DNA from: Anthoceros angustus
Lineage: Eukaryota > Plantae > Anthocerotophyta
Length of the DNA stretch: 64,000 bases
Direction: 5' to 3'
Assembly (NCBI GenBank): GCA_010909165.1
Contig: MU008170.1
Location: 620,001-684,000, forward strand
Shown here: in pieces, positions 1 through 64,000 of the stretch
Layout of the letters: every line of letters starts with the position of its first letter
Position numbering within the stretch: the first letter of the stretch is position 1
The notes under the pieces: model-generated
What the model was told of the DNA's origin: nothing
Seen by the model: the letters and a program-made list of their open reading frames with translations, nothing else
Database searches by the model: none
Translations under genes and position numbers: made by a program

Positions 1-625
1 GACTCGTGATCGGGCCTGGCCCGAGCCAGGAAGGATCGGACCAGACCGGCGCAAAACGGCCCCGCCTCCCTCTAGGTTTTTCGAGCTTCCCGCACAGTGG
101 TGGGACGTGTTGCCTTCGTTTCTGGGCCTATCGCGCCCATGGCTGCTGTTGCCTGCCTGTCAGTTGGTCGTTGTCTTTGAGGCTGCGAGCGCGAGGGGGT
201 GCCGGGATTCGGCTATCTTTCCCTCTGTATAGCTGTCTTGTGTGGAATGGTGTGGTGTGGTCGGCCTAGTGCGTTGTGCTTGTGACTGATGTGGAGGAGC
301 GTGCCGTGAACAGATGCCTGCGGTCGCCTCCTGCCTGCTTGCTTGCTTCCCAGCCGCTCCGGCTGATAACCCCTGCTTGGCGCGGCTGCAGATCTGGACG
401 GCGGTGGATCGGGTGTCCATGTTTTGAGCAAACAGGGGATTCGAATGGCGTCTAGGTTGTCGTAGGCGGGGTTTGAGGCAAAATGGTAACATTTGGGATG
501 GCGGAGTCGGTGTCGGGTGTTAATTGGGGTGAGGTGGCGGGACACGGGAGATCATGGTAGTGTGTTAGTGTTGCCGGCCTTGGAAGGCCTTGTTTGTGGT
601 GTTGTTTAGGATTATGCATTGCGCT

Positions 626-2382
626 ATGGAGGAGTGCAGCTCTGACGGCGGGAAAGACATGATGAGAAAGCTGGATGACGATACGGCAATGCACGTGTTG
701 AGTTACCTCATGTCTCCTATCGATGTTGCCCGAGCCTCGGCTGTGTCGGTGGCTTGGAGGCGTTTCGGTGAGTTTGAAAGCGTTTTGCGGTGCAGGCGGT
801 GTGTTGTGGTTGCAACTAGAGAAGTTGTGTAGAGCGGATCACGTATGCGTGTTGTTGCTTACTGCAGTACGAGACGGACGGCTGTGGAGGAGGCTTTGCA
901 CTAACGCGTTCCCTGATGTCGGAAAGTTCGAGACGGTTGTGGACGCGAGGAGCGCGGGGGGAGATGGAGCGAGTCCGAGCAGTATTGCGTATCTGCATAG
1001 AATTGAGATGGAGAACCGCATTTTCAGAACCTTCTGTCAGGAGCTGAACGGACTGTGTAGCCCTAAGAGCTGTGTCAAGGAGGCGCTTGTGGCTTCCAGT
1101 ACCGACAATGATCCGGATGAGAGCATCAAGCAGACGCTCTATCCGAGACCGAAATATAACGACGAGGAGCTGATTCCTTCGTATTGGTCCAGCAAAGGTC
1201 AAGTACTTCCGGATGTGCCGGAGACCTTGACCTACCAGTTGGTCTCCCGCCTCTGTGTTGTGCATGAAGTCAGAATTCGCCCCTTCAAAGGTACAGCTCG
1301 TGTGGTGGGTGTCTCTCATCCGTTGTTCGTGAAATCCTGGTTCTCCTAGATGGTGTATTTTACAAGGTCTCACTACTTGTTGTGCCGTGATTGCAGCATT
1401 CTTTCAGGAAGGATCTCCTGTGTATTCCGCCAAGTATGTCCGCATCAGGCTTGGGAGCTTGCCTGGAACAAATTTAGATTTTGGTTCTGAGAACGGGATC
1501 ATGAGTTGGGATGCAAATCAGTGGAAGGACTCGAATTTTGAGTGGACATATGTGTCACCAGAGTTCCCGATGGAGCAGGTATTGTGTCATCTTGCATCTT
1601 GCAAAAAGAAAAATTTGCAGTGAATTTGGTGACTAGACATAAAGGTTTTCTGCGTGGGGTTCTGCCAGGCTGATACTCTACAGTCTTTCAAGCTTCCCTC
1701 GCCAGTGCTCTGCATTGGCGGTATACTGCAAGTAGAGCTCTTGGGCCGTGTGCAGACTCAGGAGATGGATAACATGTATTACATCTGGTAAGCATTGATT
1801 TCCGGTATAGCATGCTTCTGGCTGTCGGCGGTTAAAGCCGACTGACTACAATTGAGTTCTGATGCTCATGGTTTCTGGTGATGAAAAAGCTTTTGAGGCA
1901 TGAGTGCGAGAAAGGGAGTGTGGCCTTTGGTATTAATCCTCTGTCCTCCTGCCATCTGCAGTGTATGCCACGTTATGGTTGTTGGTAGACCCCTTCTGGA
2001 TTTCGACTTTGAGAAAGTCCCAGGCACACAGAAGTACATCCTTAAATACTTTGGAGAGTGCAGTTTTTATCACCCTGATGCTGGAACTTCTGGTAAGAAC
2101 CCCTTGCTGGGAGCTGAGATTGCGCCTGGGAGCTCTTGCTGGCCGTCATTATTGAGACAACTTAGGGCTAGCAGAGTACTTCGTCGAAACAGGGTGCTGC
2201 TCAACACGCTCTTGGGTAGTTTCGCTGTGACCAGCTTGCTTTTACCGAATGATGCTTCCAGCAGTGATGATGAGGAGGAAGATGAATATGAGGAGTACCA
2301 TTCTCTGGATGGCACAGTTCCCTTGTCAGATGACCGTAGCTCCGAGGGGGATATGCCTCTGTCCCCGATGTCTGACGGATAA
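626..2382 (+). CDS. F-box protein (At4g00755-like), 5 coding exons: ~626-767, 868-1290, 1397-1578, 1669-1787, 1962-2382
   Basis: N-terminal F-box (LDDDTAMHVLSYLMSPIDVARASAVSVAWRRF), then ASSTDNDPDESIKQTL, SYWSSKGQ..PDVPETLTYQL and LPSPVLCIGGILQVELLGRVQTQEMDNMYYICVCHV. GT-AG introns keep the frame. An alternative ATG lies at 614. Confidence 0.9.
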
Positions 2383-4200
2383 CCAGGGCTTTTGGCTGCC
2401 TCGTGGCCCAGGAGTTATCGTCGGGAGGCCGCAAGTCTGATGTACATTGACGATTACAAGGGAGCGAAGTCCCGTGAATATGTTCTGTACATCTTGTAGA
2501 AGAGACCTCTCCCTCTGTAACTTTTTAGTTCAAGACAATACTCTGATAGTGTGCGTGAACAACCACTCGTATGCTTGGTTACATTTCGTTTGCTGCATTG
2601 CAGGTATACATCTGCCTCCAATGAAATGGGCCTGGGGATGTACGCGAGAGTGTTTCGTGCCATTCACCGAGTTGGCAAGCAACCAGACAAAGTTTTTGGG
2701 AAATTTTGGAGGACCATGAACTACACACCTACGTGTTGTCTTTGTCCCTAGTTGACAGGCCGCAGTTACGTGCCTGTGCATCCGACGAAAAGTGGGGACT
2801 TGGGGATGCGTCCACAATAGTATCCGCTCCTTGCAACGGTTTCGAAATTACCAAGCGAATCTCACGAAAAGGAAAGTTGCCTAGACATCTGGTTTCGTAT
2901 GGAATACCGATCTGGGCACTCGGCTTTGCGTTTGTGACCTTGTTTTTTTCCGGTGTACGCTACGGAAATATGCCTCAGATACTTACATACAATACACGTA
3001 TAATATGTGCTACATCAGTTTCGGTAAGTTCGTACGCGGGGCAAAAACTTTCTATAACACAATGTTAGCCTGGAGTTCCAATTATGTCATGCACATGTTT
3101 TCTTGTTTAGGGTTTTAGGGTTCGAATCACCACACATACATGTTAAACAGGCAGCCAAGACATTGTGCAGGGAGTGTGGGAGCAGGGAGGAGGCACTACC
3201 CGAGTACCTGTAGCAGTAGACGCAGGATGAAGCCACGCCGTGGGCGTGGACAGGGATCAGCGTGCTGTGTTATGTGGTCCAATAGGCCATTTGAACTTTA
3301 CACTTGTGCACTGCAGGCTTTTTTGGGTGCAAGCCTTGTATCTGTGCGACTGTTTTCATGGAAGCTCTTCTTGTGTTGGTCCTTCTGATACAAGCTTGTT
3401 CCAGGGTACTTAGTGCTCTGTGAAACTACACCCCCATAGGCAGCAAGCCTAGGAAACGTTGCAGCCCTGTATGTAGTCAGAGTCAAATACTGCAGTTTTG
3501 CATGCAAGGGCAAATGCACTTAGCCGTGCAGCAAACACAAACGATGAGTGCAGCGCATTGCCAAACGCAATTGCAAATGGTAAGCGCAGCGCAAATGCAA
3601 CCTCTCACATACTTGATGAAGAGTACGAGTGCAGGAGAAGTCTCCCACAAAACAACTCTCACTCGTGAATCCGGTGCGCCCTTAGAATGACACCACTAAT
3701 TATTTTAAACTAACTACTATGATCGAGATGAAAATTTGATACAATTAGGTGATACAATTTGTATATTGCCTAGTAGCTTTTTTTTATAGTGAACTTGATC
3801 GTGGCTTTAATTTAGAGTAACCTTGCAAGGCTTTTACAGCAATCGGCCCCATAAAGTTTTTTAACAACAGAAGATGGGTAGCAACCCATCCCAATGGTGA
3901 AGTAGAACCCCACGTGCCCTGTAAGTTTTACAACAAGGGGTGCCGTAGGGGTTTTTAAACAATAGGCGATGAGTAACATCTCATTCCACGAGTAAGCCGA
4001 CTCAAGGCTGCTTGATCGTGCCTGACCGTGGAGTTCCAATGGATCTATGTGCGCCGTAGGGCTTTTTGAACAATAGGGGATGGATAGTACCCCATCTCAA
4101 TGGTGATCCGACTCAAGGGTACTTGACCATCGAGATCCACGTTTGGATGTCACTCATAAAAGATAGGACTAGTAGTGGCTCGTGGTTCATTGGACTATCG

Positions 4201-4511
4201 TCTAGGTCCCCAAATAAGAATAGGTTTCTAAAGACTTAGTAATCTTTTCAAGAATATGTCGTAGGCTACTTGGAGTCTTGAACATATTCTATAGTCATGA
4301 CCCAACACAATCCAGACCTGCAACTACTCTAATGATAGGTTGCCTAGAGAGAATCCCCTAGTACAAAAACAAGTTCCGCAACAGCATGCCCATTATTAGT
4401 GGACTTCAACTAAATAAAAGATGGATTGTCTTCGAGACTCTAAGTAGCCTATGACATATTCTTAGAAACATTAGTAGCTCTTTAGAAACCTTTTCTTAGA
4501 TGGGGATCTAG
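4201..4511. repeat. Degenerate inverted repeat (~85-bp arms at 4201-4284 and ~4428-4511) interleaved with a direct repeat (~4338-4415 vs ~4515-4591); probable MITE/TE relic
   Basis: tctaggtccccaaataagaataggtttctaaag...gaatatgtcgtaggctacttggagtc aligns to the reverse complement of gactctaagtagcctatgacatattc...ctttagaaaccttttcttagatggggatctagg. Confidence 0.7.
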
Positions 4512-4765
4512 GTAGGGTGCCTAGAGATAATGCCTTGGTACAAAACCAAGTTCCATGACTGCATGCACATCCTAGTGGACTTCGACTAAATATATAGTAG
4601 ACGGTTTTGTTGGTTCATTATTAAGTAGACTTTGCCTAACTATATAGTAGATGGATTAGTTGGTTCATCAGAAGTACACTTCGCCTATATATATAGTAGA
4701 GGTTTCATTGGTTCTCCTTGGATCTCCTTAGGGGTTTGTATTCCGTCCATGTTGACTATAGTGTA

Positions 4766-4927
4766 TTGTTGTTGGTTGTTGTTGTTGTATTGCAAAGGAA
4801 GCCAAAGGAACAAAATCTGGCTATCCGTTAAACGAATCGATGCCACTGAGAGAAGCCCGGGGGACTCGAATTCCCGATCCTACGGCCGCAAGCTTTCTGC
4901 TCGCTGCTCCACCGACAGGGCTCGGGC
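4766..4927 (-). mobile_element. Candidate tRNA-derived SINE or tRNA pseudogene with a (CAA)n tail
   Basis: The minus strand reads GCCCGAGCCCTGTCGGTGGAGCAG (A-box/D-arm like)...GGGAATTCGAGTCCCCCGGGC (B-box/T-arm like, closing GCCCG/CGGGC stem). About 65 nt later comes a (CAA)n tract (TTG repeats at 4766-4787). No clear TSD. Confidence 0.45.
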
Positions 4928-5598
4928 ATTTGTGGATCCGAAACCATTCCAAGAAAGATACATTTGTTAACATGCCTCTTCTTCTTGCCGCAAATACCTT
5001 TACTGGCTTTCCCTTCCTTTCAAGTTGGGTGCTCCGAGCCTGGATGGAACAAGTTCCTTTCAAGGATCTGTTTGCAAGCGAGTCCCTTTTCAACTGCAGA
5101 GTGTAGGCAGCAAAGTCCCGCAAGACATCGTGTAGAGCTTCTTACAAAGGTCCGCCTTACAGAGCCTTCACTCTTGGTTTTACGGATTTTCATATTCAGA
5201 CTAAACCTCGACATCTTGTAGCTGGCGAGCATGTCGAGGTTCTGCGTATCCTGGTTGCATCCGAATAGCAGCAATTTCTCTAACTGTGCCAGCGTGTCCA
5301 CAGCCTGAGACGACCCTGTCCGTTGGAAGGGCAGAAATGAGGCCAAACATAGAGTGCATTCCATGCATTGGTGCCGACAATTGCACAGTCCTTCCCACAG
5401 CAGCACAAACAGTCATGTTTGCACTGTCCTTCGTATTTACACTATCATGGAATCATGGATATGTGATGCCAATGTCATAGACTGCTACAGCATGCAACAG
5501 GGTGGTGGATCGAGTCGTGAAATGTCCCGATTTGCAAGCAAGTGGTCAGCGATGGGCCGGTGGATCTTGCATCCATAGGCTCAGTGCCTGCTCCTGCG

Positions 5599-8500
5599 AT
5601 GGCTGTTGTGAGCGTTTCAGTTGTTTTCACGTTTGAAAGAAAGCCAGGGCGTCCAGGAGGATGGTCGTCTGAATCTGCCAGTGGGGGTCGTCGGCACAGG
5701 CCGTTTCAGGAGGTCCTCTGGTTGAAAAACTTCCGCAAGCCAGCTCGGGTTGAATTTCAGGTTGCTGGTTTGGATGTGGACATGGGTCATGATCCTGACC
5801 CTCTCAGGCCTGCAGGTTACGATAAGGGTTTGACGGCTGAAACCGTGAACGAGCTTTGTCATGACGGGCAGCTCAGGGAGGCTGTTGAGGCTTTGGGAGT
5901 ATTGGTGAGGACGGAGTGCTTTGTTTCCAGAGCTCTGTTTTATGCTGTTTTGAAGACTTGTGTGTTGAAGAAGGATCTTGTTCTGGGTCGGCGGGTGCAT
6001 GCCTTCACGGTGAGGCAGGGGTACCAGTCAGACACGTTCCTGGGCAACCACATCGTGCGGATGTATGCTGCCCATGGCAGGTTGCAAGGTGCGATGGATG
6101 TGTTTGAAAGGGTTGCCAAACCTGATGCATTCACGTGGTCTGCCATAATATCTGCGCATGTTAAACATGGAGAGGAGAAGCAGGCCATGGACTTGTATCG
6201 TCGGATGCGGAGGTCTAGTGTGAAGCCTGACGGTCATGTGATAGTGGCAGCTCTGCAGGCTTGTGCAAAGGGATTAGACTTGGAAACTGGGCAACAGGTG
6301 CATGCTGATGTGTTGGCCAGTGGGGTTGAGCGTGACTTATTTGTTTGTAATGGCTTGGTGAATATGTATGCAAAGTGTGGCAGCTTGGAAGATGCTCAGA
6401 GAGTGTTCGATGGGCTTGTTCAGAAAGATGTTGTCACGTGGACCGCCCTAATTGCAGGGTATTCCCAGCAGGGCTTGGGGCAGCAAGCCCTTCGTCTATA
6501 TAGTTTGATGCGAGAAGAAGGCATAGCGGTACCCAATTCCGTGACATTTGTGTGTCTGCTGCAGGCATGTGCAAGTGTAGGCAACCAAGCTTTAGAGATG
6601 GGGAAGCAACTTCATGCACAGATTAGAAAACAAGGATATGAAACCGATGTGTTTGTGGCCAGTAGTTTGGTGAACATGTTTGCCAAGTGCGGGAGCCTGG
6701 AAGATGCTCAGAGAGTTTTTGAAGGACTCGGTCAAAAGGAGGTGGTGACATGGACTGCTCTAATTGCAGGTTATTCCCAGCAGGGCATGGGACATGAAGC
6801 CCTTCGGCTATACAGTGAAATGCAAACGGAAGGCATCACCGTACCCAATTCTGTTACATTTGTGTCCCTCCTGCAGGCATGTGCAAATGTTGGTACCCCA
6901 GCTTTGGAGATAGGAAAGCAGCTCCATACACAAATCAGACAACATGGACATGGAGCTGATGTGTACGTAGCAAGCAGTTTGGTGAACATGTATGCCAAAT
7001 GTGGTAGCCTGGAAGATGCTCAGAAGGTGTTTGATGCACTTGGTCAAAAAGATGATGTGACATGGACTGCCCTAATTGCAGGGTATTCGCAGCGGGGCAT
7101 GGGTCAGGAAGCCCTTCGTCTCTACACTGTTATGCAAGAAAGTGGCATGGCTGTGCCCAATTCTGTGACATTTGTGTGCCTCTTGCAGGCATGTGCAAGT
7201 ATGGGCACTCCAGCGTTGGAGATGGGGAAGCAGCTTCATGTGGACATCAGAGAACGAGGACATGAAGCTGATGTGGTTGTGGGCAATAGTCTGGTGAACA
7301 TGTACGCAAAGTGTGGCAGCTTACAAGATGCGCAAAGAGTGTTTGATGGACTTGGTCAAAGGGATGTGGTGACATGGAATGTCATGATAGCAGGATATTC
7401 CCAGCGGGGCATGGGGCAGGAAGCCCTTCGTCTCTACCGTGTTATGCGAGGAACAGGCATTGTTTTACCTGATTCTGTGACATTTGTATCCCTGCTGCAG
7501 GCATGTGCAAATGTAGGCGCCACAGCTTTGGAGACAGGAAAGGAGCTTCATATGCAAATTACAGAACATGCACATCAAACTGATGCATTCATAGCCAACA
7601 GTTTGGTGAACATGTATGCTAAGTGTGGCAGCCTGACAGACGCCCGGAGAGTGTTTGACGGACTAGGTCTAAAGGACGTGGTCACATGGACTGCTCTAAT
7701 TGCAGGGTATTCCCAACAGGGCATGGGGCAGGAAGCCCTTATTCTTTACAAGGCTATGCAACAAGAAGGCATCGCTGTACCCAATTCCATGACATTCTCG
7801 TGTCTTCTCCAGGCATGTGCAAATGTCGGCAACTCAGCTCTAGACATGGGCAAGCAACTTCATGCACAAGTAAGAGAAGGAGGGTATCAATCCGATGTGT
7901 TTGTAGCAAGCAGCTTGGTGAACATGTATGCAAAGTGTGGGAGCCTAGAAGATGCTCAGAGAGTGTTTGACAGACTTGGTGAGAAAGATTTGGTGACTTG
8001 GACTGCTCTGATTGCAGGGTATTCCCAGCAAGCTATGGGGCATGAAGCACTTCGTCTATATAATGACATGCAAGAAGAAGGCATCGCGGTTCACAATCCT
8101 GTTACATTTGTGTGCCTCCTCCAGGCATGCGCTAGTGTGGGCACCCTGGCCTTGGAGAAGGGGAAGCAGCTTCATACGCAAATTATTGAAGCAGGACATC
8201 AAGCTAATATGTTTGTAGCTAGCAGTTTGGTGAATATGTATGCAAAGTGTGGCAGCTTGGAAGATGCTCAGAGAGTGTTTGATGAACTGGGACAAAAGGA
8301 TGTGGTGACATGGAATGCCATGATAGCTGGATATTCCCAGCAGGGCATGGCGCAGGAAGCATTTCGTCTGTTCAGCGCTATGCAAGCAGACGGCATGGCT
8401 GTACCCAATTCTGTGACTTTTGTGTGCCTCCTGCAGGCATGTGCGAGTGTGGGCACCCCAGCTTTGGAGATAGGGAAGCAGCTCCATGTGCAAATTGGAG

Positions 8501-11500
8501 AACGAGGACATCAAGCTGATGTGTTTGTTGTTGGCAGTTTGGTGAACATGTATGCAAAGTGTGGCAGCTTGGAAGATGCTCGAAAAGTGTTTGATGGACT
8601 TGCCCAGAAAGATGTGGTGATTTGGAATGCCATCATAGCTGGGTACTCTCAGCTAGGCATGGGGCAGGATGCCCTTTGCCTTTACGATGCTATGCAAGAA
8701 GAAAAATGGCTCTGCCGATTCTGTAACATCGTGAGCCTGCTGCAGGCGTTGTGCCTGCTTGGGCTCCCTGGCACTAGAGAAGGAAGCACCTTCATGTGCA
8801 AATTAGAGAGCGAGGACATCAAGCTGGTGTGTTTGTAGCCAGCAGTTTGGTGAACATGTATGCAAAGTGTGGCAGCTTGGATGATGCCCAGACTGTCTTT
8901 GATGGACTGTGTCAAAGGATGTGGTGACATGGAATGCCATGATAGCTGGATATTCCCAGCAGGGCATGGCGCAGGAAGCATTTCGTCTGTTCAGCGCTAT
9001 GCAAGCAGGCGGCATGGCTGTACCCAATTCTGTGACTTTTGTGCCTCCTGCAGGCATGTGCAAGTGTGGGCACCCCAGCTTTGGAGATAGGGAAGCAGCT
9101 CCATGTGCAAATTGGAGAACGAGGACATCAAGCTGATGTGTTTGTTGTTGGCAGTTTGGTGAACATGTATGCAAAGTGTGGCAGCTTGGAAGATGCTCGA
9201 AAAGTGTTTGATGGACTTGCCCAGAAAGATGTGGTGATTTGGAATGCCATCATAGCTGGGTACTCTCAGCTAGGCATGGGGCAGGATGCCCTTTGCCTTT
9301 ACGATGCTATGCAAGAAGAAAAAATGGCTCTGCCCGATTCTGTAACATACGTGAGCCTGCTGCAGGCGTGTGCCTGCTTGGGCTCCCTGGCACTAGAGAA
9401 GGGGAAGCACCTTCATGTGCAAATTAGAGAGCGAGGACATCAAGCTGGTGTGTTTGTAGCCAGCAGTTTGGTGAACATGTATGCAAAGTGTGGCAGCTTG
9501 GATGATGCCCAGACTGTCTTTGATGGACTGTGTCAAAAGGATGTTGTTACATGGAATGCCATGATAGCAGGATATTCCCAGCAGGGAATGGGGAAGGAAG
9601 CTCTTCGTCTTTACGATGCTATGCAAGAAGAAGGGATTGCTGTACCTGATGCCGTGACATTTGTTTCCCTCCTGCAGGCATGTGCAAGTGTTGGCTCCCA
9701 GGCTTTGGAGAAGGGGAAGCAGCTTCATAGGCAGATTAGTGACGGAGGACATCAAGCTGATGTTTTTGTCGCCAACAGTTTGGTGAATATGTATGCGAAG
9801 TGTGGCAGCTTGGTAGATGCTCAAAGAGTGTTTGACGGACTTGGTCAGAAGGATGTGGTGACATGGAATGCCCTGATAACTGGATATTCCCAACACGGAA
9901 AAGGACAGGAAGCTCTTCATCTTTACAGTGCTATGCAAAAACAAGGTATTACTGTACCTGATTCTGTGACATTTGTTGCCCTCTTGACAGCATGTGCAAG
10001 TGTGGGCACCCCAGCTTTAGAGACTGGGAAGCAACTTCATGTGCAAATTGGACAACGAGGACATCAATCTGAATTGTTTGTAGCAAACAGTTTGGTAAAC
10101 ATGTATGCAAAGTGTGACAGCTTGGAAGATGCTCAGAATGTTTTTGACGGACTTGGGCAAAAGGATGTGGTGACGTGGAACACCATCATAGCTGGATATT
10201 CCCAGCGGGGCATGTGGGTGGAGGCCTTTTCTGCCTACAGTGCTATGCAAGAAGAAGACATCAATGTGCCTGATTCCGTGACGTTTGTGTGTCTCCTGGG
10301 GGCATGTGCCAGTGTGGGTGGCAGCCAAGCGTTGGAGAAGGGCAAGCAGCTTCATATGCAGCTTAGTGAACAAGGACATGAAGCCGATGTGTTTGTAGCT
10401 AGCAGTTTGGTGAACATGTATGCTAAGTGCGGCAGCTTGGAAGATGCACAGAGAGTGTTTGACGGACTTGGTCAAAAGGATGTGGTCACATGGAATGCCA
10501 TGATAGCAGGATATGCCAAGCAGGGTAAGGGCCAGGAAGCCCTTCGTCTTCATGATGCGATGCAACAAGAGGGCATCACCGTACTGGATTCTGTGACATT
10601 TGTGTGCCTTCTGCAGGCATGTGCATGTGTGGGCACCCTGGCCCTGGAGAAGGGGAAACAGCTTCATGCTCAAATTAGAGAACAAGGACAACAACCTGAA
10701 GTGCTTTTGGCCAACAGTTTGGTGAACATGTATGCAAAGTGTGGCAGCTTGGAAGATGCTCAGAGTCTGTTTGACGAACTTGGCCAAAAAGATGTTGTGA
10801 CGTGGAATGCCATGATAGCAGGATATTCCCAGCAGGGCATGGGGCAGGAAGCCCTTCGCCTCTACATTGCTATGGAAGAAGAGGGCATCTCTGTGCCTGA
10901 TTCGGTGACATTTGTCTGCCTCCTGCAGGCATGTGCAAATGTGGCAGCGCTGCATCTGGGCCGGCATATACATGCGCAGATTCAAGAACAGGGGCTTCAA
11001 GCTGATTTATTTGTAGCCGGAAGCTTGATAAACATGTATGGAAAGTCTGGGAGTATGTTTGATGCAGAGCTGGTCTTCAATGCATTGCATGAAAGAGACA
11101 TGGTCACCTGGAATGCTCTGATTGCTGGCTACACCTCTCAAGGAGACAGTGAAGTGGTCTTCAATCTGGTCCAGAGAATGGAACAGGAGGGCATACAGCC
11201 CGTTGGCATCACGTTCTTAAGCGTCTTAACAGTATGCAGTCATGCGGGTCTCTTAAACAAGGGGCGAGAGTATTTTGAGGCCATGAGCAGAGACTATGGC
11301 ATCACTCCTACTGTGCAGCACCTCACGTGCATGGTGGATCTCCTGGGCCGTGCAGGACTACTGGACGAGGCACTTGCTTTAGTGAGGACATTGCCTGTAC
11401 TGCCGGATGCTGCAGTCTGGCTCACTCTATTGGGTGCTTGTCAAAAGTGGGGCAACGTGGAGGTCGCAAGTCATGCCTTCAACCAAGCAGTGAAGCTAGA

Positions 11501-11939
11501 CAAAAAAGATGCCTCAGCATATGTGCTTATGTCTAATATATACACAGGTGCCCACATGTGGGAGCAGGCACATGTTATGCAGGCGAGTAGAGTAAGTATC
11601 AAGGCATGGAAGGAGCCTGGCCAGAGCTGGTGGACAGACAATGACGGACTGGTGCACAGTTTCCTGACGGGGGATGAGAATCATACTCGTAGTCCAATTA
11701 GTTTGAACCAGGTCTCTTCGAAAACGAAGAAACAAGGAGAGAGGCAACATCTGGGGACACCTCGGCCAAACTTATTTGGTAATAGGATGACTGTTCAGTT
11801 GTGTTGGCACAGCAAGAAGCTGGCGACCCCATTTGCCGTGAACAGCAAACCCGAGCGAACCTCCATAATCAGTGTTACAAATGTTCAGCTCGTTGTTCAT
11901 TGTCCCACTGCCACCGATCACGGAGTCGGCAGTAGGTAA
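5599..11939 (+). CDS. Very long intronless PLS-class PPR protein (E1-E2, WW-type PG box, degenerate DYW domain); apparent frameshifts at ~8700-9045 inside a tandem duplication
   Basis: Repeating P (VVTWxAxIAGYSQQG), L (SVTFVCLLQACA) and S (VFVASSLVNMYAKCGSLEDAQRVFD) motifs; 17 P motifs as assembled. The C-terminus is KEPGQSWWTDNDGLVHSFLTGD...LCWHSKKLA. ORFs 5542-8838 and 9039-11939 are parts of one gene. Confidence 0.93.
8298..9545 (+). repeat. Near-identical tandem duplication of two PLS triplets (~624-nt unit)
   Basis: 8298-8916 and 8917-9545 are almost identical apart from small indels, mainly in homopolymer or dinucleotide runs (gaaaaatgg vs gaaaaaatgg, gaaggaag vs gaaggggaag, tttgtgcc vs tttgtgtgcc). 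Confidence 0.9.
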
Positions 11940-13288
11940 CCGTGCTGTGTGAACGGACACGAGTCGGATGCATGTGTACAAAGATGACTAGATCCGCATG
12001 ACTGATACTCTGGGCACACAGGGGATGATCTGGATCATGATCTGGATCTGTCCGAATGTTTGCCATCAGGCAGCATCTGTGAAACGTCCCACTTGCAAGT
12101 TGCAATTAACTACTACCGTATAGTCGCCCGGATTCCTCACAGTCTGCGGCGGCATGTGAGGAATCCGGCAATAATCTTCTATGGGCCCATTCCTACAGCC
12201 CTCAATTCACAAGATCATCCTCCCACCCCGTTGGAAGGAGATGGGTCCCCATACTGTCCACTTGCAACCAAGAACTTCATCTGTGCTTCTCAACTGATCG
12301 CTGGGCTGGACACATGAGATGGTCGGTGAGTTAGTTGAACCAAGCCAAGAGCCCTGGACCCAAGCACTGTTTTTAACGGGCATGGGGGCAACATCGATGG
12401 ACGTGGCTGGATACCGTGTCTTCATGCACTGGCTGACCGGCTGGAGAGAGTGCTATGACAGCTGCTAATCTGGGAAAGGGAGGCCTGGGCACTCTTGCGT
12501 GTCGAGGCAGGATTCAGGAGGAAGAGTGATCCTCCGTGCTGCACCCGCATCGTGAACAGGACAAAAACTTCCTCCCTTTTCACGTTTGTTGTGGCGATAA
12601 AAGGGAGAGTTTGATACGAGGCCGGAACGGCAAAGTGTTTTCCAGGCTGTTAACCCACACCCACCGCACGTTGTTCTGACGACTGAGATCACCGGTGAGA
12701 GCAATGACGGTTGTTCCAACCTGTCATCGTCCCCAACCTGAACCCAACCTGAACACCTCGACGATCATCAAGGGCTTGTGAAAACAGGGAGCTGTAAGCA
12801 TGAGTGAGATATACTGAAAGGGAAGTGGTACCTCTTTCGTGTGTGAAGGATCCTGATCCTACCCAGGTGGTGGAGGGATTGGGATCCCAGGTGGTGGAGA
12901 GATGCATCCCAATCCCAGTTGGGAGGAAGCCATGCAGCCAAAACAGACGAGAAAAAGTTGTCATGAACCAATCGGCTGCGGCAAATAATTTCTGTACACT
13001 TGACGGCGTGCTGCAAATCTGCTAAGCTGAGAAAGCAATTAACATTGTGGCTCTCTCCTGTACAAAGTGTGTATGAGGGATGCCATCACAGCCTAGCAAG
13101 CATGCTGCTGCCAAGACAAGCCCTCTCTACTGGAAAGCACTTAATGTGACATACATACATGCTGATCTATGCTAACTTGGAGGGGGGAGATTGCGCCACT
13201 CACATACACTGGATCTGGCTCTTGCAAGCTCTTTTTCCGAAACCCATCTGTACAAAGTGGTCCACCACTGGCTACTGGTGGGCTGCTG

Positions 13289-13930
13289 TCACCAGTTCTC
13301 CCTCATGACTTTAGCCTTCTCCAGAATAAACTTACCCTCCTTGTACTTCTGCGAATCCTCGTAAGCCTTCTCGTACTTCCAGCCCAGAGTCTCCTCGCAA
13401 TCCATACAGGAGATGTCAGCCACAGTGTGCAGGCCCGTCATGAGGTGCCGGTCCTCCTTCTGCCCCACCTTCACATTCACAACGGTTGCGAAAAGGAAGG
13501 CCCTCCCATTTCGTCCCTGTAGCCCACTGCACGCATGTAAGAAGCAAGGAAGACCACACTGGAAAACAAACACCTTCTCCTGGGTTCTAAATGCATCAAC
13601 GACACAAAAAAAAAGCAACCAACCACACGCCCATGTTCGTTACAGGGCATGGAATTGGGCAACAAGGAAACGCAACCAGGCCACTGAATTGCCCAGCAAG
13701 CGCACCTACCCGCAGGAACCCAACATGCAAATCAGCTCAGCAAGAATTGAGGGGGCAGAATTCCATCGCAGGCCAGGCAAGCAAGCAGGCAGCGACAATT
13801 GCGCAGCACAAGGACGGATGCCCACATGGAAAGCTTTCGAGATGCAGTCATCGTGGTCGGCGATGTGGCAGCGGCAGTTGCAGCAGCTGTAGATGCGAGG
13901 ACCAGGAAGGAATTCTCGGCGCCCGTCCAT
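13289..13930 (-). CDS. Yippee-like zinc-binding protein, 2 exons (13930-13826, 13516-13289)
   Basis: [35 protein letters not shown] | GRNGRAFLF...[43 protein letters not shown], joined by a GT-AG intron. Confidence 0.95.
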
Positions 13931-14449
13931 CCGCCTGAGCCGGTCGGGCAAAGAATGCAGCCGAGACAGGAATCCGGGGAAATTCTGCAGACAGCCGGGC
14001 GGAATCACGGCAGGTTGCATGCACCAAGCTTGGCCATGGTTCACCCAGCAACGTTGTGCGCTGCGCTGCTCGCTAAGCGCTGTGGGGGGGAATTGGAGGC
14101 AGAGCTGCCGCCGCGGCAGGCTCTAAGGAAGCGGAGCCGCCATAGCAGAGGCACAGGAACAGACAGAGCTGGGCAAAGGGAAAGGCCGAGAGAGAGCCGA
14201 GACACTAGCCGCCAGAGCCTTCCCTCGCTTTTATCTTGCGTCCTCCTGTAGCACAGCCCACATGACTCTTCCAATTCTCCAATTCTGGGAAATTCGCATT
14301 TGCATCCTCCTTGCCTCGCGCCTTGGCCTTGGCCCCCGCCCCGCTTTTGAGGCGGGAGACCCTCTTTCAGCATTCAGCAAATTATGTTGTTGGGTGCTTT
14401 GGATGGGAACAGCCATCATCCACTTCCGCAAACACAGACTACCTGTTCT

Positions 14450-17098
14450 TCAGCCTCGATGACTACTAAGGGGAATCGGATGCTCCTGATCTCCAACCAC
14501 AAAGCTATGCACCAGACCGTGCATGTCGGTCCACCAGCTCTCCCCTGGCTGCTTCCACGCCCTGATTCTTTTTCGCCTGGCCTGGATCTCCTGGGCCTGC
14601 TCACACATCTGGGCACCGACGTAGATGTTGGACATCAACACATAGGCTGCAGCATCTTTCTCGTCCAGCTTCACGGCTTCAGAGAAGGCAGGACGTGCCA
14701 CCTCCACGTTGCACCACTTTCGACAAGCAGCCAGCAGGGTGTGCCAGACTGCAGGGTTAGCGTGTACTGGCATTGACCTCACCATAGCCAGCGCCTCATC
14801 CAGATGGCCTGCACGGCCCAGGAGATCCACCATGCATGTGTAATGCTCAACCGTCGGGGTGATAGTGTAGTGTGTGCTCATGGCCTGGAAGTACTCTCTG
14901 CCCTTGTTCACGAGACCTACATGACTGCATACTGTTAGTACGCTGAGGAGAGTGATTCCGACTGGCCGTATGCCATCCTCTGACATTCTCTGCACCAAGT
15001 GGAAGACTGCTGCACTGTCTGCCTGGCAGGTGTAACCTGCAATCAACGCATTCCAGGCACCGTCGTCTCTTTCGGGCAAGGCATCGAACACCTGCTGTGC
15101 ATCAAGCATGCTCCCAGACTTTGCGTACATGCTTATCAAGCTGCTGGCTACGATGACGTCGGCTTGGAGACCTTGTTCTGCAACCTGGGCATGAAGCTGT
15201 CTTCCTAGCTGCAGTGCTGCCACATTTGCACATGCCTGCAGGAGGCACACAAATGTGACGGAGTCAGGTACTGCGATGCCCTCTTGTTGCATAGCATTGT
15301 AGAGACGGAGGGCTTTCTGCCCCATGCCCTGCTGGGAGTACCCTGCTATCATGGCAGTCCATGTCACCACGTTCTTTGCATGAAGTCTGTGAAATACTGT
15401 CTGGGCATCTTCCAAGCTCCCACACTTTGCATACATGTGTACCAGACTGTTGGCTACAAACACATCAGCTGCATGTCCTTGTTCTCTTAGCTGTGCATGA
15501 AGCTGCTTCCCCTTGTCCAAGACCCGGCTGCCCACACTTGCACATGCCTGAAGAAGACACACAAATGTTATGGAATTGGGTACAGCAATGCCTCCTTCTT
15601 GCATTGCATTGTACAGGTCGAGGGCTTCCTGGCCCATTCCCTGCTGGGAGTATCCTGCGATTAAAGCAGTCCATGTCACGACGTCTTTGTGCCTTAGTCC
15701 ATCAAACACTCTCTGCGCATCCTCTAGGCTGCCACACTTGGCATACATGTTAACCAAACTGCTGGCTACAAACACATCAGGTGGGTGTCCTTGTTCTCTG
15801 ATTTGGGCATGAACCTGCTTCCCTGTCTCCAAAGATGCGGTTCCCACGCTTGCACAAGCCTGCAGGAGGCACACAAATGTGACAGAATTGGGTACCGACA
15901 TGCCTTCTTCTTGCATTGCCCTGTATAGATGAAGCGCTTCCTGCCCCTCGCCCTGCTGAGAATACCCTGCAATTAGAGCAGTCCATGTCACCACGTCTTT
16001 TTGCCCAAGTCCATCAAACAGTCTCTGTGCATCCTCTAGGCTGCCACACTTTGCATACATGTTAACCAGATTGTTGGCTACTAACAAATCAGCTTCATGT
16101 CCTCGTTCTCTAATTTGTACATGAAGCTCCCTCCCCTTCTCCAAAGCTGGGGAACCCATGCTTGCACATGCCTGCAGGAGGCACACAAATGTCACAGTAT
16201 CGGGCACAGCCATGCCATCTTCTTGCATAGCGCTGTACAGACGGAGGGCTTCCTGCCCCATATCCTGCTGGGAATACCCTGCTATCATGGCATTCCATGT
16301 CACCACATCTTTTTGAACAAGTCCATCAAACACCACCTGAGCATCCTTTAAGCTGCCACACTTTGCGTACATGTCTACGAGGCAATTACAGACAAACAAA
16401 TCAGGCTCAACCCCACTGGCCAACACATCTGCATGCACCTGTTGCCCAGCTTTCAAGTCTGATCCCCTTCCACAAGCCTGCAGGGCAGCCACAAACACGT
16501 GGCCATCTGGCTTCACATTTGACCTGCGCATCTGATCGTACAGTTCTTTGGCCTGCTTATCTTGTCCGTGTTTAACAAGGGCAGATATCATGGACGACCA
16601 CATGAAAGCATCTGGCTCGGCCACCACGGTGAACACATCCATCGCGTCTTGCAACCTGCCATGAGAAGCATACATTCGCAATATGTGGTTGCACAGGAAC
16701 GTGTCTGCCTGGTACCCTTCCTTCAATGTGAAAGCATGGACGCGCCGACCCAGAACGAGATCCTTCCTCTTTACACATTTCTTCAAGACCGTATACAACA
16801 AAGATATAGAAATGCAACATGCTGTCTGCACAAGAATCCCCAGAGCCTCAACGGCCTCAGCCAGATGGCCCTGATGACATAGGTTGCTCACGGTTTCAGC
16901 CGTTACGCCCAATTCGATTCCTGCAGGCAGGTGGAGGTTAGGATCATGATGCATGCCCCAGTTGGATCCTCTTGGACCAGGTGGCTTTTCCTTGAAAGTG
17001 CTGCAACCCGAGTGTTGAATGTTTGCAAACGGTTGCTTCCCTGAAGTCGGCTGAGCGGGAGCTGCCCCTAAAATCCATGTTAACCTCCGACGACCCAT
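14450..17098 (-). CDS. PLS-class PPR protein, E+ type with WW-type box (KQPGESWWTD) and no DYW domain; paralogue of the 5.6-11.9 kb gene
   Basis: About 6 PLS triplets, E1/E2, and an end at KQPGESWWTDMHGLVHSFVVGDQEHP. It shares the N-terminal block HDP..PAG...GxTAETVxxLCHxGxLxEAVEALG with the other PPR. First ATG at 17098; the ORF is open to 17113. Confidence 0.95.
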   Translation of the reverse strand: MGRRRLTWILGAAPAQPTSGKQPFANIQHSGCSTFKEKPPGPRGSNWGMHHDPNLHLPAGIELGVTAETVSNLCHQGHLAEAVEALGILVQTACCISISLLYTVLKKCVKRKDLVLGRRVHAFTLKEGYQADTFLCNHILRMYASHGRLQDAMDVFTVVAEPDAFMWSSMISALVKHGQDKQAKELYDQMRRSNVKPDGHVFVAALQACGRGSDLKAGQQVHADVLASGVEPDLFVCNCLVDMYAKCGSLKDAQVVFDGLVQKDVVTWNAMIAGYSQQDMGQEALRLYSAMQEDGMAVPDTVTFVCLLQACASMGSPALEKGRELHVQIRERGHEADLLVANNLVNMYAKCGSLEDAQRLFDGLGQKDVVTWTALIAGYSQQGEGQEALHLYRAMQEEGMSVPNSVTFVCLLQACASVGTASLETGKQVHAQIREQGHPPDVFVASSLVNMYAKCGSLEDAQRVFDGLRHKDVVTWTALIAGYSQQGMGQEALDLYNAMQEGGIAVPNSITFVCLLQACASVGSRVLDKGKQLHAQLREQGHAADVFVANSLVHMYAKCGSLEDAQTVFHRLHAKNVVTWTAMIAGYSQQGMGQKALRLYNAMQQEGIAVPDSVTFVCLLQACANVAALQLGRQLHAQVAEQGLQADVIVASSLISMYAKSGSMLDAQQVFDALPERDDGAWNALIAGYTCQADSAAVFHLVQRMSEDGIRPVGITLLSVLTVCSHVGLVNKGREYFQAMSTHYTITPTVEHYTCMVDLLGRAGHLDEALAMVRSMPVHANPAVWHTLLAACRKWCNVEVARPAFSEAVKLDEKDAAAYVLMSNIYVGAQMCEQAQEIQARRKRIRAWKQPGESWWTDMHGLVHSFVVGDQEHPIPLSSHRG

Positions 17099-17257
17099 TG
17101 GTCGCAGGACCACCCTCGTATTGCAAGTCCTTATATTCTTGGGGAGAATTTTTGCTGATGGGATGGTTGCAACGTGGTGGCACTCATTTCAAAATGTAAG
17201 CAATATGTTTGCGTTCAGTGTACAAATCTGGAGCTCTGAGAACTCCTCGTTCAGACC

Positions 17258-19331
17258 TCAGCCTCTTGCGCTTCTGGAGCTGGTTAACTCCACGAGTGAC
17301 AACCAGGGTCTGTGTCTCTGAACGATCTGTATAACAAGCAGAAATAACTTGAATAAGAGGCTTGACAGAAAGGCCTCTTGACACCAAAATCCAGAAGAAC
17401 ATTTGCTTTCACAACAACAGCGAGCATCATTTGTCAATTACCTCTGAGTACGGAGTCAAGGTCTCTGAGCACAAGCTCTGAATGGTGGGTGGAAGTAGAT
17501 CTGGGAATGCTTTACCAACAACCGAGTACAGCACGTTCCCTGCCAAGAAGATTGGAAGAAGCCACTTGGCCGAAGGGAAGGCATTCTCAGACAAGTACGC
17601 AGCCGCACCGTCTTCTTTAACCTGCTGTAACGAGTAGCGCTCCATGGCAACAGTCATGTATTCTTCCGTGCGTAACAGATCAGCAAGGACAACTGCATCC
17701 TGCACAAAACAGCAGCAGACATCAGGAATGGGTATTTGTAAGATGCAGCAGTGAGCTTTCTTTCAAGGTGCCTACAAACCTGCAGGGAAGAATTGCAACC
17801 TTGACCAAGAGCATTGGACATGGCATGTGCTGCATCCCCTATTAGCACTGCCTTACCCTTGGGATCGTAGAATTTGCCACAATTTACCTGCAGGAAACGT
17901 TGTCGCATGCAGAGTCACTCACAGGGAATGTTGTAGGAAAGATGTCGAACACTGTTCAGGTAGGTATCCAATACCCTCATAGTAGAAGTAGGGTGTTGCT
18001 CGATGAAAGCCTCAGCTGATTCCAGAGGGCACGTGAGTGGTGCCATATTTTTCTCTACGAATCTTTTCAGCTGCCATCAAAAAAGAGTAAGAACTGTACT
18101 CCACGCCATGAACCATGTACTCCAAGGAAAACGCTGCAAACATTGCAACCTCTAGGCTTGACGTAATTTGCAGCAGGCCAGCTGGTACAGTTTCGGGAGA
18201 CCATTCAATTAGAACAGATAGTCTATCATTTGGACTCGGGAAGCAAGCGTATCTCAAAGATTCAGACTTCCTTCCAGAAAAAGGTTTTGGAACCTGCAGC
18301 CAAAGTGGTCTAGTGGATGGAGAATCCTCGGAATCCTGCAAGGGGACACGAAAGGAGTGTACTGCTGTATCTGAAAGTTCAGCTGGCCTCGGGACATTCA
18401 GGACTTTGAACATGTATGGAGAGTTTATCTGCTGATAGTCAAATCCTCTTTGTCGAATAAACTCTTCTCTGACAACTGATCTCGCACCATCAGCGCCGAC
18501 CAGAAGATCGTACAGAACAGGCTTTTTCTGCCCCTCAACCTGCACAGTACGAGTGTTGAAATCGGCTCCCAAACACCGTGTTTCATAGTGCACCTGCAGT
18601 TTTGGTCAGAGTCATAAGTCCCATGAGACACAAGGCTTTCCCCATATAATCGGCATGTCTACCATGCCAACGTCACGATAAACCACTCCTACCTGAACCT
18701 TCTCCTCGCTGTAACGCTGCTGCAGCTGAGCTAAGAGTGCAGCAGACAGAGCTCTCTGGTTGATGAGAAGTGATGGCTTATCTGGGTTGCGTTTCAGAGG
18801 AATGCTGCGTTTTCCTGCATGGAGTACAAACTCTGAGCTCGGCATCCCGGCTGCCTGTATCAAGGGCCATAGTCCATCTACTTGCTCTATTGCATTCCGT
18901 CCACGGGCACTCAACCCAACAACATATTGCCTTATCTTGTGCCTGACACAACCACCTTCCCAATCCTGTCATTGTTTAGTAGACAACGAGCAAGGCACAG
19001 AACGCATCATCTCACATTGCCCATCAGTTTCGAGGCTGATCAGACAATCGAACTGTTGTCTGTCTCTCGAGTTTGTCAGTAAAACCCGATCTCAGGACCA
19101 AACACAAGAGAATGTCTAGCATTATAAAACAGAGCGTCAACCTTGAAGGAGTCTTTCATTTCACAGCAGATGACTAACTCTGTGCCAGGTGACATACGGT
19201 GGTAACGGAGTGCACGGATTCTGTCTAGCTTCATAGATTCGGATTGGCAAGATTGGAGCTGGTTGAGCCAAAAGAAGATGTGCCAAAAGAAGCCCTGCTG
19301 GGCCTGCGCCCACAATCACAACTCCTGCCAT
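17258..19331 (-). CDS. FAD-dependent monooxygenase (kynurenine 3-monooxygenase/UbiH-like), multi-exon
   Basis: VVIVGAGPAGLLLA (GxGxxG), YDLLVGADGARSVVR (DG motif) and LIGDAAHAMSNALGQGCNSSLQDA (GD motif). The last exon, IVQRHRPWLSLVELTSSRSARG*, is inferred from splice sites. Confidence 0.88.
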
Positions 19332-19699
19332 TTTCACCACGTGGTTGGGACGCAATTTGCCTCAGGTTCTGCGCACACTGACAGGGAGCTCAGTTTTCTT
19401 TGCATCCCAAAGCAACGAGAATGCAGGGTTCAATGATGAGAGCCCAGCATTTGATGCAGCTCCTACCTCATACCGGCATTTTGAGATGTCACTATGGCTG
19501 AAATTGTTGGGTTTGTCAGCGGAGAAGTACCTCTGACTTGCTGACCACTCCCGCAATTCAGATATCCCTGTTAGTTGCGACCAGCTTCAAGAAAGCCACC
19601 CTGCTCTAGGTCTTATGTGTCCAGTCTGCACTGCAGGGCAGGACCCTCAGGTCCATCTGTAAGGAAGTGCCGTCGTAAGGCTGAGCATTTGACACATTG

Positions 19700-20830
19700 C
19701 CATTCAGGGTTCATATCTCGCGGAATTACATGGTTGGAGGATACGTGCACCAAGGGCTGCATCACCGGCTCTCGGAGCAATGACGAAAGAAGCTCACTTC
19801 CCGCGGCATTCTGAAAGCATGCTGAGGCCTGCCTCAAGGAATGTGATCCATGCTCAATCGTTGATGCGTTTACTGGGACCACTCTCATTCTGTTCTATGG
19901 CTCGTGCGGGTGCCTGGAGAAGGAGTGAAAGCCCTCGGTAGTGTGCGATTGAAGACGGTGGTGCTTTGGAATGCCATGATCTCAGTGGATGCTCTTGACC
20001 AGCACACGCAACCCAAGGGCTTGCTACCAAATTGGGTAACGTCCCTCAGGCACACCTACGATGGGTCATTCGCTCATGTCCAGAGACTGCACTGAAGATG
20101 GATGTGTTTGTAGGGATCACAGGATGTGCCATCAGCCAGGATGTGCCGACCTAGGCCACCCCGCACTTGCACCAAATGCAGCAATAGGGCTTTGCATTCA
20201 GACAAAGTCACTACCACGACAGTACGGCTGTAGGACGAAGCCGTGGAACTTCATGCACAAATCATGAACTCGGACACAGCGGCTGTCACCAACACCCTCA
20301 AAGATTGGTATCCCCATCTAATTGTAGCCTAGCGGATGCACAGTCAGACTCTGTAAGGCAAAGAGAGGCCTCATAGCCTGAAACATTGCACATCACACTG
20401 TCAGCACGGGGATCCTACCGCTGTTTCGCACAAAGCAGATGGCATGGGTGAGACCAGACCAACCCACAATCTGTATGTTTACTGTCGCCTGCGGTCTTTT
20501 GGGTTGTCAGGCCAAAGGTGCATGACTACTCCAATCAACGTCCTACATCCTACATGTGTGGCCGAGTCCGAGATATGGAGCCCTATTTTGCTGGCAGACC
20601 CTGCACAGGACTACTGTAACACCTCACCATGCGATGCCTATCCAATATCATAGACACTCCCGTGATTCTAATTGCAGATTCCAATAATCTTGCTCATCCG
20701 ATCATCCTATAATGGGTCCCGAAATGAGAGATTCAGACAAGCTGCTGTTCAAGAGAGCAACAGAGTATAAAGAGTACGAAGCTTCACAGAGGCCATCCCT
20801 GTTAGATGCTGGTTGAGCAGTCTGAGCAGA
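19700..20830 (+). pseudogene. Highly decayed PLS-PPR pseudogene
   Basis: Ordered fragments in shifting frames with stops: DAFTGTTLILFYGSCGCLE (S), KTVVLWNAMIS (P), KGLLPNWVT, QMQQ*G, AVELHAQIMNS (L), VTNTLKDWY..SLADAQ (S), LFRTKQMAWVRPDQPTICMFTVAC, and GRVRDMEPYF..QDYC (L2-like). Boundaries are approximate. Confidence 0.7.
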
Positions 20831-20890
20831 CCAGAACAGAGAGAGCTATGTACACTGTACACTTGCCACCGTTGATCAAACGTTGGTGTT

Positions 20891-21334
20891 TCACCGGTCG
20901 AAGGTGCCTTTCTCCCCAGGCACATCTCTACCTTGAATACGTGATACGATTCTGAAGTTGTTCCTTGTAAGAGGATTCAACACCACCGGCTTACTGTTAG
21001 CCACGGTCGGCCAGCCATTATCCATCTTCCACGCGGTTGCTTCGCTCCACTCCTTAGATAGTGTCCTAGGAACGGTTCCTGTTCTCAGCCAGGTTGGAAT
21101 CAATTGGAGTCACCAGGAACCTATACGTGCAGCTTGGATAAATTTTGAGCCCATAGAAAACATGCATCGTGGCTCCAGCTCCATGCACTCCCTGGTTCCA
21201 GCATGTAAATGGTCACATGAATGAAAGAAATGCTCACCGCCAAAGATCTTCCTGTTGCGAACGAGATCCCAGTAGATGTAGGACACGACGAGGGCTCCCG
21301 TAACGGACCCCACAATCAGCCTGGTTTGCCCCAT
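20891..21334 (-). CDS. Small single-TM protein, probable plant cytochrome c oxidase subunit 4-like; exons 21334-21238 and 21078-20891
   Basis: MGQTRLIVGSVTGALVVSYIYWDLVRNRKIFG|GTVPRTLSKEWSEATAWKMDNGWPTVANSKPVVLNPLTRNNF resembles a conserved plant family (KIFGGT.P.T...EW...WP...PVVMNPISRQNF). The P..T..EW..NP pattern is COX4-like. The gene model is solid; the COX4 identity is less certain. Confidence 0.7.
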
Positions 21335-21803
21335 GATCGCTGCCTTGTTGCTTCTCTTTTGTCAATTGCAAGGCTTAGGCACAGTTGGCTTTACATACAG
21401 ATGCCACGGTCACTGGGCTCAACCCCGGTTGATTCCGGATTTTGATTGTTTGATGCAGTCTGGCAGTGGTCCGAACATACCAATTCTGTAATGGCTGCAA
21501 GCAGCCAGCAGGAGAGAGCTCCTTGGGCCGATCTTACAACTCGCTTTTAGCAACTTCTACAACTGGCTGTGACAATTTATTTTCGCGAAGGTGATTGCAA
21601 CAACGAATTCTGGCAATGGGTGCACCCCATGTCACGACTGCCGGATTCCTCTTCGTCAGGGTCAGGAGCTGGATATGGATGTGGATGCCCTTGGCTCCTA
21701 ACATGGAACCCACGTGGAAGTGCAGCTGCCCAGAAAGCTTCGGGCTGAGGAGCTCAGGGTTCTGGGTTTTCCGTGTCCTACGGTATTTTCTATCGCCCAT
21801 AAA

Positions 21804-21813
21804 AACCGTTTGA
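21804..21813 (-). promoter_or_regulatory. MSA-like (mitosis-specific activator) element upstream of APC15/Borealin
   Basis: The minus strand reads TCAAACGGTT, one mismatch from YCYAACGGYY. It is a single copy, so support is weak. Confidence 0.3.
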
Positions 21814-21924
21814 ACAGCTACAAGACGAACAGCAACGAGGTGCTGGAAGCGAAGTGTTGCGAGACGTTGAAGCAGGCAGAGCTGAGAGCAGGAACAGGAG
21901 GAGGAGGAGGAGGAAGGCACGTTA

Positions 21925-22191
21925 ATGTTTCCCCGACTGCTACCGCCCACCGTCGACGACTCCTCGTACTGGCAGATCCAGGACAGCGATGAGGCCATTC
22001 TGGCGCAGCAGGAGTCCGAGCTGGATGAGAACTTCAACGAGATCAAGACAGCCTGCGATGGCATTGTAGTCATCGGCAAAATCCCGCCAGACAACGACCA
22101 GGACGAGTACGAGCCGGATGCGGAGGACAAGGAGGCCAACAATGTGGAGGAGGATAGCGATGCTGGAGAGTTCGATCAGGAGACAGGGTAG
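21925..22191 (+). CDS. APC15: Anaphase-promoting complex subunit 15 (88 aa)
   Basis: MFPRLLP..W...EAILAQQESELDENFNEIK...IVVIGK...acidic tail ending EFDQETG, matching plant APC15 (VVIGK...EFEQETG). An in-frame upstream stop supports ATG 21925. Confidence 0.85.
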   Translation: MFPRLLPPTVDDSSYWQIQDSDEAILAQQESELDENFNEIKTACDGIVVIGKIPPDNDQDEYEPDAEDKEANNVEEDSDAGEFDQETG

Positions 22192-22256
22192 ATAGGTAGG
22201 CTGGATGGAGCTGTAGTGGTGGTGGGTTGTGGCTCTCTGACAGAAGGAAGAAGAAG

Positions 22257-23423
22257 ATGGAGAAAGCGGGTGGCAAGAAGCGGGGGAGGCTCAGGAAGGG
22301 AGCCGATTCCTCCAGCTCCCCCGTGAAGGATGGGACGGCAGGAGCAGGAGCAGGGGAGGCTGGGGAGGCTGGGGGGCGGGTGACCAGGAAGCAGGCGGCC
22401 AGGAGAAGGCCGCTGGTGGATATGGATGCCAACCCGAGGGAGAAAGACCGGAGTGTAGGGCTTGCTGTGGGTTCGGGCAGGGCGACAAGGAGGACAAGGT
22501 TGGGGGACAAGCAGGCGAAGGAGGATGATGCCGTGAATGGAGATGGGCATGGAAAGCATGGAAACGGGGCTTGTTTGCATGCGATGGTGGAGATGGAGGA
22601 GGGCCGTTCTCCAATACCCAAGAAAGGGAAAGGCCGAAGAGCAGGGCAAGAGGGAGCTGCGGGGGAGGATGATGTTGTGGGAGAGAAGGCGGAGCTGTTG
22701 CCCAAGGACTCGGGCCGAGTGGACCCATCTGCTAGGCCTCCGCTCAAGGAGGTGCCAGGGCTTCCCTCCAACTACGAGGAGCGGCTGGAGTTGATCCGCC
22801 GGGTGAGCGAGTGCATCAACTCCGAGGTGGAGTTCCGTTGCGAGGCCCTCAAGGCCACGCTGGACATGCAGCTCCCGGCCGTGATGGCCCAGCTGAAGCT
22901 GCAGCAGGCCAAGTTCTCGGCAACCCAGCTCAGGATGCCGCTGGTGGAGTTTGTGGAAAAGTACTGCACCCATTGCGGGATCGGGGAGCGGGAGGACGGG
23001 TCCTTAGAGATTAGGAAGTTCGACAGAAGCATGGCTGGGGATGTCGGAGACGGATGGGCGGAAGGGCAGCAGCAGCAGGTGCAGGGAAATGTGGTTCCCA
23101 CTCCTGCCCCAGCCATGGCAGCTGCAGATTGCAGTGCAGAGAAATGGGCCACCAGAGGCCAGAAACGTGACCGACACAACGGGGACCTGTCGGAGATCAT
23201 GTCAGCCTACATCCAGGCATCTGCATCTCGAGACTTTGGTGCCCTCACCAGCCCTACCATGGCCACTCCCGCCACCTGGAGAAGAGGCAGCCTCTTCACA
23301 GGTCCGCCTCTCGCTGCTGCCCTGCAACCGTCCCGGTGTGGAGTCACTCCCAGGTCAGAGAGAAGGCCTCAGCGAGGAGAGATGCTCATGTCCGTCAATG
23401 GCTCGCCTCTTGGACACTACTGA
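22257..23423 (+). CDS. BORR: Borealin-related chromosomal passenger complex subunit (intronless)
   Basis: Borealin N-type helix (EVEFRCEALKATLDMQL...LKLQQAKFSATQLRMPLVEF) and the conserved C-terminal RRPQRGEMLMSVNGSPLGHY. Confidence 0.82.
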   Translation: MEKAGGKKRGRLRKGADSSSSPVKDGTAGAGAGEAGEAGGRVTRKQAARRRPLVDMDANPREKDRSVGLAVGSGRATRRTRLGDKQAKEDDAVNGDGHGKHGNGACLHAMVEMEEGRSPIPKKGKGRRAGQEGAAGEDDVVGEKAELLPKDSGRVDPSARPPLKEVPGLPSNYEERLELIRRVSECINSEVEFRCEALKATLDMQLPAVMAQLKLQQAKFSATQLRMPLVEFVEKYCTHCGIGEREDGSLEIRKFDRSMAGDVGDGWAEGQQQQVQGNVVPTPAPAMAAADCSAEKWATRGQKRDRHNGDLSEIMSAYIQASASRDFGALTSPTMATPATWRRGSLFTGPPLAAALQPSRCGVTPRSERRPQRGEMLMSVNGSPLGHY

Positions 23424-23854
23424 TAGACAGAAATAAAAGAAGAGAGAAGACAGCACGGCACACCACAGCATAGAATAGCACACCTTGTAGTCGTACGCAG
23501 ACGAGACATACCTCCCGCATGAGCCCACACACTCTTCTCGCAGATGGGTGTCTAGAATTTTTGTCCTCCCTATATATGTATGTATCGTCTATTCCTCTTG
23601 TCGACATGGAGACGACGACCCTTACTTCCTCAGCCCCGTCCATACAAGTTTGAAGAGCGTGGGACCTTCTGTTGTGGTCCATTCGCAGCCTTCTGCGCTC
23701 ACAATTCTTGTGAGGTAGTTTTCTCTTCCGTTGTCCTTGTTCCTAAAAACGACCCATAGTGCTTGGGCTTGAGCTTAAAAACAACCTACCCTCCCGTTTT
23801 CTCACAATTTGTTCACACAAGCAGTGAGCCTGTTAGCGCATTGTGAGCAGCAGC

Positions 23855-25252
23855 ATGGGTGTGGGCGGCGACGACAAAGCTGATATGCCTGGGCTGCCTG
23901 GAGTACCGCTTGACACTACAGCGGCCCAGCGCGAGATTTTGCTGCTCAAGGTGCCAACTGCGCTGGCTAAATTATGGCAGCAGCAGCGAGATGCAGGATC
24001 CACGGAGCCGCTGGCTCGGCTCACCTCCACCTGGGATCTGCTCAACCCCAATTCTCCTCCAGAGGTGCCATGAGAGATGCGACGTGCTATTGCAATTCTC
24101 GTTCTTTGGCAGCTATGTCGCGGCTTGTCTAGGTAGGGTTGTAGAGGTGAGCCAGACTTACGACGATGACCTCTCTCTGGACATGCTTGCATGCCGCAGT
24201 TTTCCATGGAGGTGCCCGGGAAGGATGGAGAGTTGCCAAAGAAGTATGTGCTCCCTGCGGCCAAGGACCCTGTGCCTATGTGCATTTTTACTGAGACAAC
24301 CGATGGTAATTGCGTTGCTGCCCATTTTTGATGAATTGTCATGCACCAGGGTGGTGGCACGCTGGTTGGCCCATGGCCATGGCCTGACCAAGTGGTGCTG
24401 AATGCAACTTTGGGGCCCTGTTCTGGTTAGGAGGGCAGCTCGCTTGAACACAACGAGTGCATATCCTGTGCAGGGAAACTTGCAGCGGAGGGAAGAGTGA
24501 AGTACAAATTTGACATGCAGCGGAGTGGCCAGGATCCTGATGAGTATCGTAAGATTTGCCGGGACAGGTTGACCAAGTCCATGGTTAAACCACGAACCCT
24601 ACAGGTTTGCAGCCTGGAGACCAGACCTCCTTCACCTTTTCCCTAATTGCTAGTCTGTGTATGTTAATGTGTTTCCTGGTTTTAGGTTCTGTCGGAGGAT
24701 GGTGGTAGGTATATGAGGCCACAACCGGGAACTTGGCATGCGGGTACAAAGGTACAGTGTGCTGACTCCCACTGAATAGGCTTTGCTTTCCATGCAGCAC
24801 CATCTGCAACTGCTCCTGCTGGTGAGAGAGTATTTTAACCAGCGTATGTTTTTCTTCTTAGGATAAGAAGAAGACCGTGGTGCCTGCAAAAGGTACTGAA
24901 GGGAAGCGGATTCGCGGAGATCGCACGCAGTTGGAAGACATGGTTTTCCAGCTGTTCGAGCAGACTCCTAATTGGGGATTGAAGAGCCTTACGCAGGCGA
25001 CTGCTCAGCCTGTGGTATGTAGTGTCCTCTGAATTCATGAACCCAATATCACAGCTTCTGCTATATGACTGGCATCCTAGACTAGTTCTCACAGGCGTTA
25101 ACTCTGTCTCCTGGCAGGCTTTCCTTAAAGAGGTTCTGAACGAACTCTGTATATACAACAAAAGGGGGCTCAATCAAGGCACATACGAACTCAAGCCGGA
25201 ATATAAGCGTATGGCGGCCGAGGCTGCTCCGGCTGCGCCACCCTCAGGATAG
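23855..25252 (+). CDS. General transcription factor IIF subunit beta (RAP30), 6 exons
   Basis: LDTTAAQREILLLKVP, GKLAAEGRVKYKFDMQ, and the winged helix DRTQLEDMVFQLFEQTPNWGLKSLTQATAQPV|AFLKEVLNELCIYNKRGLNQGTYELKPEYK. Confidence 0.93.
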
Positions 25253-25742
25253 AAGCTTGTTCACCCATCGGTGCTTGTCGGAGTATTTTTCCCAAGGTCG
25301 AAGGAGGACCTCCCTGACCACATCGAGAGGCGATCTTCCTCACCTTATGTACACCTCTATGTACCATAACAATGGCGATAAAGTCGCCTCCACGGATTCT
25401 TTTTACTTTGTAAATAGGTAGACCAACCCGAAAAGGTCGAAGGGGATTTCCACCCATTTTTGGCAGATTTTATCTTATTAATAATTACACTTAGAGTAAA
25501 GAATAACAGCACTGGTGAGATAAGATTCAAAAGAATGAAGCCTAGTTGGTGAGCTTGCCCTTGAGCCAAGGGTGGATAGCCAGGCTCAAGTGTGTGTGTA
25601 ATTTTTTGTGATTAAAAAGTAGCTTCTCAAGCTCGAGGCTTGTTGAGGAGGAAGAGTAGCTTCTTGAGGCTTTTCGAGGAGGTGGTTTGCGAAAAGTCAA
25701 TTGACGGCTGGCTACTTGGAGCCTACTCCTGCGTCGTGAGGT

Positions 25743-25870
25743 TGAGAGTGCTGAGAGTTGGTCCATGTCTCTAATCTCGAGAGAATTAGCGAGGTCCTGG
25801 ACTGCCTGAGAGTGCTGAGAGTTGGTCCATGTCTCTAATCTCGAGAGAATTAGCGAGGTCCTGGACTGCC
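25743..25870. repeat. Perfect 64-bp tandem duplication, possibly within a solo-LTR-like relic (~25590-26045)
   Basis: tgagagtgctgagagttggtccatgtctctaatctcgagagaattagcgaggtcctggactgcc occurs twice (25743 and 25807). AATAAA lies near 25986. No TSD was found, so the LTR reading is tentative. Confidence 0.8.
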
Positions 25871-26989
25871 GGGAAGCCAACACAGATCGCATCCCTACTG
25901 GCTGCGTAGCTTTAAGGGGCGTTACTCTCAAGACGTCCATTTCACCACAATTTCCACAAGGATGTGCTGTATCGATACTTGTGATCAATAAAATATTACT
26001 CTTTCGTTCAAGAGGATTCTTTACTATTTCTCCATATCCCCTCATTTCTTTTTTTTTTCCTCCCTTCCCATTTTTTCATTTTTCCCCTTCTCCTCATCTT
26101 CCATATTTGTATTATTTTCTCATTTTATCCTTTTCTTCCTTCCCTTCTCTCTCCCAGTCCTCATGCCCTTTTTCCTCTCCCAATGCGCAATCCACACTCC
26201 CTCAGCGAGTTATGTTGCACCAATTTGTTCGACCCACACAGTGTGATAAAGATTCCACTCATATTGCACCATGCACTTCTTTTGGAGTGGTCTCTTAACC
26301 ACCATCTGAAGCATGAACATTGGTTGCACATCACATGGATTTGTCCCAATAAACATGGTACGAGGCGACACGCTATTTGAGCGTTAATGTCTAATTTTTT
26401 TCAGACTAGGACATAAGCATACAAATAAGGCAAAACGATGTCAAGTGTAATTGCATGTCCTAGCCATTACAGCAGCAAAACACTATATGAGCCAAAAGAG
26501 TATCTCCATCCTGGGTGACAATATATGTAGATTGAAAGAGAGTATAATATTGGCGTTTGGGCTGCAAGTTCAATCTCAGACGGGTGTGCTCTTCACCACA
26601 CATTTTCTAGAGTTTTGAGCGAACGAGTGCAGAGACATTACTGAATTCTGCCCTATTCATGTGCATCGGCCAACGAATGGGGAACGTTGTATATGTTTAA
26701 TCCTTGCTAATTGGGAAATATTTTCTGTGGTACCCTATTCCGTAGATATTGTGAAGGGAAAATCCTTTGTTTTTTGCGCTGCAGCTCGTTTCAGCGGAAT
26801 CTATCGAATTTATGAGACACTGTTACCTACCGAAACTTGGCCATGCGCTCCATCACCAACCTACCCGGGGGCCGATACCGTGTACAATAAAGCGCTCAAG
26901 GTGAGCCTCAACCCATGACCAACGTGTCCCTCCATTCCTTGCACTTGCAAATCATGGTGTACGTACTACATTGTTTATGATATGTGCAG

Positions 26990-27260
26990 CCAATGAGTCA
27001 ATATATCGATAGGAAAAACAAGAAAGAACGAGCAAATGATTTACAACATACAGGAAGAAGAGAAAGGGGAGAAAGTAACAACAACACACACTTATTGGCG
27101 CGTGTTCTGCGACGCTCCTCATCCTTATATAAACATGAAAATTTTTGCAAATCTTGATCATCTTGTACTGAATCATGTTCATCTTCAATGAAGTAAGCTT
27201 GGCGAATCATTTCATTTGACATTGGTAAGTATTGACAGCTTTACTTCTTGACTACAAGCA
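26990..27260 (-). mobile_element. Decayed Ty1/Copia gag (UBN2-type) remnant
   Basis: Frameshifted fragments AKLTSLKMN / EHDSVQD ... NKCVLLLLSPL..SF resemble Copia gag (L..LKM.E..SV..H ... LLL.SLP.SY). Confidence 0.4.
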
Positions 27261-27424
27261 AGAAATAGAAAGAAGGAAAAGATAATTATGTCTATGTTTC
27301 ATCTTATTTCTGCAACATTGTCTGGCTTATTCATACCTTCTCCAACTAGACCTTCCCATTGTTACCAAGGCATATATTCTTAAATAAATAAGTTAACATC
27401 ATATAAAAAGGGGAATGTGGAGAC

Positions 27425-28300
27425 TTCATTAAAAAAAATTGTACCTGATAGACCACCCGAAGAAAGACGCGAAGCAGTAGTATGCGGCCAGCCGAAGACC
27501 GGCCTGTCTAAACAACAGAGTTCCTCAGGGATGATATCCCGAATAACATGTGAAATAGAGTCTCCCAGACGCGGATGAAGGGCGCGAAGGACAGCGATAG
27601 TCTCCTCAGAAGCTGGCGCCACCGGCTCCGGGCGAATAGCCCGAGCAACCCCAGCATACTCCCCGACACGACCCAGCAAGAGACACCTTTTGAGATGCGC
27701 GTTTGCAAGGTCTGGGCGAACATGATTCACCTTAGCAAAGTCTAGCCTAGACCTCGCAACGCGCCTTGCCTCCTCCTGCAAGACCTCCCAATCCCTCGCT
27801 TGATATCGACGGAGATGAGAGGCAACCTCGCGATGACCAGAAAAACAGCCCCGAGAGAGACGAAGGCACCGCCGGGGGAGAAAAAGAAACAAAGCCCAAG
27901 TAGCCTCGTCCTGTGGATCCAACACGAGGCATTCCAAAGGAAGGCGATAAGCGAGGCGGACATCAGAAGGCACCATGAGAGGCGCTGAAAAAGACGTGGT
28001 CCTAGGAAATGCACTTTGTATAAGGCAAGAAGATGATCAGTCTGCCCCTGCAACCACTGCCTAGACTCTAGAGAGGGCCCAAGGGGGGTATCTGGAGTCG
28101 GGAGGACAGCAGTGGAGGAAGAAACAAGGTATAGCTGAGCCTCCTAGGTGGCCCGATCAAAATCCTTGTGGACCAGACCAATGTGGTTCCTGACTCTCCG
28201 AGGTTTGAATGATTTCTCGCACACGGGAGAAGAAGTGTCCTTCATAAGCGCAGAAGAAGGGGGCCCCATAGCAATAAAGAGAAAAACCTGAAAAATGCCC
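27425..28300 (-). mobile_element. 5' fragment of a CRE/SLACS-like non-LTR retrotransposon ORF (decayed C2H2 finger plus pre-RT region)
   Basis: PVCEKSFKPRRVRNHIGLVH (finger-like), WALFLFLPRRCLRLSRG...LRRYQARDWEVL and GEYAGVARAI...APASEETIAVLRALHP...SSGGLSG. The ORF is truncated before the RT core. Confidence 0.65.
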
Positions 28301-28700
28301 AAAAAAGAACCGCAGTGTGCCGCCAAGAACCATAAACCAAAACGCTCCGAACCAGAAAAAAAAAACAGCACTGCAACAATCGCAACTTGGCAACCATGCC
28401 TCGCCAGCCCACAACACCGTAATCCGAAAAAGTACCCGCCTGACCCCCTCACAACTCCATGCCCCGCTATCACATCGAAAAACTCACCGGCCCTAATACG
28501 GCGAAGAAAAGGACCTACCCTCGAACACCGCCAAATCCGCAGAGTTGGAGCCTGTGAAGGGCGTGAGCATGGGCCTGCAAACCACGCCGCGGCCCCCTTC
28601 CCCTCTCCCCGCTGCCATGCGCTCCGATAGACTCGCGCCCGAAGCCGGGCCTGCAAGGATAGCACAGCTAGGTGCGCCGCGAGCCGCCTCGGCGCCGAGC

Positions 28701-29148
28701 GCCGATGAGCCTCGCCCGCACCGCTTTTGTCCTCGCCCGCCCTCTCACCCGGACCGCCCGCCAAATCCTGCGGCAAGCGGGCCTCGCTGCCTCGCTCCTA
28801 CCGCCTTGCAACCTTTCTACCATCATCGTATGGCGCTCCTCACCACCGCCTCACTCACGCTCCTCACTATGCTCCTCACCATGCTCCTTACGCGCTCCTT
28901 ACGCGCTCCCCACCATCGCCTTGCCGATGAGCCTCGCCCGCACCTTTTGTCCTCGCCCGCCTCTCACCCGGACCGCCCCGCCAAATCCTGCGAGGCCGCG
29001 GGCCTCGCTGCCCGCTCCCTACCGCCTTGCGCAACCTTTCTACCATCATCGTATGGCGCTCCTCACCACCGCCTCACTACGCTCCTCACTATGCTCCTCA
29101 CCATGCTCCTTACCGCGCTCCTTACCGCCGCTCCCCACCATCGCCTTA
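28701..29148. repeat. GC-rich ~222-bp tandem duplication with 12-bp subrepeats (gctcctcacYat)
   Basis: gccgatgagcctcgcccgcacc... starts at 28701 and 28923. ctaggtgcgccgc flanks at ~28668 and ~29177. Confidence 0.85.
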
Positions 29149-31899
29149 CTTCGCTTCTAGCCGCTCTGCACCGCCCTAGGTGCGCCGCACTTAGGGCACT
29201 CCTCACCAGCGCTCCTCATCGGTGCCTCACTCCGCTCCTAGTTGCTCTAGAACGCTGCATCACTTCAGGTATGTCCTCGCTTTTAAATATGGTCCTAAAA
29301 CTAATGTGAGAAATCTAAAAATCTAAACTTACTGCATTCTGTGGAATAACAATATGAACAAACATGGTAATTCTGTAAGGAGGTTAATATGCACCATGGG
29401 GGTTTTCTGCCTTTTATTCGGCAATGAGGGTTTCCAATGGGTCTCCATTTAGGGTTTTGAATCGTGTGGTCCAAAAATGCCTCAGAAAATAGGGTGTTCA
29501 TCTGCCGTGCACACAAATTTTGTGTATCGATGTAGGAGGCAAAGGGTTTTGATAACCCCTCATACATCCATTTGGCTCCATTTCGGACCCGGATGGGACG
29601 ACCGTTGTGCGGTGATGATGAAGACCGATGAGCAAAACCAGCAACTCGGTAGCGAAAAACATGGTGCGCGGGTCCTTTTCCATTAAGTACAACTCGCCGT
29701 TAGTACAATGGTCGAGGGTCAATGTCGGGCCCTGTTTTGGAAAACACAATCTAATCTTTGTTTACGGTAGAGGCCGCCCTCTTCACTCCTCGTCCATGGA
29801 CACCCTTTGACCGTGTGTAATTGTGGCCCCCATTGTACACGCGGAAGAGAAATAGTGTTCCCCACTTGCTGGGGTGAACCGTAACATGCAGAGAAGTCAT
29901 ACTGCAGGGCAGTCGGTGAGGGGCCTATGGACATACAAACAACGTTCTGGTTTGGTTAACGCTTCGTCTGCAATGCGTCTTGCACATGAACACCATCTTC
30001 TGTCGATGTCTCGTCGTATGGATTTGTCGCTATGCTTAGGAAGGCTGGTTTCCACGCTGGTCTTTTGCATAATAATGACGAACTTGGCGGAAGACAACGG
30101 TTTTCGTTAAGTGCGGTGGGAAAAATAGCCTTCCACGGACAATATGAATTTGGAGAATCTATTGAAACTTATTGAGAGGAAGGAAGAAAAACGTGTCCAC
30201 ATAAGACAAAACATCTTGGCACGGATGTTCATGAACTCCTCGTCCATGGACACCTTTGACCGTGTGTAATTGTGGCCCCCATTGTACACGCGGAAGAAAT
30301 AGTGTTCCCCACTTGCTGGGGTGAACCGTAACATGCAAAGAAGTCATGCAAGGGCAGTCGGTGAGGAGGCCTATGGACATACAAACAACGTTGGTTTGGT
30401 TAACGCATGCATGCGTCTTGCACATGAACACCATCTTCATCGATGTCTCGTCGTATGGATTTGTCGCTATGCTTAGGAAGGCTGGTTTCCACGCTGGTCT
30501 TTTGCATAATAATGACGAACTTGGCGGAAGACAACGGTTTTCGTTAAGTGCGGTGGGAAAAATAGCCTTCCACGGACAATATGAACAAACATGGTAATTC
30601 GTAAGGAGGTTAATATGCACCATGGGGTTTTACGCCTTTTATTCGGCAATGAGGGTTTCCAATGGGTCTCCATTTAGGGTTTTGAATCGTGTGGTCCAAA
30701 ATGCCTCAAAAATAGGGTGTTCATCTGCACACAAATTTCGTGTATCGATGTAGGAGGCAAAGGGTTTGATAACCCCTCATACATCCATTTGGCTCCATTT
30801 CGGACCCGGATGGGACGACCGTTGTGCGGTGATGATGAAGACCGATGAGCAAAACCAACTCAAAAACATGGTGCGGGTCCTTTTCCATTAAGTACAACTC
30901 GCCGGCCGTTAGTACAATGGTCGTCAATGTCGGGCCCCTGCTCGGAAAACACAATTAATGCTGCTTACCCGACGCCTCTTCACTCCTCGTCCATGGACAC
31001 CCTTTGACCGTGTGTAATTGTGGCCCCCATTGTACACGCGAAGAGAAATAGTGTTCCCCACTTGGGGTGGGTGAACCGTAATATGCAAAGAAGTCATCGA
31101 GACAGTCGGTGAGGAGCCTATGGACATACAAACAACGCTTGGTTTGGTTAACGCCGCGCAATGCGTCTTGCACATGAACACCATCTTCGCCGATGTCTCG
31201 TCGTATGGATTTGTCGCTATGCTTAGGAAGGCTGGTTTCCACGCTGGTCTTTGTAAGCATAATAATGACGAACTTGGCGGAAGACAACGGTTTTCGTTAA
31301 GTGCGGTGGGAAAAATAGCCTTCCACGGACAATGAATTTGGAGAATCTATTGAAACTTATTGAGAGGAAGGAAGAAAAACGTGTCCACATAAGACAAAAC
31401 ATCTTGGCACGGATGTTCATGAACTCCTCGTCCATGGACACCTTTGACCGTGTGTAATTGTGGCCCCCATTGTACACGCGAAGAGAAATAGTGTTCCCCA
31501 CTTGCTGGGGTGAACCGTAACGCAAAGAAGTCATACGAGACAGTCGTGAGGAGCCTATGGACATACAAACAACGTTACGTTGGTTAACGTGCAATGCGTC
31601 TTGCACATGAACACCATCTTCATCGATGTCTCGTCGTATGGATTTGTCGCTATGCTTAGGAAGGCTGGTTTCCACGCTGGTCTTTGTAATCGCATAATAA
31701 TAGCTTGGCGGAAGACAACGGTTTTCGTTAAGTGCGGGCTGGGAAAAATAGCCTTCCACGGACAATAACGAATTTGGAGAATCTATTGAAACTTATTGAG
31801 AGGAAGGAAGAAAAACGTGTCCACATAAGACAAAACATCTTGGCACGGATGTTCATGAACTCCAGTCGTCTTGAATTGCATCATCATGAGGCTCGCATC

Positions 31900-34800
31900 A
31901 CCACCACTATCTTCACTATCTTGGGCCACTTTGGCTGGTCATGTAAAGCGCAATTCATTTAATTTTAGTCGATCGCCTTCTTGTCCAGATATAAATGTTT
32001 GCGAGCATTCAAGTTGAAACCATAATATATGATCACCGTTTTGTTCACAAAAACCTTTTATGCGTTTTGTGCAAATTAGCTTTCCTCCTTTTTCCCAATT
32101 TACACTGGGTCCCTTCATGTCGGATTATAAATTCTTCAACATACCTTCCTTCATACGCATCTGTGCTCGGTCATGTACCAATGAGCGACAAAGTGAGGAT
32201 CGTGCATCTAAGTGAACATCAATGACCGCCAATCCAAAAGCGGCTGTTATTCATCGGTGGTGGGGGCAATGAACATGTCTTTCCTTATTTCGAAATGTCA
32301 CCATTCAACAATGCAGTTCTTGTTCTTGTCTAACAGCGGTTTGATATGCACCAAGGTACATATCCGTTGGGGAAGGTCCCCGAGTAAAGCCTCCTCTAGC
32401 AACGCCTCATCGTGCACGTGAAGAACCTCGGCTGTTTCTTCAACCGGTCATGACACTTCCATGCGTCTTGGAGTGCGAGCCCTATATTATTCTCCACAAT
32501 AACGATCTCCTCTTGGTCCACCCAAAATTCTTCCCACCATTTATATTCCTCTGCGGTGACATATGGTCTAAGCGCGAGAGGCCCTCCTTCAAGTGAGCCA
32601 CACCTCGGTTGGGGATAACCACGACGATGTGCCTTTCTTATCACGGCACGAAGGGATGTCACCGTCTGGCGTTACGTCATTGGATGGGACAAACTTCAAA
32701 AACTCCAAACCGGCTTCCGCTTTCCCATTGTGGCGATGTCGAATATTGTTTGCTTCTAATGGCATCACAAGGCCACGGTCGAGTTTTTCTTCTCTTGTAA
32801 TTTTGAACTGTGCCGGAATGACAGTTGTTCAATTTCGCACATGACTCCATGCTTGGCGTCCATCCCCTTGTCGTGCGGCCAAACATAGGAGCGGAAGTCC
32901 TGGAACCTCCGTTAATACCTTCACCTCGGTGTTGGAGTGTACGCCTCTTTCAAAATTGCCGCCAATGCGGGAGAGTATGAGCCTTGTTTCAAGCTCTTTG
33001 AAAACATGAAAACATTTGGTCAATTTGATCATGAGTATGTCCAACGAGAAGGAACCCCACCTTTACTTTCTCAAAAGTTCCCATATCCACTAACATGTTC
33101 AGATATGCAAAAAGAAGTTGATTCTTGTTCTCCCGACAAGTGTTGTCCAATTGCAAGTATAAAACCTTCGGTAATACTCCCTCGTAGTTGTGTATCACAT
33201 CCTGTATAACAGTGATAGTCAAATTGGCGTCATTTCTCAAATTTGCGTAATGCAAGAAGGCCCTCGTTTTATACGTGTAGTTGTGAATCATACACCCAAC
33301 TACGTGGGCGAGAGATCGGGACTCCTCATCCAGTTCTTGACCACCTCAAAAGTGTGGTACCTCGGTTTTCTTGGTCCATCCCATCTATAGGCGATATGTA
33401 CTTATGCGGATCTCTAACTTTTGCTCTGTGTTTGGCCATCTTCGTCCGTTCCTCGTGCGGGCGCACGATGTGCGTCAGCGACACGATATTTACAAAACAA
33501 GAACTTCACGAGTCGGTTTCAAAATCCATTCTTTCAAACACTCTAGTCATGCCCTCTCATTTATCATTACACATATACTTCACATGAGGGCGGATTTTGG
33601 TGTAGGTGGAGCCAAGGTCGGTACTTATGGAGTTCCACCCAAGGGTTTCCGTGGTAAGGACATAGGGGCGCCGGCCGGCACCCTCCTGCTACTAACAAGG
33701 GTGGTGCCGGCCGGCCGGCGCCACTAGTGTCATGACATTGGGTGGGCGCGTGGCCTGTGGAGGAGGAGGAGGCGGGGAGGGGAGGGGAGTGCAGAGCAAC
33801 TAACCATCCGGTCGGACGCGCCCTCGGAAGCAGAGAGGGGCGGCTGCCGCGCCACTCTCTTGTGATATAAGGGGCGCCGGCCGCTAAACCTCCATCCGAA
33901 AGGCGCCCAAACCTCCAAGCGATGCACGCAGGCACCTAGGACCGATCTGCACGACAAACCGCAGTAGTTCACAAAAAGGTTAGAAAGGACTGATGCGGAG
34001 GAACAAGAGTGCCCGGTACCTTGATCGACCTTACGTGTTGAGTTCCGTATAGTTGTCTTCAATCCGCACAGCGAGCATGTCGAGAACGGTTTGATATGCA
34101 CCAAGGTACATATCCTGCTGGGGAAGGTCCCCGAGTAAAGCCTCCTCTAGCAACGCCTCATCGTGCACGTGAAGAACCTCGGTGTTTCTTCAACTTCGGT
34201 CACGAAAACCACTTCCATGCGTCTTGGAGTGCGAGCCCTATATTATTCTCCACAATAACGATCTCCTCTTGGTCCACCCAAAATTCTTCCCACCATTTAT
34301 ATTCCTCTGACATATGGTCTAAGCCGAGAGGCCCTCCTTCAAGTGAGCCACACCTCGGTTGGGGATAACCGACGATGTGCCTTTCTTATCACGGCACGAA
34401 GGGATGTCACCGCGGTTACGTCATGGATGGGACAAACTTCAAAAACTCCAAACCGCTTCCGCTTTCCCATTGTGGCGATGTCGAATATTGTTTGCTTCTA
34501 ATGATCACAAGGCCACGGTCGAGTTTTTCTTCTCTTGTAATTTTGAACTGTGCCGGAATGACAGTTGTTCAATTTGCACTCCGTATGCTTACGCCCATCC
34601 CCTTGTCGTGCGGCCAAACATAGGAGCGGAAGTCTGAACCTCCGTTAATACCTTCACCGTGTTGGAGTGTACGCCTTTTCAAAATTGCCGCCAATGCGGG
34701 AGAGTATGAGCTTCTGTGTTTCAAGCTCTTTGAAAACATGAAAACATTTGGTCAATTTGATCATGAGTATGTCCAACGAAGAAACCCCACCTTTACTTTC

Positions 34801-37800
34801 TCAAAAGTTCCCATATCCACTAACATGTTCGATATGCAAAAGAAGTTGATTCTTGTTCTCCGACAAGTGTTGTCCAATTGCAAGTATAAAACCTTGTAAT
34901 ACTCGTAGTTGTGTATCACATCCGTATAATGATAGTCAAATTGGCGTCATTTCTCAAATGCAAGAAGGCCCTCGCTTTATACGTGTAGTTGTGAATCATA
35001 CACCCAACTACGTGAGAGATGCGACTCATCCAGTTCTTGACCACCTCAAAAGTGTGGTACCTCGCTTTTCTTGTCCATCCCATCTATAGGCGAATATGTA
35101 CTTATGCGGATCTCAACTTTTGCTCCTGTGTTTGGCCATCTCTGCTCGTGCAAAAGAGCACGATGTGGCCCAACAGCGACTGATATTTCATCATATAAAA
35201 CAAGAACTTCACGGAGCCAAAATCCATTCTTTCAAACACTCTAGTCATGCCCCTCATTTATCATTACACATATACTTCACATGAGGGCCGGATTTTGGTG
35301 TAGGTGGGAGCCAAGGTCGACTTATGGAGTTCCACCCAAGGGTTTCCGTATTAACGGGACATAGGCCGGCACCCTCACATTAACAAGGGTGGTGCCGGCC
35401 GGCGCCACTAGTGTCATGACATTGGGGGCGGCCGGCGCCCCCACCCAATGGAGGAGGAGGAGGGGACGGGGAGGGGGGAGGGGAGGGGACAACCAACCAT
35501 CCGCAGGCCTGGACCTCATCAGGAAACAGAAGAGAGGGGGCCGGCCTGCCGGCGCCACTCTCTTGTGATATAAGGGGGGGCGCCGGCCGACCTGCTTAAC
35601 CAAACCTCCATCCAGTAAGGCGCCCAAACCTCCAAGCAAGACGGCACCGACACCTAGGACCAAGACGCCACAAAACCGCAGTAGTTCACACAAAAAGGTT
35701 AGAAAGGACAGATGCAGAGGAACAAGAGTGCCCGACCTTGATCGACCTTGTGTTGAGTTCCGTATAGTTGTCTTCAATCCGCACAAGGCATGTCGAGAAC
35801 CGGTTTGACTTTGGGATCTTCACTCTCTGTAGTTGCATTTCCATAGCTTTAAGAACCACGCAGCGTAGGTGACATATCGAGCCACGACCTTTCGCACTCT
35901 CGTTTGTATAGCAACCATATTTCTAATTTTGTGTACGTGTCGGGAAGATTGAAAACCTCCACATTTGGGAGCCTCTCACCATGTACATAAAAATCTTGTC
36001 CACAGATATAAATGTTTGCGAGCATTCAAGTTGAAACCATAATATATGATCACGTTTTGTTCACAAAAACCTTTTATGCGTTTTGTGCAAATTAGCTTTC
36101 CTCCTTTTTCCCGATTTCGTCACTGGGTCCCTTCATGTCGGATTATAAATTCTTCAACATACCTTCCTTCATACGCATCTGTGCTCGGTCATGTACCAAT
36201 GAACGACAAAGTGAGGATCCGTGCATCTAAGTGAACATCAATGACCACCAATCCAAAACGGCTGCCATCAGCCGGTGGTGCAGGGGGCGCAATGAACATG
36301 TCTTTCCTTATTTCCGAAATGTCACCATTCAACCTGCGGTTTTCTTGTTCTTGTCTAACAACGGTTTGATATGCACCAAGGTACATATCCGTTGGGGAAG
36401 GTCCCCGAGTAAAGCCTCCTCTAGCAACGCCTCATCGCACGTGAAGAACCTCTGTTTCTTCAACTTCATCGCGAAAACCACTTCCATGCGTCTTGGAGTG
36501 AGCCCTATATTATTCTCCACAATAACGATCTCCTCTTGGTCCACCCAAAATTCTTCCCACCATTTATATTCCTCTGCAGTGACATATGGTCTAAGCGCCG
36601 AGAGGCCCTCCTTCAAGTGAGCCACACCCTCGGTTGGGGATAACCCTGACGATGTGCCTTTCTTATCACGGGCACGAAGGGATGTCAGCCGTGCGGCGGT
36701 TACGTCGCTGGATGGGACAAACTTCAAAAACTCCAAACCGGCTTCCGTTTCCCATTGTGGCGATGTCGAATATTGTTTGCTTCTAATGACTGTCACAAGG
36801 CCACGGTCAGGTTTTTCTTCTCTTGTAATTTTGAACTGGTGCTGGAATGACAGGTTGTTCAATTTCTGCACCGCAGCTCCGTATGCTTGGCGTCCATCCC
36901 CTTGTCGTAATGGCCAAACATAGGAGCGGAAGTCTGGAACCTCCGTTAATACCTTCACCTCTGGTGTTGGAGTGTACGCCTCTTTCAAAATTGCCGCCAA
37001 TGCGGGAGAGTATGAGCTTCTGTTTCAAGCTCTTTGAAAACATGAAAACATTTGGTCAATTTGATCATGAGTATGTCCAACGAGAAGAAACCCCACCTTT
37101 ACTTTCTCAAAAGTTCCCATATCCACTAACATGTTCGGATATGCAAAAGAAGTTGATTCTTGTTCTCCGACAAGTGTTGTCCAATTGCAAGTATAAAACC
37201 TTGTAATACTCCTCGTAGTTGTGTATCACATCCTGTAACTGATAGTCAAATTGGCGTCATTTCTCAAATTTGCGTAATGCAAGAAGGCCCTCGTTTTATA
37301 CGTGTAGTTGTGAATCATACACCCAACTACGTGACAGAGATCGGACTCCTCATCCGTGTTCTTGACCACCTCAAAAGTGTGGTACCTCGGTTTTCTTGGT
37401 CCATCCATCCATCTATAGATGTATGTACTTATGCGGATCTCTGTAACTTTTGCTCTGTGTTTGGCCATCTTCGTCCGTTCCTCGTGCGGCGCGATGTCGT
37501 CAGTAGCTGATATTTCCATTACAAAACAAGAACTTCACGAGTCGGTTTCAAAATCCATTCTTTCAAAATTGCCGCCAATGCGGGAGAGTATGAGCTTCCA
37601 CGTGTTTCAAGCTCTTTGAAAACATGAAAACATTTGGTCAATTTGATCATGAGTATGTCCAACGAGAAGAAACCCCACCTTTACTTTCTCAAAAGTTCCC
37701 ATATCCACTAACATGTTCGGATATGCAAAAGAAGTTGATTCTTGTTCTCCGACAAGTGTTGTCCAATTGCAAGTATAAAACCTTGGTAATACTCCTCGTA

Positions 37801-40800
37801 GTTGTGTATCACATCACATATGATGATAGTCAAATTGGCGTCATTTCTCAAATTTGCGTAATGCAAGAAGGCCCTCGTTTTATACGTGTAGTTGTGAATC
37901 ATACACCCAACTACGTGGACAGAGATACGGGACTCCTCATCCAGGTTCTTCGGCCACCTCAAAAAGTGTGGTACCTCAGTTTTCTTCTGGTCCATTCCAT
38001 CTATAGACAGTAATATGTACTTATGCGGATCTCTGTAACTTTTGCTCCTGTGTTTGGCCATCTTCGTCCGTTCCTCGTGCAGGCGCACACGATGTGCGTC
38101 CAACGCGACCTGATATTTCACTGTTACAAAACAACAACTTCACGGAGTCAGTTTTCAAAATCCATTCTTTGCAAACACTCTAGTCATGCCCTCTCATTTA
38201 TCATTACACATATACTTCACATGAGGGCTGGATTTTGGTGTAGGTGGGAGCCAAGGTCAGTACTTATGGAGTTCCACCCAAGGGTTTCCGTGGCCAATGG
38301 GACATAGGGGCGCCGGCCGGGCAGCACCCCTCCTGCTACTAACAAGGGTGGTGCCGGCCGGCCGGCGCCACTAGTGTCATGACATTGGGTGGGCGCGTGG
38401 CCTGTGGAGGAGGAGGAGGCGGGGAGGGGAGGGGAGTGCAGGCAACTAACCATCCGGTCGGACGCGCCCTCGGAAGCAGAGAGGGGCGGCTGCCGCGCCA
38501 CTCTCTTGTGATATAAGGGGCGCCGGCCGCTAAACCTCCATCCAAGAAGGCGCCCAAACCTCCAAGCGATGCGGCACCGACACCTAGGACCAAGACGGCC
38601 ACGACAAACCGCAGTAGTTCACAAAAAGGTTAGAAAGGACTGACATGCGGAGGAACAAGAGTGCCCAGTACCTTGATCGACCTTCTGTGTTGAGTTCCGT
38701 ATAGTTGTCTTCAATCCTGCGCAAAGCGAGCATGTCGAGAACCGGTTTGACTTTGGGATCTTCACACTGTAGTTGCATTTCCATAGCTTTAAGAACCACG
38801 CGTAGGTGACATATCTGAGCCCTGACCTTTCGCACTCTCGTTTGTATAGTAACCATATTTCTAATTTTGTGTACGTGTCGGGAAGATTGAAAACCTCCAC
38901 ATTTGGGAGCCTCTCAGCCATGTACATAAAAGTACTGTCCATCCAAGCTATGGCCCCTAGCGCATGCGGAGACTGCTGCATGGGTTTGTTCGAAACCATC
39001 CACGGTGAGTTCAAGAACTCTAGCCTTCAACTCCTCATACCGGATGTGTCCCACACAATAAACCCTTAAAGCCTTGAGACAACATCGTGTCGGAACACTC
39101 CCCATAACATGAGTGACAACTTTTCCTTTATCATTGGTCCCTGTGTCGCGATGGACTAGAGGCGAAGGAATGTCTCCACTTATGCACATTCTTATGAATC
39201 TATACCGCTCACGAAATCTTTCTTCGTCAATTTACGCAAGCACATCCGATTGCAACAAGGTTTCCGATGTATCACAATGTCCACTTCACTCTTCCTCAAC
39301 GACACGCCGGCTGCCGTCTTGACGACATAACGCAGACGAGTCCTTTGACGTCTGCAATGTCTCGCTCAAAGGTTTGGTGAAACGATCTTTGCACATCATC
39401 CTCCGGAGGTGATTGGAAGTCGTCGCTCGATGGGACCTCTATCGGACGACCGCCTAGCTCCTCGGGACCGGTATGTTTTGCCTACCCATACCCATCGCCA
39501 TGAACAAGCCACGGCGGGCAATCATGCGAACATCAGTCCTTCAACCCCAACTCTCCTCGGAGGGCTGCCGTCTATGGTGCATACAAGTTGATTTCTTGGC
39601 GTCATCAGACACCATGCGGCATACTTGGCGAAGACAATTCCGTCGGCGTCTTTCCCTGCACAAGTGACATCCACTCGACTTCCCACAATGTGCTATAACG
39701 GACTCTTCAAGCCCCTTAACACACTAACCTTGCGGAGGATGGCGAGGCGGTGGCGGAGGTTCAAAGATCAAGCCTCCTCGCCCTTTTAGTCCGCCTGGGC
39801 CTCAAGTATCGGGAGGGTTCTTCTACATAAGCCGATGCTGCGTGCAAATGTGCATTTGCCGGGTTAACATGGTGATAGCACAAATGAATCGGACATGACA
39901 TACGGTGCACTTTCCACTCACGTCCTCCATATAAATGCATGTGTGTCGCGCAACATTTGTGGTAGTCGTCGACAAGTCCTTGGTAGACTCCTTGCAAGCG
40001 AAATGGTTGGTAAGTGTGGTTTGCGTCGGCCGACTTAGTACCCACGCCTACGACGCGACTTCATTGCACATAACGGCGAGGAAATCCAATGAGGCGGATA
40101 TCGCGGTCCACGCGGATAAGAATAACGGCCGCAGCTGATGGATAAGTCACGATGTCATAAATACATGCATAGGAGAATAAGGTCCACTTAACTACCACCT
40201 TTCACACGACATCGGGGTTTCTAACTTTGGTTAGCGTGGTGAGCGGTAACCTAATCGGTCCAGGGTTAAGAGTCCCTTTTGGTAGCGGTGTTCCACTTGC
40301 AACTGTTCAAGCGCACTCGGAGTAACGCTCCACGGTCGCGAGAGGCCTCCATCGGTGTGTGGCGGCGTGTGTGAAGGAGGGACCTACGGTGTGCGCCTTT
40401 GCAAGCGTGTTCCGTGTCAACGGTGCACAAGGCATCCTGCGGCGAGAACTCCACAATTTCCATTCAAGCCCAATTTGTGAGTGATGCAACTTTGTTTTCG
40501 TAGCTCAATTCAGGCGGGCTGTGCGGTGAGCGATGGCAAGCGGACGACGGAGCAAGAAGGATTTGGCGGATCGCGGTGCCGGTGACCTCCTCCCAAGCAA
40601 GAAATCCAGGCGGGGAGTAGCGGGCGGCTGGCGTGCGAGGACTTGGGAAAGGCAGCGACCATCGTGATGCGGAGGAACAAGAGTGCCCTTGATCGACCTT
40701 CCGTGTTGAGTTCCGTATAGTTGTCTTCAATCCTGCGAGCATGTCGAGAACCGGTTTGACTTGGGATCTTCACTCGTAGTTGCATTTCCATAGCTTTAAG

Positions 40801-41500
40801 AACCACGCGTAGGTGACATATCGAGCCACGACCTTTCGCACTCTCGTTTGTATAGCAACCATATTTCTAATTTTGTATGCGTGTCGGAAGATTGAAAACC
40901 TCCACATTTGGGAGCCTCTCACCATGTACATAAAAGTCTTGTCCATCAAGCTATGGCCCCTAGCGCATGCGAGGCTGTATGGGGTTTGTTGAAAACCATC
41001 CACGGTGAGTTCTGAAGAACTCTAGCCTTCAACTCCTCATACCTGATGTGTCCCACACAATAAACCCTTCTGAAAGCCTTCAGACAACATCGTATCGGAA
41101 CACTCCCCATAACATGAGTGACAACTTTTCCTTTATCATTGGTCCCTCGGTCGCGATGGACTAGAGACTGAAGGAATGTCTCCTGCTCTTGTCTGCACAT
41201 TCTGATGAATCTATACCGCTGCTCTTGAAATCTTTCTTTCGTCAATTTCTGCAAGCACATCTGATTGCAACAAGGTTTCCGGTAGTCAGCTGTTACAATG
41301 TCCACTTCACTCTTCCTCAATGACACTCCGGCTGCCCGTCTTCGATAACATAATGCAGACGAGTCCTTCTACGTCTGCAATGTCTCGCTCAAAGGCTTCA
41401 GATGAAATGATCTTGGCACATCATCCTCTGGAGGCGTCTGGAAGTCGTCTGCTTTTGGTTGGACCTCTATCGGACGACCATCTAGCACCTCGGGACCAGG
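31900..41500 (-). CDS. Sola1-like DDD transposase, spliced; several frameshifted partial copies
   Basis: N-terminal CCNQMCLQKL...CCLKAFRRVYCVG and KIPKSNRFSTCSLC. Catalytic core KYILLSIDGMDQKKT...HVVG...DANLTI...LYLQLDNTCRENKN...GFLLVGHTHDQIDQMFS. C-terminal segment ...YEGRY...YGFNLN. A GT-AG intron at 38671-38121 joins KVDQ|VKYQVALDAHR. Confidence 0.8.
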
Positions 41501-43699
41501 TTTGTTCTGCCTTCGCATACCCATCGCCATGAACAAGCCACGGCGGGCAATCGTGCGAACATCAGTCCTTCAACCCCAACTCTCCTCATTTGGAGGTGCC
41601 GTCTATGGCGCATACAAGTTCGATTTCTTGGCGTCATCGGAACACCATGCGGCATACTTGGCGAAGACAATTCCACGTCGGCGTCTTTCCCTGCACAAGT
41701 GACATCCACTCGACTTCCCACAATGTGCTATAACGGACTCTTCAAGCCCCTTAACACACTAACCTTGCGGAGGATGGCGAGGCGGAGGTGGCGGAGGGTT
41801 CAAAGATCAAGCCTCCTCGCCCTTTTTAGAGTCCGCCAGCCTCAAGTATCGGGAGGGTTCTTCTACATAAGCCGATGCTGCGTGCAAATGTGCATTTGCC
41901 GGGTTAATGTTGGTGATAGCACAAATGAATCGGACATGACACGGTGGTGCACTTTCCACTCACGTCCTCCATATCGTGTGTGTCGCGCAACATTGCGTAG
42001 TCAAGTCGCCGACAAGTCACCTTGGTAGACTCCTTGCAAAGAAATGGTTGGTAAGTGTGGTTTGCGTCGGCGCCGACTTAGTACCCACGCCTCGACGCGA
42101 CTTCATTGCACATAACGGCGAGGAAATCCAATGAGGCGGATATCGCGTCGCCACGCGGATAAGAATAACGCCGCGCAAGCGATGGATAAGTCACGGTCAT
42201 AAATACATGCATAGGAGAATAAGGTCCACTTAACTACCCTTTCACACGACATCGGGGTTTCTAACTTTGGTTAACGTGGTGAGGTAACCTAATCTGGTCC
42301 AGGGTTAAGAGTTCCTTTTGGTAGCGGTGTTCCACTTGCAACTGTTCAAGCGCCTTTTCGTAACGCTCCACGGTCGCGAGAGGCCTCCATCGGTGTGGCG
42401 GGCGTGTGTGAAGGAGGGACCTACGGTGTGCGCCTTTGCAAGAGCGTGTTCCGTGTCAACGGTGCACAAGGCATCCTGCGGCGAGAACTCCACAATTTCC
42501 ATTCAAGCCCAATTTGTGAGTGATGCAACTTTGTTTTCGTAGCTCAATTCAGGCGGGCTGTGCGGTGAGCGATGGCAAGCGGACGACGGAGCAAGAAGGA
42601 TTTGGCGGATCGCGGTGCCGGTGACCTCCTCCCAAGCAAGAAATCCAGGCGGGGAGTAGCGGGCGGCTGGCGTGCGAGGACTTGGGAAAGGCAGCGACCA
42701 TCGTGATGCGGAGGTGGCGGAGGTTCAAAAGATCAAGCCTCCTCGCCCTTTTCGGGAGTCCGCCAGCCTCAAGTATCGGGAGGGTTCTTCTACATAAGCC
42801 GATGCTGCGTGCAAATGTGCATTTGCCGGGTTAACGGGTGATAGCACAAATGAATCGGACATGACACGATGGTGCACTTTCCACTCACGTCCTCCATATA
42901 AATCATGTGTGTCGCGCGCAACATTTGCCGTGGTAAGTCGTCGACAAGTCACCTTGGTAGACTCCTTGCAAGCGAAATGGTTGGTAAGTGTGGTTTGCGT
43001 CGGCCGACTTAGTACCCACGCCTACGCGACTTCATTGCACATAACGAGGAAATCCAATGAGGCGGATATCGCGGTCCACGCGGATAAGAATAACGGCCGC
43101 CGCACGATGGATAAGTCACGGTCATAAATACATGCATAGGAGAATAAGGTCCACTTAACTACCACCTTTCACACGACATCGTGGTTTCTAACTTTGGTTA
43201 ACGTGGTGAGCGGTAACCTAATCTGGTCCAGGTTAAGAGTCCCTTTTGGTAACGGTGTTCCACTTGCAACTGTTCAAGCACTTTCGTAACGCTCCACGGT
43301 CGCGAGAGGCCTCCATCGGTGTGTGTGGCGTGTGTGAAGGAGGGACCTACGGTGCGCCTTTGCAAGAGCGTGTTCCGTGTCAGCGGTGCACAAGGCATCC
43401 TGGGCGAGAACTCCACAATTTCCATTCAAGCCCAATTTGTGAGTGATGCAACTTTGTTTTCGTAGCTCAATTACAGGCGGGCTGTGCGGTGAGCGATGGC
43501 AAGCGGACGGCGGAGCAAGAAGGATTTGGCGGATGCGGCGCGTGACCTCCTCCCAAGCAAGAAATCCAGGCGGGGAGTAAGCGGCGGCTAGTGCGGCCGC
43601 GGGGGAAAGGCAGCGACCATCGCGTGATCGGGAGGTGGTGAGCAAGCCAAGGGTGGGCATGCATCGGGCAAGCGAAATCCGCTAGCACGGCGTCTGCGA

Positions 43700-46600
43700 A
43701 GGCGGCTGGCGGTGGAAAGAGGGGGAGCTGGAGTGGAGAAGTCACAGAAGCCCCAGAAGCAGCCTGTGCCAGCGCCGATTCCTTCGCCCTTCACCTACGA
43801 GGAGACTGTGATCATTCGGCGTCTGAATGCTCAGATGGATCCTGTCAATGTTCTTGAGAAAGATTGGATGGTGACACAGGATGCAGAGCCAGAGGATGAG
43901 AACGTTTTCTGGACTCCACTATTGAAATTGTGGATCATGGGTTTCAGGGGAGCATTGCCTAACCAAAGAGCGAGGGCTGGATGGGTAGTATGGGCGACCA
44001 CGGACATGGACGAGAAGAACCGGTGTTCACGTTGTTTTGCACAACAAGGCCTCGGAGTTTGACGCAGTGATTCAAGACCCTCAAATGTATAGGGCGTATG
44101 AGCTCGGCGTCCTTGGGTTTCAGCTAAGAAATGTGGTCCTCCCGAGCTTGTCGAGGTATTTCGAGAAGCAATGCGGCAACCGAGTGTAAGCAGTATATGC
44201 CATGGACATGTGAATTTTGTTTTGTTGGTTTGTGTCACCGATGTGCTTTCTCCTCGATTTGCATCATGTTTCTTTGTCAGCCACCCAGTAGGAAGAGCTC
44301 TTATCGGGTTGTGTGGAAAGGTGTCGGATCTTGCACAGCGCGTATTGTCTATGAGGAGAGCGAGAAGCGGTGCAGGAATGAGGATGATGCGAGCGAGGAT
44401 GATGCGAGCGAGGATGATGCGAGATAGTGAATCGGACCATCCGACGAGGATGATGGCCCGATCCCGGATGTCTGGGTCATTCGGATGGAGAAGGGTCAGC
44501 GACCAAGGCGAGGATAGGGATGCAGAGGACATCATGAACTTTGCGACCTTGTTCCTACCGTCCGCATCGATGCGGATGACAATCGTGGCGCCGGCGCCGA
44601 CTGGCGGATGGGGAAGACTGATGACCCCAAACCCAAACTGGTTTGTCCAGTTTCCGTTGGGGGGAGATGGACTAGGCGCCGGCCGGCGGCGGCGCCTGGC
44701 GTGCCATTCGCTTTTCGCGCGAAGGAGGAGGCGGCCGGCGCCGGAGGCGAAGAGGAGCCAGGCGGTGATGTGGTGGGCGAGGTGGCGGAGGGTTCAAAAG
44801 ATCAAGCCTCCTCGCCCTTTTCCGGGAGTCCGCCAGCCTCAAGTATCGGGAGGGTTCTTCTACATAAGCCGATGCTGCGTGCAAATGTGCATTTGCCGGG
44901 TTAATGGTGATAGCACAAATGAATCGACATGACACGTGCACTTTCCACTCACGTCCTCCATATCGTCTGTGTGTCGCGCGCAACATTGCTAGTCAAGTCG
45001 CCGACAAGTCCCGCTAGACTCCTTGCAAGCGAAATGGTTGGTAAGTGTGGTTTGCGTCGGCCGACTTAGTACCCACGCCTACGACGCGACTTCATTGCAC
45101 ATAACGGCGAGGAAATCCAATGAGGCGTGGATATCGCGGTCCGCCACGGATAAGAATAACGAATCGATGGATAAGTCACGATGTCATAAATACATGCATA
45201 GGAGAATAAGGTCCACTTAACTACCACCTTTCACACGACATCGGGGTTTCTAACTTTGGTTAACGTGGTGAGGTAACCCTAATCGGTCCAGGTTAAGAGT
45301 CCCTTTTGGTAACGGTGTTCCACTTGCAACTGCCGCCAAGTAACGCCCACACGGCGAGAGAGGCCTCCATCACCGTGTGGCGGCGTGTGTGAAGGAGGGA
45401 CCTACGGTGTGCGCCTTTGCAAAGAGCGTGTTCCGTGTCAACCGGCACAAGGCATCCTGCGGCGAGAACTCCACAATTTCCATTCAAGCCCAATTTGTGA
45501 GTGATGCAACTTTGTTTTCGCGTAGCTCAATCGGGGCGGCTGTGCGGTGAGCGATGGCAAGCGGACGGCGGAGCAAGAAGGATTTGGCGGATGCGGCGCT
45601 GCACCGACCTCCTCCCAAGCAAGAAATCCAGGCGGGGAGTAGAAGGCGGCTAGTGCACCCAGGGACTTGGGAAAGGCAGCGACCATCGTGATGCGACTGG
45701 AGGTGGTGTGCAAGCCAAGGGTGGGCATGCATCGGGCGGGCAAGCGAAATCCGCTAGCCTGACGTCTGCGAAGGCCAGCACAACGGTGGAAAGAGGGGGA
45801 GCTGGAGTGGAGAAGACACAAAAGCCCCAGAAGCAGCCTGTGCCAGCGCCCATTCCTTCGCCCTTCACCTACGAGGAGACTGTGATCATTCGGCGTCTGA
45901 ATGCTCAGCTGGATCCTGTCACTGTTCTGGAGAAAGACTGGATGGTGACATGATGCGAGCGAGGATGAGAACGTCGGACTCCACTATTGAAATTGTGGAT
46001 CATGGGTTGGGGAGCATTGCCTAACCAAAGAGCGAGGGCTGGATGGGTAGTATGGGCGACCACGGACATGGACGAGAAGAACCGGTGTTCACGTTGTTTT
46101 GCACAACAAGGCCTCGGAGTTTGACGCAGTGATTCAAGACCCTCAAATGTATAGGGCGTATGAGCTCGTCCTTGGGTTTCAGCTAAGAAATGTGGTCCTC
46201 CCGAGCTTGTCGAGGTATTTCGAGAAGCAATGCGGCAACCGAGTGTAAGCCGATATGCCATGGACATGAATTTTGTTTTGTTGGTTTGTGTCACCGATGT
46301 GCTTTCTCCTCCGATTTGCATCATGTTTCTTTGCAGCCACCCTGTAGGAAGAGCTCTTATCGATCACAGTGGAAAGGTGTCGGATCTTGTAGCACAGCGT
46401 ATTGTCTATGAGGAGAGCGAGAGAGCAGAGTGAATGAGGATGATGCGAGAGCTGCAGAAGATGCGATAGTGAATCGGACCATCCGACGAGGATGATGGCC
46501 CGATCGATGTCTGGGTCATTCGAGATGGAGAAGGGTCGACCAAGACGAGGATAGGGATGCAGAGGACATCATGAACTTTGCGACCTTGTTCCTACCGTCC

Positions 46601-49000
46601 GCATCGATGCGGATGACAATCAGGCGCCCGGCCGGCGCCGACTCGGATGGGGAAGACTGATGACCCCAAACCCAAACCGGTTTGTCCGCCTGCTGGGGAG
46701 ATGGACTAGGCGCCGCCGGCCGCCTCAAGGTGCCCATTCGCACTCGCACCAAGAAGGAGGAGGCGGCGCCGCCGCGCCAGGGCGGAAAGAGGAGCCAGGG
46801 CAGTGATGTGGTGGAGCGAGGTGGAAAACGGAAGAGAGCACCTACGGATGTCTCTGCTGCCAGCGGACGGATGAGCAGTGGCGATGTGGCGGCAGGTAGT
46901 GGGAAGAAGAAGTCGAAGAGAGATGAAGGAAAAGGGGACCATCCGGAAAACATTGCCACTGTTCATGTTCGTACAGACGAGGAAAGGCTGGAGGATGCTA
47001 TCGATCACGACCCTTTGACACGAATTCGGGACTCGCTTACTCCAAGAAGGTGGTTCAGAAGCAGTATTAGTGAAGTGGAGAATTTGAAACCGCATCCCAT
47101 ATTACACCGGATGCGAGATAAGGAGAGTGGACGAGGCATGGGCAAATTATTTGGCTCGTGTAATATCGAAGGGAAGGATTGAGGAGGGCGTGTTGCCTCT
47201 CCTTTGCATGATCGACCCGGAGTGTGACAACCTCGCAAGTTGGTGGAAAGGTTCAGGGCGAAGAAATATGTTATGGGGGTTCTTGGTGGGAACCATACTT
47301 TTGCAGCCATGAAACATTTGGCAGATATATCTCCGGGGAAAACACGCTTCCAATATGTGGAAGCTCATGTGTATTGTGGGCTGACGGTGGCGGAAATGCG
47401 AGTACTGGCAACAGACCACAATACGATGTCAGACAAAAGGAAGAAGATGTCCTTCATTGAGCAGGTCAGGTACTTGAGGGACGAACTGCTTATTGCCAGG
47501 CGAGATGATGTCCAGATGACCATGAATTGGAAATTCAACCTATACCGTGTATTGGGCTTGATTGAGGACGACGGAGGTCGGGAAGACGATGTTTACAAGC
47601 AGAATAAGGTGGACAATCGGACCCACATCTTATGCATTGCGAAACAGGAGGGGAAGGTTTGGGACAACGTGGATCGAATATTTTCAAAATGGGAGGTGGA
47701 GAATTGCCGGAGAAACATGTTCTGAACAAGTAAGAAGGGCAAAGGCAAACGGAAGGTACAAGAGGAGGCTCGGTTGTTGACCTTTGTTTACGTGGAGAAG
47801 GTCAGCGACCAAGACGAGGATAGGGATGCAGAGGACATCATGAACTTGCGACCTTGTTCCTACCGTCCGCATCGATCACGGATGACAATCAGGCGCCGGC
47901 CGGCCGGCCGCCGACTCTGGCGGATGGGGAAGACTGATGACCCCAAACCCAAACCGGTTTGTCCGATTTCCGTTGGGGAGATGGACTAGGCGCCGGCCGG
48001 CGGCGGTAGTGGGAAGAAGTTTCATGAAGAAGGAGGCGGCGCCGGCCGGCGCCGGGAGGCGAAGAGGAGCCAGGCGGTGATGTGGTGGAGCGAGGTGGAA
48101 AGCGGAAGAGCACCTACGGATGTCTCTGCCGGAGACGATGACGATGGCGATGTGGCGGTAGTGGGAAGAAGAAGTCGAAGAGATGGAGGAAAAGGGGACC
48201 ATCCGGAAAACATTGCCACTGCTCATGTTCGTGCAGACGAGGAAAAGGCTGGAGGATGCTATCGAGATGCACCCTTTGACACGGTCGGGACTCGGCTTAC
48301 TCCAAGAAGGTGGTTCAGAAGCAGTATTAGTGAAGTGGAGAATTTGAAACCGCATCCCATATTACACCGATGCGCAGATAAGGAGAGTGGACGAGGCATG
48401 GGCAAATTATTTGGCTCGTGTAATATCGAAGGGAAGGATTGAGGAGGGCGTGTTGCCTCTCCTTTGCATGATCGACCCGGAGTGTGACAACCTCGCAAGT
48501 TGGTGGAAAAGGTTCGAGCGAAGAAATATGTTATGGGCGTTCTTGGTGGGAACCATACCTTTGCGACCATGAAACATTTGGCGAGATATATCTCCGGGGA
48601 AAACACGCTTCCAATATGTGGAAGCTCATGTGTATTAATGTGATGCGGAAAATGCGTACTGCACCACAATCGATGTCGACAAAGGAAGAAGATGTCCTTC
48701 ATTGAGCAGGTCAGGTACTTGAGGGACGAACTACTTATTGCCAGGCGAGATGATGTCCAGATGACCATGAATTGGAAATTCAACCTATACCGTGTATTGG
48801 GCTTGATTGAGGACGACGGAGGTCGGGAAGATGATGTTTACAAGCAGAATAAGGTGGACAATCGGACCCACATCTTATGCATTGCAGGAGGGAAGGTTTG
48901 GGACAACGTGGATCGAATATTTTCAAAATGGGAGGTGGAGAATTGCGGAGCGGAAAACATGTTCTAACAAGTAAGAAGGGCAAAGGCAACGGAAGGTACA
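43700..49000 (+). CDS. Cargo gene, N-terminal part: Cys-rich region, acidic/low-complexity linker and ParB/Sulfiredoxin-like domain (2 frameshifted copies)
   Basis: RCSRC...CEFCFVGLCHRC...; IRRVDEAWANYLARVI...VMGVLGGNHTFAAMKHL...HVYCGLTVAEMRVLATDHN..MSFIEQVRYLR. GGNH lies at 47285-47296, with a second copy near 48545. Confidence 0.65.
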
Positions 49001-52000
49001 AGAGGAGGCTCGGTTGTTGACTTTACGTGAAGTCAAGGATATGCTAGCAAAGCCGTGGAAATCGTTCAAGGGATTCCACTGGAGAGTGCGTCGTGGATAC
49101 TCATCGGTATGAGAAGGTGTTGACAGTATTATCGACCTAAAAGGTATGGATGAGGAGATTACCTTACGGAAGAAGTTTCATGTTATACAAGTGGCTATGG
49201 TAAAACACTTGGGCTGCTCATCATTCGAAGAGGTTAGGTGGAATATCCTTTGCATTCGTGAAATGATAGCTCGGTTCAGACGGCATTATTTGGGAAGGTG
49301 TGCCATACTACCCATCGTTTTCTAATTCTCTCATGTCGTGTACAAACCCTAACGTTCTTGCGGTAGCGGTGGCGAGGCCACTTCCACATGTGATGTGGGG
49401 ACCGGGTTGCCTTCAGGCGGCCGGCCGGCGCCATCTGTATCCACTCCATAGGCAGGGGCTTGAGGCGCCGGCGGCGCCTCTCCTGAGATCTCTGGTGCAT
49501 AATGTTTCACTTGCATCTGTATATGCACTTACTCGTTTTGCCCTGCGAATTGAAGGATATAGACAACTTGCGGAAAATGCCGGAGGACTTTAAGAATTTC
49601 ATTTTAGATCAATAATTGGAAGAGTTTGGAAGGCGATGTGGCGGCGGTATGGCGGTCTGAGATCTTCATGAAGGGCTGCACATTTTCTTGTTCTGTGGTG
49701 AAGGAGGTTCATTACCAAGTGGAGAAGCGAGATATTTTGAGATGCGGGGCTACCTTGGTGAGGAGGTACACCACATTAGTCATGGATGTGCCCGGAGGCT
49801 TTGATATTGGGCCTATGGACAAGCGGATGGATGCCACTATGTTGAGTCTGATTTTCAGCAGTTTTCATGAGAAAACTACAAGCGAAGACTTCCGCATGAT
49901 TGTCATGCATGGAGTGGAGGAAGCCCACACAGACGGAATCGATCGCGGTGGTGTAAGAAGGGTGGCTGGTGTCTTTCGTGTGGGATAAAACTAACATGAG
50001 CAATGATAGGGGCGGATTTGAAGCGATGGAGTATGTGGTATCGGATGGGGCTTGAAGATGGGTGTTCAAAGGATCGAGCTCCGATGATGCGAATGCCATG
50101 CATGGCACTTTTAACAATGGGAGGTCCGTCATAGGCCATGACAACATGGTAAAGAAGCGGTGTACTTGTCCCATGACAAGTTGGTGGTATGCCCATACCA
50201 AAGGCCTCTTGGGCGATGATGAAATTGATCAAGACCTTCTCAAAAGAAGGAGGCGGGTGGTGGGCGCATGCTCGGAGTGGCACAACGGTATTAGCGGCCT
50301 TGCTGTGGAAGAATCGCCATCGAGCGGACTTACGGTGTCTTGGATACATCCCCAGCGCATCCACGGATCGAGGTTCTCCGGATCTTGAAGAAGAGCTTAC
50401 CTTGAGCCCCATCGCAAAGGCCCTTGCGATTCGGGCAAAGGAGGTTTGTATAAGTGAAAAGGATTGTTCAAAGGCCCAAGTTGTTTCTTTGAGTGCCGGA
50501 GGATGAAGACCGAGCAGGCGGTGTTGGAGGAAGGACAGCAAGCTGGATACCATATGGCAACCTCCCACGTCGTCGGCGGTCCAAGCGGAGGTTAACAACG
50601 ATGACAACGCTTTGGGTGAGAATGAGCTTTGACGAAGAAGAAGCTGGGCGTATCGAAACCTAGCGTAGTTTTAGATTCGCTCGCTCAGGCCCATTGAGAC
50701 CCGAATAGCCCGCACGAGTAACCGGATCCAATGTATTAGGATTCGGACATAAACTTCATTATGCCATGTGTCTATCGGTGCCATTTTGCGAAGTGCACAT
50801 TTAAAACGTCCCTCTTCCATCATGGCTTCATCCGGTAGCCGGCCAGCGCTACCCACTATTCACCGTGTGTATGCCTCAATTGTGTTGTTCATGACTTAGT
50901 CGGGGCCAAGAATGGTCCATTGTCGAGGAGGCTCGGTTGTTGACCTTTGTTTACGTGGTCAAGGATATGTTAGCAAAGCCGTGGAAATCGTTCCAAGGGA
51001 TTCCAGCTGGAGAGTGCGGTCAGCAAATACTCATCAACGCAGCAGAGAAGGTGTTGACAGGTATTATCGACCTAAAAGGTATGGATGATGAGATTACCTT
51101 ACGGAAGAAGTTCCATGTTATACAAGTGGCTATGGTTAAACACTTGGGCTGCTCATCATTCGAAGAGGTTAGGCTGGAATATCCTTTGCATTCGACCGAC
51201 GAGATGATAGCTCGGTTCCAGACGGCATTATTTGGGAAGGTGTGCCATACTACCCATCGTTTTCTAATTCTCTCATATGTCTGCATTACAAACCCTAACG
51301 TTCTTGCGGTGGCGAGGCCACTTCCACATGTGATGTGGGGACCGGGTTGCCTTCAAGGCGGCCGGCCGGCGCCATCTGTATCCACTCCATAGAACTCAAG
51401 GCCGAGGAGGCCGGCGGCGCCTCAGCCACTGCATAATGTTTCACTTGCATCTGTATATGCACTTACTCGTTTTGCCCTGCGAATTGAAGGATATAGACAA
51501 CTTGCGGAAAATGCCGGAGGACTTTAAGAATTTCATTTTAGATCAATAATTGGAAGAGTTTGGAAGAAGCGGTATGGCGGTCTGATCTTCATGAAGGGCT
51601 GCACATTTTCTTGTTCTGTGGTGAGAAGGAGGTTCATTACCAAGTGGAAGCGAGATATTTTGGAGATGCGGGGCTACCTTGGTGAGGAGGTACACCATTA
51701 GTCATGGATGTGCCCGGAGGCTTTGATATTGGGCCTATGGACAAACGGATGGATGCCACTATGTTGAGTCTGATTTTCAGCAGTTTCATGAGAAAACTAC
51801 AAGCGAAGACTTCCGCATGATTGTCATGCATGGAGTGGAGGAAGCCCACACAAGACGGAATCGATGCGGTGGTGTAAGAAGGGTGGCTGGTGTCTTTCGT
51901 GTGGGATAAAACTAACATGAGCAATGATAGCGGATTTGAAACAGGAGTATGTGACCGGATGGGGCTTGAAGATGGGTGTTCAAAGGATCGAGCTCGATGA

Positions 52001-52420
52001 TGCCGAATGCCATGCATGGCACTTTTAACAATGGGAGGTCCGTCATAGGCCATGACACCGTGGTAAAGCGGTGTACTTGTCCCATGACAAGTTGGTGGTA
52101 TGCCCATACCAAAGGCCTCTTGGGCGATGATGAAATTGATCAAGACCTTCTCAAAAGAAGGAGGCGGGTGGTGGGCGCATGCTCGGGACAAGCTGTATTA
52201 GCGGCCTTGCTGTGGAAGCGCGCCATCCGCCAGGCGGACTTACGGTGTCTTGGATACATCCCCAGCGCATCCACGGATCGAGGTTCTCCGGATCTGAAGA
52301 AGAGCTTACCTTGAGCCCCATCGCAGGCCCTTGCGATTCGGGCAAAGGAGGTTTGTATAAGTGAAAAGGATTGTTCAAAGGCCCAAGTTGTTTCTTTGAG
52401 TGCCGGAGGATGAAGACCGA
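49000..52420 (+). CDS. Cargo gene, C-terminal part: beta-class DNA amino-methyltransferase-like domain (N4C/N6A); 2 frameshifted copies
   Basis: A motif IV-like LVMDVPGGF (49785; copy at 51707) precedes VVCPYQRPLG..MKLIKTFSKEGG.VVGACSGSGTTVLAALL...R..CLG (~50185-50345, rebuilt across small indels). This matches the HPxQKP..LI..S..GD.VLDxFxGSGTT..AA pattern and the IV-before-I order of beta-class MTases. Confidence 0.7.
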
Positions 52421-53559
52421 GCAGGCGGTGTTGGAGGAAGGACAACGCTGGATACCATATGGCAACCTCCCACGTCGTCGGCGGTCCAAGCGGAGGTTAA
52501 CAACGATGACAACGCTTTGGGTGAGAATGGTTTGACGAAGAAGAAGCGTATCGAAACCTAGCTGTAGTTTTAGATTCCTTGTTGGGCCCAGTTGAGACCG
52601 AATAGCCCGCACGAGTAACCGGATCCAATGTATTAGGATTCCGGACATAAACTTCATTATGCCATGTGTCTATCGGTGCCATTTTGCGTGCACATTTAAA
52701 ACGTCCCTCTTCCTTTGTCATGGCTTCATCCAGCGCCAGCGGGCCACCACTTGTCGTGTGTGTATGCCTCAATTGTGTTGTTCATGACTTAGTCGGGGCC
52801 AAGAATGGTCCATTGTCGAGGCTGATGGCTTTGCGTGATTTAGATACCGAGTGATTTTCGTCAAAGGGGTTCTGCAACACCGGAAGGGGGTTCGTATATA
52901 AACCTCCTTACAGAATTACCATGTTAACATCATCAGCACATGTCCTGATAAGTTTAAGAGTCTGAGCACTCTTGACAAGAAGGGATCTGATTGAGTGGTA
53001 TCTGTAATCAAGTCTTGGATTTGCCGAATCGTCCCAAACCGCCCGTGCGGACAAATATTTCTCAGTTCCTCGGTCGAAAAGCAAAAGTACATGAGTTTGA
53101 AACCCATGGTTCTACTTTCATGCGGGTTCTCTTTTGTCCGGGTCAAGGGTTCTAATTGAATAGTCCTATCTGCAATGAAGTCTTGGATTTGCCGAATCAT
53201 TCCAAATTGCCCTTATTGACAAATATTCCTTAGGTCCTCATTCGAGAAGCAAAAGTACAAGGGTTCAAAACCCATGGTCTTACTTTTGCACTATTTCGTC
53301 CGGCAGCCGCCGAGATCGACTTGTCGTGACACTAGCAAAAAAGAAGCCAGTTTGAAGGCAAGGGGTTGTGCTAAATTGACAAAGTCGGAAGCCAACCCAA
53401 GCACATTTTTATTATTTTCTCTTCAGCGTGTATGTGAAGTGGACTAAAGGTAGCAGAGTTGTAAAAATTGTAATGGTATCATGCGGATGGTCGTAGGATT
53501 AACCCTATGTGCCGCCCTTTGCAAATTCATATCCATGGTCGGCAGATTTGGAACTCGCA

Positions 53560-53652
53560 TAGATGAACTCATACGAGTTTCAATCTCGCTTAGACGAACT
53601 CATAAGAGTTTCAATCTCGCCTAGACGAACTCATAAGAGTTTCAATCTAGCT
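53560..53652. repeat. 31-bp tandem repeat x3
   Basis: taga(c/t)gaactcata(a/c)gagtttcaatct(c/a)gc(c/t) at 53560, 53591 and 53622; partial copy near 53925. Confidence 0.9.
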
Positions 53653-54488
53653 CCAAAACCACTCCGACATGACCATATATCAAGTAATAACTTTGTAAAT
53701 TTTATAAATGTGGGGCTGATTGACCAAGTACATTTTTATACTTTTCTCTTCAATGTTTATGTGAAGTAGAATTAGTGCAGCAGAGTAGTAAAAAACGTTT
53801 GATGATGTCACGCAAGGAGTTGCAGGATCAACCCCGCCTGTTGGCCTTTGTGCACTCATGCCTGTTGGCCTTTGTGAATTCACATCAATGGTTGGTAGAA
53901 CTCAAACTTGCTCAGGCGCGCCAACAAGAGTTTCAATCTTGCTCGATAAATAATAGGACCACAGGACTATGTCTTAACTAGTAACTTGTTGAATTTTGTA
54001 ACCACTCTCGCACCGACACAACCATGTGACGTGTAGTAGTGAAGGAGTAGAGCCATTGGTTCATTATAGAAAAAGGGAGTAAAGCTATTTTTTTCCACAC
54101 ATTGTCTTTTTTAAGACTTACCAATACCAAAACAGACAATCCGCTAAGCTTACCTCAATGGAGATAGGTATGATTCATCCATAGAGGATGTTCATTAGTT
54201 TTAAAGATTCTCATGATTTGCACAAGGATAAGAAGCATTTAAGTTAGAACGTCGGAGACTTATTGACTTCGGGGAAGAATTGGCAAATCCAAGGCTTGAT
54301 TGACACACACATATAATAATGAGACTGTTCAACTGGATCTCTTCCCGTCTTGCCCAACGCTTGAAGTTATCATAGCTTCCTCGGACCCAAATTAAAGCAG
54401 TAGACCGGCATGGCATTAAGAAATGGACTCATGAGAATCAATTCATTGTGTACAATCTAGTATCATCAAATATCATATTTATTCTTCT

Positions 54489-54820
54489 TATCACTAAATC
54501 TATTTTTCCAAAAATATTAGGTACTAGGAACCTAATAACTCTTTGAACAATATTTAACTACCCACCTATGCATGTCGGGAGCTAGTCCCCCTTGGACTGG
54601 CCCTGTAGAGGGTTGTTCCCTATCGCCTAGATGTGAATAGGAATTCCTATTTATTCTCAATATCACTAAATCTATTTATGCAAAAATATTAGGTACTAGG
54701 AACCTAATAAATTTTTGAATAATATTTAATTACCCACCTATCCATGTGAGGAGTTAGTCTCCCTTGGCCTAGGCCCTCTAGAGGGTTGTTCCCTATGGCC
54801 TCGGTGTGAATGAGAATTCC
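54489..54820. repeat. ~172-bp imperfect tandem duplication
   Basis: tatcactaaatctattt..aaaaatattaggtactaggaacctaataa...agagggttgttccctat..gtgaat..gaattcc starts at 54489 and 54661. Confidence 0.85.
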
Positions 54821-55781
54821 CAACTCTTCAAATTTATGAAGTCTTGTGTTGCCCTATCCATGTCCTAGTCATATATTCATTGGATCTTTGAATCATCCCA
54901 AAACTTCTAGTAAAATAGACTCTATTTTAATTCTTTTACTTAGAATTAATCTTAGATTATTACTTTACTTTTTCTACTGCATTTTTTGATAGCCCTAAAT
55001 TGATTTTTCTAACACTGAATTGTATCTTCGTATTATTCCACGAGGGCGCATAAAAATGAATATGGTAACATATTACCTTAGGTAGTACCTACGTAAGCAG
55101 CAAGTTCCGTGCATGAGGACGGGCCAACCATTTTAACGGCTCGCGTGCTGGGCGTGTGGTGCGCGCACACAGCCTGCGCTTCCCCCGTGCTTTGCTTTGT
55201 GCGCCGACTAACCAACTGCCACTTCGGCGCCACGTAGGGTGAAACGTCAGAAAAGTCGCTTCCACATCAGCCGAAATACCCTCCACGAGGGACGAAATCC
55301 CCGTTTCGCGTCTTAGCGGTGGCGTAGTTGCCTCTCATCTCTCGGACCCGGCGCACCTTGGAACGAGGACGCGCAATGGGATGCTGTTTGACTGGATGTG
55401 CTGTTCCTGGACTTCCTCGTTCTCCCAGCACTTGATCTGTTTTCAATCGGCTCGCGCCTTCGGTTCTTACAGTCCTCGTCCAAAGACTGATTCCAAGGGA
55501 GGGAGGGAAGAAATCCTTGTTTGCTGTCGAGACCGTGTCCAAGGACTGAGGAAGGAAGCAAGCAAGCAATTCTTGTATGTTGTTAGTCCGAACATCGAGG
55601 GAGGAAGGAAGGAAGCGTTTGTTCTTGGCTTTTGCTTGCCAAGGATCAAGGAAAGAGGAAGCGATTTTGTTTGCTGTGTGTGTGTGTCCAAAGATAAAAG
55701 GAAGAAGGAAGCTTTTGTAGCATGCAGCTGGTGGAGAAGGTCATGGATTCTTGAGGGATTAGAGGAGCCTGAGCTTGCGAG

Positions 55782-56948
55782 ATGGAGGCAATGGCAAGGT
55801 CGGTTCGAGGGGGGGTTGCCGGGTGCTCTCTTTCGGGCCTGGAGGTGGAGCATTGTAGCAGTGGCAGGTCTTCGTTCGGCTGTTGCGACAGCGTGTTTGT
55901 TGGCCGGGAGTCATTTGCCGCTGGAGGCCTCCGGGTGCATTGCCGGAGCCGGAACCGGGTTGTGGCAAGGCCGGTGTTCTCTGATCGCAGCCATGCTTTG
56001 TTTTATGCTCGCGCGGGGGCAGGGGAGGAAAGGAGCACAACCGCAGATCTTGATATGGAGCAGCAGCAGCAGCAGCAGCAGCAGCTCCTCACCATTGCTT
56101 ATGTAAGTGTTTCTTTTGCCATGCTTGAAATTCACATTGCTAAGAGATGGATGTGCGGATGCTTGTAGTCAGCCGAGGGGAGGGGAATGCAGTGGGTGAC
56201 CTAATTGTGCGTCTTGGTGCAGGGTGACGAGGATGATCTCCTCAGGCAGTTGGCGCATGTCAGGTCCGGGCTGAGAAGGAGAGGCCGTAAGGGCAAGAGG
56301 AGAGCAGCTTCCTCGGGCTCTTCTTCCTCTTCTTCTTCGTCTTCGGAGTCCAGTGACAGTGAGGAGGAGAGGGAGAGGCGGAGTTCCAGGAAGGAGATAG
56401 GCAGGGCAAGATCCAGAGCGGCCAGGGATGTGTCTGTGAATGCATTGCCGGTGTTGGACCATAGGAGGGTTTCTCCTGTCCGTACAGTTGCACCTGCAGA
56501 TGAAGAGAGAGCAGGAATTCCTTCCCTCACCAGCGTTGTTGATGTGACACAGTCTCAGCAGGCAGAGCTGCACACATCTGCTGCTCAGCTCAACCGGCTG
56601 TTCAGCCTGCAGGAGAAGGATCTAGGAGGTGCAGAAATTGGACCTGGCCAGCTCACGTCTGTCCCCATGGGCACAGTGAAGGTCTGTATGGGAGGCAAGT
56701 GTAAGAAGATGGGCTCGCAGACTGTTCTGTCGGCCTTCCAGGATTGCTTGGCAGGAAACGCTAGCGTGGAAGCTGTCCCTTGTAAGTGCTTGAAGAAGTG
56801 TGGCAAGGCTGTGAATGTGACCTTCGGGCAGGGGGAAGAGGAGCCGGAGATGGCAAGCCAAGTGGAGGTTGATGACGTCCACGACTTGCTCCGTGCTTAC
56901 TTCCCTCAGTTTTCACCCTTAGCTCTTTCACCAGCTCCGAGCATGTGA
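55782..56948 (+). CDS. DGAT3: Soluble diacylglycerol acyltransferase 3-like protein (thioredoxin-like 2Fe-2S domain); exons 55782-56102 and 56223-56948
   Basis: Transit-peptide-like N-terminus with FSDRSHALFY, poly-Ser SSSSSSESSDSE, and VKVCMGGKCKKMGS...CKCLKKCGKAVNV. (CAG)8 polyQ at 56061-56084. Confidence 0.85.
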
Positions 56949-57338
56949 TGAGCAGATGGCGTGGTGCGGAAACAGGAGAGTCGGATGTAACACTATTTTT
57001 CTTGGATCAAGATCTAGTCTAGGTACCTATTCTTTTGGCCGGCTTTCTCCTTGTTATTCAAAAATCAAGGAATGAATGGTCTTAGGTGTTGCAGGAAAGG
57101 TGCAAATACCTTGGATTTGGCTTGCTACTTATTAATTGTCATCCGATACAGAGTTTGTGTACCTATCTCTAGTACCTAACTCTACATTATGTAGTAGAAA
57201 CAAATCAAAAAGGTCGGTTTTGCCCACAGCGTTTGAAGATTTGAACTCGCGGCTGTGCCCCGTTGGCCTTAAGAGCGAGGTGGACACAATCGTTCACATT
57301 TTGAGCAGTTTGTGCCCTGACACGAATATGTACGAACG

Positions 57339-57454
57339 AACTGTTCTAACAAAGTAACGGTAAACCTCTAGCGGATACAAAGTACAGCCGTATACACAAA
57401 CTGTCCTAACAAAATAACGGTAAACCTCTGGCTGGCGGATACAAAGTACAGCCG
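57339..57454. repeat. ~60-bp tandem duplication
   Basis: aactgtYctaacaaaRtaacggtaaacctct...gcggatacaaagtacagccg occurs twice. Confidence 0.8.
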
Positions 57455-57849
57455 CATACTACAAGCGGAAAGATCTTCCTCCACACATTCCTCCACCAAT
57501 GCCTGAAAGTCTAGGCTCCAAAACTACTCACTTGATGTTTCCTACTCCTTCCGAGAGGAAAAGTTGTTGCTGACCAGAACTTGCTATCCCGTAAGCTGGG
57601 CACTCAATCTCTAGCTGCGGGGGCAATACCCAGATCCATATGTTATGGCGCAGACAATATGGCACATAGATTTTTCAGAAGTGCTGTAAGCAACCGTTGC
57701 ACACAAGCTAACCTTACTGCACATAAGGTACTCAGCTGCTATTCCCACCTTGGGTATGGACTGAATGACTAGAACTCCCTTTATTAGGGCCAGGGCTTCG
57801 GATACAACCAGCTATGGGACACAAGCCAACGGCAAAGGACATGAATTAA

Positions 57850-58749
57850 TTACACAGGGGTAGCTTGAGATCGCAACTGCTCCTCACCAGGTGAAACTTT
57901 TTTGCTGTAGAAGGGGAACTCCAAGAAGAAGACGGTCTTGACCCATGCAGGCAGGTGGCCGAAGATGGCAGGAGGGAAAGGAATGAGAACACTGGTGCTG
58001 TTCTTGTAAGCCCTGTACTCGGCACTCCCACCATACTTCTTGTCAGCAGAGCGTTCCAGAGGAGGGATGCCACTGAGGAACAGCAGCACAAGGACGATGA
58101 AGATAGGGCCAGCGATGACTCCCCACTGCCCGCCCTTGAGGACCGGAGTGGCAGCAATGAAAATACCCCACCACAGCAGAATCTCCCCGAAGTAGTTAGG
58201 GTGCCTGGTGAAGTACCACAAGCCGGAGTCGCACCAGTGGCCCTTCTTCGTCGGGTCCTGCTTGTACGAGAACTTCTGCTGATCAGCCACCAACTCGAAA
58301 AGCACCCCGACCCCAAACAAGACCCAGCCCACGATGTCCCGAGCCTCCAACGCCGGGTTCCGGTTGCTGGCGTTCAGGACAGTCACAGGCAAGCTCACAG
58401 TCCACACCCACACGGCCTGTATCACCCAGAACGCGGCGAACTTGCCGATGTTGTTCCTGGTGTCGTCGAACCTCTTGTCCTCCCCCCACACCAGAATCCG
58501 CATCAGCAGGAATGCAGCCAGGCGCAGACCCCATAGTACCACAAACAGCGTCAGCACAATCTGTCTGAAATTCCAGGAGCCCTTCAGGATGGCTGTGAGG
58601 AGGGCGACGACGATGAAGTTGGTGGAGCCGGCGAAGTCTGTCACCTTGTCGAACTTGAAAGTGGCTGCTACCAAGAAGAATGACAGCTGGTACACTGCTG
58701 TGACGATGGCGGTGATGGCCAGGTAGTTATCGTCCAGCACTTTCGTCAT
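57850..58749 (-). CDS. DUF1295 / steroid 5-alpha-reductase-like membrane protein (299 aa, intronless)
   Basis: FDKVTDFAGSTNF, WGEDKRFDD, QAVWVWTVSLPV, ADQQKF, GLWYFTRHPNYFGEILLWWG and SGIPPLE. Confidence 0.93.
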   Translation of the reverse strand: MTKVLDDNYLAITAIVTAVYQLSFFLVAATFKFDKVTDFAGSTNFIVVALLTAILKGSWNFRQIVLTLFVVLWGLRLAAFLLMRILVWGEDKRFDDTRNNIGKFAAFWVIQAVWVWTVSLPVTVLNASNRNPALEARDIVGWVLFGVGVLFELVADQQKFSYKQDPTKKGHWCDSGLWYFTRHPNYFGEILLWWGIFIAATPVLKGGQWGVIAGPIFIVLVLLFLSGIPPLERSADKKYGGSAEYRAYKNSTSVLIPFPPAIFGHLPAWVKTVFFLEFPFYSKKVSPGEEQLRSQATPV

Positions 58750-59355
58750 GGTGGCAGCTTGAGGGGCTGAGGGGCTGAGGGCCTACAGTCTCTCGTTGCA
58801 CTACGCTGCTCCTGAGGATGCCGATGGAAATTGGGCGGAGATGTGAAGCAGTGAGGCCCGCCTGCGGAATGCAACAAGCTGTGAGTGGAGGGAGACAAGT
58901 GGCATGTGAGAGGCTGGGCTGCTGCTCATTTGACAGGGGTCGAAATAGGCAGAAAAGCGTGTCCTGCAGCGCCCAAGAAGCAGCTGTGAAAGCATCCAGG
59001 AAGAAGAGACGCATCTTGCACCTCGATGAATTCCTGCGCTTTCCTTGCGGCTTCCTGTGTGGCGTGTGTGGTCGAATTTTCATCCACGTTACCCTGCTCC
59101 AAAACCAGCTTATGGAGATGTACTTCTCAACTGACTTCAGCTAGGTCGTGCTAATACTCCGATATCTACTCCACGTCGGGTGGTACCCTCGGGCCTCCAC
59201 CACCACGTCCTCCGCACCCTGTCGGTAGGAGGACACACAGGCCACCAAGGTCTACAAATCAGGTTTGCAGATGTTGTTCAACTAGGTCTAAATGTGGGTA
59301 GTAAAATAAGGGAGGGAAAAAGAACAGTTCCGGACTATCTAGGTGTTATTGATAT

Positions 59356-61093
59356 TCACAACTGCTCGAAATAGTCCTCAGACCGTCGAGAATGGCGGCC
59401 AAAGGACTTCTGCGTGCCTAGAACGTAGTCCTGGATACTTCCAGCAACGCTACCAACCCAATCGCCGACCCCCCACGATCTGCTACCAACCCCAGAGATG
59501 TCCGGCGTCTTGGATATGACTGTAGCACTGCTTTCCTGTGCTTCCATGACTGTACTGTTCCACCTCATCACCAAGTACTCCATAACCGCCACATGACCAT
59601 CTTTCACCACATTTATGGGAGGGTCTGTCAGAGGATTCTCATCCAGCTTCAGCTTCCGCAACTTATCCAGCTTCCCCAACGACGCCGGCAACTCCCTGAG
59701 TTGGTTGAAGCTGAGATCCAGATCCACCAGATTCGCCAGATCTCCGACGGAATCAGGAATTTCCGTAAGATCACTAAAGTTGCTACTGACGTTGAGAACT
59801 TCAAGGTGGCCAAGATTCCCTATGGCTTGTGGGAGGGCTCTCAGTTTGTTGAAGTGAAGGTCAAGAAACTTCAAGGCCTTCAACTCGCAGAGAGAATTGG
59901 GAAGCACACTCAGGTTGTTGTAGTGCAAGGACAACTTCTCCAAGTTCTCTAGATCGTACCCAAACTTAGCCGGCAAAAACATCATCTGATTGAAGTTGGC
60001 GTACAAGTCAACCAAAGCACTGCGCAACAACCAAGCCATCGAATGTCAGTAAGGAACCACAGTGCAACAACATTGGTCAAACAAAACGAACCTGTGCTTC
60101 AACCTGACCTAAATGAACTCTAACCAAGCATCAGTACCTGCATCTGGTAATGCTCTCAGGCAGAGACGCAAGCTTATTGCTCGACACATCAAGAACCTTG
60201 AGCACCTTCAACAAACCGATAGAATCAGGCAGAGTCCTCAGCTGGTTAGACTGCACCTTCAACGTCGAGAGGATCGTGAGCCCCGAGATGGAATCCGGCA
60301 ACACCTGAAAGCAAGCCACCAATGAGAGAAACAAAACAAGCAGACGTTTACTACAACATCCAACCGTAGCCGCAGAGAGGCAAGCAAGCTGCCACGCATG
60401 TCGCACAATTACCTCAAGTTCATTGCCGGAAAGATCGAGCACAACAAGAGTGTAAATCCTTCCGAAAGATTCCGGCAAAGCCTCCAAGCCTCTCTTACTT
60501 AGGTCCAATTCCGCCTTCTTTTCAGCAAACGCCTGCTGCAGGTCCCGCATGAGCGCGTCCCCGTCCTCCACCTTCTCCACAATCTTCCGTGCGCCTTTAT
60601 CCGCATACTCATGCGCCTCGTACCTGGCCACCACCACCTCTTCCGCGCTCTTCACCATAGCCTCATACGTGCTGTGCAATTCATCCAGCTGGATGATTGA
60701 CTTGAACGGCAGCTTCTCCCGCTCCGCCTCCTCCCGGGCCTCACTCTCCAGCATCGCCTGCATCAAGGCAAGCAAATCCACACCTCCTCACCAACATGCA
60801 CAGACACCGCAACACCGCAAACAGCAAACACCACATCCGATAACAACATCAAGCTCCGCATTTCCACACACCTGCTCCACATTCCAAGACGACCTGTCCG
60901 CCCCGGCAGGCACCGGCTGCAGAACCAGCTCGTCCAGCTTCCGCGCCAGCGCCGCGTCGATTGCGGCCAGGCTCTCCTGCGCCTCCTCCACCATGTGGTG
61001 CGGCGGCCGCTCCCCCAGCGCCTTCAGCATGGCTCGGCTCTGCGCCAGATCCAGCACCGGCGGCAGCTGCGCGGGCATCCCTGAGCCTCCCAT
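59356..61093 (-). CDS. Plant intracellular Ras-group-related LRR protein (PIRL family), multi-exon
   Basis: N-terminus QSRAMLKALGERPPHHMVEEA...LQPVPAGADR, then KSIIQLDELHSTYE, followed by LRRs (LDLSGNELEV, LDVSSNKLASLPESI, LNVSSNFSDLTEIPDSVGDL, LDENPLTDPP). Confidence 0.9.
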
Positions 61094-61509
61094 TGCCCCG
61101 CCACCACCACCTCCTGCAGCTCCGCCTCCACGTCCCCGCCTCCCCGCGTTCCACCCGCCCCGGCATGCTGCCAACACGTCCCCTCTTCACATCTTCCGAA
61201 GCCCCGTGCGAAGCTCAGCTCTCCTCGACTTCGCTCCTGGAGCGTGAAAAATCGAGACTTCGCCCCCCCAGGCCCCCAATTCACGCCTTTTATATCCCTC
61301 GCCAAAAAAGAACGCATCTCTGAAACGGTCGCTCACCACCGGACCTGGTAAACGCCAAGTGAACATGTTGTACTGCGGTCCGATATTTTTGATAACGTCG
61401 TCCGGGATTTTATATCTCCAACACAGCACGTACGTTCAACACCAAACCTCGCGCCTGCTACCTACGCCTCCACGGGATGAGCTTCCGTGACAAGTGTCGC
61501 GCATCTTGC

Positions 61510-61647
61510 GGGTGAAAGAGGGTAAAAGAAGGTGAAAAATATTCACTCTTACTGCCGCTCGCCCGACCTAAAAGCTGTGCAAGGCAGTGAAAAAGGGTGA
61601 AAGAAGGTGAAAGAGTATTCACTTTTACTGCGGCTTGCCTAACCTAA
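61510..61647. repeat. ~75-bp imperfect tandem duplication in the divergent intergenic region
   Basis: gtgaaa.agggt.aaagaaggtgaaa.a.tattcact.ttactgc.gct.gcc..acctaa occurs twice. Confidence 0.8.
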
Positions 61648-62307
61648 GTTGCGCGGTGGGACCGCTCCGGGAGGTGGCTTGTGCCGGGGGCTGCGGCGGA
61701 GTAGGTTACGGGAGGCAGGGGGATGGTCATGCCAGGCTTGGCTCCGCCGAGGCTCTAACCTGTTGCGCCCGCACCTGCCATGGTGCCAGCCACGGATCCA
61801 TGGCAATGGCGTCTTGCTCGCCCACCTCTCTCTCCTTGCCGTTCAAATTTTCAAACGCTCCCGCCATCGCTCTGCCGATCTGATCCCACGCACCGGGCTG
61901 GCTCGATCTGAGGCCGGGTTGCTCGCAGCGCTCTCCGCCATCGCTGCGTTCTGTGCTCGCCGCGCTTGCAAGGGCTCGGATTTGCAGTCTTTCCGGGGTC
62001 CAGCTCGAGTCGGATTCGACGGGAGCGATTCGCATTCCAGGCGGGAGCAGGAGAGGAGGAGGAGAGGGGAAGAGCTTCCAGAAAGCCCCGATCTTCACAG
62101 CTTTGCATATGGGGTGCAGGCGCCGGGCTGGAGTTAGGGAAGTGGCTCGCTTCGTGGCGATCGTGTGTCTTGTGCAGAGGGATACTTCGGCGGTGCAGTT
62201 AGCTCTGTTGTGCGCACCTAGGGCCATAGATCAGACCTAGGGATTAGGTTTGGAAGGCAGGCGTCGTGGATTATTCGGCCTTCCGGCGAGGAGGCCAGGG
62301 TCCCGGG

Positions 62308-64000
62308 ATGGCGGGACGGCATGTCCCGCAAGTGAGCCATTATAATTTGAATGCTCAGAACACGGGGGGTGCGTATGTCACCAGCGCGCTGCACGACTTG
62401 AACACCGTGGACAACAGGAACGGGGACATTGAGGGGCTCGGGGATGCGGACGGGGATGCTGCAGGGGCGGACAGTTTGGACAATGAGGAGGAGGAGTCCA
62501 ATTCCGGGGTGAGTACGTTTTCTTTGACTCGGCTACGTGTGGAGGGGGGTGGTTGAAGGCGAGGTCTTGTCTCACCGTGGTGCGCGTTCTTGGGACTGGC
62601 AGGACGATGGTGTGCCTGGTCCGTTCGGGAATTCCATGGCTTTGCAGGCTATTGGGCCTGACCCTAGTCACCTGCATCTTCAGAGCCATGAGCCGGCTCG
62701 GGCACCGTATGGCTCCATATCTTTGAGTGGTAAGTTCGGTGCTTCCTTGTTCTGTGATTGTAGTGCCAAGTAGCTCTAGCCATGGCATGTGGATTCTGTT
62801 TCCTAATGTACGGACGTAGGTGGTGCTGCTGTCTTCTTGACAGTGGGCATGCCCCGCATTCTTGCCTTATGCTTCCTTTGCTCTCCGTACTGTCTCCTTT
62901 TCCAGAAAGGCACTTCGTGTGGAGAGTTTGTGGGTAACTGTTGCTTCTGGGAACAGATGTGAATCCAATGGAGACAGCCAAAGCTCGGTTTTTGAATCTG
63001 CTCATCGAACATTTTATCACGCAGCACACTGTGCCTGCCATGGATTCCCCTGAAATGTTGTACAATAATACCAACTCCAAAGAGAAGTCTAGAAAACGGA
63101 AGCCAAGAGATAATCAGTGGGAGGGAGATCCAAATTATCTGCTACCTTTGACATTCGTTGCAAATTTGTATGAGACCCTCATCGCAGAAATCAACCAGCG
63201 TTTGGCCACGGTTGATCACATTCCTGAGAAGACAATGATGGTTGCGCTTGAAGCTGCTGGAGGGCTTTATAGGAGGTTGATCAGAAAATATCCAAAATCA
63301 GGTAATGAATGGTGCGCTCAACAGTGTAGCACATGTTCCTTGTCTCATGACCCCTGCAGCTTTATTCCTACCTTCATCTCTATGCTATTTGCTGTCCCAT
63401 TGTATGAGCGACATCCATCTCTCTAAAGCTTCGGGTGTGGCAGGGGCTTCTACAACTTTCAAAAGGCGAGAGATGGCATCTGCGTTGGAGGCCCGTAACA
63501 AGTTTCCTCATCTCGTCACAGGGGAAGAGAAGCGTGTCCGGTTTGTTGTTGTTCATGGATTGGAGCTGGTTGAACGCCCTGACACGCTCTCCCCCGAAGA
63601 TGCCGAGTGGTACAGTTCGAGTGATTCTTCTCTGAAAGAACCACTTTTGGTCTCCAGGGTGTATGGAAATGACTGTTTCTGAATTCTCCTCAGGTTTAAG
63701 CGGCTCACTGGAAGGCATGAGGCAGCAATAGAACGGAAAGATTATGACTTTTTCGCTGCCCGAGTGAAGCATCGGCGGTCTTTAGTGGGCTCATTGGGAT
63801 CTATACCTTCTTTACCTCCAGTAATGGGCTCACCAGAGTTTCACACTCTTGCTATCTTATGGATATCTGTTTGACATTTGGTATATGCCTGATTTTCTGG
63901 TTTAAGTAGAGGCAATGGTGAATTTGGGGACTGGGGAAGCGCACTTACAGAGTATGGTGAGGTCCACGCTCTGGCTAACATCTTTTTGCTGGGCACTTGT
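62308..64000 (+). CDS. Conserved uncharacterised plant protein (At2g02148-like), multi-exon, runs off the window end
   Basis: HYNL...SALHDLNTVD, DVNPMETAKARFLNLLIEHF, EGDPNYLLPLTFVANLYETL, VALEAAGGLYRRL, FKRREMASALEAR and EDAEW|FKRLTGR. Confidence 0.85.

What the first reader, a model, noticed from the sequence alone, without database searches (positions are those of the whole stretch)
21925..23423. APC15 ORF 65 nt upstream of Borealin: candidate bicistronic or splice-fused mitotic transcript
Seen: APC15 stops at 22191 and the Borealin-related ATG is at 22257 on the same strand in a different frame, leaving no room for a terminator plus promoter. A possible GT-AG intron at 22188-22243 (56 nt) would remove the APC15 stop and fuse it in frame (..DQETG-RKKK-MEKAG..). 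A second donor at 22196 would only shorten the spacer. One MSA-like element lies upstream. Established: another APC/C subunit, CDC26, is translated from a bicistronic mRNA with TTM3 in plants; APC15 and the chromosomal passenger complex both act in spindle-checkpoint control. Inference: an operon-like coupling of the APC/C and the CPC.
Basis: partly seen in the sequence, partly recalled or inferred. Interest (0 to 1): 0.8.

Follow-up and report, generated by a model that had tools for sequence, protein, structure and literature searches.

The report
Probable APC15–Borealin two-protein mRNA
In this seedless land plant two cell-division genes, APC15 and a Borealin relative, lie 65 bases apart and RNA runs unspliced across the gap, so they most likely share one messenger RNA that gives two separate proteins rather than a spliced fusion, though long-read proof is missing.

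Summary
ORF1 (21925-22191, 88 aa) is a full-length APC15 (Pfam PF15243, 37.9 bits, cut-off 27). ORF2 (22257-23423, 388 aa) belongs to the Borealin family, shown through a profile search, not by its own Pfam score. They share a strand, sit in different frames and are 65 nt apart.

RNA-derived contigs of one public run cover 22099-22282 without a gap. That stretch includes the APC15 stop, the whole spacer and the ORF2 ATG. This holds for the window's copy and for an expressed copy about 92% alike. No 22187^22244 joint was seen. The proposed 56-nt intron is shorter and far more G-rich than six confirmed local introns. A relative (L001) keeps the pair only 35 nt apart, too short for an intron.

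So splice fusion is not supported, and a bicistronic mRNA is the best reading (about 0.6). It is not proven. Contigs cannot show single molecules, and a contig also bridges ORF2 to the next gene. ATGs upstream of ORF2 are not depleted, unlike in algal leaky-scanning loci.

Four other plant genomes lack the linkage. APC15 already sits on a bicistronic mRNA in Chlamydomonas, with another partner. The scan noted the same arrangement before on other DNA (paralogue, s1-680240). I rate it a new member of a known kind.

The parts
21806..21810 (-). MSA-like core (AACGG on the minus strand), 119 nt upstream of the APC15 ATG. It is the only such core between 21400 and the ORF2 ATG.
   Evidence: L001 has two cores 107 and 122 nt upstream of its APC15 ATG, and none inside ORF1 or the spacer. 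A 5-mer match is weak evidence taken alone.
21679..21924 (+). Stretch in which RNA coverage begins (5' leader). It contains a (GGA)n run at about 21897-21916.
   Evidence: table 2: depth is zero over 20694-21678, 3.2 in bin 21679-21875 and 29.6 from 21876. The exact 5' end is not resolved, because these are contigs and the repeat at 21883-21921 was skipped.
21925..22191 (+). ORF1: APC15 (anaphase-promoting complex subunit 15), 88 aa, intronless. Start context ttaATGt is weak.
   Evidence: Pfam PF15243 scores 37.9 bits against a cut-off of 27 and covers model positions 3-88 of 90. The nearest Atlas clusters are streptophyte APC15 of 96-99 aa. It is 77% identical to P0001. Listed differences to the 92% copy: 7 of 11 changed codons are synonymous.
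22192..22256 (+). 65-nt inter-ORF spacer. It is G-rich, has no AATAAA-like signal, and holds one out-of-frame ATG (22205) whose 3-codon ORF ends at 22216.
   Evidence: It is transcribed: X1 contig record 1 covers 22099-22282 with no differences, and record 2 (92% copy) is collinear without gaps. It has no unusual fold (z 0.76).
22188..22243 (+). Not supported.
   Evidence: It is 56 nt and 45% G, against six RNA-confirmed introns of 81-168 nt and 15-32% G. RNA contigs of both copies retain it. L001's spacer is only 35 nt.
22257..23423 (+). ORF2: Borealin-related protein (BORR-like), 388 aa, intronless. Start context aagATGg is strong.
   Evidence: It is 41% identical (E 1e-71) to L001 ORF2. A profile of the two finds 57 proteins. 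Of 43 aligned sequences, 28 match PF10512 Borealin and 9 match PF10444 at E up to 0.01. Three checked singly pass the curated cut-offs. Atlas neighbours are all Borealin clusters. The 92% copy differs mostly at synonymous sites.
22404..22433 (+). Conserved N-terminal motif R-R-P-L-x-D-x-x-A-N (aa 50-59), also present in L001 and, as R-x-P-L-x5-N, in several BORR homologues.
   Evidence: by direct reading. It resembles a D-box with the N one residue further on. Its function is not tested.
22767..23012 (+). Helical region equivalent to Nbl1/Borealin_N, the part that in Borealin packs with INCENP and Survivin.
   Evidence: Profile positions 24-110 of A1 align to the PF10444 stretches of P0007 (37.8 bits) and P0018 (26.3 bits). 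AlphaFold2 predicts a helix at residues 24-69 of the modelled part, with pLDDT above 90.
23340..23420 (+). C-terminal Borealin motif (...TPR..RRPQRGEMLMSVNGSPLG..) with the conserved SP site.
   Evidence: It carries the same motif as the C-termini of dozens of plant homologues. Those stretches match PF10512. The protein's own weak PF10512 hit falls at aa 359-386.
23432..23437 (+). The only AATAAA between 21900 and 23800, 9 nt after the ORF2 stop. It is the likely poly(A) signal of the unit.
   Evidence: Likeness to the 92% copy ends at 23440 (table 7).

Best explanation
APC15 and the Borealin-related gene form one transcription unit. A promoter upstream of 21925, carrying an MSA-like G2/M element, drives an intronless mRNA. 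That mRNA contains the 88-codon APC15 ORF, a 65-nt spacer and the 388-codon BORR ORF, and ends after the AATAAA at 23432. Two separate proteins are made. APC15 starts at a weak-context AUG. BORR starts at its own strong-context AUG and is reached by ribosomes that either skip the APC15 AUG or resume scanning after termination. What is shown: both ORFs are real family members under purifying selection, RNA is continuous and unspliced across stop, spacer and ORF2 ATG in two copies, and the arrangement is conserved in a divergent relative. What is inferred: that one molecule carries both ORFs, where its ends lie, and how ORF2 is translated.
For: (1) Families: APC15 above cut-off; ORF2 in the Borealin family.
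(2) Run X1 is RNA-derived. Its contigs skip six GT..AG introns of the downstream gene and give zero depth over 20694-21678. Contig record 1 covers 22099-22282 exactly, and record 2 does the same for the 92% copy, without gaps. No joint lies in the spacer.
(3) Contig depths are flat along the unit. The exact copy reads 16.2 (ORF1), 16.4 (junction) and 13.5 (ORF2 body). The 92% copy reads 18.9, 17.9 and 17.8. Depth jumps to 63.8 only at the next gene. This is suggestive only.
(4) No AATAAA-like signal lies between 21900 and 23431. The only one is 9 nt after the ORF2 stop.
(5) L001 has APC15 (77% identical) followed after 35 nt by the ORF2 homologue (41% identical), in the same +2 frame offset. 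APC15 ends at the same ...QETG and ORF2 has the same kind of basic N-terminus.
(6) Start contexts are weak then strong in both species: ttaATGt then aagATGg in the window, ggtATGt then gggATGg in L001.
(7) MSA-like cores lie only upstream of APC15, at a similar distance in both species.
(8) Precedents exist. A putative APC15 is one cistron of a bicistronic locus in Chlamydomonas (Cre12.g513245/Cre12.g513254; PMC7896298). CDC26, another small APC/C subunit, is encoded upstream of TTM3 on a bicistronic plant mRNA (PMC7943633).
Against: Contigs are built from 31-letter overlaps, so two overlapping transcripts would give the same picture. In the same run a contig also joins the ORF2 3' end to the spliced TFIIF-beta gene, so continuity arises here between units that are probably separate.

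The contigs leave a hole at 22283-22388. The junction contig is therefore not physically linked to the ORF2 body.

ATGs upstream of ORF2 are not depleted. Observed over expected is 1.42 in the window and 0.74 in L001, against 0.43-0.49 in algal bicistronic loci (PMC11291117). NAT-G codon pairs are not avoided.

An 88-codon ORF1 is long for efficient reinitiation. No long reads, end mapping or ribosome data could be checked. L001 looks like genomic DNA, so it shows synteny and not a transcript.
Confidence: 0.6

Rival explanations
1. There are two overlapping but independent mRNAs. The APC15 transcript ends somewhere inside the 5' part of ORF2. BORR is made mainly from a shorter mRNA whose start site lies inside the APC15 coding region or the spacer. 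Any bicistronic molecules are a minor by-product of tight gene packing.
For: Contig continuity cannot tell one molecule from two (tool caveat). The same run gives a contig from the ORF2 3' end into the next gene, so overlap or read-through between neighbours occurs here. Four to seven out-of-frame ATGs precede ORF2, with no depletion, which would make translation from a bicistronic mRNA inefficient. A short pyrimidine run (CTCTCT, 22234-22239) lies in the spacer. Contigs leave a hole at 22283-22388.
Against: No poly(A) signal lies after APC15. The 35-nt spacer in L001 and 65-nt spacers in two copies have been kept while ORF2 diverged to 41% identity. Depth is flat across ORF1, junction and ORF2 in both copies, in contrast to the step at the next gene. 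MSA-like cores lie only upstream of APC15. A start site in the spacer would leave a leader under 65 nt.
Confidence: 0.3
2. Splice fusion: removal of 22188-22243 deletes the APC15 stop and yields one APC15-Borealin fusion protein as a significant product.
For: GT and AG are in place and the join is in frame. Contigs drop rare variants, so a minor isoform cannot be excluded (tool caveat).
Against: RNA contigs of both copies retain the stretch and no joint is reported. The candidate is 56 nt and 45% G, against 81-168 nt and 15-32% G for six confirmed introns. Its CTGAC lies only 2 nt from the AG. L001's 35-nt spacer cannot be an intron. The APC15 C-terminus and the BORR N-terminus are each conserved as free ends. 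Streptophyte APC15 clusters are stand-alone proteins of 96-99 aa.
Confidence: 0.04

Closest known systems
CDC26-TTM3 bicistronic mRNA of plants (Lorenzo-Orts et al. 2019, Nat Plants 5:184, as summarised in PMC7943633 and PMC11062462)
   Same: A small APC/C accessory subunit is encoded as the first ORF of an mRNA whose second, larger ORF encodes another protein. The arrangement is conserved between species.
   Different: The subunit here is APC15, not CDC26. The partner is a mitotic protein (Borealin-related), not a metabolic enzyme. The range is narrow: the linkage is absent from four other plant genomes, whereas CDC26-TTM3 is reported as conserved in the plant kingdom. Here the single transcript is inferred, not demonstrated.
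Chlamydomonas bicistronic locus Cre12.g513245 (putative APC15) / Cre12.g513254 (metallo-beta-lactamase) and algal bicistronic loci in general (PMC7896298; PMC11291117)
   Same: APC15 is a cistron of a two-ORF mRNA. ORF1 is small, the inter-ORF distance is short, the ORFs are in different frames, and the start context is weak for ORF1 and stronger for ORF2.
   Different: The partner differs. The organism is a land plant. The ATG depletion upstream of ORF2 that marks algal leaky-scanning loci is not seen here. The algal loci rest on Iso-Seq and proteomics, and this one rests on short-read contigs.
Arabidopsis BOREALIN-RELATED, AT4G39630 (bioRxiv 10.1101/2020.03.19.998880)
   Same: It has an N-terminal helix region and a C-terminal conserved stretch with the CDK-type SP site. 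It has a basic N-terminus.
   Different: Arabidopsis BORR is 233 aa. The Borealin genes of the four other plant genomes checked here are split by introns (L002-L005). ORF2 here is 388 aa, with about 120 extra residues between the N-terminal motif and the helix. It is intronless and sits directly behind APC15.
Read-through (polycistronic-like) transcripts between neighbouring Arabidopsis genes (PMC9768141)
   Same: RNA is continuous over two same-strand neighbours, as seen here also between ORF2 and TFIIF-beta.
   Different: By that paper's abstract, read-through transcripts accumulate in NMD-deficient mutants. Here the spacing is conserved across species and across a duplication, and no separate terminator signal is present.

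Membership tests
ANAPC15 (Pfam PF15243) | Sequence reaches the family's curated score over the whole domain | tested here: met
   It scores 37.9 bits against a cut-off of 27. Residues 1-84 cover model positions 3-88 of 90. Atlas neighbours are streptophyte APC15 clusters at score 0.95.
ANAPC15 (Pfam PF15243) | Association with the APC/C and a role in MCC turnover | not testable with these tools
   This needs biochemistry or genetics.
Borealin / BORR (PF10444 + PF10512) | Own sequence reaches the Pfam cut-off for either domain | tested here: not met
   PF10512 scores 11.8 bits (cut-off 19.5, E 0.27) at aa 359-386. There is no PF10444 hit.
Borealin / BORR (PF10444 + PF10512) | Profile-level homology of both regions to proteins that do reach the cut-offs | tested here: met
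   The profile of window plus L001 finds 57 proteins, down to E 2e-20 beyond the self-match to L001's own protein. Of 43 aligned sequences, 28 match PF10512 and 9 match PF10444 at E up to 0.01. P0007 PF10444 scores 37.8 bits at 140-188, inside the stretch aligned to the query helix region. P0018 scores 26.3 bits. P0003 PF10512 scores 24.3 bits.
Borealin / BORR (PF10444 + PF10512) | C-terminal conserved stretch with the ..GE.L.S..GSPLG.. site (CDK-type SP) | tested here: met
   Direct reading of ORF2, L001 and the homologues' C-termini. The motif is described for BORR in 10.1101/2020.03.19.998880.
Borealin / BORR (PF10444 + PF10512) | Fold match to solved Borealin; binding to INCENP and the Survivin-like partner | tested here: inconclusive
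   The model has a confident long helix, but Foldseek on the PDB gives nothing at E below 1. PDB sequence and profile searches do not reach Borealin. Binding is not testable.
Bicistronic nuclear mRNA of the green lineage | Both ORFs on one capped, polyadenylated molecule | tested here: inconclusive
   RNA contigs are continuous and unspliced over 22099-22282 in two copies. Contigs cannot show single molecules, and there is a hole at 22283-22388.
Bicistronic nuclear mRNA of the green lineage | Small ORF1, short inter-ORF distance, colinearity conserved in another species | tested here: met
   ORF1 is 88 aa. Spacers are 65 nt (two copies) and 35 nt in L001.
Bicistronic nuclear mRNA of the green lineage | Weak ORF1 start context, stronger ORF2 context | tested here: met
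   Window: position -3 is T and +4 is T for ORF1, against -3 A and +4 G for ORF2. L001: +4 is T for ORF1, against -3 G and +4 G for ORF2. Only two species were compared.
Bicistronic nuclear mRNA of the green lineage | Depletion of ATG upstream of ORF2 (leaky-scanning signature) | tested here: not met
   Observed over expected is 1.42 in the window and 0.74 in L001. Synonymous shuffles show no depletion. The algal medians are 0.43-0.49.
Splice-fused gene | Junction present in RNA; intron of normal size and composition; fusion conserved | tested here: not met
   No joint is seen. The candidate is 56 nt and 45% G, against 81-168 nt and 15-32% G. L001's 35-nt spacer rules out an intron there.

The most novel reading that the evidence does not exclude
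An obligately bicistronic APC15-BORR mRNA that has been kept since two deeply diverged lineages split and through a local duplication. Its second cistron would be translated by something other than the algal leaky-scanning rule, given no ATG depletion and an 88-codon first ORF, for example efficient termination-reinitiation or hopping over short out-of-frame ORFs. This would tie the dosage of an APC/C checkpoint-silencing subunit to that of the chromosomal passenger scaffold.
Probability: 0.15. Interest if true: 0.75.

Novelty: new member of a known kind. Interest (0 to 1): 0.55.

Why it matters
Conserved two-protein nuclear mRNAs are still rare in land plants, and CDC26-TTM3 is the textbook case. 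A second APC/C accessory subunit sitting in front of another protein's ORF, this time a mitotic partner, would suggest that very small subunits tend to end up as first cistrons. It would give a natural system in a bryophyte-grade plant for studying how a long first ORF with internal AUGs still lets the second ORF be translated. It would also offer a test of whether co-transcription fixes the ratio of APC/C and CPC components. For annotation it matters directly: gene finders will either miss the 88-aa APC15 or fuse it wrongly to Borealin.

Tried and rejected
(1) Word-index protein searches with ORF2, both whole and restricted to residues 170-388, found nothing. The exhaustive profile search was needed.

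(2) PDB sequence and profile searches did not reach Borealin. The only hits were a chance FRP-like protein and a primase.

(3) Structure prediction plus Foldseek against the PDB was uninformative, because the confident part is essentially one long helix.

(4) Exact-sequence look-ups of the window's own APC15 and ORF2 found no record, so no further contigs of this species were obtained. P0003 and P0041 have no record, and P0017's file was too large.

(5) Spacer folding showed no unusual stability (z 0.76 and -0.83), so an IRES-like or hairpin element is not supported.

(6) A TGGGA (TURBS-like) word abuts the ORF2 ATG in L001 but is not present in the window's spacer. I dropped it.

(7) All internal ATGs lie in frame +1 and their short ORFs end before the ORF2 ATG. 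I considered this a designed reinitiation path and rejected it as evidence. It follows from Asp-Glu/Gly codon pairs in an acidic protein, and a stop is expected within the spacer by chance.

(8) The joined (spliced) APC15-Borealin model was not built or searched, as the operators' rule requires. The TFIIF-beta gene was scanned exon by exon by reference only.

It only skipped the (GGA)n repeat at 21883-21921.

(10) Run X2, the second listed, laid nothing.

Full report
**Observation.** An ATG ORF runs 21925-22191 on the + strand (88 aa, TAG at 22189-22191). After a 65-nt spacer a second ATG at 22257 opens a 388-codon ORF that ends at 23423, in the frame offset by +2. GT at 22188 and AG at 22243 are present, and removing those 56 nt would join the two ORFs in frame. 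An AACGG core on the minus strand lies at 21806-21810, 119 nt before the first ATG.

**What the two ORFs are.**
- ORF1 is a full-length APC15. Pfam PF15243 scores 37.9 bits against a cut-off of 27 and covers model positions 3-88 of 90. Its nearest Atlas clusters are stand-alone streptophyte APC15 proteins of 96-99 aa.
- ORF2 does not reach a Pfam threshold by itself (PF10512, E 0.27, at its C-terminus). The two word-index searches were blank.
- A profile of ORF2 and its one close relative, searched exhaustively, found 57 proteins. Most are 220-300 aa and match in two stretches.
- Of 43 aligned sequences, 28 match PF10512 Borealin and 9 match PF10444 Nbl1_Borealin_N at E up to 0.01. Of six scanned singly, three pass the curated cut-offs: P0007 at 37.8 bits, P0018 at 26.3 bits and P0003 at 24.3 bits. 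These matches fall exactly in the stretches aligned to ORF2.
- The C-terminal motif (..GE.L.S.NGSPLG..) is the hallmark stretch described for Arabidopsis BORR. It is visible in ORF2 and in the homologues. Atlas neighbours are all Borealin clusters.
- ORF2 is therefore a Borealin-related protein, with about 120 extra residues between a conserved N-terminal motif and the helix. The structure model gave a confident long helix, but fold searches were uninformative.

**RNA evidence.**
- One public run (X1) holds the stretch. It is RNA-derived: its contigs skip six GT..AG introns of the downstream gene and give zero depth over the 985 nt upstream of the unit.
- A 184-nt contig matches 22099-22282 exactly. 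That covers the last 90 nt of APC15, its stop, the entire spacer and the first 26 nt of ORF2, unspliced.
- A second contig, 92% alike, covers the same interval without gaps. It probably comes from the paralogous APC15-Borealin locus that the scan noted 16 kb before this window (s1-680240). No joint 22187^22244 was reported.
- The listed differences of the 92% copy are mostly synonymous in both ORFs. They keep the stop codon and the ORF2 ATG. Both copies are therefore expressed and constrained genes.
- Contig depths are flat along each copy: 16.2, 16.4 and 13.5 for the exact copy, and 18.9, 17.9 and 17.8 for the other. Depth jumps to 63.8 only in the contig that contains the next gene. I treat this as suggestive only.

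**Limits of that evidence.** Contigs are assembled from short overlaps and cannot show that one molecule carries both ORFs. The same run yields a contig that joins the ORF2 3' end (23192-23712) to the spliced TFIIF-beta gene, so continuity also arises between units that are probably separate. The contigs leave a hole at 22283-22388, a stretch of short GGAGCAGG/GGGGAGGCTG repeats.

**Splice fusion.** This reading is not supported. Besides the unspliced contigs, the candidate intron is 56 nt with 45% G. The six RNA-confirmed introns next door are 81-168 nt with 15-32% G. Its only branch-like CTGAC lies 2 nt from the AG.

**Comparative evidence.**
- The only close APC15 relative in the word-indexed collection (P0001, 77% identical) lies on a 3-kb Logan contig, L001. 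Its APC15 (732-1004) is followed after 35 nt by a 393-aa ORF that is 41% identical to ORF2 (E 1e-71).
- Thirty-five nucleotides cannot be an intron and leave no room for a terminator plus promoter.
- APC15 ends at the same ...QETG in both species. ORF2 begins in both with the short basic N-terminus typical of plant BORR proteins. This argues for two free-standing proteins.
- L001 ends in what looks like the 5' half of a tRNA gene and has 730 nt of non-coding sequence upstream. ARAGORN called no tRNA in it. It is probably genomic DNA, so it shows synteny and not a transcript.
- The linkage is not general. Borealin loci in four other plant genomes (L002-L005) have introns and no APC15 within 4 kb upstream. 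One of them is GCA_000002425.3, a moss by my memory. Moss transcript contigs (L006, L007) carry Borealin without APC15.

**Signals.** The only AATAAA between 21900 and 23800 is at 23432, 9 nt after the ORF2 stop. MSA-like cores occur upstream of APC15 at similar distances in both species (119 nt; 107 and 122 nt) and not inside ORF1 or the spacer. A 5-mer is weak evidence on its own.

**Mechanism.**
- Start contexts fit leaky scanning in both species, with ORF1 weak and ORF2 strong. This is as in algal bicistronic loci (PMC11291117).
- The second algal signature fails. ATGs upstream of ORF2 are not depleted: observed over expected is 1.42 and 0.74, against 0.43-0.49 in algae. ATG-creating NAT-G codon pairs are not avoided.
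- All 7 (window) and 4 (L001) internal ATGs are in frame +1, and their short ORFs end before the ORF2 ATG. This follows largely from the acidic composition.
- The spacer has no unusual fold.
- How ORF2 is translated therefore remains open. The options are mixed leaky scanning and reinitiation, or a share of monocistronic BORR mRNA from an internal start site.

**Comparison with what is known.**
- CDC26, another tiny APC/C subunit, is encoded upstream of TTM3 on a conserved plant bicistronic mRNA (PMC7943633; PMC11062462).
- Gallaher et al. list a Chlamydomonas bicistronic locus in which Cre12.g513245 is a putative APC15 and its partner is a metallo-beta-lactamase (PMC7896298).
- No paper in the library links APC15 with Borealin, or reports nuclear bicistronic mRNAs in hornworts.
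- Other notes of this scan report further candidate bicistronic loci with small first ORFs in the same genome. I did not test them.

**Verdict.** The bicistronic reading is the best supported (about 0.6). Independent overlapping transcripts remain a serious rival (about 0.3). Splice fusion is unlikely (about 0.04). This is a new member of a known kind: a new cistron pair, restricted to one lineage, in a land plant. That the organism is a hornwort is the scan's guess. I only established a streptophyte affinity, from the APC15 Atlas clusters and from a sub-threshold DUF1138 match, a family I know as plant-specific.

Noticed in passing
window 23192-25445: An RNA contig joins the ORF2 3' end and 3'UTR to the downstream TFIIF-beta-like gene (ATG 23855). 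A 110-nt intron (23715-23824) is spliced out of that gene's 5' leader. At most about 290 nt separate the ORF2 stop from the end of the next gene's first exon, so the transcripts overlap or read through. Depth rises from about 13-24 to 63.8.
   Followed up: partly
window 21965-22282 and 23129-23440: A second expressed copy about 92% alike is present in the RNA run. It is probably the paralogue noted 16 kb before the window. Likeness stops at 23440, 17 nt after the ORF2 stop and 3 nt after the AATAAA. If the 5' limit matches the transcription start, it could be a retrocopy of the two-ORF mRNA.
   Followed up: partly
window 22257-23423; L001 1040-2221; L002-L005: The Borealin-related gene is intronless here and in L001. 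It is split by introns in four other plant genomes (1.9-2.9 kb for 271-364 aa). Intron loss may coincide with its arrival behind APC15. One possibility is retroposition into the APC15 3'UTR, which would also avoid exon-junction-dependent decay after ORF1 termination. This is speculation.
   Followed up: no
window 22404-22433 (ORF2 aa 50-59): The motif R-R-P-L-x-D-x-x-A-N is conserved in L001. As R-x-P-L-x5-N it occurs near the N-terminus of several Borealin homologues (P0006, P0013, P0017, P0053). It looks like a destruction box with the N one residue further on than the consensus. A possible APC/C degron in a protein encoded behind an APC/C subunit would be worth a test.
   Followed up: no
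window 21110-21334 (- strand): The first exon of a DUF1138-like small membrane protein (28.5 bits, below the cut-off for this exon alone) is divergent from APC15, with 590 nt between the two ATGs. It has zero RNA depth in run X1.
   Followed up: no
window 21897-21916 and 22283-22388: A (GGA)n run sits directly before the APC15 ATG. GGAGCAGG/GGGGAGGCTG short repeats lie in the 5' part of ORF2. Both break or escape the RNA contigs.
   Followed up: no
L001 2999-3028: The contig ends in a sequence that looks like the 5' half of a tRNA gene. ARAGORN does not call it, presumably because it is cut off. This is my reason for taking L001 as genomic DNA.
   Followed up: partly
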